From: Candidatus Saccharimonadota bacterium
GTDB lineage: Bacteria; Patescibacteriota; Saccharimonadia; Saccharimonadales; UBA10212
Direction of reading: 5' to 3'
DNA length: 64,000 bases
NCBI GenBank assembly: GCA_016176605.1
Contig: JACOWW010000002.1
Coordinates: forward strand, 41,432-105,431
The position numbers and the translations under genes are program-made. A model generated the notes under the pieces. It did no database searches, had not been told where the DNA came from, and worked only from the letters and a program-made list of their open reading frames with translations. Shown here piece by piece: positions 1-64,000 of this stretch (positions are counted from its first letter, which is position 1; the number at the start of each line of letters is the position of its first letter).

Positions 1-2
1 GA

Positions 3-491
3 GCAGATAAAAAGGTTAAGGTTAGACAACCTCTGAATTTACTAACATATTCATCTGAGAAAAGGCTGCACGAAGAGATAGAATCGATCATTTTAGATGA
101 AGCTAATGTGAAAAAAATTACTTTTGATCCCGAGTATAAGAAAATCGGTATTGCAATAGACAGCGAGCCTGCAGATATTAGACCTGCAATAGGTGTAATA
201 CTTGATACTGAATTAACGAGTGAGCTCAAAAACGAGGGGATAATGCGCGAATTAGTGCGGCATGTCCAAAATGCTCGTAAAAAGGCCGGTTTGAACGTCG
301 ATGACCGTATAAAATTGCGCCTAGAAACCGACTCCAAAGAGGTTAATGAAGCTATCAAACAGTTCAACAACACTATCTTTGCTGAAACCTTGACCATAGC
401 TGAATTAACAGGAGAAGGGGATTACTCCGAAACTGTCAAAGTCGAAGACCAAGAAGTAAAAATCAGCCTAAAAAGGGTCATAGGGTCATAG
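3..491 (+). CDS. ileS: isoleucine--tRNA ligase, C-terminal part (5' truncated by window)
   Basis: Frame open from base 3: KVKVRQPL...IILDEANVKKI...LDTELTSELKNEGIMRELVRHVQNARKKAGLNVDDRI, typical type 2 IleRS C-terminus. Confidence 0.9.
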   Translation, partial: ADKKVKVRQPLNLLTYSSEKRLHEEIESIILDEANVKKITFDPEYKKIGIAIDSEPADIRPAIGVILDTELTSELKNEGIMRELVRHVQNARKKAGLNVDDRIKLRLETDSKEVNEAIKQFNNTIFAETLTIAELTGEGDYSETVKVEDQEVKISLKRVIGS

Positions 492-550
492 GGTCATAGG
501 GTCATAGGGTCATAGGGTCATAGGGTCATAGGGTCATAGGGTCATAGGGT
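475..550 (+). repeat. perfect octamer tandem repeat (GGGTCATA)x9
   Basis: Nine exact units at 475-546 plus GGGT, overlapping the ileS stop; CCCTA-rich partly complementary tract follows at 561-600. Confidence 0.95.
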
Positions 551-679
551 TAGAGAAAACTATACCCCTATACCCCTCTCACCCTACAGCCCTCGCCCTA
601 ATGTATTTATTACCATTTTAGCTTGATTATCTGCGGTGTATAATTCAAGGTCCAATAACAAATAAAAAAGGGGGCAATT

Positions 680-881
680 ATGATGGTGCGACGCTGCGAC
701 ATTTGTAAAAAAGTTATAGATTTTCAAAAAAAGGAACTATCTAGACATTAGCCGTGCAATGTATCCAAGGATAGAAATTTGCCTACCTTGTGCCGAACCA
801 ATTATTCATGTTTTAAAGAGAAATAAGTTGCTGCCTAAGAGGTTATTAAAAAACCTACAGCCTACTGCTTCTGAGGTGTAA
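680..881 (+). pseudogene. small CxxC...CxxC zinc-binding protein, frameshifted at an A7 run
   Basis: MMVRRCDICKK... stops at 751; the +1 frame continues NYLDIS...EICLPCAEPII to TAA at 881; A7 at 726-732. Confidence 0.55.
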
Positions 882-954
882 CTGGGTTGGAATACTCCTT
901 TGCAAGGAGGTTTCTTGTAAATAACAGGGGTAAAGGGGAAACATAAGCAGGGTA

Positions 955-983
955 TTGACAAAATAACGAGATTATGCTAATAT
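955..983 (+). promoter_or_regulatory. sigma70-type promoter
   Basis: TTGACA-17 bp-TAATAT with TG extension. Confidence 0.7.
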
Positions 984-1042
984 GTGCTTTGCTTAATCAC
1001 TGAGGTGGTTGGGCAGCACATTTACAGATTGAAGCCTAGAGT

Positions 1043-1094
1043 TTGCCGGGAGCAAATTGCAGATCGATATTGATCTGCAATTTGCTCTCGGCAA
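1043..1094. repeat. long inverted repeat in 5' leader
   Basis: TTGCCGGGAGCAAATTGCAGATC / GATCTGCAATTTGCTCTCGGCAA. Confidence 0.8.
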
Positions 1095-1127
1095 TCCCGC
1101 CGAAGCAATTTCTCCAGAGGAGGAGAG

Positions 1128-1628
1128 ATGATTCATGACTACAGGTATCAGGAAGTCGCCCGGCTTTTTTCCGGAGTCTTGAAACACTCCGGGATCAAGC
1201 CCCGCTTCTCCGCCTACCCCTTCGTTTCGCAAGAGGCGAAGAAGGTCGGCGGCCGTGAGATACTGTCAGACAGCACCTCCCACAGGCCGGTTCACTGGCA
1301 TCTCCCCGACGGCGGAGTAGTCCGCTACGTCGGGCCAGTGCTTGTCAACCAGTGGTCACCACTGGTTGAGACGGTTCTAAACCGCGCAGCGGCGCGGCGG
1401 ATCGTCGCCGAGGTCACCTACGTCACGGTGACCGAGGAGCGGGCTCGCCAGCTCGCCGCTCTGTCTTCCCTCGACATGAATCGGAGGGAGCTCAATAAGC
1501 TGGCCCTGGAGCACGGACTTCAGGGCCCCCCGGTCATCTTGGCCGGACTGGTCGAGACCAACGAGATCGCCTATGGGGCGGTCGAGGAAGTCCTGGCCGA
1601 GCGGCGTCGGGCAACCATCGCCGCCTAG
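1128..1628 (+). CDS. hypothetical protein (GC-rich islet)
   Basis: 166-aa ORF with strong SD GAGGAGG; GC visibly higher than the flanks. Confidence 0.7.
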   Translation: MIHDYRYQEVARLFSGVLKHSGIKPRFSAYPFVSQEAKKVGGREILSDSTSHRPVHWHLPDGGVVRYVGPVLVNQWSPLVETVLNRAAARRIVAEVTYVTVTEERARQLAALSSLDMNRRELNKLALEHGLQGPPVILAGLVETNEIAYGAVEEVLAERRRATIAA

Positions 1629-2007
1629 CAAGGGGGGAACGGGTCCTTCGGGACCCGACTGAGAAAGATTTGAGCGCTTTTTGGTTCGGCTCCTTCGAGA
1701 GCTGATCCGACTGATAGGAGCGCGCTCCTCCAAACGGAGCGCCGCCCGGCGCTCATCTAGGTTTCACTAGATCCAGCACACTCCCGCTGGTAGGCCCAAC
1801 TACCGGATGAACATCCGCTAGTCGCGGGGCCGCTCGAGGCGGAGAAGTGCTGGTTGTCAGGACGTGTCATGGCACATAGGCCACAAGAACGGCACGTGCG
1901 ACACAATCTGACAAAATCCCCGGGAGGACGAAGGGGCGGACGCAGGCGGCGTCCCCCTTCGTCCCTCTCGGGCGCAACACTTTAGATGACCCGGGAGGGT
2001 CTTTTTT
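1629..2007 (+). ncRNA. candidate structured non-coding RNA or long 3' UTR
   Basis: Many nested stems (GGGTCC-TTCG-GGACCC; CCAGCAC..GTGCTGG; TTGTCAG..CTGACAA; GGACGAAGGGG..CCCCTTCGTCC), ending in GACCC-GGGA-GGGTC-T6. Confidence 0.35.
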
Positions 2008-2106
2008 ATACCAAAGTTCTATAACCCTACAACCCTACAACCATTGTAAAATGGGTTTTCATCTGTTAAGCTCTAGTCTGACTAATATTATTTTTGAGAG
2101 AAGAAA

Positions 2107-2445
2107 ATGGCAGAAAAAACAGCCAAAAAGGCAGTCATTGCGACTGGCGGACATCAATATCTGGTGTGGGAAGGTCAAGAACTCGAGGTTGAGAAGCTCG
2201 ATAGTACCAAAAAACTTGAGTTTGAGGCCATGCTGGTGATTGACGGTGAAAATATCAGCATCGGTGCGCCGGTGGTTGCTGGCGTGAAAGTAACTGCCGA
2301 AATTGTTGAGGAAGAGGTCAAAGCTGATAAGATCGTGGCTATCCGTTTTAAGGCTAAAAAACGGGTGCACAAACGACGCGGCCACAGACAAAAATTGACC
2401 AGGATTCGCATTGCTAAGATAAGCATATCTGCCCTCAAAAAATAG
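2107..2445 (+). CDS. rplU: 50S ribosomal protein L21
   Basis: AVIATGGHQYLV...KRRGHRQKLTRIRI motifs. Confidence 0.97.
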   Translation: MAEKTAKKAVIATGGHQYLVWEGQELEVEKLDSTKKLEFEAMLVIDGENISIGAPVVAGVKVTAEIVEEEVKADKIVAIRFKAKKRVHKRRGHRQKLTRIRIAKISISALKK

Positions 2446-2573
2446 TTCGCAAAAACCGTCGCAAAAAAACGTTCCGTAACACTTGACAGCGGGACGCTTA
2501 TGCTTAATACTGGAAAGCGTACACTTTTATATACGCGCGCGTATAGAAAACCAAAACGTACACAAAGAAAAAA

Positions 2574-5500
2574 ATGGCTCTGCAAAACAAAATATGCGTA
2601 GGCTGTAGTAAGCAATTCGAGGGCCGCCCGAATGCCAAGGCCTGCTCTTCGAAATGCCGCAAACGTTTTTTTAGGGCCCGTCAGGCCGTTAAGCAGGAAG
2701 TCGAAAAGCTAGCCGAGCTGCGCGATGAAATAAAGCAAGATATTCACGGCAGCCTGTCACTGCCGCAATTGGCGCCAGCTGTGGCTGATGAGGTTGCGGA
2801 AGACTCCGAGCTAGAAAGTCCCACAGATAACCAGCCGCCATTTTTAGATGATTTAAGTTCTTCGCAGGCCGTTATGGCACCGAAAGAGACTCAAGCTGCA
2901 CCACCTGTGAGCCAAGATCCTGTTCAGCCCTCTGTTCAAACATCCTTCCAACCGGTTGAAGAGCCGGTTTTCTCACAACCGCCAATAATTTCACTGGAAC
3001 CGCCGCCGCCAGCCCCGGATAAATGGGAGCAGTTGCAAAATTCCTGGCAAAACCCGGCCGTTGTTCCGGCACCCCAGGAAAACGCACAGGCACAAGCCCC
3101 CGTCGTTGATAACGCACCGGCCCAGGCGCCAACCATTCCTGGAAGCGGGGAGATTCAGGTACCCGCACTCCTAGAGTCTACGCCGTATGAGGCACCGACC
3201 CTTGAAAACGCGCCGTCGTCTCCTGTGATCGTGCCTGAAATGCCGGCGGCGCCTAAAGGCCCAACTAACTGGTTCAAAAATAAACCGCTGAGCGTTACCC
3301 TGGCTTTTGTGGTACTTATCAGTCTGGCGTCGGGCGTTTTTGCTATTACCGGTCTGTTGCGCGGGTCCCCGGAAAACCAGACTGGCTTAAGCTTGCAGCA
3401 AGATACCACCGATGACAGTTTACTTAACGTCAAAGACGCCAAGCTGACACTAAACCTCGATACTACGATAGTCACTAAACTGGGTATTGGCACCGTGCCG
3501 ACCGGTGATGCCAGTCTTCAAGTGGCCGGCGACATCCAATCCACCGCCACTATTTTTGCCAGCGGCGGCGGCTCTTCGCTCAGTAACGCCGGTTTGACCA
3601 TCAACAATGTGGTAGTTTGTACGGCAGCCGGCTGTGCCAGCAACGTAGCCGGCGTCAATGTGTTATTGCAAAATGCGGTACTTGGCACCCAACAGATTGG
3701 CAACATATACATTTCGGGAACGGTCACGGCCGGTAATTTTTCGGGCAGCGGTGCCGGTTTAACAGGAGTTAATGCTGCTAAACTGGAAGGCAACGCCGCC
3801 AGTTTCTTTACCAACGCCAGTAATTTAAACACCGGTACGTTGGCTGATGCGCGCTTGAGTTCCAATGTTTCACTGCTTGGACAAACAATTGATTCAGGCG
3901 AGATTTTGGATGGCACGATCACCAACGTAGACATTGCGGCCGGTGCGGCGATTACTTATGCCAAACTCAACTTAGCGGCTTCGATAACTAACACCGACAT
4001 AGCCACGGGCGCAGCTATAGCTTATAGTAAATTGAATCTGGCCGGCTCGGTTGTCAGCACCGATATAACTGACGCTACGCTGGTGAACGCTGATATTGCC
4101 GCCGCCGCCGCCATTGACTGGAGTAAAATCAACAAAGCCGGTTCCTCTTTGGCCGATCTAACTACCCGCTCAGCGTCCGATTTGACTTCTGGTACTTTAG
4201 CTATCGCCCGTGGCGGCACAGGCGCCGGTACGGCCCAGGCCGCCATAGATAATCTTTCCGGCTTAACCACCACTGGCGATTTACTCTACTATGACGGAGC
4301 TAACTCCACGCGTTTGGCTCGGGGCGCCAACGGCAACTGTTTACAAAGCAGCGCGATAAGCATTGCTTGGGTAGCTTGTGCTGGCCTGATCAATCTGCAA
4401 AACGCCTACGACAACGGCAACACCATTACCACCTCTGATGCCCGCAACCTGACTCTAACCTTCGCCGACACGGCCACCGACGCCAACCTAGTCGTCTCCA
4501 CAGCTACCGGTTCGACTGGTTTCACCACCATCTCTAGAGCTGATGGCGCCGGCACGGCTGACCCGGCCCAGCTGCTGCTGATAGACAACCTAGACCTTGA
4601 TCGGGCCCAGCCAATTGGCTTAAAGCTGCAGAGTGCCGCCGGCGGCCTAACTACGGCCATTGACGCCACTGACCCGGAGATCGTCACCGCCTTAGCTATT
4701 GGCTCCAACACCATCACCACCACCACTACTACCATCGCCGCCACCGAACTGGATCTGCTGGACGGCCACGACGTGGCCCTGGTCGACACCAATGACGCGG
4801 TGGCTACGGCTATCATTGGCAGCGGCGCCTTAGCTAGCGGCTCTATCGCTGCCGGCTTTGGCACTATTTCCACCGCCAACACCATCACCGGCACCACCCT
4901 CAACGGTACTACCGGTATTAACACCGGAGCCGGGGCCGGCACTCAGCGAATAGATTTATCTGGCAACCTGGTTAATATTGGTAACATTACCGGCACCGGC
5001 GCCATTATCCTCAGTGCTACCAATGCCGCCTTAACCCTGCAAACCACCACCTCTGGCAACATTGTCATCAATGGCGCCGGCAGCCTGGATGTCCAAGACG
5101 CCACTACTTTCGCTGGTACGGCCGGCTTTAATGGTGTAGCCACCTTCAATACAGATGTAGATATTACCCTAGCCGGTACCGAAAACCTGGCTATTACCTC
5201 TGATCTAGCTGGCACCGTCAACGTCCTTAGCCTAGTTGCCACACCCTCTGCCAGTGCCGGCACCACTAGAGGCTTTTTCATCCAACAAGCTGACAGCGCC
5301 AACACTAACGGCCTAGACCAGGCCCTGTACATCGACAATGCCGACACTAACCTAGCCATCCCAGCCGCTATTTCTATCCAAAACTCCGGCGGCGGCGGTT
5401 ACACCACCATTATTGACAACGCCGGCACCCTAATCTCCGGGGCTGAGCTTAACCTACTTGATGGCCACGACGTGGCCCTAGTCGACACCAATGACGCGGT

Positions 5501-8500
5501 GGCTACGGCCATAGTTGGTACTGGGGCCTTAGCGGCTGGTTCCTTGGCGGCCGGCTTCACCACCGTGGCTGTCGGCCAGGGCGGCACCGGCGCCACCACC
5601 TTTACGGCTAATGGCGTGCTGTACGGCAATACTACTGGCGCCATCCAGGTAACGGCTGCCGGTACTACTAACCAGTGTTTAATCGCTACCACTGGCGCTG
5701 CCCCAAGTTGGGGCAGCTGTGCCGGTGCCACAACCACGTTGCAAAACGCCTACGATAACGACGGTGATGGCAGTGACAGCATAATCGCGCTGACTACTGC
5801 CGACGATTCCCTCATTTTCCGTAACCCAGCCGCCGGCGGCAGTGACTCCACTTACATTCTGACCTTAGATCAACTATCCACCGGCGCTAGGGGCGGCTTG
5901 TCCATCCAATCGGCCGGCACCAGCAACCTTTTGCTTATTACTGATACCACCGCTACCGCCAGTGACGTAATGACAATCGCTGACGGTGGCGCCACCACCT
6001 TTAAAAACCAGACCAACTCCACCACTGCCTTCCAGATTCAAAACGCCGCGGGGACGAGCTTGCTGACAGCCGATACGTCAAACTTACTGGTGACGGTTGG
6101 TGGCGACTTGAAGATTGGCCAATCTACAGACGTTTGGTCTAAAGCATCCCAAGCCACGGCTGGCACCATTGCCAGCGGCGGCACCTCGGGTATTGATCGA
6201 GTTCATGGGATGACGGCAGTCTACAATGGCAGCCTCTACGTTGGCACCGATAAAACCAACGCCGCCGAGGTCTACCGCTACGACGGCGGCACCACCTGGA
6301 CCAAGGTGAGTCAAGCCACGGCTGGCACTATTGCCAGCGGCGGCACCGCAAGTATTGATGGTATTAATACTATGACAATCTACAATGGCAGCCTCTACGT
6401 TGGCACTCTTGAAGCCAGTGCCGCCGAGGTCTACCGCTACGACGGCGGCACCACCTGGACCAAGGTGAGTCAAGCCACGGCTGGCACTATTGCCAGCGGC
6501 GGCACCGCGCTTATTGATCGAGTTCATGGGATGACAGTCCACAACGGCAGCCTCTATATTAACACTCAGAAAACCAACGCCGCTGAGGTCTACCGCTACG
6601 ACGGCGGCACCACCTGGACCAAAGTGAGCCAAGCCACGGCTGGCACTATTGCCAGCGGCGGCACCGCAAGTATTAATAGTGCTCATACGGCGGCAGTCCA
6701 CAACGGCAGCCTCTATATTGGCACTCAGAAAACCGGCGCCGCTGAGGTCTACCGCTACGACGGCGGCACCACCTGGACCAAGGTGAGTCAAGCCACGGCT
6801 GGCACCATTGCCAGCGGCGGCACCGCAAGTATTGATCAAATTCATGGAATGGCAGTCCACAACGGCAGCCTCTACGTTGGCACCGAGAAAGCCAATGCCG
6901 CCGAGGTCTACCGCTACGACGGCGGCACCACCTGGACCAAGGTGAGCCAAGCCACGGCTGGCACTATTGCCAGCGGCGGCACCGCAAGTATTGATGGTAT
7001 TAATACTATGGCAGTCTACAGTGGTAGCCTCTTCCTTGGCACTCTTGAAACCGACGCCGCCGAGATCTACCGCTACGACGGCGGCACCACCTGGACTAAA
7101 GTCTCGCAAGCTACTGCCGGAACAATTATGAGCGGCGGAACAACGCTTGTTTCTGGCGTTCAGGCTTCGGCCGTCTATAATGGCAAGCTCTATTTTGGTA
7201 CCTTTAAAACCGGTGCGGCTGAAGTTTACGGTTATAGCGCCGTAGCGACACTAAGTACCAATGGTAGCAACGGACTTAACGTTGAGATCAATGGCACCTC
7301 GGTGGCTAGCTTATCCAAAGCCGGTGCGGGACTATTCCAAAATTCCACCAACTCTACTACTGCCTTCCAGGTGCAAAACTCCGCAGGGGGGCAGCTCTTT
7401 AATATAGATACCACCAACGCCGTACTTACCTTAAACGGTGTCAACGGCGCCGCCTTGCAAGCCTGGCAGACCAACGATTCCAGCGGCTTTACGGCCTACG
7501 GAGAGTTAGCCACCGCCGCAGCTAACGGCTATATTTATAGAATCGGCGGTTCGCCGGATGGCAGCGCCGGCGTCACCTCTGTTATTTACGCTAAGATCAA
7601 CGCCAGCGGTTCAGTTGGTACCTGGAACTCTACCAGCGCTTTGCCTACCACCCTTTCGGATCAGGGGGCAGTGGCGGTCAACGGCTATGTGTACGCGGTC
7701 GGCGGCTGGAATGGCACAGTAGTAGTAGACTCGGTCTACTACGCCAAAATCAACCCTGACGGTACCTTGGGCAGCTGGACAGCCACTTCTTCGCTAACTG
7801 CGGCCAGGGGACAACCCGGCGTGGTGGCCGCTGGCGGTTATGTTTACGCGGTTGGCGGCTATAACAGTACCGCTCAAACTACAGTGTACTATGCCAAAAT
7901 TAATGCTGATGGAACTTTGGGCACTTGGGCAACCACTTCGGCGCTGTCTGTCGCCCGGGCCTTTGGCGGCGCGGCCGTCGCCAATGGCTATGTTTACTAT
8001 ATGGGAGGCGATGATGCCGCCGCCGCCGCCAGCAACGTGGTCCAGTACTCCCAGATCAACGCCACCGATGGCACCTTGGCGGCATGGGCTACCACCTCGA
8101 CTCTGCCCAGCGCTGCCACGCATGTACCGGCCGCAACGCTCAACGGCTACCTTTATACTATAGGTGGCAAAATTTCCGGTAACCCCAGTAGCACGGTTTC
8201 TTACGCCAAGCTCAACGCCAACGGTACCACCGACGCTTGGGCCAACGACACTAACACCTTGCCAGCGGCGATTCAATTCTCCGGCGCGGCTACCTATAAT
8301 GGCTACCTATATTCGCTGGGCGGGTACACCAACGCGGCCGGCACTACGCCAACCTCGGCTGTCTACTATGCCTCGGCCTCCCGTATCAAAGTGGCCGGCT
8401 CGCTGGATTTGGTCGGCACTAGCGGCCAAACACTGGCCGATAGCGGCAGCGGCGGCAGTCTAACTGCCGGCAATACCAGCATTATTGGCAGCCTGCAGGT

Positions 8501-10106
8501 GCGCGACCAAGCCAGATTGGCTAATGGCCTAGCCGTCCTAGGCGCCAGCAACTTCGGCGCGGCGCTCTTCCAAAACGCCGCTGACTCCACCATTGCCTTC
8601 CAGGTGCAGAATGCGGCGGGGACAAAGGTGCTTGGTATAGACACCCTAAATGGCGGACTTATTACTCATGCCCCGGCAACACTTCTAAGTGGCCAGTCGG
8701 CATTTACTCAAACCATTTCTACCAACGGGCCCGGTACGATTGATAGCTTTGTACAAAACGTGACAGTTGGCGCGACAGCTTCAATCAGCCGAGGTATGCA
8801 TATAACGGTAACAGATAATAATACCTTGGGCAGTGTCAACGCCGGACTACTGGTGAGTATGGAAGGAACCAATACAGCTCAGTCTCAGATCGGGGTGGAA
8901 GGAAGTGTTAACCGTGGAGTAGGCGTTTCCGGTATCTCGACCGGTGCGTCGGCCGGTAATAACTCATGTTCTCTTACTACCACATCAATTGGGGTATGCG
9001 GAAGTTCATCAGCCGGCACAGGTGTGACCGGTCGTTCCTCAGCGGCCGGAACCAGTTTAAGCGATACGCTTGGCAACGGTGTTTCTGGTGTAAACAATGC
9101 TGTTGCTACAGCCGGGAACTTTTACAAAGGCGTGCGGGGAGTAACCACCACTAATGCCAATGCGGCTTATACTGCAATAGGCGTAGCTGGTCAGGCTAAG
9201 GGTGGGACAGGCTCCACAACCTACGGCGGCTACTTTACACTTGATAGTGCATCAACCGGTACTGGGGCAGCTATTTACGGCAGTAACAACACGATAGCTA
9301 CAAATATTCTGCAGCTCCAGGATAACACCACCGACATATTTACGATAGCAGACGCAGGTGCAGTAACCGCCAAAAACTCCACCGACTCCACCACCGCCTT
9401 CCAGATCCAAAACGCCGCCGGCAGCTCCAACCTACTAATTGCGGACACCACCAACACTATTCTTAAAGTCGCCACCGCCGGCAGCCCGACACAGGCCGGC
9501 ACAACTCTCTTTGCCACGGTCGGTGAGTTTTCTGGGGCCTTGCGACTGGGCGACGGCACCAACTACGCCCAGTTTGACGGCACTACCCACGAGCTGACCC
9601 TCAACGGCAATGCCCGTCACACCCGTCGCATGATACTGTCGCCGGAATACGCCGGTGCCACCATGACCGCTGACGGTGCCAGCAACACCGGCACCATGAC
9701 CTCAGATAATATGACCAGTACTCCATTCCGTAATTTTTATAAATGGCTTAATACCCAGGGAACGGCCCAGGATTATGATATTTGGGTCAGGATTCCGCTG
9801 CCGTCGGACTTTGCGGCCATGGCCGCCACACCAACGCTTAGTCTTGATACGTATACATCAGATACGACCAATGGCACCGTCTTAGTTACGGTTTATGATA
9901 CTAATAACTCAGCAGACTGTACATCTGCTTCATTTACCCCGACAGCGACTACTACTTGGCAATCCAAAACTGCCACTACCTGTCTAGATACCGGCACTTA
10001 CGCCGCCAATGGCACAATAACGATTGATATAAAAATAACTGGGGCTGCCACCACTGGCGACACCCGCATCAGCAGTCTCTACTTTGATTACTTGAGTAAA
10101 TGGTAG
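2574..10106 (+). CDS. giant membrane-anchored modular surface protein (Zn-finger-like N-terminus, Pro-rich linker, TM helix, fibre-like repeats, beta-propeller and Kelch-like repeats)
   Basis: 2510-aa ORF; CxxC..CSxxC at aa 8-28; hydrophobic helix near aa 240-262; Thr/Gly/Ala-rich repeats; 53-aa repeats; NGYxYxxGG Kelch-like repeats. Confidence 0.85.
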   Translation: MALQNKICVGCSKQFEGRPNAKACSSKCRKRFFRARQAVKQEVEKLAELRDEIKQDIHGSLSLPQLAPAVADEVAEDSELESPTDNQPPFLDDLSSSQAVMAPKETQAAPPVSQDPVQPSVQTSFQPVEEPVFSQPPIISLEPPPPAPDKWEQLQNSWQNPAVVPAPQENAQAQAPVVDNAPAQAPTIPGSGEIQVPALLESTPYEAPTLENAPSSPVIVPEMPAAPKGPTNWFKNKPLSVTLAFVVLISLASGVFAITGLLRGSPENQTGLSLQQDTTDDSLLNVKDAKLTLNLDTTIVTKLGIGTVPTGDASLQVAGDIQSTATIFASGGGSSLSNAGLTINNVVVCTAAGCASNVAGVNVLLQNAVLGTQQIGNIYISGTVTAGNFSGSGAGLTGVNAAKLEGNAASFFTNASNLNTGTLADARLSSNVSLLGQTIDSGEILDGTITNVDIAAGAAITYAKLNLAASITNTDIATGAAIAYSKLNLAGSVVSTDITDATLVNADIAAAAAIDWSKINKAGSSLADLTTRSASDLTSGTLAIARGGTGAGTAQAAIDNLSGLTTTGDLLYYDGANSTRLARGANGNCLQSSAISIAWVACAGLINLQNAYDNGNTITTSDARNLTLTFADTATDANLVVSTATGSTGFTTISRADGAGTADPAQLLLIDNLDLDRAQPIGLKLQSAAGGLTTAIDATDPEIVTALAIGSNTITTTTTTIAATELDLLDGHDVALVDTNDAVATAIIGSGALASGSIAAGFGTISTANTITGTTLNGTTGINTGAGAGTQRIDLSGNLVNIGNITGTGAIILSATNAALTLQTTTSGNIVINGAGSLDVQDATTFAGTAGFNGVATFNTDVDITLAGTENLAITSDLAGTVNVLSLVATPSASAGTTRGFFIQQADSANTNGLDQALYIDNADTNLAIPAAISIQNSGGGGYTTIIDNAGTLISGAELNLLDGHDVALVDTNDAVATAIVGTGALAAGSLAAGFTTVAVGQGGTGATTFTANGVLYGNTTGAIQVTAAGTTNQCLIATTGAAPSWGSCAGATTTLQNAYDNDGDGSDSIIALTTADDSLIFRNPAAGGSDSTYILTLDQLSTGARGGLSIQSAGTSNLLLITDTTATASDVMTIADGGATTFKNQTNSTTAFQIQNAAGTSLLTADTSNLLVTVGGDLKIGQSTDVWSKASQATAGTIASGGTSGIDRVHGMTAVYNGSLYVGTDKTNAAEVYRYDGGTTWTKVSQATAGTIASGGTASIDGINTMTIYNGSLYVGTLEASAAEVYRYDGGTTWTKVSQATAGTIASGGTALIDRVHGMTVHNGSLYINTQKTNAAEVYRYDGGTTWTKVSQATAGTIASGGTASINSAHTAAVHNGSLYIGTQKTGAAEVYRYDGGTTWTKVSQATAGTIASGGTASIDQIHGMAVHNGSLYVGTEKANAAEVYRYDGGTTWTKVSQATAGTIASGGTASIDGINTMAVYSGSLFLGTLETDAAEIYRYDGGTTWTKVSQATAGTIMSGGTTLVSGVQASAVYNGKLYFGTFKTGAAEVYGYSAVATLSTNGSNGLNVEINGTSVASLSKAGAGLFQNSTNSTTAFQVQNSAGGQLFNIDTTNAVLTLNGVNGAALQAWQTNDSSGFTAYGELATAAANGYIYRIGGSPDGSAGVTSVIYAKINASGSVGTWNSTSALPTTLSDQGAVAVNGYVYAVGGWNGTVVVDSVYYAKINPDGTLGSWTATSSLTAARGQPGVVAAGGYVYAVGGYNSTAQTTVYYAKINADGTLGTWATTSALSVARAFGGAAVANGYVYYMGGDDAAAAASNVVQYSQINATDGTLAAWATTSTLPSAATHVPAATLNGYLYTIGGKISGNPSSTVSYAKLNANGTTDAWANDTNTLPAAIQFSGAATYNGYLYSLGGYTNAAGTTPTSAVYYASASRIKVAGSLDLVGTSGQTLADSGSGGSLTAGNTSIIGSLQVRDQARLANGLAVLGASNFGAALFQNAADSTIAFQVQNAAGTKVLGIDTLNGGLITHAPATLLSGQSAFTQTISTNGPGTIDSFVQNVTVGATASISRGMHITVTDNNTLGSVNAGLLVSMEGTNTAQSQIGVEGSVNRGVGVSGISTGASAGNNSCSLTTTSIGVCGSSSAGTGVTGRSSAAGTSLSDTLGNGVSGVNNAVATAGNFYKGVRGVTTTNANAAYTAIGVAGQAKGGTGSTTYGGYFTLDSASTGTGAAIYGSNNTIATNILQLQDNTTDIFTIADAGAVTAKNSTDSTTAFQIQNAAGSSNLLIADTTNTILKVATAGSPTQAGTTLFATVGEFSGALRLGDGTNYAQFDGTTHELTLNGNARHTRRMILSPEYAGATMTADGASNTGTMTSDNMTSTPFRNFYKWLNTQGTAQDYDIWVRIPLPSDFAAMAATPTLSLDTYTSDTTNGTVLVTVYDTNNSADCTSASFTPTATTTWQSKTATTCLDTGTYAANGTITIDIKITGAATTGDTRISSLYFDYLSKW
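6130..7235 (+). repeat. seven in-frame ~159-bp (53-aa) tandem repeats, probable 7-bladed beta-propeller
   Basis: ACCACCTGGAC recurs at 6291, 6450, 6609, 6768, 6927 and 7086. Confidence 0.9.
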
Positions 10107-10116
10107 GGGTAGGTGA

Positions 10117-11967
10117 ATGAAAAAAACATTAAGGTTAACACTGACCAGCCTAGGAATAATAGTTGCGGCTCTGGCTTTGGTTTTAACTCCCGGCTGGCTG
10201 CCCCAAAAACCGGCGGTTGGCCAGGGGCAACCAGTCCTAACAACCCCTAAACGCATTTATTTGCCCGATGAAAAACCGCATTTTACGCTTAAATTCCAAG
10301 CTTCACCGACCCAAAGTTCCTCTTTTGCGACTCAAAAAGTTTTAGCGGCCGAGCCGGTCCAAACCGAAGTGCTGTATAACGGCCAGCCTATAGATATGCC
10401 GGTTGTGGTAACCGAAACCAGCAGTGGGTTGGACTTGACTATTAACCCAAAGGAGCCGATCAAGCCCGGCAAATACACCCTAAAAGCTACCGTTAACACC
10501 GACGAAGGTCCCCGTACTACCAGCCAGAATTTTGCCTGGGGCGTGCTGGCTGTTAACACTGATAAAGCCACCTATCTGCCCGGCGAAACGGCGCTCATCC
10601 AAATGGCCGTGCTATCTTCGGACGGCCACACCATCTGTAACGCGCCGCTGTCGCTAACGGTTACGGCGCCCAATGGCCAAGAAACCACGCCCGCGGTCCA
10701 AGCTTCGGGTATCTGCCAGGGCGACACTTACGTACAAAAGCCGGACTACACCACCTCTTATCAGGTAGGCGAACCCGGCCGCTACAAAATGCTCCTGCGG
10801 CTGGCCGACAGCGACTACACGCTAAGCGATTACTTCGAAGTGGCCCCAACCGTAGCGTTTGATATCACCCGGACTGGCCCAACCCGCATCTACCCGCCAG
10901 TCGACTACGCCATGACCTTCCAAATCCACGCCAACCAAGACTTTATCGGCACGGTAACGGAGACTCTGCCCACTTCTTTCCAAATTACTCCTGGCGATGG
11001 CGGGCAGGTGATAACGGAAGGCGAGGTAAAAAAGCAAGTTAAATGGCAGGTAGACTGGGCGGCCGGCGGCGATTATGAGCTTAGCTACCATTTTAAAACC
11101 CCGCTCGTCAGCCCGGCCTTTTACTTCATCGGTCCGCTGACACTTTCTTCGGACGAGCAACAAATTTTTCAAGAATCGCGCCGCTGGCAAATCGCCGTTG
11201 ACGCCATAGTTTATGTCGGTGAACGCGGCACGCTCAATGTCAATAATGGCAGCGGTTTGACCCAAGCTGTTACCATGGCTTCTAACGCCACGGCCGGTAA
11301 TACGATTATTCTTGTCTTCGCCACCCGCGATACTGTTGCGACTGTGGATAGCATTGCCGACGGCCGTAGCAACACCTGGACTATAGATAAAGGTCCGCTG
11401 AATACATATAATAATCTTGTTTTTATTGCCTCGACGAGGCAAGATACGGCAACTTTACAGACTAACGATACAATAACAGTTACTTTTAATACTGCACCAA
11501 ACCAAGCCCGTCTAGCAGTGTTGGAGGAATTTTCAGGTCTGGCCACCTCAAACTATGCAGATGTCACAGCTTCTGCTAATGCCAGCTCCACTACTCAAAC
11601 CACAGGAACAACTGCTACTACTGCACAAAATGATGAGTTAGCAGTTACAGCTTTCAATATATCAGCCGACCCTTCTGGGGTCACCGCTACACACGACTCA
11701 AGCTACACCGATTTTACAACCTGGACCCAGCAAGCTCTCACCGGTGATGGGCAAGATAAGAGGCTTGCTACTCAATACAAAATTCTAACGGCAACAGGAA
11801 CTCAGTCTTCTACAATCACTCTTGATGCAACTCACGGCGCTCAAGGTATGATTGCCACCTATAAGATGGCAGCTGCTGGCTGTGGCTCGCCGACGACCGA
11901 TGATCTAATGCGACACGGCAATTACTTCTGCAGTGGCGCCGAACAAAGCTTCTTCTGGGCCTCCTAA
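10117..11967 (+). CDS. secreted or surface protein with Ig-like N-terminal region
   Basis: 616 aa, N-terminal signal/TM segment, beta-rich; starts 10 bp after the giant gene. Confidence 0.8.
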   Translation: MKKTLRLTLTSLGIIVAALALVLTPGWLPQKPAVGQGQPVLTTPKRIYLPDEKPHFTLKFQASPTQSSSFATQKVLAAEPVQTEVLYNGQPIDMPVVVTETSSGLDLTINPKEPIKPGKYTLKATVNTDEGPRTTSQNFAWGVLAVNTDKATYLPGETALIQMAVLSSDGHTICNAPLSLTVTAPNGQETTPAVQASGICQGDTYVQKPDYTTSYQVGEPGRYKMLLRLADSDYTLSDYFEVAPTVAFDITRTGPTRIYPPVDYAMTFQIHANQDFIGTVTETLPTSFQITPGDGGQVITEGEVKKQVKWQVDWAAGGDYELSYHFKTPLVSPAFYFIGPLTLSSDEQQIFQESRRWQIAVDAIVYVGERGTLNVNNGSGLTQAVTMASNATAGNTIILVFATRDTVATVDSIADGRSNTWTIDKGPLNTYNNLVFIASTRQDTATLQTNDTITVTFNTAPNQARLAVLEEFSGLATSNYADVTASANASSTTQTTGTTATTAQNDELAVTAFNISADPSGVTATHDSSYTDFTTWTQQALTGDGQDKRLATQYKILTATGTQSSTITLDATHGAQGMIATYKMAAAGCGSPTTDDLMRHGNYFCSGAEQSFFWAS

Positions 11968-12135
11968 CCCACCCCCCTTTACGGGTACGACCCATTAGTT
12001 GCAAGCACCAGCATTTTATTTTATTTATGGGTCGTACCCTTAGGTGGGGGTTGTAGTCTTGGATAGGTGTTGGCTGAGTAATCAAAAAATGTTATGCTAA
12101 CATATGAATCTGGGATAACCAACAGGCAAACAAAC

Positions 12136-12900
12136 ATGGCTAAAAACGTAATCGCGATCTTGAACCAAAAAGGCGGCGTAGGCAAAACTACCACCGCAAT
12201 TAATTTGGCGGCCTTTTTGACTAAAACCGGGCGGTCGGTGCTGGTCGTGGATGCCGATCCACAGGCTAACACCACCAGCGGCTTGGGACTGGATAAAAAC
12301 TCGCTGGACTCTACGTTGTACGACGTCCTGTTTTCGCACCCCGAAGCATCAACTACAATCCAAAAAATAGGCCGCGTTGGCTTATATTTGCTACCAGCCA
12401 ACGCCAACCTGGCCGGCGCCGAAGTGGAACTAGTAAATACGCCGGCCCGAGAACTTCAGCTTAAAAAAGTACTCGATCAATTGGACTTTGATTACATTTT
12501 GATCGATTGCCCACCATCGCTCGGTCTTTTATCGGTTAACGCTTTAAGCGCGGCGACAGACGTCCTAATTCCCGTACAAAGCGAATATTACGCCATGGAA
12601 GGCCTCAGCCAGCTTCTGGCCACCATCCAGCAGGTCAGGCAGGCCCTGAACCCCAATCTTAACATCTTAGGTGTCGTTATTACGCTTTACGATAACCGCA
12701 CATCTTTATCACAGCAGGTAAAGACTGAGCTGGAACGCCATTTTGGCGACAAACTCTTCGAGACGTTAATACCGCGTAATGTACGGCTGGCCGAGGCGCC
12801 GAGTTTCGGGCGTACTATAATAGAACATGATAAGTGGAGTAAAGGCGCCCGAGCCTACAAGGCATTAGCCAAGGAACTAGAAAGAAGACTACAATCATGA
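12136..12900 (+). CDS. parA: chromosome partitioning ATPase ParA/Soj
   Basis: NQKGGVGKTTT, DADPQAN, IDCPPSLG motifs. Confidence 0.95.
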   Translation: MAKNVIAILNQKGGVGKTTTAINLAAFLTKTGRSVLVVDADPQANTTSGLGLDKNSLDSTLYDVLFSHPEASTTIQKIGRVGLYLLPANANLAGAEVELVNTPARELQLKKVLDQLDFDYILIDCPPSLGLLSVNALSAATDVLIPVQSEYYAMEGLSQLLATIQQVRQALNPNLNILGVVITLYDNRTSLSQQVKTELERHFGDKLFETLIPRNVRLAEAPSFGRTIIEHDKWSKGARAYKALAKELERRLQS

Positions 12901-13040
12901 AGTTTACCGTTCACCGTTCACCGTTCACCGTGCATTTACGATTGGCCGTTTACAGTGAAAAGCTTAAAACAGAAAACAGAAAACATATTGAAAACCGAAA
13001 ACTGAAAATTGTAAACCGGCTGGGAGGCGTTTGTGGCTAA
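12897..13040 (+). other. 7-bp periodic repeat spacer carrying a 47-aa ORF that bridges parA and parB
   Basis: (TTCACCG)n then (GAAAACN)n; ATG overlaps the parA stop (ATGA); TAA overlaps the parB GTG by 8 nt. Confidence 0.65.
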
Positions 13041-13899
13041 ATTATCACTGGGCCGCGGCTTTGATACATTAATACCGACAGAACTTGATACTGCAATCCT
13101 GCAAGAAGAAGGTGTTCGTATACATAAATTACTCATTAGTGAAATAGTGCCTAATAAGGCCCAACCGCGCCGCGGATTTGACAAAACCGAGCTTTCAGGC
13201 CTCACGGCTTCCATTAAAAAACACGGTGTGCTGCAGCCCATAATTGTTGTCCGCCATAGTAAAGATGATAACTACCAAATTGTGGCTGGCGAGCGGCGCT
13301 GGCTGGCCGCCAAAGCAGCGGGCCTTAAGCACATACCCTCAATAGTCCGTTCACTACAAGAACTCGAACAGCTGGAACTAGCTATAATCGAAAATATCCA
13401 AAGGGTAGATCTCTCGCCGCTGGAGCAGGCCATGGCCGTGTATAAATTACAACATAAATTTAGCCTAACTTTGGAAGCCATCGCTGAAAAATTAGGCAAA
13501 GCCCCTTCAACCATAAGCAATATGGCCCGTTTACTAGAGTTGCCGGACGATGCCCGCCAGGCGCTACAAGATAGAAAAATTAGCGAGGGGCACGCCCGGG
13601 CAGTACTAGCCCTTAGAGGGAAGTCGAATAAACAACAAGAATTACTAGATTGTATATTAAACAACAGTTGGACTGTCCGCCAGGCCGAACAATTTGTAGT
13701 TGCCGCTAAAGCTGGTGCTTCTTTGGACCAGGCCAAAGGCCGCACAAAAAACGAGTCAGAAATTACAAAGAGTCTTTCCAGAAAACTAAATCGCGATGTA
13801 AAAGTCAGGCATACAGCCAAAGGCGGGCAGTTGATTATTCATTTTAAAAACGAAAAAGACCTAAGCAAGCTAGCAGAGCAGCTTGCTAAAGGCAAATAG
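13033..13899 (+). CDS. parB: chromosome partitioning protein ParB
   Basis: LGRG, GVLQPI, IVAGERRW, ENIQRVDL motifs. Confidence 0.95.
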   Translation: MAKLSLGRGFDTLIPTELDTAILQEEGVRIHKLLISEIVPNKAQPRRGFDKTELSGLTASIKKHGVLQPIIVVRHSKDDNYQIVAGERRWLAAKAAGLKHIPSIVRSLQELEQLELAIIENIQRVDLSPLEQAMAVYKLQHKFSLTLEAIAEKLGKAPSTISNMARLLELPDDARQALQDRKISEGHARAVLALRGKSNKQQELLDCILNNSWTVRQAEQFVVAAKAGASLDQAKGRTKNESEITKSLSRKLNRDVKVRHTAKGGQLIIHFKNEKDLSKLAEQLAKGK

Positions 13900-13998
13900 A
13901 AATTAGAAAATAGCAAATAGTATGCCGCACAATTTATCTACTCAACAAAAATTCTAGTCGCTGGTTCCTAATTACCAATTTCTGTTTCCTAGTTTCTA
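13894..13998. repeat. 7-bp periodic inverted-arm spacer between convergent genes
   Basis: AAATAGA/AATTAGA units followed by complementary TTCCTAA/TTCCTAG units. Confidence 0.7.
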
Positions 13999-14640
13999 AA
14001 ATCGTTGGGCTTTGCTTAGCGGGATGACACGTAGCGCTAATTTGCCGACAATTTTTTCTGCCTTGACTGGTCCAAAATAGCGCGAATCTTCAGAATTAGT
14101 GCGGTTATCACCGCTAACGAACACTTCATCACTGCCAAGTGTGATATCCGTATTGCCTGGGGTGGTAGGCGAAGCGATGCGATATAAGCCGCTTTTGTCT
14201 GGATCAAAACCACCCGGGTAGTCTTTGTTATAAACGCTAACTTGTTCGTTTTTAACCACCACTCGCTCGCCGGGCAGCCCTATTACCCTTTTGATTAGTT
14301 GTTTTTCGCGGTTTGTACCGAAGTTAAGACCCTCTTGGTTAAAGATTATTATGTCGCCGCGATGGGGAATATAGGCCTGTCCGCCCAGGCGCGCCAGAGT
14401 CCTGGGAATTTTATTCACAATTAAACGGTCGTTGTTTTGGAGGGTTGTTTCCATGCTGCTACCCTCCACTTGGTAGGACTGGATAACAAATTTGGTCAGT
14501 CCAAAAGCCAGGACAACTGCCGCCGCAATGATGCTGAGTGTCGAAATAACTTCTTTGGAACGGTGAGATAAACCGGCCCACTGACTGCGGATGCGACCAA
14601 AAAGCAAATCGCCGCTAGGAATTTTATTGTCGGGACCCAT
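13996..14640 (-). CDS. lepB: signal peptidase I
   Basis: GSSMETTL, LIKRVIGLPGE, GDNRTNSEDSRYFG motifs. Confidence 0.95.
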   Translation of the reverse strand: MGPDNKIPSGDLLFGRIRSQWAGLSHRSKEVISTLSIIAAAVVLAFGLTKFVIQSYQVEGSSMETTLQNNDRLIVNKIPRTLARLGGQAYIPHRGDIIIFNQEGLNFGTNREKQLIKRVIGLPGERVVVKNEQVSVYNKDYPGGFDPDKSGLYRIASPTTPGNTDITLGSDEVFVSGDNRTNSEDSRYFGPVKAEKIVGKLALRVIPLSKAQRF

Positions 14641-14709
14641 AAACCATCATTATAACCCATCAGGGTTGGCACAGTGCGTAGGTCCTGCTAATGCTATACT
14701 GGTCAAGAC

Positions 14710-16341
14710 GTGATACATGGTAAAAGGAAATCAAAAGTGTCCGCTGGCCGCAGACGCTCCATAGATGGAATTGTATCTGATGGCCGCCGTCTGGGCGTTC
14801 CTTCTGCCGAGCCGTTTCACCCGCATAGTCAGACGGATACACTTGGCGGCAGTCTGCGCCGAGCTGAAGGCTTTCATCCCATGCGCTCCGGCTCGGGCAG
14901 CATTGGGGTAACGGCCGCTGCGGCCGAAAACAGCTTAGCGCTAGACGAACCTATCGTTTTAGACGAACCGGCACTCGGTAAAAAAGAGCGGAAAAGTTCT
15001 CGTTTTTTTCTGCGAAAAATCGGGCTCAAACGGACCGCACTAACGCTTTTGGCTATTTTGCTGGCCGGCGCGCTGTTTTTAGGTATCAAGTTTTATATAA
15101 CAGAGCGGAACCTGTTCCGCGGCGGCGGCGGCGCGCCGGCACTGGCTTCTGACATAGATATCAACAAACTCAAGGGCGAAGGTGACGGCCGTATCAATAT
15201 CCTGGTTTTGGGTATCGGCGGTCCCGGGCATGAAGGCGCCGACCTGACCGATACAATAATGATGGCCAGTATTGACCCCATCAATAATCAGGTGGCACTG
15301 CTAAGTTTGCCGCGCGACCTTTGGATAAAAATACCAGGTAATGGCTCGCAAAAGGTTAACGCCGCTTTTGCCTATGGCAAAGAGGGCTCAAAAAGTAAAA
15401 ATCTTATTGACCAGCAAAGAGATGGGCTGGCCTTGCTCGACAAAGCGCTGACCCCCGTTATCGGTATACCTATCCACTACCATGCGGTTATTAACTTCAA
15501 GGCTTTTTCTCAAACCGTCGACGCCGTTGGCGGGGTTAGCTTTAATGTGCCCGAAACTCTTTATGACCCTAGCATTGCCTGGGAAAACAAGGGTAATCCC
15601 ACGATTGCCCAAAAAGGCCTGCAAAGCTTCAACGGGCAGCGCGCGCTACTATACGCCAAATCGCGCGAAACCTCTACCGATTTCGCCCGCAGCCAACGCC
15701 AGCGCCAGCTGATGGTCGCCCTAAAAGATAAAATACTGTCGGCTGGGACTTTTTCTAACCCAATAAAAATATCGCAGCTGCTCAGTAGTTTTGGCGACAA
15801 TATTTATACAGATTTTTCACTCAACGACATAAAGCGGCTATATGAAATTATCTCGAAGATCCCGTCAAAAGATATAAGTTCACTGGACTTGGTAACGCCG
15901 CCACACGACTTATTGACCACTAATGGGTTAAACGGTTTTTCCGTCGTCCAGCCTAAAGCCGGGCTTTATGAATACGGGCCATTGCAAAACTATATCCGTA
16001 ACGCCCTGCGGGATGGCTTATTGACCCGCGAAAACGCGCCGGTCGCTGTTTACAACGCAACAGACATAGCGGGCCTGGCCACCAAACAGGCAGATGTCCT
16101 CAAATCTTACGGCTATAACGTAACGGCCGTCGACAGCTTGCCCAAAGCGACAAATCCAGCCAAAACAGCATTAGTCGACCAAAGCGGCGGCTTGGCTAAG
16201 TACACTCGTCACTATCTCGAACAGCGGTTTAGTACCATAGCCCAAGACAGTCTATCTAAAAACGTAGGTGTATCACCGCCGGCTGGGACCAAATTTGTTA
16301 TAATTCTTGGCAAAGATGCCACGACCTACGCACCGCAATAG
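14710..16341 (+). CDS. LCP (LytR-CpsA-Psr) family protein with LytR_C domain
   Basis: TM helix, INILVLG, LTDTIM, SLPRDLW, DFARSQRQ; C-terminal VYNAT..GLA. Confidence 0.9.
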   Translation: MIHGKRKSKVSAGRRRSIDGIVSDGRRLGVPSAEPFHPHSQTDTLGGSLRRAEGFHPMRSGSGSIGVTAAAAENSLALDEPIVLDEPALGKKERKSSRFFLRKIGLKRTALTLLAILLAGALFLGIKFYITERNLFRGGGGAPALASDIDINKLKGEGDGRINILVLGIGGPGHEGADLTDTIMMASIDPINNQVALLSLPRDLWIKIPGNGSQKVNAAFAYGKEGSKSKNLIDQQRDGLALLDKALTPVIGIPIHYHAVINFKAFSQTVDAVGGVSFNVPETLYDPSIAWENKGNPTIAQKGLQSFNGQRALLYAKSRETSTDFARSQRQRQLMVALKDKILSAGTFSNPIKISQLLSSFGDNIYTDFSLNDIKRLYEIISKIPSKDISSLDLVTPPHDLLTTNGLNGFSVVQPKAGLYEYGPLQNYIRNALRDGLLTRENAPVAVYNATDIAGLATKQADVLKSYGYNVTAVDSLPKATNPAKTALVDQSGGLAKYTRHYLEQRFSTIAQDSLSKNVGVSPPAGTKFVIILGKDATTYAPQ

Positions 16342-16489
16342 CAAAGCACCCAGCAAAGCTGGCCGCTTTGCTATTGCTTCTGGCGCACTGCTGTGTCAGA
16401 AACTGCGCTGCTCGCTCACTGTATGTCAAATACAGCTCCCTCCACTGCTCGTTTCTTCCTTGCATTGCATCCAGATGCGTAAGTCGTGG
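16319..16489 (-). repeat. dispersed ~160-nt structured element, family A copy 1
   Basis: Core GGATGCA..CAAGGAAGA..GAGCAG..TAT..ATAC..GAGCAGCG..TCTGAC..GCGCCA shared with five other loci; terminal stem CCACGACYTACGCA. Confidence 0.8.
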
Positions 16490-16529
16490 TTTCACAAGAT
16501 TTATCCTAATTTGAAACCGGAGTTATTTG

Positions 16530-17282
16530 ATGCGCTCTATACTTCCTAACAAATTTAAACCAGCCAAGGGCTTTTCGCACGCCATCCACATAGCGCTACT
16601 AGCTCTTTTGCCAATCCTGGCTTATATCTTAGTGCGTATTAACTTTGTGTCTGTAGCCATCGGTCTAACTCTGATTAGTAAGTGGCGAATTGTAGCCGTA
16701 AGGCCCCGGTACTGGCTAGCCAACTTTATAGCTAACGGTGTGGATATAGTGGTCGGCGTTTCGTTTATTATATTCATGAGCAACACCTCAGTGACCTGGT
16801 GGCAACTGTTCTGGACTTTTCTTTACGCCGCATGGCTGATATGGCTTAAGCCTAGAAGCGATGTCTTGAGCGTTTCGGCCCAGGCTATGGCCGGTCAGCT
16901 GCTGGGGTTGGCTGTCATCTACCTTAAATTCGGCGACGCTTCTTTGGCGGGGCTGGTAGCGGGTACTTGGGCAGTGACTTACTTGGCCGCCCGCCACTTT
17001 CTGGCCAGCTTCGAAGAACCCCACACGGCTCTATTGGCGCACGCCTGGGCCTTTTTTGGGGCTTCGCTGGCGTTTGTCTTGGGCCACTGGCTGCTTTTTT
17101 ACGGCACGGTAGCCCAAACAATCGTCATTTTAACGACTATTGGCTATTGCCTGGCGGCACTTTACTATTTGGACGCCACGCAGCGGCTGAGCGCCTCCCT
17201 GCAGCGACAGATGCTGAGCATTATGACTGCTATATTAGTTATAGTGTTGGTCCTTTCCGACTGGACCGGCAGCACCGTCTAA
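16530..17282 (+). CDS. multi-pass membrane protein of unknown function
   Basis: ~250 aa, many hydrophobic segments. Confidence 0.8.
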   Translation: MRSILPNKFKPAKGFSHAIHIALLALLPILAYILVRINFVSVAIGLTLISKWRIVAVRPRYWLANFIANGVDIVVGVSFIIFMSNTSVTWWQLFWTFLYAAWLIWLKPRSDVLSVSAQAMAGQLLGLAVIYLKFGDASLAGLVAGTWAVTYLAARHFLASFEEPHTALLAHAWAFFGASLAFVLGHWLLFYGTVAQTIVILTTIGYCLAALYYLDATQRLSASLQRQMLSIMTAILVIVLVLSDWTGSTV

Positions 17283-17289
17283 CAACGGT

Positions 17290-17622
17290 GCCGTTATCCA
17301 TTTTCCATTTACCTTTTACCCCAGCACTAAATCTTGAAGCTCCATAATCTGCATGCCATGGCGACATGCCGTGGATTGCAGACTACTACGCTCAGGCTTT
17401 AGTGCGGGGCAGGCCATACATTTACCATTAGCCCCTCCTTCACCACCTCCTTCGCCAAAAAGCTTCGGAAGGTCAAGAAGGTTACGGAGGGCAGGCATTA
17501 ACCATTGAGCTTCATGGATAACGGTAAACCCAGCACTTAGCTTAAGTATCTTAGAGACTCGAGCTAAGTGCTGGGTAAACGGATAACGCAGGGTGAACGG
17601 TGAATGGTGAAAGGTAAACGGC
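17290..17622. repeat. composite nested repeat region
   Basis: 7-bp periodic arms at both ends, two CCCAGCACT-bounded hairpins and a CCTTCGC..GCTTCGG..GGCAGG palindrome inside. Confidence 0.65.
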
Positions 17623-17670
17623 TTACTTTTTAAGCCATTTCTAAGCTAAAATGTTTAAAAAGTAAGTGGT

Positions 17671-18864
17671 ATGGCAATTATCCAATTTAACAAGCCTGAT
17701 CTACCAAATATACGGCCCCTAAATATCCGCCAGCGGGCAAAGAACGGCCTATTGGTAATTATTTGTGGCGTGGTTGGTTTTGCCGGCGGCCTGCTGGGCG
17801 CTCAAGTTAATAAAAACAACTTGGCCCAAACTACAACCGCTCAAAAACAACAATTTATTTCTAACGAAAGCCAGCTGATCGCCCAAATTGCCAAGGATGT
17901 CGGTTCCAGCGTGGTATCTATCGATACTAGCAGCGAAACTAACGTAACTGACTTCTTCGGTTTTGTCTTCCCACAACGCCAATCAGGCGCTGGTACAGGT
18001 TTTGTAATACGTGATGACGGCGTAATTATGACCAACCGCCATGTTGTGCCAGCCGGTACGCAGAAAGTTACAGTGACTATGTCCGATGGTACGAGATACA
18101 ATGATGTGCAGGTACTGGGACGTACCGCCCAAAGCAACTCATTGGACGTAGCTTTTATTAAAATCCGCGACTTGAAAGGCAAAAAACTGCCGGCTGTGAC
18201 ACTTGGCGATTCAGCCAAGATGCAGGTCGGCGACCGGGTGATAGCCATCGGCAACGCCCTGGGCCAGTTCCAAAACACCGTCACGGCCGGCATTATCTCC
18301 GGTCACGGACGAGATGTGGTAGCCAGCGACCAATCAGGCACCGTCGCCGAGAACTTAAGCGACCTTTTCCAAACTGACGCGGCCATTAATTCCGGTAATT
18401 CCGGCGGCCCGCTGGTCAATATTAACGGGGAAGTCATAGGTATCAATACGGCTATTGCCGGCGGCGCCCAAAACATCGGCTTTGCTATCCCAATCAATGA
18501 CGTCAAGGGCCTGGTTAATGGCGTGTTAAGCACCGGTCAGCTCAAACAGCCATACCTAGGTGTTCGCTATGTCTCGCTGACTGACGATTTGGCCTATCAA
18601 AATAACTTGGATGTTACCCGCGGCGCCTACATTGTGCCTAGCAATGATAATTCCGGGGTAGTTTCAAATAGTCCAGCCCAAAAAGCCGGTTTGAAAGAAA
18701 AAGACATCATTACCAAGGTCAACGATATTTCGATTGACGATAAAACCAGCCTCACCAGCGCTCTGAGTCAATTCAAAGTCGGTGACATAGTCAAATTGAC
18801 GGTGGTGCGCGACGACAAAACTATAACGGTGAACGTAACTTTGGAAGAAGCACCAAATCAATAG
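17671..18864 (+). CDS. htrA: HtrA/DegP-family serine protease with PDZ domain
   Basis: TNRHVV, QTDAAINSGNSGGPL, C-terminal PDZ. Confidence 0.93.
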   Translation: MAIIQFNKPDLPNIRPLNIRQRAKNGLLVIICGVVGFAGGLLGAQVNKNNLAQTTTAQKQQFISNESQLIAQIAKDVGSSVVSIDTSSETNVTDFFGFVFPQRQSGAGTGFVIRDDGVIMTNRHVVPAGTQKVTVTMSDGTRYNDVQVLGRTAQSNSLDVAFIKIRDLKGKKLPAVTLGDSAKMQVGDRVIAIGNALGQFQNTVTAGIISGHGRDVVASDQSGTVAENLSDLFQTDAAINSGNSGGPLVNINGEVIGINTAIAGGAQNIGFAIPINDVKGLVNGVLSTGQLKQPYLGVRYVSLTDDLAYQNNLDVTRGAYIVPSNDNSGVVSNSPAQKAGLKEKDIITKVNDISIDDKTSLTSALSQFKVGDIVKLTVVRDDKTITVNVTLEEAPNQ

Positions 18865-18909
18865 GGATAAGCGGTAAGCGTGCAGGGATAAGGTCAAAAA
18901 ATCATTCCC

Positions 18910-19770
18910 CTAACGCTTCACCCTCAACGCTTCACCCTGCTTAAACAGCTGTATAAAATTGTCTGTTTCCAACAGGTTGTAATTAGCATGTCTAGCTATC
19001 TGCCTAAGTTTTTGGTGCTGGGGCGGCAGGGCCTCAGTAAATACATACTTAACCCCTCTACGGGTACGACCCTTAGAGGAGTTAAGTTGGTCAAATAAAC
19101 GGCGGTAAACATCTAGCCCATCAGGACCGCCAAAGATGGCCGACTTTGGTTCGCGGGCTGCGGCCGGGTTAATTTGCCACTTATCTGGCACATAGGGCAG
19201 GTTGGCCAGCAAAATATCGTACTTACGGGCCGGACGGTTGAGCAAATCGCGTTTATAGCAATGCAGGTGTAGTTCGTGCATATGGGCATTGTGGCGCGCC
19301 ACAGCCAAACAGCTGGCGTCGATATCATACAAGTCAACCTCCGGATTGTGCAATTCCAGCGCCGCGCTAATCCCCAACGCTCCACAACCTGTCCCGATAT
19401 CCGCTATTTTCCAGGGTGCCACCCTGGAAATAGGGGAATTGTGGTGGAGTAAGTTTTTTAGCATGTCGATCATCGCCTCGGATTCCGGCCGGGGTTCTAG
19501 AACGTGCTTATTAACTTTGAACTTTCGGCCGTAAAATTCGCTAAATCCACGGATGTATGCTAACGGCTCGTGACTGGCGCGCCGAGCTACTTTTTTATTC
19601 AATTTCTTGAGCTGCTCGGGTTTTATTTCCACTTCCGGGTGCGCCAAAACCCACGCCCGATCCCGTCCCAGTTCATCCTCAAGAAGAATTAGGCTATCCA
19701 GTCGCGATGAAGCAATGTTGGAATTCGACAATTTTTTAGTAGTTACAATCAACCACCGGTTAATTTTCAT
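18910..19770 (-). CDS. prmC: release factor glutamine methyltransferase
   Basis: EPLAYI, LEPRPESE, DIGTGCG, ANLPYV; near prfA. Confidence 0.92.
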   Translation of the reverse strand: MKINRWLIVTTKKLSNSNIASSRLDSLILLEDELGRDRAWVLAHPEVEIKPEQLKKLNKKVARRASHEPLAYIRGFSEFYGRKFKVNKHVLEPRPESEAMIDMLKNLLHHNSPISRVAPWKIADIGTGCGALGISAALELHNPEVDLYDIDASCLAVARHNAHMHELHLHCYKRDLLNRPARKYDILLANLPYVPDKWQINPAAAREPKSAIFGGPDGLDVYRRLFDQLNSSKGRTRRGVKYVFTEALPPQHQKLRQIARHANYNLLETDNFIQLFKQGEALRVKR

Positions 19771-20272
19771 TGGCAAGAGCAATTATCTGGTCAACAACTT
19801 TTTTTAGCGGCTGTCGGCTATCAATTTCTGTGGCTGTAGGCACATTAAGTAAATTTCTCTGGAACTCCTCATGGCCCTCTAGTATTTCTTTTAATTGCTC
19901 AGGGTTTTTTCCGTAATCATTTGTATCTCTGTTTTGCAATCTGTGACGGATAGTTTCCACATCTGCGGTTAGGACAAATATATTATGAAAAAGTGAATAA
20001 AATCGCTCTTGGTTAGAAACTATTGCTGCCACAAACACAGTATCAGCACTTTCTAGTAATTTTCTAAGGCCTCCCTCTTGCCAGTTCCATGCATAAGTTG
20101 ACCAATCTGTTGGAGGTTCTGGCCGCACGGCTGGTTGGCTAGTTGCTTTATATTCAAAACGCGTTACTTCCGGCAAATCATCGGTATTATATGCCGTAAA
20201 GCCCCGTTGCTTAAGTTCTTCGACAACGGAAGATTTACCCGTGCCGGCGTTACCCGTTATTAAGTATTTCAT
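19760..20272 (-). CDS. P-loop nucleotide kinase (AAA/adenylate or shikimate kinase-like)
   Basis: [12 protein letters not shown] Walker A, 170 aa. Confidence 0.8.
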
Positions 20273-21324
20273 GACTCTTTTTGGATCAGTTGGCGCTCGT
20301 AACTTTGCAGCTTTTCGATTAAGTCGTCAATTTCGCCGTTGAGGGCGCCGGGCAGGTTGCTGCGCGAATAGCCGATGCGGTGGTCGGTTATACGGTCCTG
20401 CGGGAAATTGTAAGTGCGGATTTTTTCACTGCGGTCACCGCTACCGATCAGTGCCCGGCGGGCGTCTCCCAGTTGTTTTTGTTCTTCTTCAATCTTCATT
20501 TGCAACAGCCGAGAACGCAATACAGACATAGCTTTTTCGCGGTTTTTGATCTGGCTTTTTTCATCTTGCTGGGTGACTACCATGCCGGTAGGCAAGTGGG
20601 TAACACGGACCGCCGAGTCGGTAGTATTAACAGATTGGCCGCCCGGGCCGCTGCTGCGGAAAACATCAATTTTTATATCCTCTGGCACGATTTGCACATC
20701 TGTTTCCTCGGCTTCCGGTAGCACGGCCACAGTCACCGTACTGGTATGGATACGGCCCTGGCTTTCGGTAGTTGGTACACGTTGGACGCGGTGCACACCG
20801 GCTTCGAATTTAAGCATTTTGTAGGCATTTTCGCCGTGGACCATAAAGACAATTTCCTTAAAACCGCCGGCTTCAGACGGGCTTTGGTTTAAAATCTCGA
20901 TTTTATAGCCATGGACTTCACTGAAGCGTGCGTACATGCGGTAGAGGTCGCCAGCAAACAGGCTGGCTTCATCACCTCCGGCAGCCGCCCGAATTTCAAC
21001 AATCGCATCTTTTTCGTCATTCGGATTCTTAGACAACAACGCCTCATCTAGCTCTTTCTTAACCCCGTTGAGCTGCTTTGTTAACTCCTCGATATCGTCC
21101 TCTGCAACTTGGATTAATTCAGGTTCTATATCTTTCAAAAGCAGCTGTGTATTTTCAAGGTTTTTCTGAATTCTCATTTTTTCGTCGAACAAAGATACAA
21201 TTCTAGCAACATTCTTGTGCTCTTTTGCAATGGTAGGATATTCAGGAGTTATTGCTATTGCTGTGTCCTGTAACAGATGATTTAATTCATCTAACCTTTT
21301 TCTGTAGTTTTCTTCTTGATTCAT
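20269..21324 (-). CDS. prfA: peptide chain release factor 1
   Basis: [12 protein letters not shown] (PxT motif) and GGQ. Confidence 0.97.
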
Positions 21325-21390
21325 TCTTTAACTCCAGTATATAAAAAACGACCGAAAACAGATATGCCCGGACGCTTTAGCGTGGATTAG

Positions 21391-21771
21391 TTATTGTTCT
21401 CGGGCTTCTTCGGTTTTTACTGCCTCACCGTTGCCCAATTTCTGAGCTTGAGGTTTTTTCGATTTTTGACTAACGACTTTCGACTTACGACTAGCTGACG
21501 ATGCAGCTTTGGTTGCCTTCGCTGCTTCGGCAGCTTTTTGGCGGGCCTTAAACTTGTCTACACGGCCTTCGATGTCAACGATACGCTCCTCGCCAGTGAA
21601 ATAAGGGTGTGAGCTGGAAGAAATATGGACTTTGACCAATGGGTATTCAACGCCGTCCAAAGTGATAGTTTCTTCAGCCTCGGCGGTCGAGCGGGTCAAA
21701 AAAGTAGTACCGTCGTTACTATCCTGAAAAACAACCGGCCGGTAGTTCTTGGCGTGTATATCTTTTTTCAT
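21391..21771 (-). CDS. rpmE: 50S ribosomal protein L31 type B with C-terminal extension
   Basis: MKKDIH..YRPVVFQD, ISSSSHPYFTG, GRVDKF. Confidence 0.95.
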   Translation of the reverse strand: MKKDIHAKNYRPVVFQDSNDGTTFLTRSTAEAEETITLDGVEYPLVKVHISSSSHPYFTGEERIVDIEGRVDKFKARQKAAEAAKATKAASSASRKSKVVSQKSKKPQAQKLGNGEAVKTEEAREQ

Positions 21772-21876
21772 CCCGTTAGAACCTCAAAAGACCTACATTG
21801 TTTATCAGCACTTTGAAACGAGCACGCGTGTTCAAACACCGCGCAAAGTTCGGAAGTTAAGTGAGTTCTAACGGGA
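21772..21876 (-). mobile_element. 105-bp MITE-like element at the rpmE start codon
   Basis: Ends CCCGTTAGAAC / GTTCTAACGGG, flanked by duplicated ATGAA; homologous to 33384-33488. Confidence 0.8.
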
Positions 21877-21922
21877 TTCATAGCTCGCACAGTATAACTT
21901 TTTTACTCTGTTAGGTCAATGA

Positions 21923-22034
21923 CGCTCGCACCATTCAGAAAAGTGTGCGTTTCGCGCCGGGTAGCCTCCCGCCCGCAGGTCAGTCGACTCGGGCTGCACT
22001 ACGCTTGACCCACTCTTGTTGAATAATGCTCGCT
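21923..22034. repeat. dispersed structured element, family B (long form)
   Basis: CGCTCGCACCAT...CGCGCCGGG..CTCGGGCTGCACT...TGCTCGCT, similar to 57253-57360. Confidence 0.65.
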
Positions 22035-22246
22035 TAGTAACCCTGCGAACAACATCTACTCAGGTTAGCTCCGATGCCCGGAAAAGCTAGGGGCTCGCTT
22101 GACAGCTACTGTTTTACATCATTCACTACCTTGGTAGTCTCTGCCATGCTCCAAAAATTATCAGGCTTGCTTAACAATCAATTGTTCAGCATAAGCAATT
22201 TACTTGTTTGAAATTTCATGTTAATTTCGTTCTACAAGGAGATCTT

Positions 22247-22789
22247 ATGGATTTTGAAGGTTTAAAAGTTAAAACAGCTGAAAAAGAAAAACAGGACGAG
22301 AGGTGGTTTAAATCGAAGATGATCGAAGGCTATGGAATTATAATTCAACAATTCGGGGAGCTTGCAACCCTTCTGCAATCTTCGGAAATTAACCTAGGAG
22401 AGATGGAAAGTACTATTCACCAGCCATCCGGCATGGCAATCGCCCAAATAGAAGTTGGTAATAGACATGGTTTACTAGCGTTTGGCGGAGTGGGTCCAGA
22501 AAGCAATTTTACTGTTCACTATAGCTTACGTTCCATAGACTCTATGCTACGTTTCCCAGTAATAGATGAGGTCTTTGGTATAGACTCACGATATTGGCAA
22601 GATCGTGAACACTGGGATAGTTGGGATATCGCAGCAGTAGATGGAATGGTCGGCACCATGTTAGAAGAAGCTCCTAAAACTCTAGCCATGCTTATCGAAG
22701 CGGCGAAAGATCCTGATTTAAATGATCCTGAACTGGCCGAGCGAGTCCGCAGACACTACGAAGAACGTGATTTGCAAGAAGCCATCTAA
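22247..22789 (+). CDS. hypothetical protein
   Basis: Open frame with SD AAGGAG before ATG 22247. Confidence 0.7.
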   Translation: MDFEGLKVKTAEKEKQDERWFKSKMIEGYGIIIQQFGELATLLQSSEINLGEMESTIHQPSGMAIAQIEVGNRHGLLAFGGVGPESNFTVHYSLRSIDSMLRFPVIDEVFGIDSRYWQDREHWDSWDIAAVDGMVGTMLEEAPKTLAMLIEAAKDPDLNDPELAERVRRHYEERDLQEAI

Positions 22790-22809
22790 TCTGTTAGACT
22801 TCTGAGGTT

Positions 22810-22935
22810 AAATTAAGCAGTGAGGTTTACCCACCAAACTTTCTTTGAAAGTTCAGGCGGGCGAGAATCCTCCTAGCTGAATCCGTGTAGGATCAGACGG
22901 GCAGAACTTCACGAAGTGGAAGGATTAATATATAC
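22810..22935 (+). promoter_or_regulatory. structured rpsB 5' leader (possible S2 autoregulatory element)
   Basis: Long leader with stems (GTGAGGTT..AACTTCAC); the location matches known rpsB leaders. Confidence 0.3.
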
Positions 22936-23832
22936 ATGGCAGTAGCCAATGTAGGTCACGTTAAAAGTAAATCGTCTGTAATGACTGCCGTTTCGTCAGA
23001 TGCAAAGCGGACTTCTTTCGAGGTAGACATTAAAAAGTTGTTAGAGGCTGGTGCGCACTTTGGTCATCAGACTAGCCGCTGGCATCCCAAAATGGCGCCC
23101 TATATTCACAGCAAACGGGGCGGCAGCCATGTTATTGACCTGACTAAAACAGTCGAGGCCCTGGATAGCGCGCTAAATTTTTTAAGTGATACAGCCGCCG
23201 CCGGCAAACAAATTTTGCTGGTTAGTACTAAACGTCAAGCCAAGGACAAAATCAAAGAAGTCGCGCTGGCCACCAACATGCCTTATGTCACCGAGCGCTG
23301 GCTAGGTGGCATGCTGACAAACTACAACACCATCAGCGTACGTATTAAGTACTTAGTCGACCTAGAAAACCGGATGGCCAGCGGCGAGCTGGAAAACCGC
23401 TACAGCAAGCTAGAAGTCCAGCACTACGGCGAAGAAATCGAAGAGATGAACCACCTCTATGGCGGTATCAAAGAACTGCACGCTAGGCCCGGTGCTGTTT
23501 TTGTAGTTGATATGCAAAACGATGAGATAGCCGTCAAAGAAGCCCGCAAGTTAGGTGTTCCAGTTGTCGGTCTGACCGACACCAATGTTGACCCCACCAT
23601 TGCCGACTATCCAATCCCATGTAACGATGATGCGACTAAGACCATAAATTTAGTTTTGGATTATGTGCAACAAGCTATTGCTGATGGCCAAACCAAGGTC
23701 AAAAAAACAGCCACAGACGAAAAACCAGAAGCGGCCGGCGCTAAAATTGCAGCCGCGACCAAAGAAACAGATGGCAAAGAACAGAAGACAGAAAAAGAAA
23801 CTGTAACTGCGCCAGTGAAAGGTATAGGCTAG
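22936..23832 (+). CDS. rpsB: 30S ribosomal protein S2
   Basis: LLEAGAHFGHQTSRWHPKM, RWLGGMLTN, DTNVDP. Confidence 0.97.
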   Translation: MAVANVGHVKSKSSVMTAVSSDAKRTSFEVDIKKLLEAGAHFGHQTSRWHPKMAPYIHSKRGGSHVIDLTKTVEALDSALNFLSDTAAAGKQILLVSTKRQAKDKIKEVALATNMPYVTERWLGGMLTNYNTISVRIKYLVDLENRMASGELENRYSKLEVQHYGEEIEEMNHLYGGIKELHARPGAVFVVDMQNDEIAVKEARKLGVPVVGLTDTNVDPTIADYPIPCNDDATKTINLVLDYVQQAIADGQTKVKKTATDEKPEAAGAKIAAATKETDGKEQKTEKETVTAPVKGIG

Positions 23833-23836
23833 AATC

Positions 23837-24301
23837 ATGACAAATATTGATATTAGCGAAGTAAAGCGTTTGCGCGAGCTGACAGGAGTCGGCATCACTG
23901 ACGCGAAGGCTGCGCTGGTGGAAGCCGAAGGTGATTTTGACAAGGCGCTGGCAGCCATGCGCAAAAAAGGCTTAACGAAGGCAGATAAACGCAGCGAGCG
24001 CGAGGCCAGAGCGGGGCTAATTGGCGGCTACGTGCATGATGGCCGCATCGGCGTTTTGGTAGAAGTAAATTGCGAGACCGACTTTGTGGCTAAAACTGAT
24101 GAATTTAAAGAATTAGTCAAGGATTTGTGCCTACATATCGCCGCCAGCGAACCCGAAGATGTAAAAATGCTCCTTGACCAACCTTTCGTCAAAAATCCAG
24201 AAATTACCGTAGGCGATTATATTAAAGAACATGTCGCTAAACTGGGCGAAAACATTGTCATTAGGCGCTTTGCACGCATGGCGCTAGGCGAGGTAAATTA
24301 A
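23837..24301 (+). CDS. tsf: elongation factor Ts (short form)
   Basis: VKRLRELTG, EVNCETDFVA. Confidence 0.95.
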   Translation: MTNIDISEVKRLRELTGVGITDAKAALVEAEGDFDKALAAMRKKGLTKADKRSEREARAGLIGGYVHDGRIGVLVEVNCETDFVAKTDEFKELVKDLCLHIAASEPEDVKMLLDQPFVKNPEITVGDYIKEHVAKLGENIVIRRFARMALGEVN

Positions 24302-24423
24302 AAAGACGGGTGCTCTCGGAGCAGTTTTTCAACTGCTACCACGAAGGTGCACCCGCCATTATCCCGACGGGTGCACCTTGGGGTGCGTTCCCGTCGGGGG
24401 CGGAGGAGAAACCGAAAAGGCGA

Positions 24424-24609
24424 TCATGCTCGCTTCTTTCGACCTAATCGGCGACTGATGGCGTCTGGTAGCGCCAGGAGTATGACTATGAGTCCGACTC
24501 CTGTGCAAGCAAGTCCGATAAGCATGTTGCGAGCATCCTGGTCGCCATTGAGCGCATCAGCGATCGTGTCCGTAAAGGCGTTCTCTGCGTAGTACGGCTT
24601 CTTTATCAT
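24424..24609 (-). CDS. small membrane protein
   Basis: AGGAG SD, MIKKPYY..., one TM helix and a basic tail. Confidence 0.55.
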   Translation of the reverse strand: MIKKPYYAENAFTDTIADALNGDQDARNMLIGLACTGVGLIVILLALPDAISRRLGRKKRA

Positions 24610-24620
24610 CACGTCTCCTG

Positions 24621-24944
24621 CTAGTAGGGTCGTGGCTCGAAGAAGCCCTGCCAATCCATGAGAACCAGGGCGAACAGGCCAGCAAATGCCAATCCACCGC
24701 CACTGGCAGCGATCACAAACTCCCACGACAGGCTCGTAATCGCGACCGCGGAACCGGCAGCGCAAGCTGCCGATACTCCAGTCGCAACCACGGCACGCCG
24801 GAGAAGCTTCACCTTCATTTCGCGGGGCAGAATTTCGCTGTTGCCAGGGTCATCGCACCAACCGGAGCCATTGGCGAAGCCCAATGCGGCCACAGCGAGC
24901 GCGATGAGCGCGAAAAGTGACAGTCCTACAGCCAGGAATTCCAC
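24621..24944 (-). CDS. small membrane protein (about 3 TM helices)
   Basis: SD AAGGAGG before GTG; hydrophobic segments. Confidence 0.65.
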   Translation of the reverse strand: MEFLAVGLSLFALIALAVAALGFANGSGWCDDPGNSEILPREMKVKLLRRAVVATGVSAACAAGSAVAITSLSWEFVIAASGGGLAFAGLFALVLMDWQGFFEPRPY

Positions 24945-25056
24945 TTCTCCTCCTTAAACCGGAAAGAACAGGCCAACACGGATGTGTTGGCCCGCGTTGA
25001 CGATAAAGTAATTAACCCACAAAAGCGTAAATTATTCAATCTGATAAAATTTAAAC

Positions 25057-25620
25057 ATGAGCCCCAGTCAGATTTTGGAGGAAGTCAGAAGAAAAATAGA
25101 CGCCGCTACGGCGCATTTACAAGATGAGTTAAAAAAACTGCGCACCGGCCGGGCCCACCCCAGCATGCTCGATAGCGTAATGGTCGAGGCTTACGGACAA
25201 ACTATGCCGCTTAGAAGCGTGGCGGGAATAACCGCGCCTGAACCGCAGCTGCTGCAAATCAGTCCCTTTGATCCAAGTAACTTACAGCCCATCGCCGAAG
25301 CCATCAGAAATGACCAGTCACTCGGATTAACACCAACCGACGACGGCCGGGTAGTACGCATTAATCTACCCCCTATGACAGCTGAAAACCGCCAAGCTAT
25401 GGTTAAAGTTCTAAACCAAAAAGTCGAAGATTGCTTTGTGGCGGTGCGCCAAGCCCGCCACGACGCTTTTCACAAGGCGGAACAAGCCGAAAAAGCCAAA
25501 GAAATCGGTAAAGATGAGCTAGAACGGTTCAAAAAACAAGCCGATGAATTAGTTGCCCAACAAAAGACCCAAGTCGAACAACTATCAAAATCAAAAGAAC
25601 AAGAAATTCTAACAGTCTAG
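25057..25620 (+). CDS. frr: ribosome recycling factor
   Basis: LRTGRAHPSMLD, PPMTAENR. Confidence 0.96.
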   Translation: MSPSQILEEVRRKIDAATAHLQDELKKLRTGRAHPSMLDSVMVEAYGQTMPLRSVAGITAPEPQLLQISPFDPSNLQPIAEAIRNDQSLGLTPTDDGRVVRINLPPMTAENRQAMVKVLNQKVEDCFVAVRQARHDAFHKAEQAEKAKEIGKDELERFKKQADELVAQQKTQVEQLSKSKEQEILTV

Positions 25621-25625
25621 GGGGG

Positions 25626-25690
25626 CAGTGGTCAGTAATCAGTGGTCAGTATTCAAAAACTGGACCCTGAACCCTGACAACTGAGCCCTG
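25626..25690. repeat. 7-bp periodic inverted-arm spacer
   Basis: CAGTGGT/CAGTAAT units followed by CTGGACC/CTGAACC/CTGACAA units. Confidence 0.65.
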
Positions 25691-25704
25691 ATATACTAGA
25701 GCAT

Positions 25705-26874
25705 ATGCAGATTCTTCTGGCTATTTTAGGTTTTGCCCTTTTTATCGGACTGGTCTTAATCCACGAGTGGGGGCACTTTATCATCGCCCGCCGCAATGGC
25801 GTGGAAGTAGAAGAGTTTGGCCTAGGTTTGCCGCCCAGAGCCTGGCGCAAAAAACTAAAGTCTGGCATGGTGATTAGCCTAAATTGGTTGCCGCTGGGCG
25901 GCTTTGTGAAGTTAAAAGGCGAACACGACAGTGATGACCGGCCCGGCAGTCTCGGCGCTGCCAGTTTATGGGCAAAGACCAAAATTATGATGGCCGGGGT
26001 TACTATGAATCTTATTGCCGGCCTGGTATTGCTAACAACTTTAGCTTTTATTGGCATTCCCAAACTGATTGATAACCAATTCTCAGTTCCTAGTGACACT
26101 AAAGTCATCCACCGCCAGCTGCTAGTAGGTTATATAGAACCGGATTCGCCTGCCCAAAAAGCCGGACTTTCCGGCCGCGACACCATTAAGTCGATAAGTG
26201 CTGGCGGCCAGACCCGAAATATTACGACTGCCGAAGACATGAACAAGGCTACGACCGCTTTTGCCGGCCAAATGGTACAGCTGACAATTAGCCGCAGTGG
26301 GAAAGAGCAGGTAAAAGATATAACTCTGCGCAGCGCGGCGGAAGTTGAACCAACCAAAAACACGGACAATCCCAAAGGCTATTTGGGTATCAGCCCCAAC
26401 GAACTTTCGGCCTACCGGGCCACGTGGAGCGCGCCGATCGTCGCGCTTGGTTTTACAAAACAGCTAGTGGTACTAACCATCCAGGGGCTAGGCCATGCGC
26501 TTAGCGGGCTAGGGTCGGCAATCGCCGGAACTGTGACTGGCAATGAACAAGCTCGCATCAAAGGCCAGACACAGGCTACTGACCAAGTTGGCGGGCCGGT
26601 GGCCATCGGCGCAATTCTTTGGGGCGGCGGCAGTTTGGGTTTTAACTTCGTAATTATGGTCATAGCTGTGTTATCGTTGACCCTCGCCTTGATGAACGTG
26701 CTGCCGCTGCCTGTTCTTGATGGTGGCCGGTTAGTTATGATGCTAATCAGCCGCGGCGTCCTGCACCGGCCGCTTAGCAAAAAGACCGAGGAACGCCTAG
26801 TGGGCGCCAGCATGGCATTATTGTTAGTGCTGTTCGCTTTAATTACTATTGTCGATGTCCGCAGATTTTTCTAA
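25705..26874 (+). CDS. rseP: RIP metalloprotease RseP (M50) with PDZ domain
   Basis: IHEWGH, NVLPLPVLDGG. Confidence 0.93.
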   Translation: MQILLAILGFALFIGLVLIHEWGHFIIARRNGVEVEEFGLGLPPRAWRKKLKSGMVISLNWLPLGGFVKLKGEHDSDDRPGSLGAASLWAKTKIMMAGVTMNLIAGLVLLTTLAFIGIPKLIDNQFSVPSDTKVIHRQLLVGYIEPDSPAQKAGLSGRDTIKSISAGGQTRNITTAEDMNKATTAFAGQMVQLTISRSGKEQVKDITLRSAAEVEPTKNTDNPKGYLGISPNELSAYRATWSAPIVALGFTKQLVVLTIQGLGHALSGLGSAIAGTVTGNEQARIKGQTQATDQVGGPVAIGAILWGGGSLGFNFVIMVIAVLSLTLALMNVLPLPVLDGGRLVMMLISRGVLHRPLSKKTEERLVGASMALLLVLFALITIVDVRRFF

Positions 26875-27643
26875 GGAGCCAAAAGCTAAAAGCCACCCTT
26901 CGACTTCGCTCAGGGCTGGAAAGCTAACAGCTGATCTCGGGGGGCCGGTTCGGGTAATTCTGGCGGCCTTTGGAATATTTCTTGCAAGCCAGTTTATTGC
27001 CGTGCTCTTGATAGGAATCGGTCTGAATTTTGCCGGCGTGCAGCAAAACATAGACCAGTCCGCCGCCGCCCAATTTTTTTATATTTTGCTAGCCGAGGGC
27101 GTGGCTATTGGCAGTATCTATTGGTTGCTCAAGCGGCGGGGGCTTACATTATCTGCCATCGGCCTAGGGCAGAAGCTGGCCTGGCGTGACTTCAAGTGGG
27201 CTGCGGCTGGTTTTTTGGCATTTTACGGCCTGGCGGTGGCCGTGACGGTGCTTTTAACCATATTTATTCCTAGTTTTGACGCGGACCAAGCCCAAGATGT
27301 TGGCTTTAATTATTTATCAACCCCGCTAGATCAAATTATCGCCCTGGTGGCTTTGGTAGCACTGCCATCAATCGGCGAGGAAATACTTATGCGGGGGTAT
27401 CTCTACTCCGGACTACGCCTGCGCATGACCTTTTTTCCGGCGATGATTATAACCAGCCTGCTTTTTGGTGCGGCCCACCTAACTACCGGCGTCAAAGGCG
27501 CCCTGTGGGCCGCCGGTGTATCGACATTTATTTTGTCTGTGGTTTTAGTCTATTTGCGCGAGCGCACTGGCGCGCTATATGCACCGATTATGGTCCACGG
27601 GTTTAATAATTTAGTCGCCTTTTTGGTCCACTTCCACTCCTAG
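26855..27643 (+). CDS. CPBP/CAAX intramembrane protease
   Basis: EEILMRG, FGAAH, HGFNN motifs. Confidence 0.9.
   Translation: MSADFSKEPKAKSHPSTSLRAGKLTADLGGPVRVILAAFGIFLASQFIAVLLIGIGLNFAGVQQNIDQSAAAQFFYILLAEGVAIGSIYWLLKRRGLTLSAIGLGQKLAWRDFKWAAAGFLAFYGLAVAVTVLLTIFIPSFDADQAQDVGFNYLSTPLDQIIALVALVALPSIGEEILMRGYLYSGLRLRMTFFPAMIITSLLFGAAHLTTGVKGALWAAGVSTFILSVVLVYLRERTGALYAPIMVHGFNNLVAFLVHFHS
26891..26925 (+). repeat. in-frame REP-like insertion encoding HPSTSLRAGK
   Basis: 34/35 identical to 48297-48331 in prfB. Confidence 0.85.
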
Positions 27644-27812
27644 ACTTTGCACCGCGATTAGCCTGCCAGCCAGCGAAGCTGCCAGCATCGCTAATCGCTT
27701 GTGGCGCATTACTTCGTTAGAGCCTCCGCTACTCGTTCTCTGTATTTTCCTATACAGTTCGCTTCGTTGCTCGGCTCTTCCTTGTACTGCATCCACATGC
27801 AAAGCCTAGGAG
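27637..27812 (-). repeat. family A structured element, copy 2
   Basis: Shared core; terminal stem CTCCTAGRCTTTGCA includes the upstream stop codon. Confidence 0.8.
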
Positions 27813-27869
27813 CAAGCGGCTAGAATTTCTACTTGCCAATTTTCAAACAAACAGATTTAATTAAGTGTA

Positions 27870-27980
27870 ATGAGATACCAAAGTACGTTTTCTGTTCTGC
27901 CCATCCCGCGACCTGCCTAGCAGTCGGGGTATCTTGTATTTCATTAACGCAGGCGGCCCCGACGAAGGGGCATTTTTAAT
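27870..27980 (+). promoter_or_regulatory. Pro-rich leader peptide (MRYQSTFSVLPIPRPA, 27870-27920) with attenuator
   Basis: Promoter TTGCCA-17-TTTAAT; mutually exclusive 1:2, 2:3 and 3:4 stems; GCCCC-GACGAA-GGGGC-ATTTTT terminator; upstream of csaA-proS. Confidence 0.7.
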
Positions 27981-28017
27981 GCTCGCCGTCTGCGAACATC
28001 ATTGAAAGGATTAAAAA

Positions 28018-28350
28018 ATGGCAACGTACGAAGATTTTGAAAAACTAGACATTAGGGTCGGTAAGATTGTAGGAGTAGAAAATTTTCCTCAGGCGCGCAA
28101 GCCCACTTTTAAGCTAACGGTTGATTTTGGTCCTGAAATTGGAACCAAAAAATCATGCGCCCAATTGCCGCAAAACTATTCCGAAGCCGAACTTAAGAAC
28201 AAATTAGTTCTTGGTGTGGTTAATTTTCCGGCTCGGCAAATTGGGCCGGCCGTATCTGAAGTTTTGACGTTAGGCGTGCCGGACCAAGAAGGTAACTGCA
28301 TTTTAGTCACACCTGACAAAGATGTGCCCATTGGCGGCAAACTGTACTAG
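28018..28350 (+). CDS. csaA: tRNA-binding protein (CsaA/Trbp111)
   Basis: DFEKLDIRVGKI, VVNFPARQIG, SEVLTLG. Confidence 0.9.
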   Translation: MATYEDFEKLDIRVGKIVGVENFPQARKPTFKLTVDFGPEIGTKKSCAQLPQNYSEAELKNKLVLGVVNFPARQIGPAVSEVLTLGVPDQEGNCILVTPDKDVPIGGKLY

Positions 28351-28365
28351 AATGTAAGTTAAGCG

Positions 28366-29616
28366 ATGCGTAGATCACAAATATTTCTGAAAACCCGTAA
28401 AGAGGCGCCGGCTGATGAGAAGGCTAGTAACGCCCAACTGCTTATTCGGGCCGGCTACATTCATAAAGACGCCGCTGGCGTTTATGCCTTGCTGCCTTTG
28501 GGGCTGAAAGTCGTTGAGAACATTAAGCAAGTAGTGCGCGAGGAGATGAACGCTATCGGCGGTGAAGAGTTGTTAATGACTACCCTGCAGCGAAAGGAAC
28601 TTTGGTCTAAGACTGAGCGTTGGGACGATAAGGCCGTTGATATCTGGTTTAAAACCAAACTTAAAAACAATTCGGAAGTTGGACTAGCTTGGTCGCACGA
28701 AGAGCCAATCTCTGAAATGATGAGCGCATTCATTGCCAGTTACCGCGATTTGCCGGCTTATGTTTATCAGTTCCAGACCAAACTACGCAACGAACCTCGG
28801 GCCAAAAGCGGAATTTTAAGATCCCGCGAGTTTATCATGAAAGACCTTTACTCTTTCAGTCGCGATGCCAAAGAGCACGAAGCCTATTACCAAAGAGTAA
28901 TCGCTGCCTACCACAAAATTTTTAAGCGGCTTGGGCTGGATGATATTACATATCTAACATTTGCCTCAGGCGAACCATTTACTCAATTTAGCCACGAGTT
29001 TCAAACAATCTTGCCAGCAGGTGAGGATGTAATTTATCTAGATAAGGTTAAAAAAACGGCTATCAACGAAGAAGTAATGAGCGACGAAGTTATAAAACAG
29101 CTGGGTCTTGATAAAAATAAACTGGCGAAAACTACTGCTGCAGAGGTTGGTAATATCTTTAACTTCGGCACCGCTAAAAGCCAAAAACTGGGCTTAACCT
29201 ACACAGATGAGCGCGGAGCAGAAAAAGCAGTGGCATTAGGCTCTTATGGTATCGGCATAACGCGTTTGATGGGGGTTATGGCTGAACATTTCGCTGATGA
29301 TAAAGGCTTGGTTTGGCCGGCGCTTGTAGCACCATTTGATGTTTATTTAGCCCGTTTGTCGGACAAAAAAACAGTGGTAGAAGCGGCCGATAAAGCCTAT
29401 AGCCTATTGACAGATTCTGGAGTTTCGGTACTATATGATGACCGTAGTGCGCGACCCGGCGAAATGTTCGCCGACGCCGATTTGATCGGGCTGCCCCAAA
29501 GGGTAGTGGTGAGTGAACAAACAATCAAAAAAGACTCGTTCGAGCTAAAGTCCCGCCAGGATCCAAAAGTGCACCTGTTTAAACTTGACGAACTGGCCGG
29601 AGCTTTACACGCTTGA
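28366..29616 (+). CDS. proS: proline--tRNA ligase (short, no editing domain)
   Basis: LLIRAGYI, QTKLRNEPR, REFIMKDLYSF, GSYGIGITR. Confidence 0.96.
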   Translation: MRRSQIFLKTRKEAPADEKASNAQLLIRAGYIHKDAAGVYALLPLGLKVVENIKQVVREEMNAIGGEELLMTTLQRKELWSKTERWDDKAVDIWFKTKLKNNSEVGLAWSHEEPISEMMSAFIASYRDLPAYVYQFQTKLRNEPRAKSGILRSREFIMKDLYSFSRDAKEHEAYYQRVIAAYHKIFKRLGLDDITYLTFASGEPFTQFSHEFQTILPAGEDVIYLDKVKKTAINEEVMSDEVIKQLGLDKNKLAKTTAAEVGNIFNFGTAKSQKLGLTYTDERGAEKAVALGSYGIGITRLMGVMAEHFADDKGLVWPALVAPFDVYLARLSDKKTVVEAADKAYSLLTDSGVSVLYDDRSARPGEMFADADLIGLPQRVVVSEQTIKKDSFELKSRQDPKVHLFKLDELAGALHA

Positions 29617-29684
29617 TATAATTAAGGCCCAGCCACAATTAGGAGACGTGACTCTTTGAAAGAAAGGTCTGTATTTAGACTCTC

Positions 29685-30146
29685 ATGAAGAAACTATTCA
29701 ATTTAACCCAAAACGGGCTAGACGAGCTAAAAAAGGAGCTCAAACACCTGCTGGATCAGCGCCACGGGATTGCTGATCGGATTAAACAAGCCCGCGAGCT
29801 GGGGGATCTATCCGAAAATGCCGAATACCAGACGGCCCGCGAAGAACAGGATAGATTAGAGACGCGCATAGGCGAGCTGGAACATGTGGTGTTTAATAGT
29901 AAACTAATCAAAAAACCCAAAAGTAATGGTCGTGTAAAGTTAGGCTCCACTGTTAAGTTAAGAAGCGCTGATGGCAAATCTAAAGAATTTCAAGTAGTCG
30001 GCACTATGGAAGCCGACCCGCTCAGCGGCAAAATCAGCGACGAATCACCAATTGGCAAAGTCCTAATCGACAATAAAGTCGGCGACAAGGTAGTAATAAA
30101 GCTCCCAAACGAAAATTCCACCTACAAAATCACCTCCATCTCCTAG
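29685..30146 (+). CDS. greA: transcription elongation factor GreA
   Basis: GDLSENAEY, ISDESPIG. Confidence 0.96.
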   Translation: MKKLFNLTQNGLDELKKELKHLLDQRHGIADRIKQARELGDLSENAEYQTAREEQDRLETRIGELEHVVFNSKLIKKPKSNGRVKLGSTVKLRSADGKSKEFQVVGTMEADPLSGKISDESPIGKVLIDNKVGDKVVIKLPNENSTYKITSIS

Positions 30147-30149
30147 AGA

Positions 30150-30243
30150 AGCAACTAGAAACTAGGAATTAGTAACTAGGTACGAAAAATCATCGTGATA
30201 TTTTTATACTAGTTTCTATTTACTAATTACTATTTACTAGTAG
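30150..30243. repeat. 7-bp periodic inverted-arm spacer (TAG-rich)
   Basis: AACTAGN units followed by CTAGTTT/CTATTTA/CTAATTA units. Confidence 0.75.
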
Positions 30244-30244
30244 T

Positions 30245-31759
30245 ATGAAGTGGCTGAATAAAATCGCCGATGAGGTAATTACCAGGCACCCTAAAGGTGA
30301 AATATTAGTTTCTTCCGGCGCATCACCGTCAGGCAGCTATCATATTGGCCACCTGCGCGAAATTATCATCTGTGACGCCATAAAAAGGGAACTTCAAAAT
30401 AGGGACAGACAGGCTAAACACCTGCACTATGTCGATGATCTCGACGGCCTGCGAAAAACTCCTGTGGACATTCCGGCTGAGCATGAAAAATATCTCGGAC
30501 AATCTCTTTGTGATATACCGGCTCCAGGCGGCAAAGGTTCATATGCCGACTATTTTTTTGACAGCTTTTTGCGTAGCGCCAAAGCCCTCGGCGTCGATAT
30601 GGAAGTCATCCGCAGCCACGAAAAATACCGCGCCGGTTTTTTTACTGATGCCATTGAAAAGTCACTGGCCAAAGCTCTCGAAGCCAAAAAAATACTAGAA
30701 ACGGTTTCGGGGCGGAAACTAGGCAAAGAATGGTCGCCGATCCAGGTAAATGAAGGCGGCTATTTAAAAAAAAGAGCTTTCCAGTCAATCGACACAAACG
30801 CCAAAACCATAACTTATTTTGATAAAGATGGCGCGAAAAAAACGACTAGCTATCAAAAGGGCGAAGTCAAACTCGATTGGCGAATTGACTGGCCGGCGCG
30901 CTGGTGGTTACTGGGCGTTGATGTGGAGCCTTTTGGCCGCGACCATGCTTCGGCCGGCGGCAGTTACGACACTGGCGAAGCGCTAGTTAGAGAAATTTTC
31001 GGTGGCCAGGCTCCGCTGCCGGTACCCTATGATTTTGTAAACCGGGCCGGCGACACTAAAAAAATGAGCGCCAGTCAAGGTACCGGCCTAAGCGCAGCTG
31101 AGGTTGTCGATGTCTTACCGCCCGAAATAGTTCGTTTCTTTATGTTGCGCTTTCCGCCGGAGAAACGTTTATATTTTGACAGCGAAAAAGGCGTAGCCCA
31201 ATTGATTGATGATTTTGCCGAACTGATGCAAAAAGAACCCGATTCAAAAGTTATCAGTCTTTCCCAAGCCGGATCTGCGCCAGTGATAAGCAGCGTGCCT
31301 TTTTCGCACCTGGTTGGCAGTTATCAAGCATCCTTGCGCGATAGCGAAAAAACGATTGAAGTGATTAAGCGTACAGAACATGCCGATGTGGCCGGCGCCC
31401 AAGCAGGCATTATTAAAAAAGAACTGGCTTATATTGATAACTGGCTGGATAAGTGGGCGCCGGAAGATATTAAATTTGAACTAAGAAAAAAAATTAATAA
31501 AGATGATTTTTCGGCAAAGCAACAAAAGTTTCTAAAAGCATTAGCAGAGAAAATAGCTGCCGTGCCAGCTAATGCCGATGGCGATTGGTTTCACAAAACC
31601 ATTTACGACCTTAAAGACACTGTCGGTATGGAGCCTAAAGCCATGTTCGAAACGCTTTATAGAGCCCTCATTGGTAAAACTAGCGGCCCGCGGGCTGGCT
31701 GGTTTCTCTCCATCTTACCCCGCGACTGGCTTATGAAAAGATTAAAATTAGAAGGTTGA
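30245..31759 (+). CDS. lysS: lysine--tRNA ligase, class I
   Basis: GASPSG..HIGH, WRIDWPARW, EPFGRDH, KMSAS. Confidence 0.95.
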   Translation: MKWLNKIADEVITRHPKGEILVSSGASPSGSYHIGHLREIIICDAIKRELQNRDRQAKHLHYVDDLDGLRKTPVDIPAEHEKYLGQSLCDIPAPGGKGSYADYFFDSFLRSAKALGVDMEVIRSHEKYRAGFFTDAIEKSLAKALEAKKILETVSGRKLGKEWSPIQVNEGGYLKKRAFQSIDTNAKTITYFDKDGAKKTTSYQKGEVKLDWRIDWPARWWLLGVDVEPFGRDHASAGGSYDTGEALVREIFGGQAPLPVPYDFVNRAGDTKKMSASQGTGLSAAEVVDVLPPEIVRFFMLRFPPEKRLYFDSEKGVAQLIDDFAELMQKEPDSKVISLSQAGSAPVISSVPFSHLVGSYQASLRDSEKTIEVIKRTEHADVAGAQAGIIKKELAYIDNWLDKWAPEDIKFELRKKINKDDFSAKQQKFLKALAEKIAAVPANADGDWFHKTIYDLKDTVGMEPKAMFETLYRALIGKTSGPRAGWFLSILPRDWLMKRLKLEG

Positions 31760-31791
31760 CCAGCGTTGATAGGTTTGCTATAAATAAACGC

Positions 31792-31895
31792 ATGGTTCGC
31801 ATAGCTATCACGATTAAGACAACAACAATCGCGCATTGGTCGTGACAGGCTTTTAATTAGAAAATAACCGCCCGGTCACGACCGGGCGGTTTTAA
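31792..31895 (+). promoter_or_regulatory. Thr/Ile-rich leader peptide (MVRIAITIKTTTIAHWS, 31792-31845) with attenuator
   Basis: TTGACC-17-TATAAA promoter; GGTCGTGAC can pair with GTCACGACC, competing with terminator CCGCCCGGTC..GACCGGGCGG-TTTT. Confidence 0.7.
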
Positions 31896-31912
31896 TAACT
31901 TGGGAGAAAATT

Positions 31913-32125
31913 ATGTCCAACGAAGCAGCTGTAGAAAAGTCAGAGCAACCAGATCCAGAAATACCAGTAAGTGGCGTACCTTCTTTTTCTTGGGAGCATC
32001 CTAGATCGCTAGATAAACCTGCGCCCGAGAAAAAAATGACGACTTTGGAAGTCTTGGGTCTGCGTACGCTCGCAGACTTTATAAAGGTCGCTAGACAAGG
32101 TGACGATGAAGCCAGCTATCGATGA
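31913..32125 (+). CDS. hypothetical protein
   Basis: 70 aa, GGGAG SD. Confidence 0.55.
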   Translation: MSNEAAVEKSEQPDPEIPVSGVPSFSWEHPRSLDKPAPEKKMTTLEVLGLRTLADFIKVARQGDDEASYR

Positions 32126-32207
32126 AATCCTCAGGCTATCTTTATTAAAAGCAGTACTTTTATTGCTGGGCTTGGCTTGTACCAAAAAACCGTAGACAAT
32201 GTAAACA

Positions 32208-33392
32208 ATGTCTAGCGCTATCTTTTTAGATCAACAAAGAGCTAAAACTCTGATTGCTAAACACGGCTCGCCGCTATATGTTTATGACCTAAATGCTTTA
32301 GAGAACAGGGCAAAAGAGCTGTTGAGATATTGTCAGTCCTTAAGCTGCACGCCGCGTTACGCCATAAAGGCCAATCCACATCGAGATATTATTAAATTAT
32401 TTAGCAGACTTGACCTGCACTTTGATGCCAGCTCAGATTACGAAGCTGATGAAGCTATCGCCGCGGGAGTACATCCTGCAAAAATCAGTCTCAGCTCACA
32501 ACAGCCTCCGCGTGACATGAAAAAAACACTGCAAAGCGGCATTAAATTCGTGGCGACCTCATTTCATCAACTGGGAATAGTTGAGCAAACGGGCTGGAAA
32601 GACAACATTGCCGTTAGATTAAACCCTGGTCTTGGGACAGGCCACAATCGTCGGACAACTACCGGCGGGATAACTTCTAGCTTTGGTATCTGGCACGAAT
32701 ACATACCAGAGGTTTTGGACTGGCAATCTAAATCCGGAATTAATATTAATCGGGTCCATATCCACATTGGCTCTGGTGGTGACAGCAAAATCTGGCGTAC
32801 GGCAATCAGGCTGTCGCTAGAATTAATACAACAACTACCATCCGTCGAAATATTGAATATGGGCGGCGGCTACAAAATTGCACGCCTAGAAGACGAGAAA
32901 TCAGCCGATATTGGCAGAATAATAATAATTTTTGGGTCTGAAATTAAAAATTTCGCTACGCGGACAGGTCGTAAACTGCGGCTGGAAATCGAACCAGGCA
33001 CTTGGCTGGTGGGCAATGCCGGCCTGCTGCTGAGCCGGATAGTCGACATAGTTGATACCGGCAAAAATGGTTTTAATTTTATTAAGCTGGACAGCGGTAT
33101 GAATGATCTGCTGCGGCCGGCGATGTATGGCGCCCAGCACGAGGTCAAAATATTAAACGATTCCATAAAAACAGCGGATTACGTTGTGGTCGGCCATAAC
33201 TGCGAAACAGGCGATATATTTACGCCCGCGCCGGGCGACCCTGAAGCAATTAAGCCCCGCAAACTTAATCGGGCAAGCATCGGCGATTTAGTGGTTGTCG
33301 GCGGCGCCGGTGCATACGGCGCCAGTATGCGGGCCGTCGGCTACAACAGTTTTCCCTCAGCCGCCGAAATTTTTATCAATGGATCCCGTTAG
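32208..33392 (+). CDS. lysA: diaminopimelate decarboxylase
   Basis: YAIKAN (PLP Lys), HIHIGSG, EPG, CETGD, GAYG. Confidence 0.9.
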   Translation: MSSAIFLDQQRAKTLIAKHGSPLYVYDLNALENRAKELLRYCQSLSCTPRYAIKANPHRDIIKLFSRLDLHFDASSDYEADEAIAAGVHPAKISLSSQQPPRDMKKTLQSGIKFVATSFHQLGIVEQTGWKDNIAVRLNPGLGTGHNRRTTTGGITSSFGIWHEYIPEVLDWQSKSGININRVHIHIGSGGDSKIWRTAIRLSLELIQQLPSVEILNMGGGYKIARLEDEKSADIGRIIIIFGSEIKNFATRTGRKLRLEIEPGTWLVGNAGLLLSRIVDIVDTGKNGFNFIKLDSGMNDLLRPAMYGAQHEVKILNDSIKTADYVVVGHNCETGDIFTPAPGDPEAIKPRKLNRASIGDLVVVGGAGAYGASMRAVGYNSFPSAAEIFINGSR

Positions 33393-33488
33393 AACTCACT
33401 TAACTTCCGCAATTTGGTTAACGTCTGGATCTCGGTGCTTACTTCGAAACGCGCGACTAATTTTGGAGGCTCTATGAGTTCTAACGGG
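33384..33488 (+). mobile_element. 105-bp MITE-like element at the MPG start codon
   Basis: Same termini and first 26 nt as the rpmE copy; flanked by duplicated ATGGA. Confidence 0.8.
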
Positions 33489-34106
33489 ATGGATAAACAG
33501 TTGCGGGCAATTTTACAAAAAAACTCGCTGCAGGCGGCCCCGCTGCTATTGGGGTGGACATTAGTTCGCCAAACTCAGGCAGGAACAATAAAATTACGCA
33601 TTGTTGAAACGGAGGCCTATCATCAAGATGACCCGGCCAGCCACAGTTTCCGCGGCCCAACAATCCGTACGGCGCCGATGTTTCAAGCCGGCGGCCGGCT
33701 GTATATTTATTTCACTTACGGCAGGCATTTTTGCCTGAATATTGTAACTGGCGCACGGGGCAGGGGTGAGGCTGTTTTGATCCGAGTCGCTGAGCCAATC
33801 GAAGGAATTGAAATCATAATAAAGAACCGTTTTGGAAATGTGAAAGGTCCGTCCTTTCACAACTTGGCGAATGGGCCTGGAAAGTTAACACAAGCGCTGG
33901 GCATAAAAGACACCAGCCTGTCGGGGAAAAAGCTTGACTTGTCAAGTATTTTCCTCGAGCCGCCACAAAAACCGGTCAAAGCCCAAGAGATTGTCGCCAG
34001 CTCCCGGATTGGCATTCGCCAAGCTACCGAAATGCCCTGGCGCTTTTATATAAAAAACAACCCTTGTGTTTCAAAACATCCCAAAGCCCGTCACTTAGGA
34101 TTATAA
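33489..34106 (+). CDS. DNA-3-methyladenine glycosylase (MPG/AAG family)
   Basis: IVETEAY, YIYFTYG, NGPGKL, RIGI; alternative in-frame ATG at 33474. Confidence 0.93.
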   Translation: MDKQLRAILQKNSLQAAPLLLGWTLVRQTQAGTIKLRIVETEAYHQDDPASHSFRGPTIRTAPMFQAGGRLYIYFTYGRHFCLNIVTGARGRGEAVLIRVAEPIEGIEIIIKNRFGNVKGPSFHNLANGPGKLTQALGIKDTSLSGKKLDLSSIFLEPPQKPVKAQEIVASSRIGIRQATEMPWRFYIKNNPCVSKHPKARHLGL

Positions 34107-34115
34107 TTAGGCCCA

Positions 34116-35024
34116 ATGATAGACAGCGCGCCGGCGATAGCTACCTTCGGCCTGGGCAAACGCTACCCGAGCAGCGATAGATATGCTGTTAAAGACCTAA
34201 ACCTTAACATTCTGCCCGGCGAAATTTACGGCTTTTTGGGCCCTAACGGTGCCGGAAAATCAACGACCATCCGCCTGCTGATGAATTTTATCCAGCCAAC
34301 CGAGGGACACGCGCTGGTCAGTAACCTCAATGTTGTCAGCCAGTCGCCGGCAGTTAAAAAAGCCGTTGGTTATCTGGCTGGCGAAGTCGCGCTTTATAAC
34401 AAAATGACCGGCGCCCAATTTCTGGAGTATATGGCCGCCCTGCAGCCGCCAAAACACCGTCGCTATCAGCGCGACTTGGCGCGCCTATTCCGCCTTGACC
34501 TTAACATGAAAATCGGTCAGCTAAGCAGGGGCAACCGGCAAAAAATCGGTTTGATTCAGGCTTTAATGCACGAGCCTGAGGTTCTAATCCTGGACGAACC
34601 CACGGCCGGGCTCGACCCGTTGATGCAGGAAGTATTTTTCGAGATGGTGCGGGCTGGCAAAAAACAAGGTGCGACATTTTTTATCAGCAGTCACAATTTG
34701 AGCGAAGTGCAAAAAATGTGCGACAGGGTTGGTTTTATTCGCGATGGTAAACTGATAGCCGAGCAAACTATCGTTGAACTCGCCAGCCAAGCGCTGCAAA
34801 CCTATAATATTTCTTTTGCCGACGCTACCCCGCTGGCCGAGCTGCGCGCAATACCTACGGCACGTCTTAAAATTAACACGCCGCGTCATGTGACAGTCCG
34901 CATAAAGGGTGATTTAAAACCTTTGTTTTTGGTGTTGGCGCGCCACAAAGTGATCGGCTTGGGGCGCGAAGAGGCCAACCTGGAAGAAGAATTCTTGAGA
35001 TTTTACCGCGGAGGCAAAAGATGA
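34116..35024 (+). CDS. ABC transporter ATP-binding protein
   Basis: GPNGAGKST, LSRGN, ILDEPTAGLD. Confidence 0.93.
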   Translation: MIDSAPAIATFGLGKRYPSSDRYAVKDLNLNILPGEIYGFLGPNGAGKSTTIRLLMNFIQPTEGHALVSNLNVVSQSPAVKKAVGYLAGEVALYNKMTGAQFLEYMAALQPPKHRRYQRDLARLFRLDLNMKIGQLSRGNRQKIGLIQALMHEPEVLILDEPTAGLDPLMQEVFFEMVRAGKKQGATFFISSHNLSEVQKMCDRVGFIRDGKLIAEQTIVELASQALQTYNISFADATPLAELRAIPTARLKINTPRHVTVRIKGDLKPLFLVLARHKVIGLGREEANLEEEFLRFYRGGKR

Positions 35025-35821
35025 AGCATATTATTCGCTGGAACTTTTGGCAGCGCCGCTGGTCAGTTTTTTGGTGGTGTCTTGGTATTACAGCTTTTGT
35101 CAGCTTGGAACTAGGGGTGTATCCTTCCGTAAAAAGCCAAGCGGCGCAGCTAAACGAAGCGTTATCACACCTGCCGGAATCTGTTCGGGCCTTGATTGGT
35201 GGCAGCAGCGACCTTTTTTCACCGGTGGGCTATCTTAATTCGCGGCTGTTTTACTTACTATTGCCGCTGCTTTTGAGCATTTTAATAATTGGTCTCGGTA
35301 GTTCATTAATTGCTCGCGAAGAAACAGATGGAACCATTGAGCTGCTGCTAGGCCGTCCGGTTTCACGCGGCAAATTGCTGCTGGCTAAAGCTTTGGCGGG
35401 ACTTTTAGTCAGTGCGGTTGTCGTTTTGGTATCAGCGATTAGTATAACTGCACTTGTCAAATTGGTTGGTTTGGTTGTTCCTTTGCCGCGCATTTTATTC
35501 GCCGTTTTATTGGCCGCTTTACTGGCACTGTTTTTTGGCATGATAGCCTTTTGCCTGGCGGCGATGGGCGCCGCCGGCCGCGGTGCCAGTATTGGTGTGG
35601 CGAGCTTGGTTGGGCTCGGCAGTTACATCATTGCTTCGTTGGAAAGCGTCGTGGACTGGCTTAGCTGGCCGGCAAAAATCTTACCGTATCATTATTACAA
35701 CCCGACTGAGGTTTTAAATGGTTTTTACGCTTGGAAAGTAGCCTCGATCTTCACAATTGCCATCTTGATTTTGGGAGTAATTTCTTGGTTAAGTTTTAGA
35801 AGGCGCGACATAAATGTCTAA
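35021..35821 (+). CDS. ABC-2 type permease
   Basis: EETDGTIELLL motif, about 6 TM helices, FRRRDI end. Confidence 0.9.
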   Translation: MKHIIRWNFWQRRWSVFWWCLGITAFVSLELGVYPSVKSQAAQLNEALSHLPESVRALIGGSSDLFSPVGYLNSRLFYLLLPLLLSILIIGLGSSLIAREETDGTIELLLGRPVSRGKLLLAKALAGLLVSAVVVLVSAISITALVKLVGLVVPLPRILFAVLLAALLALFFGMIAFCLAAMGAAGRGASIGVASLVGLGSYIIASLESVVDWLSWPAKILPYHYYNPTEVLNGFYAWKVASIFTIAILILGVISWLSFRRRDINV

Positions 35822-36263
35822 CAATAAAAAGACGATCGTAATCTGTTCCAGCGCTAATTTTTATAAACACGCACTTGAAGTCTCAGAACAACTTAAGGAG
35901 ATGGGCTATAAAACGCTCGTCCCAATAACTATTAAAAAGATGAAACGTTCCGGAAATTTTAATGCTTCGGATTATCGAATTTGGTTCAAAAACCCAGATG
36001 CCTTTAAGCGAAAAACCTATTTAATGCGCAACCATTTTAATAAAATCGCTAAAAGCGATGCGGTCTTAGTCGTTAACGATGAAAAGCGAGGCATAAAAGG
36101 CTACATCGGAGCCAATGTTCTAATGGAAATGGGACTGGCGCTTCATTTAGGCAAGTTAATTTACATCTTTAACGGCGTTCCTGCGGACAGCCCGATATAC
36201 GAAGAAGTACGAGCCATGCAATCCAAGATTATTAACGGGGATTTAAGCAAAATAAAACTCTAA
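35814..36263 (+). CDS. nucleoside 2-deoxyribosyltransferase-like hypothetical protein
   Basis: IVICSS..F, SDAVLVVN, YIGANVLMEMGLA pattern. Confidence 0.6.
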   Translation: MSNNKKTIVICSSANFYKHALEVSEQLKEMGYKTLVPITIKKMKRSGNFNASDYRIWFKNPDAFKRKTYLMRNHFNKIAKSDAVLVVNDEKRGIKGYIGANVLMEMGLALHLGKLIYIFNGVPADSPIYEEVRAMQSKIINGDLSKIKL

Positions 36264-36274
36264 GTAACCGATCA

Positions 36275-36306
36275 TTATTCCAATATTCTGCAGAATATTG
36301 GAATAA
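36275..36306. promoter_or_regulatory. perfect 32-bp palindrome, candidate operator
   Basis: TTATTCCAATATTCTG|CAGAATATTGGAATAA; 22 bp of it recur at 36574-36595. Confidence 0.7.
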
Positions 36307-36325
36307 ATATGCTATGGTTTGATGG

Positions 36326-36595
36326 ATGATGAATGCTAAGTACCTGGAAAAAATAGTTAAGGGTTTTGCTAATCACCACCGCATAAGGATTCTTGAATTG
36401 GTAGCTAAGGAGCCCAACCTGACACTTCTTGATATTACCGATAAGCTTAAAATTAACTTTAGAACTGCTAGCGAACATACTAGAAAATTAGTGGGAGCAG
36501 GGCTCTTGTTGAAAAAATATAAAGGTACGTCAGTTGAGCATAGGATTACTGACAGAGGCAAACTAATTCTCAAATTCTGCAGAATATTGGAATAA
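36326..36595 (+). CDS. ArsR-family winged-helix regulator
   Basis: KGFANHHRIRIL..TASEHTRKLVGAGLL. Confidence 0.85.
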   Translation: MMNAKYLEKIVKGFANHHRIRILELVAKEPNLTLLDITDKLKINFRTASEHTRKLVGAGLLLKKYKGTSVEHRITDRGKLILKFCRILE

Positions 36596-36609
36596 GGACG
36601 GAGTTTATT

Positions 36610-36771
36610 ATGGGGGAGATTGCTATTTTGGCGGCGGGGTGTTTCTGGGGCGATCGGCGGCTTCGCCTTATGAGACAAACTACGTTTTTCTCATCGCGCC
36701 GGGCACGAAATGAATTCGGTGCTCGGGCTGCTCTTTTCCTAGTTTGTAGTAAACTGGACATCGGTGTATGA
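36610..36771 (+). pseudogene. truncated alternative msrA 5' end fused to a family B element
   Basis: MGEIAILAAGCFWG, then read-through of the element; TGA overlaps the msrA ATG. Confidence 0.75.
36657..36735 (+). repeat. family B structured element (short form)
   Basis: GCGGCTTCGCCTTAT..TTTCTCATCGCGCCGGGC..GCTCGGGYTGCTCTT, also at 39449-39529. Confidence 0.85.
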
Positions 36772-37283
36772 AAGATATAGCTATATTCGCAGCTGGGTGT
36801 TTCTGGGGAGTCCAGTATTATTTCGACCAAGTGCCGGGCGTGCTGGAGACAGAAACGGGCTATACGGGTGGTAATGTCGAAAATCCAACCTACGAACAAG
36901 TTTGCGGACATAAAACGGGACATGCTGAGGCCGTCAGAATTGTTTTCGACCCAAGGAAAGTCAGTTACGAAAAGTTGCTGAGGCATTTTTTTCGGATGCA
37001 CGACCCGACTCAGCTAAATAGGCAAGGTCCGGATATTGGCGACCAGTACCGCTCGGCTATTTTTTACACTGACGAAGCACAAAAAAAGACTGCCCAAATA
37101 ATAATTAACGAGTTGAACGAGCAGAAATTTAAGAACAAAATAGTTACGACGCTAGAACCCGCCTTCGCTGAAGCTTCGGTGGACAGGCCGGCCGGTAGGT
37201 GGTGGCCGGCCGAAGAGTACCACCAAAAATATACCCAAAAGACAGGTATGGGTGCCTGTCACACTCCGTACCAACCAATCTAG
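36768..37283 (+). CDS. msrA: peptide methionine sulfoxide reductase A
   Basis: AAGCFWG, GHAEAV, QGPDIGDQYRS, AEEYHQKY; 30-bp palindromic in-frame insert at 37158-37187. Confidence 0.96.
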   Translation: MKDIAIFAAGCFWGVQYYFDQVPGVLETETGYTGGNVENPTYEQVCGHKTGHAEAVRIVFDPRKVSYEKLLRHFFRMHDPTQLNRQGPDIGDQYRSAIFYTDEAQKKTAQIIINELNEQKFKNKIVTTLEPAFAEASVDRPAGRWWPAEEYHQKYTQKTGMGACHTPYQPI

Positions 37284-37353
37284 TCGGCTTGCCCAGCTCT
37301 AATTCCTGAAGCGCACATGTCGGGGGAATATCCCTATTTGGCGCATCAAGATA

Positions 37354-37932
37354 TTAGGGCTGGGCGGCGAATAGTCCGGTTAGAATTGTTTGGTCTAATA
37401 TGTGGCCCTGCATGGCGCTCTTAAGCTGGTCACGATTAGTATCACTTTTTAACCCCAAAGACTTATCTAGTGCATAAAGTTCAAAAATATAGTGGTGTGT
37501 ACCGGTACCGGCCGGCGGGCAGGGGCCCATATAACCAGCTCGGCCGGCGCTGTTGATGCCTTGGACAGTCCCGGCTGGCACGCTGTTGACGGCGATAGTT
37601 TCAGCAGAAGCAGAAATGTCCCACGCCGTCCAGTGGACAAAATCTCCACCAACAGCGTCAGGATCATGGATGATCAGCGCTAAACTTTTCGCACCATCCG
37701 GCACGTCCACAATATTAAGCGGCGGATTGACATTTTGGCCCTTACAGGTGTACTGGACAGGAATGGCTGCGCCGTCACGAAAAACCTGACTGAATAACTT
37801 TAAGCTAGATTTCGGATTGTTAGTTTGGGTTTCCATAGTTTTTGGTGCCTCCTTTTTAGCAAATAACAATACTGTGGCGGCCGCTACAACCAGCAAGCCG
37901 ATAATAATCAACCTAAGCGACTTTGGCCGCAT
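37354..37932 (-). CDS. YbhB/YbcL (PEBP) family protein
   Basis: DPDA..FVHW, YMGPCPP..HHYIFELYALD. Confidence 0.93.
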   Translation of the reverse strand: MRPKSLRLIIIGLLVVAAATVLLFAKKEAPKTMETQTNNPKSSLKLFSQVFRDGAAIPVQYTCKGQNVNPPLNIVDVPDGAKSLALIIHDPDAVGGDFVHWTAWDISASAETIAVNSVPAGTVQGINSAGRAGYMGPCPPAGTGTHHYIFELYALDKSLGLKSDTNRDQLKSAMQGHILDQTILTGLFAAQP

Positions 37933-37981
37933 AAATAAATAATACCTGTTATAGCCAATCTATGTCTGTAAAAAATTCAGG

Positions 37982-38638
37982 TTATTTTTTCTTCTTTTTA
38001 GTATAGATTATCAGCCGTCCTTTAATTTGCTCCAGTATCCCCCGTTTTTCCAACTGCTTGACAAGAGTGGTGGTAGTTTCGCGGGTGACACCGGACAAGT
38101 CGGCAATTTCTTGGTGCGACAATTTAATTTTTAGGCGGTAAGCATTGGGACGGATGCGCTCGCCGAACTTAGAAATGAAGTAAGGCAGCAGCATAACTAC
38201 CTTATTGATGGCTTTTTTGCTCTTCATAACTTCTAGCTGCTTCATAATGGCTTCGTTGGTGGCCGATACATAAGCCAAATAAACTTTCATACTTTCAGTG
38301 CTGGCCTCAATAATTTCTTTAAAGGTGTCGCGAGACAGAACGCGCATCGTAACATCGGTAAGCGATTGGTAAAAATACTTAACCTTGTAGTTATGCCAAT
38401 CTAATGAGACGGAAAAAGCAATAGGAAAAATATCGCCGGGGCCTAAGAGAAAAATAGTCCGGGTGTCGCCACTGTCTAGTATAGTGTAAGCCTTCACATA
38501 CCCTTCCTTTATGAGGTAAAAATGCGTAAGTTCATCGCCCTCGTAATAAATTAGCTGATTTTTTGGGTATTTCTTGGTGCTAGCTTTAGCAAAGAGCTTT
38601 TCAATCCTTGCCTGATACGTTGATATCTGCTCTGCCAT
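37982..38638 (-). CDS. Crp/Fnr-family transcriptional regulator
   Basis: cNMP-binding fold plus LSHQEIADLSGVTRET HTH. Confidence 0.92.
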   Translation of the reverse strand: MAEQISTYQARIEKLFAKASTKKYPKNQLIYYEGDELTHFYLIKEGYVKAYTILDSGDTRTIFLLGPGDIFPIAFSVSLDWHNYKVKYFYQSLTDVTMRVLSRDTFKEIIEASTESMKVYLAYVSATNEAIMKQLEVMKSKKAINKVVMLLPYFISKFGERIRPNAYRLKIKLSHQEIADLSGVTRETTTTLVKQLEKRGILEQIKGRLIIYTKKKKK

Positions 38639-38775
38639 ATCTTTAGTATTTCATATCCACAGCCCAAACCCAAGCTCTGCCTCCGGGGCGTCTAAGTGTC
38701 GACGGGCTGTGGATATGTATTGATAATTTGCGGAGTGAGGCATATCATGAAGTCATTACTAATTAAGGAGGATCT

Positions 38776-39084
38776 ATGGATCTTGCTAAGGTCAATAGGC
38801 AAATGGTGGAGCAGCTTGTCAGCCTTTTTGTAGTGCTGGCGGAAGCTTTACTAATAGTGCGGGTTGTGCTTCGGTTCTTCAATGGCAATCCGGACGCGAC
38901 GTTCGTGCACTGGGTTTACACCAATACGCAAGTATTGCTTGAGCCGCTGCGCAACGTCTTTACTTCGGTAGACGTGGTTAGCCGTGGCTGGGTGGTAGAC
39001 TATGTCGCCTTGGCTGCGATGGCTTTCTGGGTCGTCGTCGGCTACCTGGTAGTTGGCTTAGCTAGCCGCTGGGTGCGTAAATAG
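38776..39084 (+). CDS. YggT-family membrane protein
   Basis: LLIVRVVLRFF..FVHWVYTNTQVLLEPLR; AAGGAGG SD. Confidence 0.8.
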   Translation: MDLAKVNRQMVEQLVSLFVVLAEALLIVRVVLRFFNGNPDATFVHWVYTNTQVLLEPLRNVFTSVDVVSRGWVVDYVALAAMAFWVVVGYLVVGLASRWVRK

Positions 39085-39118
39085 CCCGATAGTAATAAAT
39101 TAAAACGAAAACAGATTT

Positions 39119-39153
39119 ATCCAGCTCCAGTTTTTAACTGGGGCTGGATTTTT
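39119..39153 (+). terminator. intrinsic terminator
   Basis: ATCCAGCTCCAGTT..AACTGGGGCTGGAT followed by a T-tract. Confidence 0.75.
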
Positions 39154-39167
39154 GTTAGACTAAGCAT

Positions 39168-39263
39168 ATGCAGAATCCGTTTCAAAGCACCGGCATTCTA
39201 ATCCTGGTTATAGCGGCCGCTTTAGCCTTGGTATCCTTGCTGGCTGTCATTCTCGCCCAGTAG
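39168..39263 (+). CDS. 31-aa single-TM small protein
   Basis: MQNPFQSTGILILVIAAALALVSLLAVILAQ; TAGACT -10 box 6 nt upstream. Confidence 0.5.
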   Translation: MQNPFQSTGILILVIAAALALVSLLAVILAQ

Positions 39264-39389
39264 TGAGCTTTCGAGATTATTCGTATACAATGAATATTTA
39301 GTTCGCCGGCAGCGGACTGACTCGAAAGTCTACTACTGGGCTCACTGGCTAGTCTGCCTGCCGGCAGGCAGGCCTGCTAAAATAGGGTG

Positions 39390-39548
39390 ATGGCATATCA
39401 TAGATGGCGCAGTCCACCTTACGAACCTGGGCAAAAAACACCTTATAAGCGGCTTCGCCTTATAAGACACCCCTTTGGGGTTTCTCATCGCGCCGGGCGC
39501 GGAATAAATCCGACGCTCGGGTTGCTCTTCCCGAGGAGCTGCTTGTGA
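39390..39548 (+). pseudogene. truncated alternative 5' end of the nuclease gene fused to a family B element
   Basis: MAYHRWRSPPYEPGQKTPYK versus RKFRTAPYQPGQRVPYK; TGA overlaps GTG 39545. Confidence 0.7.
39449..39529 (+). repeat. family B structured element (short form)
   Basis: Homologous to 36657-36735 with compensatory stem changes. Confidence 0.85.
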
Positions 39549-40336
39549 ATGAGTGGAGAAAATTTAGAACGGCGCCGTACCAACCAGGACAAAGAGTACC
39601 GTACAAGGTTAGTCGGAGCAAAATTGACCTATTTGTGCAGTGCCCACGCTGTTTTTGGCTGGACACAAGGCTTAAAATCAGCAGGCCCAAAGGCCCGCCT
39701 TTTACGCTAAATTCAGCTGTCGATCAGTTGTTAAAACAGGAATTTGATGCACTGCGTAAAACCGGCAAACAACACCACCTACAGGTTGAGTATGACATTG
39801 ACGCTAAACCGGTTGATCATGACAAACTAAATGTTTGGCGGCATAACTTTACAGGGGTTCAGTATCTGCATGAACCGACAAGTCTGCTGGTTTTTGGTGC
39901 TATCGACGATTTGTGGCAAAACTCCAAAGGCGAATACATAGTTTTGGATTATAAGTCTACCTCTAAAGTCGAAAAGATCGATAAGCTCGGCAATGAAAAA
40001 TGGCATGACCAATATCGGCGCCAACTGGCGGTCTATCAATGGCTGCTTAGGCAAAACGGCCTAAAAGTTTCTAATACTGGTTATTGGGTTTATTGCAATG
40101 CCATCAAAAATAACAAAATATTTGATAAAAAACTGGAGTTCGAGCTTACCCTAATTGCTGAGAAAATTGATGACAAATGGGTAGAGCCAACGATTAAAAA
40201 AATCAAAAGCTGCCTGGAAGACGACATCCCCAAAGAGGCCGCCGACTGTGAACACTGCGCTTACGCCAAATCGCGCACTAAACTTACTCTGGAAGCTCTG
40301 CAATCAAAGCCGAAGAAATTATATATCGACACCTAG
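39545..40336 (+). CDS. PD-(D/E)XK nuclease family protein (Cys cluster, AddB/Cas4-like)
   Basis: CPRCFW, GAIDD, VLDYKST, QLAVYQW, CEHC. Confidence 0.88.
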   Translation: MNEWRKFRTAPYQPGQRVPYKVSRSKIDLFVQCPRCFWLDTRLKISRPKGPPFTLNSAVDQLLKQEFDALRKTGKQHHLQVEYDIDAKPVDHDKLNVWRHNFTGVQYLHEPTSLLVFGAIDDLWQNSKGEYIVLDYKSTSKVEKIDKLGNEKWHDQYRRQLAVYQWLLRQNGLKVSNTGYWVYCNAIKNNKIFDKKLEFELTLIAEKIDDKWVEPTIKKIKSCLEDDIPKEAADCEHCAYAKSRTKLTLEALQSKPKKLYIDT

Positions 40337-41182
40337 ATAACTAAATCTCTCTGTAACTAAATCAATTTCCTCTTTTGTCGGTTCAAATGCTTCGAGCGTG
40401 GTTAGTGCACCTATTTTTACAGCATTTTTAAGAACCCTTTGTCTTTTTTCTAATCGCCTTATTGTTTTTGAAGGTCTTATTTCTTCTATTTCTACATCAG
40501 ATTTAAGTACAGATCTTGGGTATTTGAGTTTTTTATCGTTACCTCTGAAGATAATAACGTGAGTTGGATTTTGGGCTGCGACAACCTCAAGGCCATTACT
40601 CATGTGATCCCAATAGGGATGCCCGTTATGGACATGAGGTCTCCAGCCGGCAATTCGGGGCATCCAGGCAGCAGCCTTCAGCGATCCAAATACATCTTCC
40701 CTGGAATTGAAATCACTAAAAATTACCGATTCTTTCGTGACTGCCGATCTCGCAATGACATTGACAGGTATTTCCGAATCCCGCACACCTTCCCATTCTA
40801 TACATGGATCACCGGCTAGGATTTCATCTACGAGGTAATTAATATCAGCAATATTACCTCGAAGAACTCGTCTTAGATTAATAAATTTTGGAGATGGCAC
40901 TTTTTCCAAGAAAACCTTCATCATATCATCGGCTTGTCCAGTAGCTACACACATGGCAATTATCCCCCCGCTGGAAGTACCAGATAGCCTATCGAAAGCT
41001 TTGTGCCGCTGTAGGAAGCAGGTAGTTGCTGCCTCAGCAGCAACTACGATACTACCCATTGCGCCACCTTCAAAGAGAGCAGACACGCTATAGTTGTCTG
41101 TTCTTTGTAGCGGTGAAGAGCCCTCATTAAAGCGTTGATTAATGATTGAAAGGGTTGGATTACTCTCCACATGTTCAGACAT
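40319..41182 (-). CDS. patatin-like phospholipase
   Basis: FEGGAMG, GTSSG nucleophile elbow; AT-rich. Confidence 0.75.
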   Translation of the reverse strand: MSEHVESNPTLSIINQRFNEGSSPLQRTDNYSVSALFEGGAMGSIVVAAEAATTCFLQRHKAFDRLSGTSSGGIIAMCVATGQADDMMKVFLEKVPSPKFINLRRVLRGNIADINYLVDEILAGDPCIEWEGVRDSEIPVNVIARSAVTKESVIFSDFNSREDVFGSLKAAAWMPRIAGWRPHVHNGHPYWDHMSNGLEVVAAQNPTHVIIFRGNDKKLKYPRSVLKSDVEIEEIRPSKTIRRLEKRQRVLKNAVKIGALTTLEAFEPTKEEIDLVTERFSYLGVDI

Positions 41183-41269
41183 ACTTTTTATATAATATAA
41201 AGATAGTTTATCCTCTCGCCAACTACCACAACTTTATCTTTTAGAGCCCTAGAGGATATAATTAGGTTT

Positions 41270-42562
41270 ATGTTAGATATCCGGTTTATTCGGGAAAATG
41301 CCGAGCTGGTGGCCGAAAAAGCCAAACAAAAGGGTTTTGATGTTAATATCTCGAAATTGCTCGAAGTTGATAAAAAGTGGAAATCGATTCTTGAAGATCT
41401 CGAAGCTGCGAGGAGTTTTAGGAATGAATTTGCCAAACAAAAGGGTAAAACTGATGTTGAGCTTCGCGCTGAGGCAAAAAAACTTCGAGGAAAAATCAAA
41501 GGCCTCGAGGCTAGATTGAAGTCAGTTGAGGAAGAACGTTTTAAGCTGCTTAAGGCCGTGCCGAACATGCCGGCTGATGATGTGCCGATTGGCACAACCG
41601 AAGCTGACAGTGTAGTCACTAAAGAATGGGGCGAGAAATCACGCTTTGATTTTGAGCCAAAAAATCACTGGGAAATTGCAGAGACACGCGGCCTGATTGA
41701 CAAAGAGCGAGCCGCCAAAGTCGCCGGCAGCCGCTTCGCTTACGTCATGGGTGATTTGGTAAAGCTGCAATTCGCGCTTATTCAGTTTGCACTTGAAGTT
41801 TTAACAAACGAAGAAACGCTTAAAAAAATTATTCAGGAATTTGAGATTAAAAATGTTTCATCGAAACCTTTTGTGCCCGTGCTACCGCCAGCTATGGCCA
41901 GAACTGATGTTTACGAAGCTACCGGAAGGCTAAATAGGGAAGAGCAAACTTATAAAATCGAAGATGGTGACCTGTGGCTTAACGCTAGTGCTGAACATAC
42001 TTTGGCGCCAATGTTTATGCGGGAAATTTTAAATGAAAAAGACATGCCGCTACGTTATGTTGGCTATACGACAGCCTTTCGACGTGAAGCTGGGACTTAC
42101 GGCAAAGACATGGAGGGTGTTTTGCGTCTTCACCAGTTCGACAAACTAGAAATGGAAAGTTTCACACTGCCAGAAGACGGTATGAACGAGCACCTTTTTA
42201 TGATTGCCATCCAGGAATATCTGATGCAACAACTCAAACTGCCGTATCATGTACTCAATAAGTGCACAGCTGATATTGGATTTCCTAATGCGCGCGGAGT
42301 GGATATTGAGGTATGGCTGCCCGGCCAAAATAAATACCGCGAGACACATACCGCCGATTTTATCAGTGATTTCCAGGCCGAAGGCACTCAAACGCGCGTC
42401 AAGACAACCAATGGCATTGTATATGTATACAATAATGATGCAACTGCTTTCGCAATGGGCCGCACCTTAATTGCGATTATTGAAAATTACCAGACGGCTG
42501 GCGGTAAAGTTGGTATCCCGACAGTTCTTAGGCCCTATATGGGAGGCCAACTTGCCATTTAA
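41270..42562 (+). CDS. serS: serine--tRNA ligase
   Basis: MLDIRFIREN, FRREAG, RLHQFDKLE, IIENYQ. Confidence 0.97.
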   Translation: MLDIRFIRENAELVAEKAKQKGFDVNISKLLEVDKKWKSILEDLEAARSFRNEFAKQKGKTDVELRAEAKKLRGKIKGLEARLKSVEEERFKLLKAVPNMPADDVPIGTTEADSVVTKEWGEKSRFDFEPKNHWEIAETRGLIDKERAAKVAGSRFAYVMGDLVKLQFALIQFALEVLTNEETLKKIIQEFEIKNVSSKPFVPVLPPAMARTDVYEATGRLNREEQTYKIEDGDLWLNASAEHTLAPMFMREILNEKDMPLRYVGYTTAFRREAGTYGKDMEGVLRLHQFDKLEMESFTLPEDGMNEHLFMIAIQEYLMQQLKLPYHVLNKCTADIGFPNARGVDIEVWLPGQNKYRETHTADFISDFQAEGTQTRVKTTNGIVYVYNNDATAFAMGRTLIAIIENYQTAGGKVGIPTVLRPYMGGQLAI

Positions 42563-42743
42563 ATTACCTGCTAAGTTAAGTAATTTTTTACGGAGTTAAG
42601 TATTTTCGGCTCTTGGGGTGATAATTTGAACATCAGGTTAGATTTTGATACAAAATTGCGCTAAAATAATAAGCTAGCAGATAGCACATAGTTCAGAAAT
42701 TTTTAGCTAATGGCTAACGGCTACTAATTGGAGGTTTATTTTT

Positions 42744-45368
42744 TTGTTCAAATTTAAACTAAGCACTAAGCCGCTGAAGCGTGTCCTGGGCGATCCCCAG
42801 GCATCAACTATCAAACGCCTAAAAAAGCGCGTTAAAGAAGTTAACGCGCTAGCCGATAAGTATAAAAAAATGACCGACGCCAAGCTCAAGGGCCAAACAG
42901 CGGAGTTTAAGAAAAGGCTGGAAAAAGGCGCAACCCTCGACAAAATTTTGCCAGAGGCATATGCAGCAGTGCGCGAAGCGGCCACCCGTACGCTTAAACA
43001 GCGCCACTTCGATGTCCAGCTAATTGGCGGCATGGTTTTGCACGAGGGCGGCGTGTCCGAAATGAAGACTGGCGAAGGCAAAACCCTGGTTGCCACCCTG
43101 CCCATTTATTTAAATGCTTTAGAGGGCCAGGGCGCCCATGTGGTAACGGTCAACGATTATTTGGCTCAGCGCGACGCCGGCTGGATGGGCCAGATTTATC
43201 ATTTTTTGGGTCTCAGCGTCGGTGTTATTATCCCCGACGAATCCTATGTTTATGACCCGAGTTATGAAAATAAAGAACACTTTGACGAACGTTTTCGTCA
43301 CTTACGTCCAGCCACCCGCCAGGAAGCTTACCAAGCTGACGTGACGTATGGGACAAACAACGAATTTGGCTTTGACTACCTGCGCGATAACATGGTGCGC
43401 GAAACCGACCAGCTGCGCCAGCGTGAGCTACACTACGGTATCGTCGACGAAGTTGACTCTATACTAATTGACGAAGCCCGTACGCCGCTGATTATCAGCG
43501 CGCCGTCGGCCGCCAGTGGCGCTGCTTATGACCAGTTCGCCCGCGTGGTGCGTCAGCTTAAAGAAACCGAGCACTTTGAAAAGGACGAAAAACGCCGCAG
43601 TGTAGTTTTGACCGACGCCGGCGTGGAATTTGTTGAAAAAATCTTGGGCATCCAAGGTCTGTATTCAACCGAAAACCTGCGTACCATCTACCATCTTGAA
43701 CAAGCCCTAAAGGCCCAGGCACTTTTCCACCGCGACAAAGATTACGTCGTCACCCGCGAGGGCGAAATCGTCATCGTCGATGACTTTACCGGCCGGCTGT
43801 TGCGTGGTCGCCGTTATAACGAGGGCCTGCACCAGGCCATTGAAGCCAAAGAAGGGGTTGAAGTCCAAGAAGAGAGCATGACTCTGGCCACCATATCCTT
43901 CCAAAACTACTTCCGTTTGTATAAAAAACTAGCCGGAATGACCGGTACAGCCATGACCGAAAGCGAGGAATTTCACCAGATTTATAAACTTAACGTGGTA
44001 GAAATCCCGACCAACCGGCCGATGGTGCGCGAAGACCTGCCCGACCGTATTTATAAATCCGAAGCCGGCAAGATGCGGGCCATCACCCGTGAAGTCGCTG
44101 CTTTGCAAAAGCGCGGCCAGCCAATTTTGATTGGCACCGTTAGCGTCGAAAAGAACGAACTTTTAAGCTCACTGCTTAAAAAGAGTAAAATTCCGCACGA
44201 AGTCTTAAATGCCAAGAATAACGAGCGCGAAGCGGCGATAGTCGCCAAAGCCGGCCAAAAGGGCGCCGTTACGCTGGCCACTAACATCGCCGGCCGCGGT
44301 ACTGATATTGTGCTGGGCCAAGGAGTGGTTAAGCTTGGCGGCCTGTTCGTCCTTGGCAGTGAACGCCATGAATCGCGCCGCATTGATAACCAATTGCGCG
44401 GCCGCACCGGCCGCCAGGGCGATCCGGGCATGACCCAGTTTTATGTATCCTGCCAAGACGATCTAATGCGTATTTACGGCGGCGAGCGCATTGCTTCAAT
44501 CATGGACCGGCTCAAGGTTGATGAAGACACACCTATCGAAAGCCGCATGATTAGCAAAAGCTTGGAAGGCGCCCAGAAAAAAGTCGAAGGCTTTAACTTT
44601 GACGCCCGCAAAAACGTCGTCCAGTACGACGACGTCATGAACCGGCACCGCCGGGCGACCTACGCCTTGCGGCGCGAAGTCTTGCGGGCGCAGGACATCA
44701 GCGTCCGGATTAAGAAATTCATTTCCGAAGAAGCCGGATTCTTGGCCAACCATCCAGACTCACTAAGCGAACATTTCGAAGCTATCCTGACCGAAACATT
44801 TCCGCTTGACGAGAAAACACTCGATAAACTTTTTGACACCGATGCCAGCCAGTTCGAAGCCGCGCTGGACCAAGCCGCCAGCAAGCTTTATAAAAAACAA
44901 GAAAGAGTTTTTGGCGCGGAAATCATGCGCAAAGTCGAGCGCGACGTATATCTGCAGATTCTTGATAATCTTTGGATGCAGCACCTGGAAAATATGGACC
45001 ATCTGCGCGAAGGGATCCATTGGATGAGTGTCGGCCAGCGCGACCCGTTGGTGGAATATCGCCGCCAAGGCGGCCTGTTGTTTGACGAAATGCAGACAGA
45101 CTTGCGCCACGAAATCGTCAGGGCAATTATGCACGCCCAGCCGCTGGAGTCCCAACTAGAGGAAACTGTCGAAACCGACCTGACGCGGGCGGCCGGCCGC
45201 TCCGTCGACAATGCTACACAAATCAGCCACGCCGAAACTTTTGAGGAATCGGACTTTTCTGCGTCAAAGGACGAAAAGGTGGCTCAGGCCCGTTTGCATA
45301 ACCAGCGCAAAAAAGCCCGCAAGGCCGAGCGCCAGCGCAAAAAAACGGCTAAACGCCGTAGAAAATAG
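42744..45368 (+). CDS. secA: preprotein translocase ATPase SecA
   Basis: EMKTGEGKT, VDEVDSILIDEARTPL, RRIDNQLRGR. Confidence 0.97.
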   Translation: MFKFKLSTKPLKRVLGDPQASTIKRLKKRVKEVNALADKYKKMTDAKLKGQTAEFKKRLEKGATLDKILPEAYAAVREAATRTLKQRHFDVQLIGGMVLHEGGVSEMKTGEGKTLVATLPIYLNALEGQGAHVVTVNDYLAQRDAGWMGQIYHFLGLSVGVIIPDESYVYDPSYENKEHFDERFRHLRPATRQEAYQADVTYGTNNEFGFDYLRDNMVRETDQLRQRELHYGIVDEVDSILIDEARTPLIISAPSAASGAAYDQFARVVRQLKETEHFEKDEKRRSVVLTDAGVEFVEKILGIQGLYSTENLRTIYHLEQALKAQALFHRDKDYVVTREGEIVIVDDFTGRLLRGRRYNEGLHQAIEAKEGVEVQEESMTLATISFQNYFRLYKKLAGMTGTAMTESEEFHQIYKLNVVEIPTNRPMVREDLPDRIYKSEAGKMRAITREVAALQKRGQPILIGTVSVEKNELLSSLLKKSKIPHEVLNAKNNEREAAIVAKAGQKGAVTLATNIAGRGTDIVLGQGVVKLGGLFVLGSERHESRRIDNQLRGRTGRQGDPGMTQFYVSCQDDLMRIYGGERIASIMDRLKVDEDTPIESRMISKSLEGAQKKVEGFNFDARKNVVQYDDVMNRHRRATYALRREVLRAQDISVRIKKFISEEAGFLANHPDSLSEHFEAILTETFPLDEKTLDKLFDTDASQFEAALDQAASKLYKKQERVFGAEIMRKVERDVYLQILDNLWMQHLENMDHLREGIHWMSVGQRDPLVEYRRQGGLLFDEMQTDLRHEIVRAIMHAQPLESQLEETVETDLTRAAGRSVDNATQISHAETFEESDFSASKDEKVAQARLHNQRKKARKAERQRKKTAKRRRK

Positions 45369-45465
45369 TAACTAGGAAATAGGAACTAGTATGAGCTATA
45401 ATCTAAATCTACCAAGTATCAATAAGCCAGCTAATTTCTATTTACTAATTTCTAATTACTATTTT
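45362..45465. repeat. 7-bp periodic inverted-arm spacer (TAG-rich)
   Basis: AAATAGN/AACTAGN units followed by CTAATTT/CTATTTA units. Confidence 0.7.
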
Positions 45466-45466
45466 T

Positions 45467-46750
45467 ATGAAGCATAGCGTCGCAGAGGTTCAGTTAAAAA
45501 ACGGTGCGCGAGGCCTGCTAATTGATGTTCCCGGCGCGTCAGTGACTAGCTATGAACTTAATTTTAGGGCTGGTGAGTTTTTGATGCCGCGCAGTAAATG
45601 GGAAACACCGCACATTTTGGAGCACATGGTTTCAGCCGGTGCCAACGAGCGATATCCCGACCGCAATCTTTTTAATGCCGAGATGAGTAAAAATGGTGCC
45701 TACATCAATGCCTACACCAGTTATTACTCGGTGGCCTATGTTGGCGAGGTTGCCGATTTTGAGTGGGAGCGCGTTATGCGGCTGCAGCAGCTATCGCTAG
45801 CCAAGCCGCTGTTTTTGCAGGCCGAATTTAATGCCGAGTTTGGCAATATACATGATGAATTAATCAGTTTATCTAATAACCATTTTCGGGCGCTGTCGGG
45901 CAAAATGAGCCAAGCCTTTGGCTTCAAAATTGCTACGGATTTTGAGCGTTCAAAACTTATGAACAATGTTGTTCGAGAAGATTTACTGAAACATTATAAG
46001 CGCACACATTTTACCCGCAACCTGCGCTTCATCATTGCCGGCAGTCTGCGCGGCCGCCGCACTTCAGTTAAACGTTTGCTGGAAGAACTCGATCTGCCAA
46101 CTGGCTCATCACGCTTAAGGCTGCCGAAAGAAAGTGCTAGCAAACCGAGAGGGCCGACATTTGTCGCCAACGAAACGGTGCCAAATATATATTTAACTAT
46201 CAGCACACATTTCAACGACATCATCGGCCAAAAAGATGATGACGCGCTGGGGCTAGCCCGCATCATGCTGACAGAGACGTTATATTCCAAGATATTTGGA
46301 CAGGCACGCGACAAAGGACTGGTTTACCACGTTAGCTCCGGGCACCATATTTCTTCAAAGGTGACAGAGTGGTGGCTAAGCGCCCAGGTACTGCCGGATA
46401 ATGCGCTGGCCCTAGCCGACATCGTACTGGCCGAGATTAAAAAAGTCCAAAACGCCGTTATGGATGAAGCCGAACTGGAAAACACCAAGCAATACGCACT
46501 GGGCTCCTTCCAGCGCTCGCTGCAGACCGTGCAAAATGTGTCTAATGCTTACTCGCGCTACTTTTTTGATGGCTATATTGAGGACATGCGCTTCATACCG
46601 GTACGAATCCGCGCCATCACCAAGCGTGACATTGCCCGCGCAATGCGCAAACTGTTTGCCGAAAATTTGGGCGGAGTAGGGGTGCTGGGCGGCACCGACC
46701 CCAAAATTGCCGAAAAACTAAACGAACATTTGCAGCCACTCTGGAAGTAG
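45467..46750 (+). CDS. M16 family zinc peptidase
   Basis: HILEHM (HxxEH), INAYTS. Confidence 0.9.
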   Translation: MKHSVAEVQLKNGARGLLIDVPGASVTSYELNFRAGEFLMPRSKWETPHILEHMVSAGANERYPDRNLFNAEMSKNGAYINAYTSYYSVAYVGEVADFEWERVMRLQQLSLAKPLFLQAEFNAEFGNIHDELISLSNNHFRALSGKMSQAFGFKIATDFERSKLMNNVVREDLLKHYKRTHFTRNLRFIIAGSLRGRRTSVKRLLEELDLPTGSSRLRLPKESASKPRGPTFVANETVPNIYLTISTHFNDIIGQKDDDALGLARIMLTETLYSKIFGQARDKGLVYHVSSGHHISSKVTEWWLSAQVLPDNALALADIVLAEIKKVQNAVMDEAELENTKQYALGSFQRSLQTVQNVSNAYSRYFFDGYIEDMRFIPVRIRAITKRDIARAMRKLFAENLGGVGVLGGTDPKIAEKLNEHLQPLWK

Positions 46751-47004
46751 CTCCCCCATCTTTTTCCAAACGCTCCGTTCACTTGATGCAGCTGTAGCTA
46801 AAACCAGTCTTTGACTTTGGAACTCCTCACAAACTTGCCACTGGCAACTGCTTCAGGCTCGCTGCGCACGTTTGTAAAAAGATGAGGGCTCGCTCCGGCT
46901 GCTTATTTAGCTCAATTTCAAAAAAAGAATAAAAGTACTTGTATTTTTGGAAGATATATGGTTTAATAACAAAAGTTCGTAAATAATTAAAGGATTTTAG
47001 AAAT

Positions 47005-47535
47005 ATGGATCCCAACAAACCTGTCGAAGGCCTATTCTCTCCGGAACAGCGTCAGCAGGTGGAGGCCGTGATTACGGCTCTAGCTGAAAAATTTGAGCGC
47101 CCGGCAGAAGACTTTAGTGTGGTATTAGTCGAGTCTGTAGAGGGTGAGCCACGAGCAGTTGTTATGCTGACGGCCGGTAACGGCATTTATAAAGGTAGCT
47201 ACAACGCCGTTATGGCTAATAAAAACAGCGATGACTTCATGTTAGAAATTGATGGCCGCCAGGTTGATACCCGCACGGCTATGACTTGGGATGTCTATCA
47301 GGCTTTTATCAACGGCGAAAAGGTCCGCGGCACCAATCCGCTACCGGACAGCCCACAATTAGCTGACCAAAACAATCAGCCCTGGACTGAAACTTGGTTA
47401 ACCGGCGAACCGGCGGACGACTTCAATGCCTATTCCGGCCTCGTTAATCTGGACGGCTACCCGAATTACGTTTGGGGCCCTCGTGACTATGCCGACGACG
47501 CTCTGCGTTTTCGTCCCGCAGTGGTGTTGGAATAA
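47005..47535 (+). CDS. probable DGR target protein with C-terminal variable region
   Basis: Ends WLTGEP..RDYADDALRFRPAVV; 26 of 29 codons at 47416-47502 end in C or T; RT fragment immediately downstream. Confidence 0.65.
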   Translation: MDPNKPVEGLFSPEQRQQVEAVITALAEKFERPAEDFSVVLVESVEGEPRAVVMLTAGNGIYKGSYNAVMANKNSDDFMLEIDGRQVDTRTAMTWDVYQAFINGEKVRGTNPLPDSPQLADQNNQPWTETWLTGEPADDFNAYSGLVNLDGYPNYVWGPRDYADDALRFRPAVVLE

Positions 47536-47556
47536 AACTGAGTCTTTAATTTCTAA

Positions 47557-64000: not shown

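Follow-up and report, generated by a model that had tools for sequence, protein, structure and literature searches.

Two genes of a Saccharibacteria-type genome, msrA and the gene of a PD-(D/E)XK (Cas4-like) nuclease, are each preceded by a diverged copy of their own N-terminal end and by the same repeat of about 85 nt, which has only these two covariance-model matches in the window, as the whole analysed stretch of 64,000 nucleotides (64 kb) is called here. The repeat belongs to a family of structured elements that is confined to Saccharibacteria-type genomes and lies tight against gene boundaries, and the duplication of gene ends around it is recurrent, polar and accompanied by coding-type divergence of the two copies. 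An 85-base folded repeat placed between the displaced and the working end of a gene suggests an unfamiliar gene-sparing spread of mobile DNA, and comparison with element-free alleles suggests that the upstream stub is the native end and the copy located 3' of the element the imported one.

The order of the parts is displaced gene end, GC-rich hexamer linker, element, spacer and working gene end with the gene body (Table 1). This stub-element-gene layout, already described in the first-pass annotation, is borne out at both sites by the ORFs, the Pfam matches, the covariance model and the duplications at the DNA level, and so is the 4-nt overlap in which both stubs end: the reading frame of stub A crosses linker and element to a TGA stop that overlaps the msrA start as ATGA, and that of stub B runs through the element to a TGA that overlaps the GTG start of the nuclease as GTGA.

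Table 1. Features of the two sites in the window (positions count from the first nucleotide of the window)
Feature	Position	Strand	Evidence and remarks
ArsR-type winged-helix regulator gene	36326..36595	+	Pfam HTH_5/HTH_24; immediately 5' of stub A
Stub A ORF, 53 aa	36610..36771	+	ORF list; begins MGEIAILAAGCFWG; displaced msrA N-terminus at 36610-36651
Linker A, GC-rich, GATCGGCGGCTTCG	36652..36665	+	Separates stub A from element A
Element copy A	36666..36748	+	Covariance-model match, 76.3 bits, E 2.5e-17; predicted fold; P2 variant AAAC/GTTT
Spacer, element A to msrA start	36749..36767	+	Sequence
msrA	36768..37283	+	ORF begins MKDIAIFAAGCFWG; Pfam PMSR, E 2e-63
Stub B ORF, 53 aa	39387..39548	+	ORF list; nuclease N-terminus (read as native) at 39390-39449
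Linker B, CGGCTTCG	39450..39457	+	Sequence
Element copy B	39458..39542	+	Covariance-model match, 88.4 bits, E 2e-20; predicted fold
PD-(D/E)XK (Cas4-like) nuclease gene	39545..40336	+	Pfam PDDEXK_1, E 3e-13

The second copy of the msrA end consists of codons 1-14 (36768-36809), is continuous with the gene body and is identical to the stub at 33/42 nt, ungapped, with a period of 158 nt; by codon position the copies differ 1/1/8. The msrA-type unit, with the same junction, linker, P2 variant and 158-nt period, occurs in four genera, the layout of stub A being repeated in G023, G061 and G030 (in the last the stub is decayed), and the spacers of the four units bear a weak likeness to one another. 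In G061 the overlap between the stub start and the stop of the preceding gene is retained, an arrangement shared with relatives devoid of the element; in G002 and G001 it is the msrA start that overlaps an upstream deoxyribosyltransferase-like gene, with no ArsR-type gene between. The ArsR-type gene is missing here in most relatives, and is found in G023; the gene order is repeated at L132.

At the second site, stub B is preceded by a -10-like box kept in relatives, and the tail of element B, CCCGAGGAG, places a Shine-Dalgarno-like GAGGAG 8 nt 5' of the GTG. The two copies of the nuclease end are identical at 24/33 nt, ungapped, again with a period of 158 nt, and over 21 codons they differ 5/9/13 by codon position with conservative replacements. 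Codons 1-21 of the gene (39545-39607) apparently represent a diverged, imported N-terminus; from codon 22 on the protein is 83-97% identical to that of G005 over residues 16-75. The duplication scores of the two window sites (63 and 66) lie above all mismatched controls.

The window is metagenome-derived and Logan contigs break inside element A, features that could point to an assembly chimera of two strains. The probability of such an artefact, which the first-pass annotation had named as an outcome that would undo its reading, is negligible: the contig of run X1 spans 36664-40400 with 0 differences, contigs of X3 and X4 cover stub B, element B and the gene start, and the junction of stub A with its element is spanned by a contig covering 36300-36681 in X1, X3 and X4, which, as these may be the source samples, count as independent assemblies rather than independent samples. 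Furthermore, many other assemblies show this architecture.

The 728-kb genome to which the window belongs (G000) carries 8 strong copies of the element, and 49/61 related genomes contain it, with 1-21 matches per genome; a pattern match with 3 mismatches at 56166 of the window was rejected as an element copy. The fold is composed of two unlike adjacent hairpins with a highly conserved sequence. Across 102 copies 96.9% of the cells are paired and compensatory changes are present in 19/21 pairs, a level reached by 0/500 shuffles, while slid controls pair at 58% or less; the exchange of AAAC/GTTT for CCCC/GGGG, noticed in the first-pass annotation between the two window copies, holds across the family. 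One G.U pair is kept in 96/102 copies, which indicates that the structure forms on the plus strand of the element. The linker consists, family-wide, of 1.5-3.5 GC-rich hexamer repeats, and the tail (CCCGAGG/CCGGAGG) is predicted either to pair with the 3' strand of helix 3 or to act as a ribosome-binding site. A covariance-model search of the whole window against Rfam 15 gave 0 matches at the gathering score, and on 36500-39700 at E up to 10 only three weak matches, none covering the element, which thus matches no curated RNA family and has a strong claim to a curated RNA or DNA structure family of its own.

A fold kept in each copy by compensatory changes and a tail with two possible roles would also suit an element that is mainly a cis-acting RNA at gene boundaries, engaged in translational control or coupling through a switchable Shine-Dalgarno sequence, the N-terminal stubs being selected upstream ORFs inherited vertically from an old event. 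Vertical inheritance agrees with the copies at rplO-secY and after a SpoU-type methyltransferase, syntenic across genera, and with the msrA stubs of G000, G023 and G061, which share one junction and differ from one another almost only synonymously. Nevertheless, this explanation is improbable: the orientation to neighbours is mixed (37 copies sense between genes versus 28 antisense), an upstream-ORF reading is impossible for C-terminal stubs, no curated RNA family is matched, and the distribution is patchy inside genera, the msrA unit being present in G000 and missing from G001 and G002, the Fmt element present in G002 and G003 and absent from G000.

The search for flanking protein-level duplications at other copies of the element, suggested in the first-pass annotation, revealed that the arrangement recurs in other genes and other genomes. 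In comparison with 556 mismatched flank pairs (mean 29.1, 99th percentile 43.5, maximum 50), the flanks of 22/140 copies score above the 99th percentile of the control, and those of 17 above every control pair; in 118/140 no flank duplication is seen at the protein level. The genes with duplicated ends include msrA (N- and C-terminus), DinB, TpiA, LepA, YchF, Fmt and LeuRS, and the duplicated flank varies among copies from 28 to 70 nt. The gene body lies on the 3' side of the element in 20 of 21 duplicated copies, 6 N-terminal and 14 C-terminal; set against all contexts, duplication accompanies 20/116 copies whose 3' side carries a gene versus 1/113 of those that have the gene 5' (Fisher p 1e-5), and in C-terminal contexts 14/60 versus 0/69. 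The exception, ftsA at L018, is a weak case (score 48) with reversed polarity and a stub containing stop codons. Two further cases outside the 140-copy set bring the N-terminal total to 8; in 7 of these the stub ORF ends on the new start or within 7 nt of it, and in the eighth (L122) about 17 nt past it. The first-pass annotation had limited the phenomenon to 5' ends, which fits the 8 N-terminal cases, whereas in the 14 C-terminal ones the duplicated part is the 3' end of a gene encoded on the opposite strand.

Divergence between the paired gene ends is 0-43%, mainly at synonymous sites. Near-identical pairs exist (33/33, 31/31, 35/36, 32/33 and 37/39 nt) and the most divergent reach saturation at synonymous sites, as in the L124 pair (pS 0.97, pN 0.20). 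Over the 162 codons of the C-terminal pairs the differences by codon position are 19/9/43, with pS 0.37, pN 0.08 and a ratio of 0.21, in which pN is biased downward because the pairs were found by protein similarity. Because the C-terminal stubs lie beyond both the gene's stop codon and the element, their conservation cannot be ascribed to translation of the gene. These values support the earlier proposal that stub and gene end are two alleles, each evolved as coding sequence, rather than the products of a decayed local duplication.

Comparisons of stub, working copy and element-free allele were made for two genes, Fmt in G003 and the nuclease in G000, and in both the stub goes with the element-free allele of the congener, leaving the working copy as the outlier. 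In particular, against the element-free Fmt allele of G000 the stub of G003 is identical at 40/51 nt and the working copy at 29/51, the odd one out being the working copy at 15 sites, the stub at 4 and G000 at 7, with an AGC <-> TCN codon-family switch at two serine codons; against the nuclease of G004 the stub is identical at 13/20 aa and the working copy at about 8-9/20. Of the earlier claim that a foreign allele or new 5' end is installed, the foreign-like character of one copy is therefore upheld by these two tests, and the mechanism is something we only infer. At msrA a comparison by eye with G002 gave 22/27 nt for the working copy and 19/27 for the stub, counts that run against the rule of a native stub; the same locus also holds the extra ArsR gene.

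The main alternative origin of the paired ends would be a non-autonomous transposable repeat inserted near gene ends with a long, variable (28-70 nt) in-place duplication of the target, both copies being native and identical at birth and diverging later, while selection in gene-dense genomes spares the insertions that leave genes intact. The near-identical pairs, the absence of a common junction core, the variable length, as in target-primed or staggered-cut insertion, and the occurrence of elements in all four intergenic contexts agree with it, as do the independent insertions at the YchF end, 3 nt from one another and of different element subtypes. We consider it unlikely, though by no means negligible, in view of several observations: target duplication is symmetric and does not predict the polarity, which is seen even at C-termini, where the gene would survive insertion in either orientation; decay of untranslated C-terminal stubs predicts a pN/pS of at least 0.5; the excess changes of the two three-way tests fall in the functional copy and not in the stub; and the transposases searched for are lacking. 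The Y1 transposase (PF01797) and reverse transcriptase (RT, PF00078) have no match in G000, TnpB is found in 1/61 genomes, and RT is found in 16/61 (absent from 45) with no relation to element copy number.

Several known classes were considered, and most were rejected. In a MITE the termini would be inverted repeats, whereas the aligned ends of the element (CCTTATGAGAC... and ...CTCTTCCCGAGG) are not, its palindromy being internal to the two hairpins; there is also no target duplication of short fixed length, the flank duplications being long and variable (28-56+ nt in the junctions compared), and no related transposase among the Y1 (no match in G000) and TnpB (1/61 genomes) families. REP/REPIN sequences are palindromes of 20-40 bp with a Y1 partner, in contrast to about 85 nt and two unlike hairpins, and palindromes derived from IS200/IS605 do not agree with long flank duplications, junctions devoid of common bases and the lack of a TnpA match in G000. 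A diversity-generating retroelement is at odds with the missing RT in G000 and with copy differences of the T/A, G/C, G/T and C/A types in both directions; group I and group II introns have cores of at least 200 nt and no Rfam match was found. For the integron cassette site attC the comparison is less decided: attC is a single long imperfect hairpin with conserved R/L boxes, accompanied by IntI, and the element has two adjacent hairpins of highly conserved sequence, but the single tyrosine recombinase of G000 may be of the Xer or the IntI type. A riboswitch or cis-regulatory leader was discarded because 5' leaders show no fixed sense orientation: a sense gene start lies within about 90 nt of the 3' end of the element in just 56/140 copies, and 60/140 point at the end of an oppositely oriented gene.

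The element might instead mark the attachment-site scars of an island or phage, integrase-driven and since lost, that had brought in a replacement for the gene end, close to the relic of a larger integrative element that the first-pass annotation had envisaged. One trait of integrative elements is indeed present, a diverged copy of the target gene end that keeps the gene whole, and the icd prophages, in the account cited, likewise duplicate a gene end with synonymous divergence (PMC3603311). This origin is very improbable, as the whole insert measures 119-170 nt with native sequence flanking both sides, 158 nt at both window sites with no ORF of its own or integrase, and the 85-nt element would be the sole remnant at more than 20 independent sites. 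Twenty junction pairs compared by eye have no common motif that could serve as a crossover core, which argues against classical site-specific integration; the linked recombinase that had been anticipated was not found, the one tyrosine recombinase (PF00589) of G000 being on another contig (C3); and the single viral contig matching the pattern is without the element.

The explanation that we favour, at about even chances, is that the element travels with the gene end on its 3' side and that the pair is inserted, in register, at the homologous gene. The mobile unit would be 5'-[GC-rich hexamer linker]-[two-hairpin element]-[short spacer]-[28-70 nt gene-end copy]-3'; on entering an element-free lineage it would be fitted in register to the homologous gene end, with the carried copy becoming the working N- or C-terminus fused to the resident gene body and the resident end being displaced to the 5' side of the element as a stub, which would decay over time. 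An N-terminal stub would retain the native promoter and start, be read through the element and stop on the new start codon, and expression of the gene would be preserved because of translational coupling and the Shine-Dalgarno-like sequence in the element tail. The unit probably moves between lineages, the homology of the carried end may guide its placement, and host enzymes may perform the insertion, possibly through template switching on a small copy, either single-stranded or circular, or, alternatively, by short-arm recombination of DNA taken up by competent cells; Saccharibacteria are naturally competent. Tentatively, a gene-less element of about 85 nt could be a new kind of mobile DNA that spreads among Saccharibacteria, using 30-70 nt of gene flank as a homing address, inserted in register by host replication/recombination functions alone, each jump replacing a host terminus with a foreign allele and leaving the native stub. 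Against the favoured explanation, carried homologies of 28-70 nt, 57-76% identical in old pairs, make a poor substrate for RecA-type recombination, and near-identical pairs are equally expected from in-place target duplication. The neighbouring YchF insertions could mean a target preference rather than homing, and the searches found no responsible enzyme. No intermediate, empty-versus-filled polymorphism or transfer event was seen in the assembled contigs.

Rickettsia palindromic elements, MITEs and REPs are short structured non-coding repeats that may occur within reading frames, where they are translated. The element resembles the Rickettsia palindromic elements as a short structured repeat of a reduced genome, translatable within a reading frame, but differs from all these families in having no terminal inverted repeats, no short fixed duplication, a strand-specific fold, and no parent insertion sequence or RAYT/Y1 enzyme found; to our knowledge, polar gene-end duplication with coding-type divergence is undescribed for small palindromic repeats. 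LINE 3' transduction, IS91/ISCR and Helitrons combine a fixed 5' end with a variable 3' end containing sequence of the prior site, need their own RT or HUH enzyme and insert regardless of the captured flank. The element shares with them the fixed 5' end, the variable 3' flank and the extra or stuttered bases at the 5' junction, whereas its flank is always in register beside its homolog and RT is absent from most of the genomes searched, G000 included. Mycobacterial interspersed repetitive units (MIRUs) are small tandem intergenic repeats holding short ORFs that overlap the stop and start codons of their neighbours, as stub ORFs overlap a start codon here, but they lack the conserved fold and the duplicated neighbour gene end.

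In Escherichia coli, icd is an attachment site at which integrating prophages and cryptic elements bring their own gene end, the displaced native end being duplicated (PMC3603311). The likeness lies in the gene kept whole by an incoming copy and the native end left as a duplicate; those elements, however, measure tens of kilobases and have an integrase and one fixed attachment core, whereas the present insert of 119-170 nt holds no gene and is found at many targets, at both 5' and 3' ends. In the C-terminal displacement of Rhs genes, an incoming fragment with a shared stretch takes over the gene end and the old end is orphaned alongside (PMC2935791). Rhs displacement, however, swaps large toxin tips of new function and is not known to involve a small structured repeat at the junction. 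In the present family an ordinary allele of the same sequence is what gets replaced, and the 85-nt element always stands between the copies.

Under any reading, the stubs are prone to annotation as spurious small proteins or wrong start codons, and short-read assemblies break at the element. If the favoured explanation is true, a selfish or semi-selfish element colonises ultra-small, gene-dense genomes without killing genes because the gene end comes along; it would represent homology-addressed insertion with no dedicated recombinase, a possible tool in the few transformable Saccharibacteria, and through it mosaic N- and C-termini and the replacement of alleles across lineages would arise steadily in an uncultured phylum.

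At both sites of the window, a gene start is preceded by a stub, i.e., a displaced copy of its own 5' end, which is separated from the working copy, joined to the gene body, by a two-hairpin repeat of about 85 nt (the element). The two genes are named PMSR (msrA) and PDDEXK_1 (Cas4-like nuclease) by Pfam, and their neighbours are a deoxyribosyltransferase-like gene, an ArsR-type regulator, PEBP, Crp, YGGT, and patatin. Each stub ORF crosses the non-coding block common to both sites and ends with a TGA that overlaps the start codon of the gene. The duplicated stretches are ungapped, with 33/42 identical nucleotides in msrA and 24/33 in the nuclease, and the repeat period is 158 nt at both sites; a constant period acting as a ruler was rejected because other cases range from 119 to 170 nt. 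Logan contigs, independently assembled from three groundwater runs that may be the source samples, support both junctions and speak against the chimeric assembly that the first-pass annotation had named as a possible refutation, and no empty-site joint is present in the run contigs covering the sites. One contig of run X5 skips 333 nt at 36650-36984 and counts neither for nor against such a joint. A promoter and terminator scan predicted 7 sites of each kind, where 5.3 promoter-like and 4.2 terminator-like ones are expected; the element carries none of them.

Positions of the duplicated gene ends, the element copies, and neighbouring features in the window
Feature	Position	Strand	Description
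Palindrome	36277-36298		perfect, 22 nt; upstream of ArsR-type gene
Direct copy of palindrome part	36575-36595		21 nt; right part of palindrome and following bases, over last codons and stop of ArsR-type gene
Stub A ORF	36610-36771	+	53 codons; starts as near-copy of msrA N-terminus
Element copy A	36666-36748		msrA site
msrA start	36768		ATG
High-depth segment	37158-37192		about 35 nt inside msrA
Inverted-repeat element	39264-39386		between 31-codon ORF and stub B
Segment skipped by many contigs	39283-39321		33-37 nt skipped
Start region of nuclease stub	39360-39392		start after TAnAAT-like box
Stub B ORF	39387-39548	+	53 codons; starts as near-copy of PD-(D/E)XK nuclease N-terminus
Element copy B	39458-39542		nuclease site
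Nuclease start	39545		GTG
Nuclease body	39608-40336		mosaic-like

The element belongs to a dispersed family. In the 728-kb genome of the window (G000), 8 strong copies (E 2e-22 to 1e-10) and three weak candidates were identified by BLAST and by a covariance model made from eight copies, and the model has matches in 49 of 61 related genomes (numbered from G001 up), from 1 to 21 in each; besides G000, these include 33/36 genomes of the same family and 15/24 from other families of the order. The element consists of two hairpin domains linked by an invariant CGCGCC, with a tail of the form CTCTTCC-CGAGG or -GGAGG whose possible roles are base pairing with the second domain's 3' strand and ribosome binding, and most copies carry a GC-rich 5' linker of 1.5-3.5 hexamers. 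In 102 aligned copies, 96.9% of pair cells hold standard pairs and 19/21 pairs are changed on both sides; these values were reached by 0/500 shuffles, and pairing falls to at most 58% when the partners are slid. Fitting of the alignment to the model favours the structure but does not explain the effect size of the covariation or the many pair types (e.g., GC 48 and AU 45 at a single position). Retention of one G.U pair in 96/102 copies assigns the fold to one strand. Single-sequence folds reproduce the family structure with modest z-scores (-2.0 to -3.2) on both strands, and the case for the structure is based on covariation rather than on these folds.

Rfam contains no family matching the element, and no description of it was found in the openly accessible articles searched. 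An 18-nt core pattern occurs in one viral contig and in more than 116 genome records of many phyla; of 44 such loci scanned with the covariance model (1 viral, 39 from Patescibacteria, Parcubacteria, and other phyla, and 4 Saccharibacteria controls), 7 hold the full element, namely all 4 controls and loci titled Patescibacteria, Parcubacteria, and Binatia. The presence of the element in the remaining phyla or in the viral contig was rejected, the matches there being chance 18-mers. Two copies of contig C7 of G000 (256695-256782 and 319578-319665; loci L015, L022, L011) are syntenic across genera: one lies in the rplO-secY gap on the opposite strand, where its linker directly adjoins the secY ATG, and the other at the end of a SpoU-type methyltransferase gene, to which linker and first hairpin supply the final residues and the stop codon. 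In two genera a palindromic mini-element of about 41 nt is nested in the loop of the second hairpin (545-595 in both L133 of G035 and L163 of G023), and locus L034 of G020 has two copies in the same orientation about 600 nt apart (447-535 and 1150-1237), enclosing what may be a piece of a ribosomal RNA operon.

The duplication of gene ends around the element, first noticed at the two sites of the window, is confirmed and extends to other genes and genomes. A total of 145 nhmmer hits, comprising the 8 copies of G000 and the loci of its relatives, was reduced to 140 by dropping 5 too near a locus end, and each was scored by the best local protein similarity between six-frame translations of its upstream and downstream flanks, with 556 mismatched flank pairs as control (mean 29.1, 99th percentile 43.5, maximum 50). 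The 99th percentile is exceeded by 22/140 copies and the control maximum by 17/140 (5/30 copies in a smaller earlier set); the two sites of the window reach 63 and 66. After reading of all six frames, the genes fall into two groups. In N-terminal cases the element lies in the sense of the gene: msrA (G000, G023), the nuclease (G000), DinB and TpiA (G014), and LepA (G053). In C-terminal cases the gene is on the opposite strand: Fmt (G002, G003), YchF (G013, G016), msrA (G016), LeuRS (G013), a metallopeptidase (G014), an Ala-tRNA-synthetase-like C-terminus (G009, G040), an unnamed gene found in three genera (G013, G006, G019; in the last two genomes the score of 43 is just under the cut-off), and two further cases. 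A search with the stub peptide found the msrA arrangement also in G061 and G030, while the element is at the corresponding place in 0/27 other msrA loci and 0/19 other nuclease loci inspected.

The order is the same in every case, with copy 1, linker, element, a spacer of 0-40 nt, and copy 2; the copies are 28-56+ nt long and the compared junctions share no motif. The gene body is always joined to copy 2, at the 3' side of the element (6/6 N-terminal and 14/14 C-terminal cases, together with the two added msrA cases), the sole candidate exception being a weak ftsA case (L018, score 48) whose stub contains stop codons. By automatic classification, genes adjoin the two sides of the element with similar frequency: the 3' side faces the starts of 56 sense genes and the ends of 60 antisense genes, and the 5' side the ends of 69 sense genes and the starts of 44 antisense genes. 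Duplication accompanies 20/116 copies with a gene at the 3' side versus 1/113 with a gene at the 5' side (Fisher p 1e-5), and, in C-terminal contexts only, 14/60 versus 0/69. Selection does not readily explain this polarity because a symmetric target duplication spares the C-terminus in either orientation. The main rival explanation, a long and variable duplication of the target made in place during insertion, accounts for the near-identical pairs and for the missing junction core but fails on polarity.

The same rival is also at odds with the manner in which the copies differ. In a first count of 18 pairs, some in wrong frames, the differences at codon positions 1/2/3 were 50/29/111 (pS 0.52, pN 0.15). 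With frames set by the gene body, 13 C-terminal pairs (162 codons) gave 19/9/43 (pS 0.37, pN 0.08), and 6 N-terminal pairs, after removal of the mis-framed locus L124, gave 8/3/26; in the recount L089 and L130 were wrongly framed, the two together adding 1 difference. Several pairs are synonymously saturated while the protein is conserved, as L124 (pS 0.97, pN 0.20) and Fmt of G003 (pS about 0.8, pN about 0.23). Decay of a stub after local duplication would be expected to yield a pN/pS of at least 0.5; the codon-position pattern indicates instead that stub and working copy have diverged as coding sequence. C-terminal stubs are not maintained by translation of the gene, as they are positioned beyond its stop codon and the element, and an in-place duplication does not explain coding-type divergence in such untranslated stubs. 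Discovery of pairs by protein similarity hides decayed stubs, which do exist (G030, L018).

Comparison with element-free relatives suggests which copy is native. In same- and sister-genus relatives, the nuclease begins with MAY.RWR..PYKPGQ..YK, preceded by a conserved -10-like box; both features are retained in the G000 stub, which has 13/20 residues identical to G004, versus 8-9/20 for the working copy. The two copies differ at 27/63 nt with replacements that are all conservative, one Arg switching between CGC and AGA, and the body from codon 22 has 83-97% protein identity to G005 (residues 16-75). The nuclease gene of the relatives, as the G000 stub, begins 6-10 nt past a TAnAAT-like box, and therefore its mRNA may be leaderless or near-leaderless. 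The nuclease body appears mosaic, with the first ~540 nt nearest to G005 of another genus (67-81% nt identity) and the last ~150 nt nearest to the congeneric G002 (73-77%); at these low overall identities (57-81%) a long foreign tract is a hint only and was excluded from the evidence.

For Fmt, G000 holds an element-free allele that matches the G003 stub at 40/51 nt and the working copy at 29/51 nt; stand-alone sites number 15 in the working copy, 4 in the stub, and 7 in G000. Both serines are AGC in the G003 stub and in G000 and TCN in the G003 working copy, the first being TCN also in the G002 working copy. These two three-way comparisons, in which the working copy is the outlier, are not accounted for by in-place duplication; together with the third-position excess, they bear out the earlier proposal of two diverged coding alleles rather than a decayed local duplicate. 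In addition, the G061 msrA stub retains at its start the very overlap with the upstream gene's stop codon that element-free relatives show. The rule is broken by the last nine codons of G000 msrA, where, by eye, the working copy matches G002 at 22/27 nt versus 19/27 for the stub.

The msrA inserts of G000, G023, G061, and G030 represent four genera and share the junction after GCFWG, the linker GATCGG.GGCT.CGCC, the rare helix-2 variant AAAC/GTTT, and the 158-nt period. Their spacers are diverged, the upstream gene is ArsR twice, deoxyribosyltransferase-like once, and tRNA-synthetase-like once, and the insert is missing from congeners; the three intact stubs differ from each other almost only synonymously. 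These features would fit either an old structure whose stub is under selection, or a single unit that entered several lineages, each time leaving a fresh native stub in the same register; the second reading also agrees with the coding-type divergence and the native-stub comparisons.

The msrA gene seems a hot spot for several mini-elements. The high-depth segment inside the window's msrA, at about ten-fold the contig depth of its surroundings and bordered on either side by loose ends in each of the four runs, is the site of a nine-residue insertion (AFAEASVDR-like) missing from orthologs and is probably another tiny in-frame repeat element. In G001 (L051) a 78-nt palindromic insert follows the msrA ATG in frame, G013 (L046) and G016 (L049) have a repeat of ~100 nt ahead of the conserved N-terminus, and in-frame inserts near residue 61-66 split the protein match in G015 (L061/L065) and G045 (L060/L066). 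The inverted-repeat element ahead of stub B, with arms like GTGAGCTTTCGAG / CTCGAAAG...GGGCTCAC and raised depth, represents a second family of small repeats, one that has length variants. The palindrome upstream of the ArsR-type gene, replaced by a different one in G023, is likely an operator.

Regarding expression, in 7/8 N-terminal cases the stub ORF stays open across the element, and its end coincides with the new start or follows it by no more than 7 nt (ATGA, GTGA, GTGATG, and ATGGCTAA); the exception is TpiA, where the stub ORF extends about 17 nt beyond the start. In several spacers or tails, GGAG or GAGG stands 6-9 nt ahead of the start. This arrangement points to translational coupling of stub and gene, which would explain the open frames of the stubs but not their conserved residues.

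No recombinase linked to the element, such as the first-pass annotation had proposed to look for, was found; G000 encodes a single tyrosine recombinase and has no match to PF00078 (RT) or PF01797 (Y1 transposase), although such genes may have been missed, as the genome is 89% complete. RT occurs in 16/61 genomes, is unrelated to copy number, and is missing from the copy-rich G041, G047, G045, and G022; TnpB is found in 1/61 genomes, and the enzyme searches covered RT, Y1 transposase, TnpB, and tyrosine recombinases. A diversity-generating retroelement was rejected, as there is no RT and the changes are not adenine-specific. The closest known analogues are prophages that repair the gene they enter and the end displacement of Rhs; neither is known to include a gene-less 85-nt structured repeat with a polar duplication of gene ends at many targets.

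The initial interpretation, an element-guided recombination system installing foreign gene ends, thus stands in part: foreign ends are supported by the outlying working copies of the nuclease and Fmt, and no linked recombinase was found. Given the lack of RT and Y1 matches in G000, the independence of RT from copy number, and the single TnpB genome, the favoured mechanism would be a host-driven, homology-addressed insertion in which linker, element, spacer, and gene end move together as one unit. In one route, a nascent strand, having just copied the end of the resident gene, would change templates to a small form of the unit, single-stranded or circular, copy it once, and return to the resident template; the stuttered hexamers at the 5' junction would fit a polymerase reaching the end of a template. 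In a second route, short-arm recombination would occur with DNA from a lineage already holding stub, unit, and gene.
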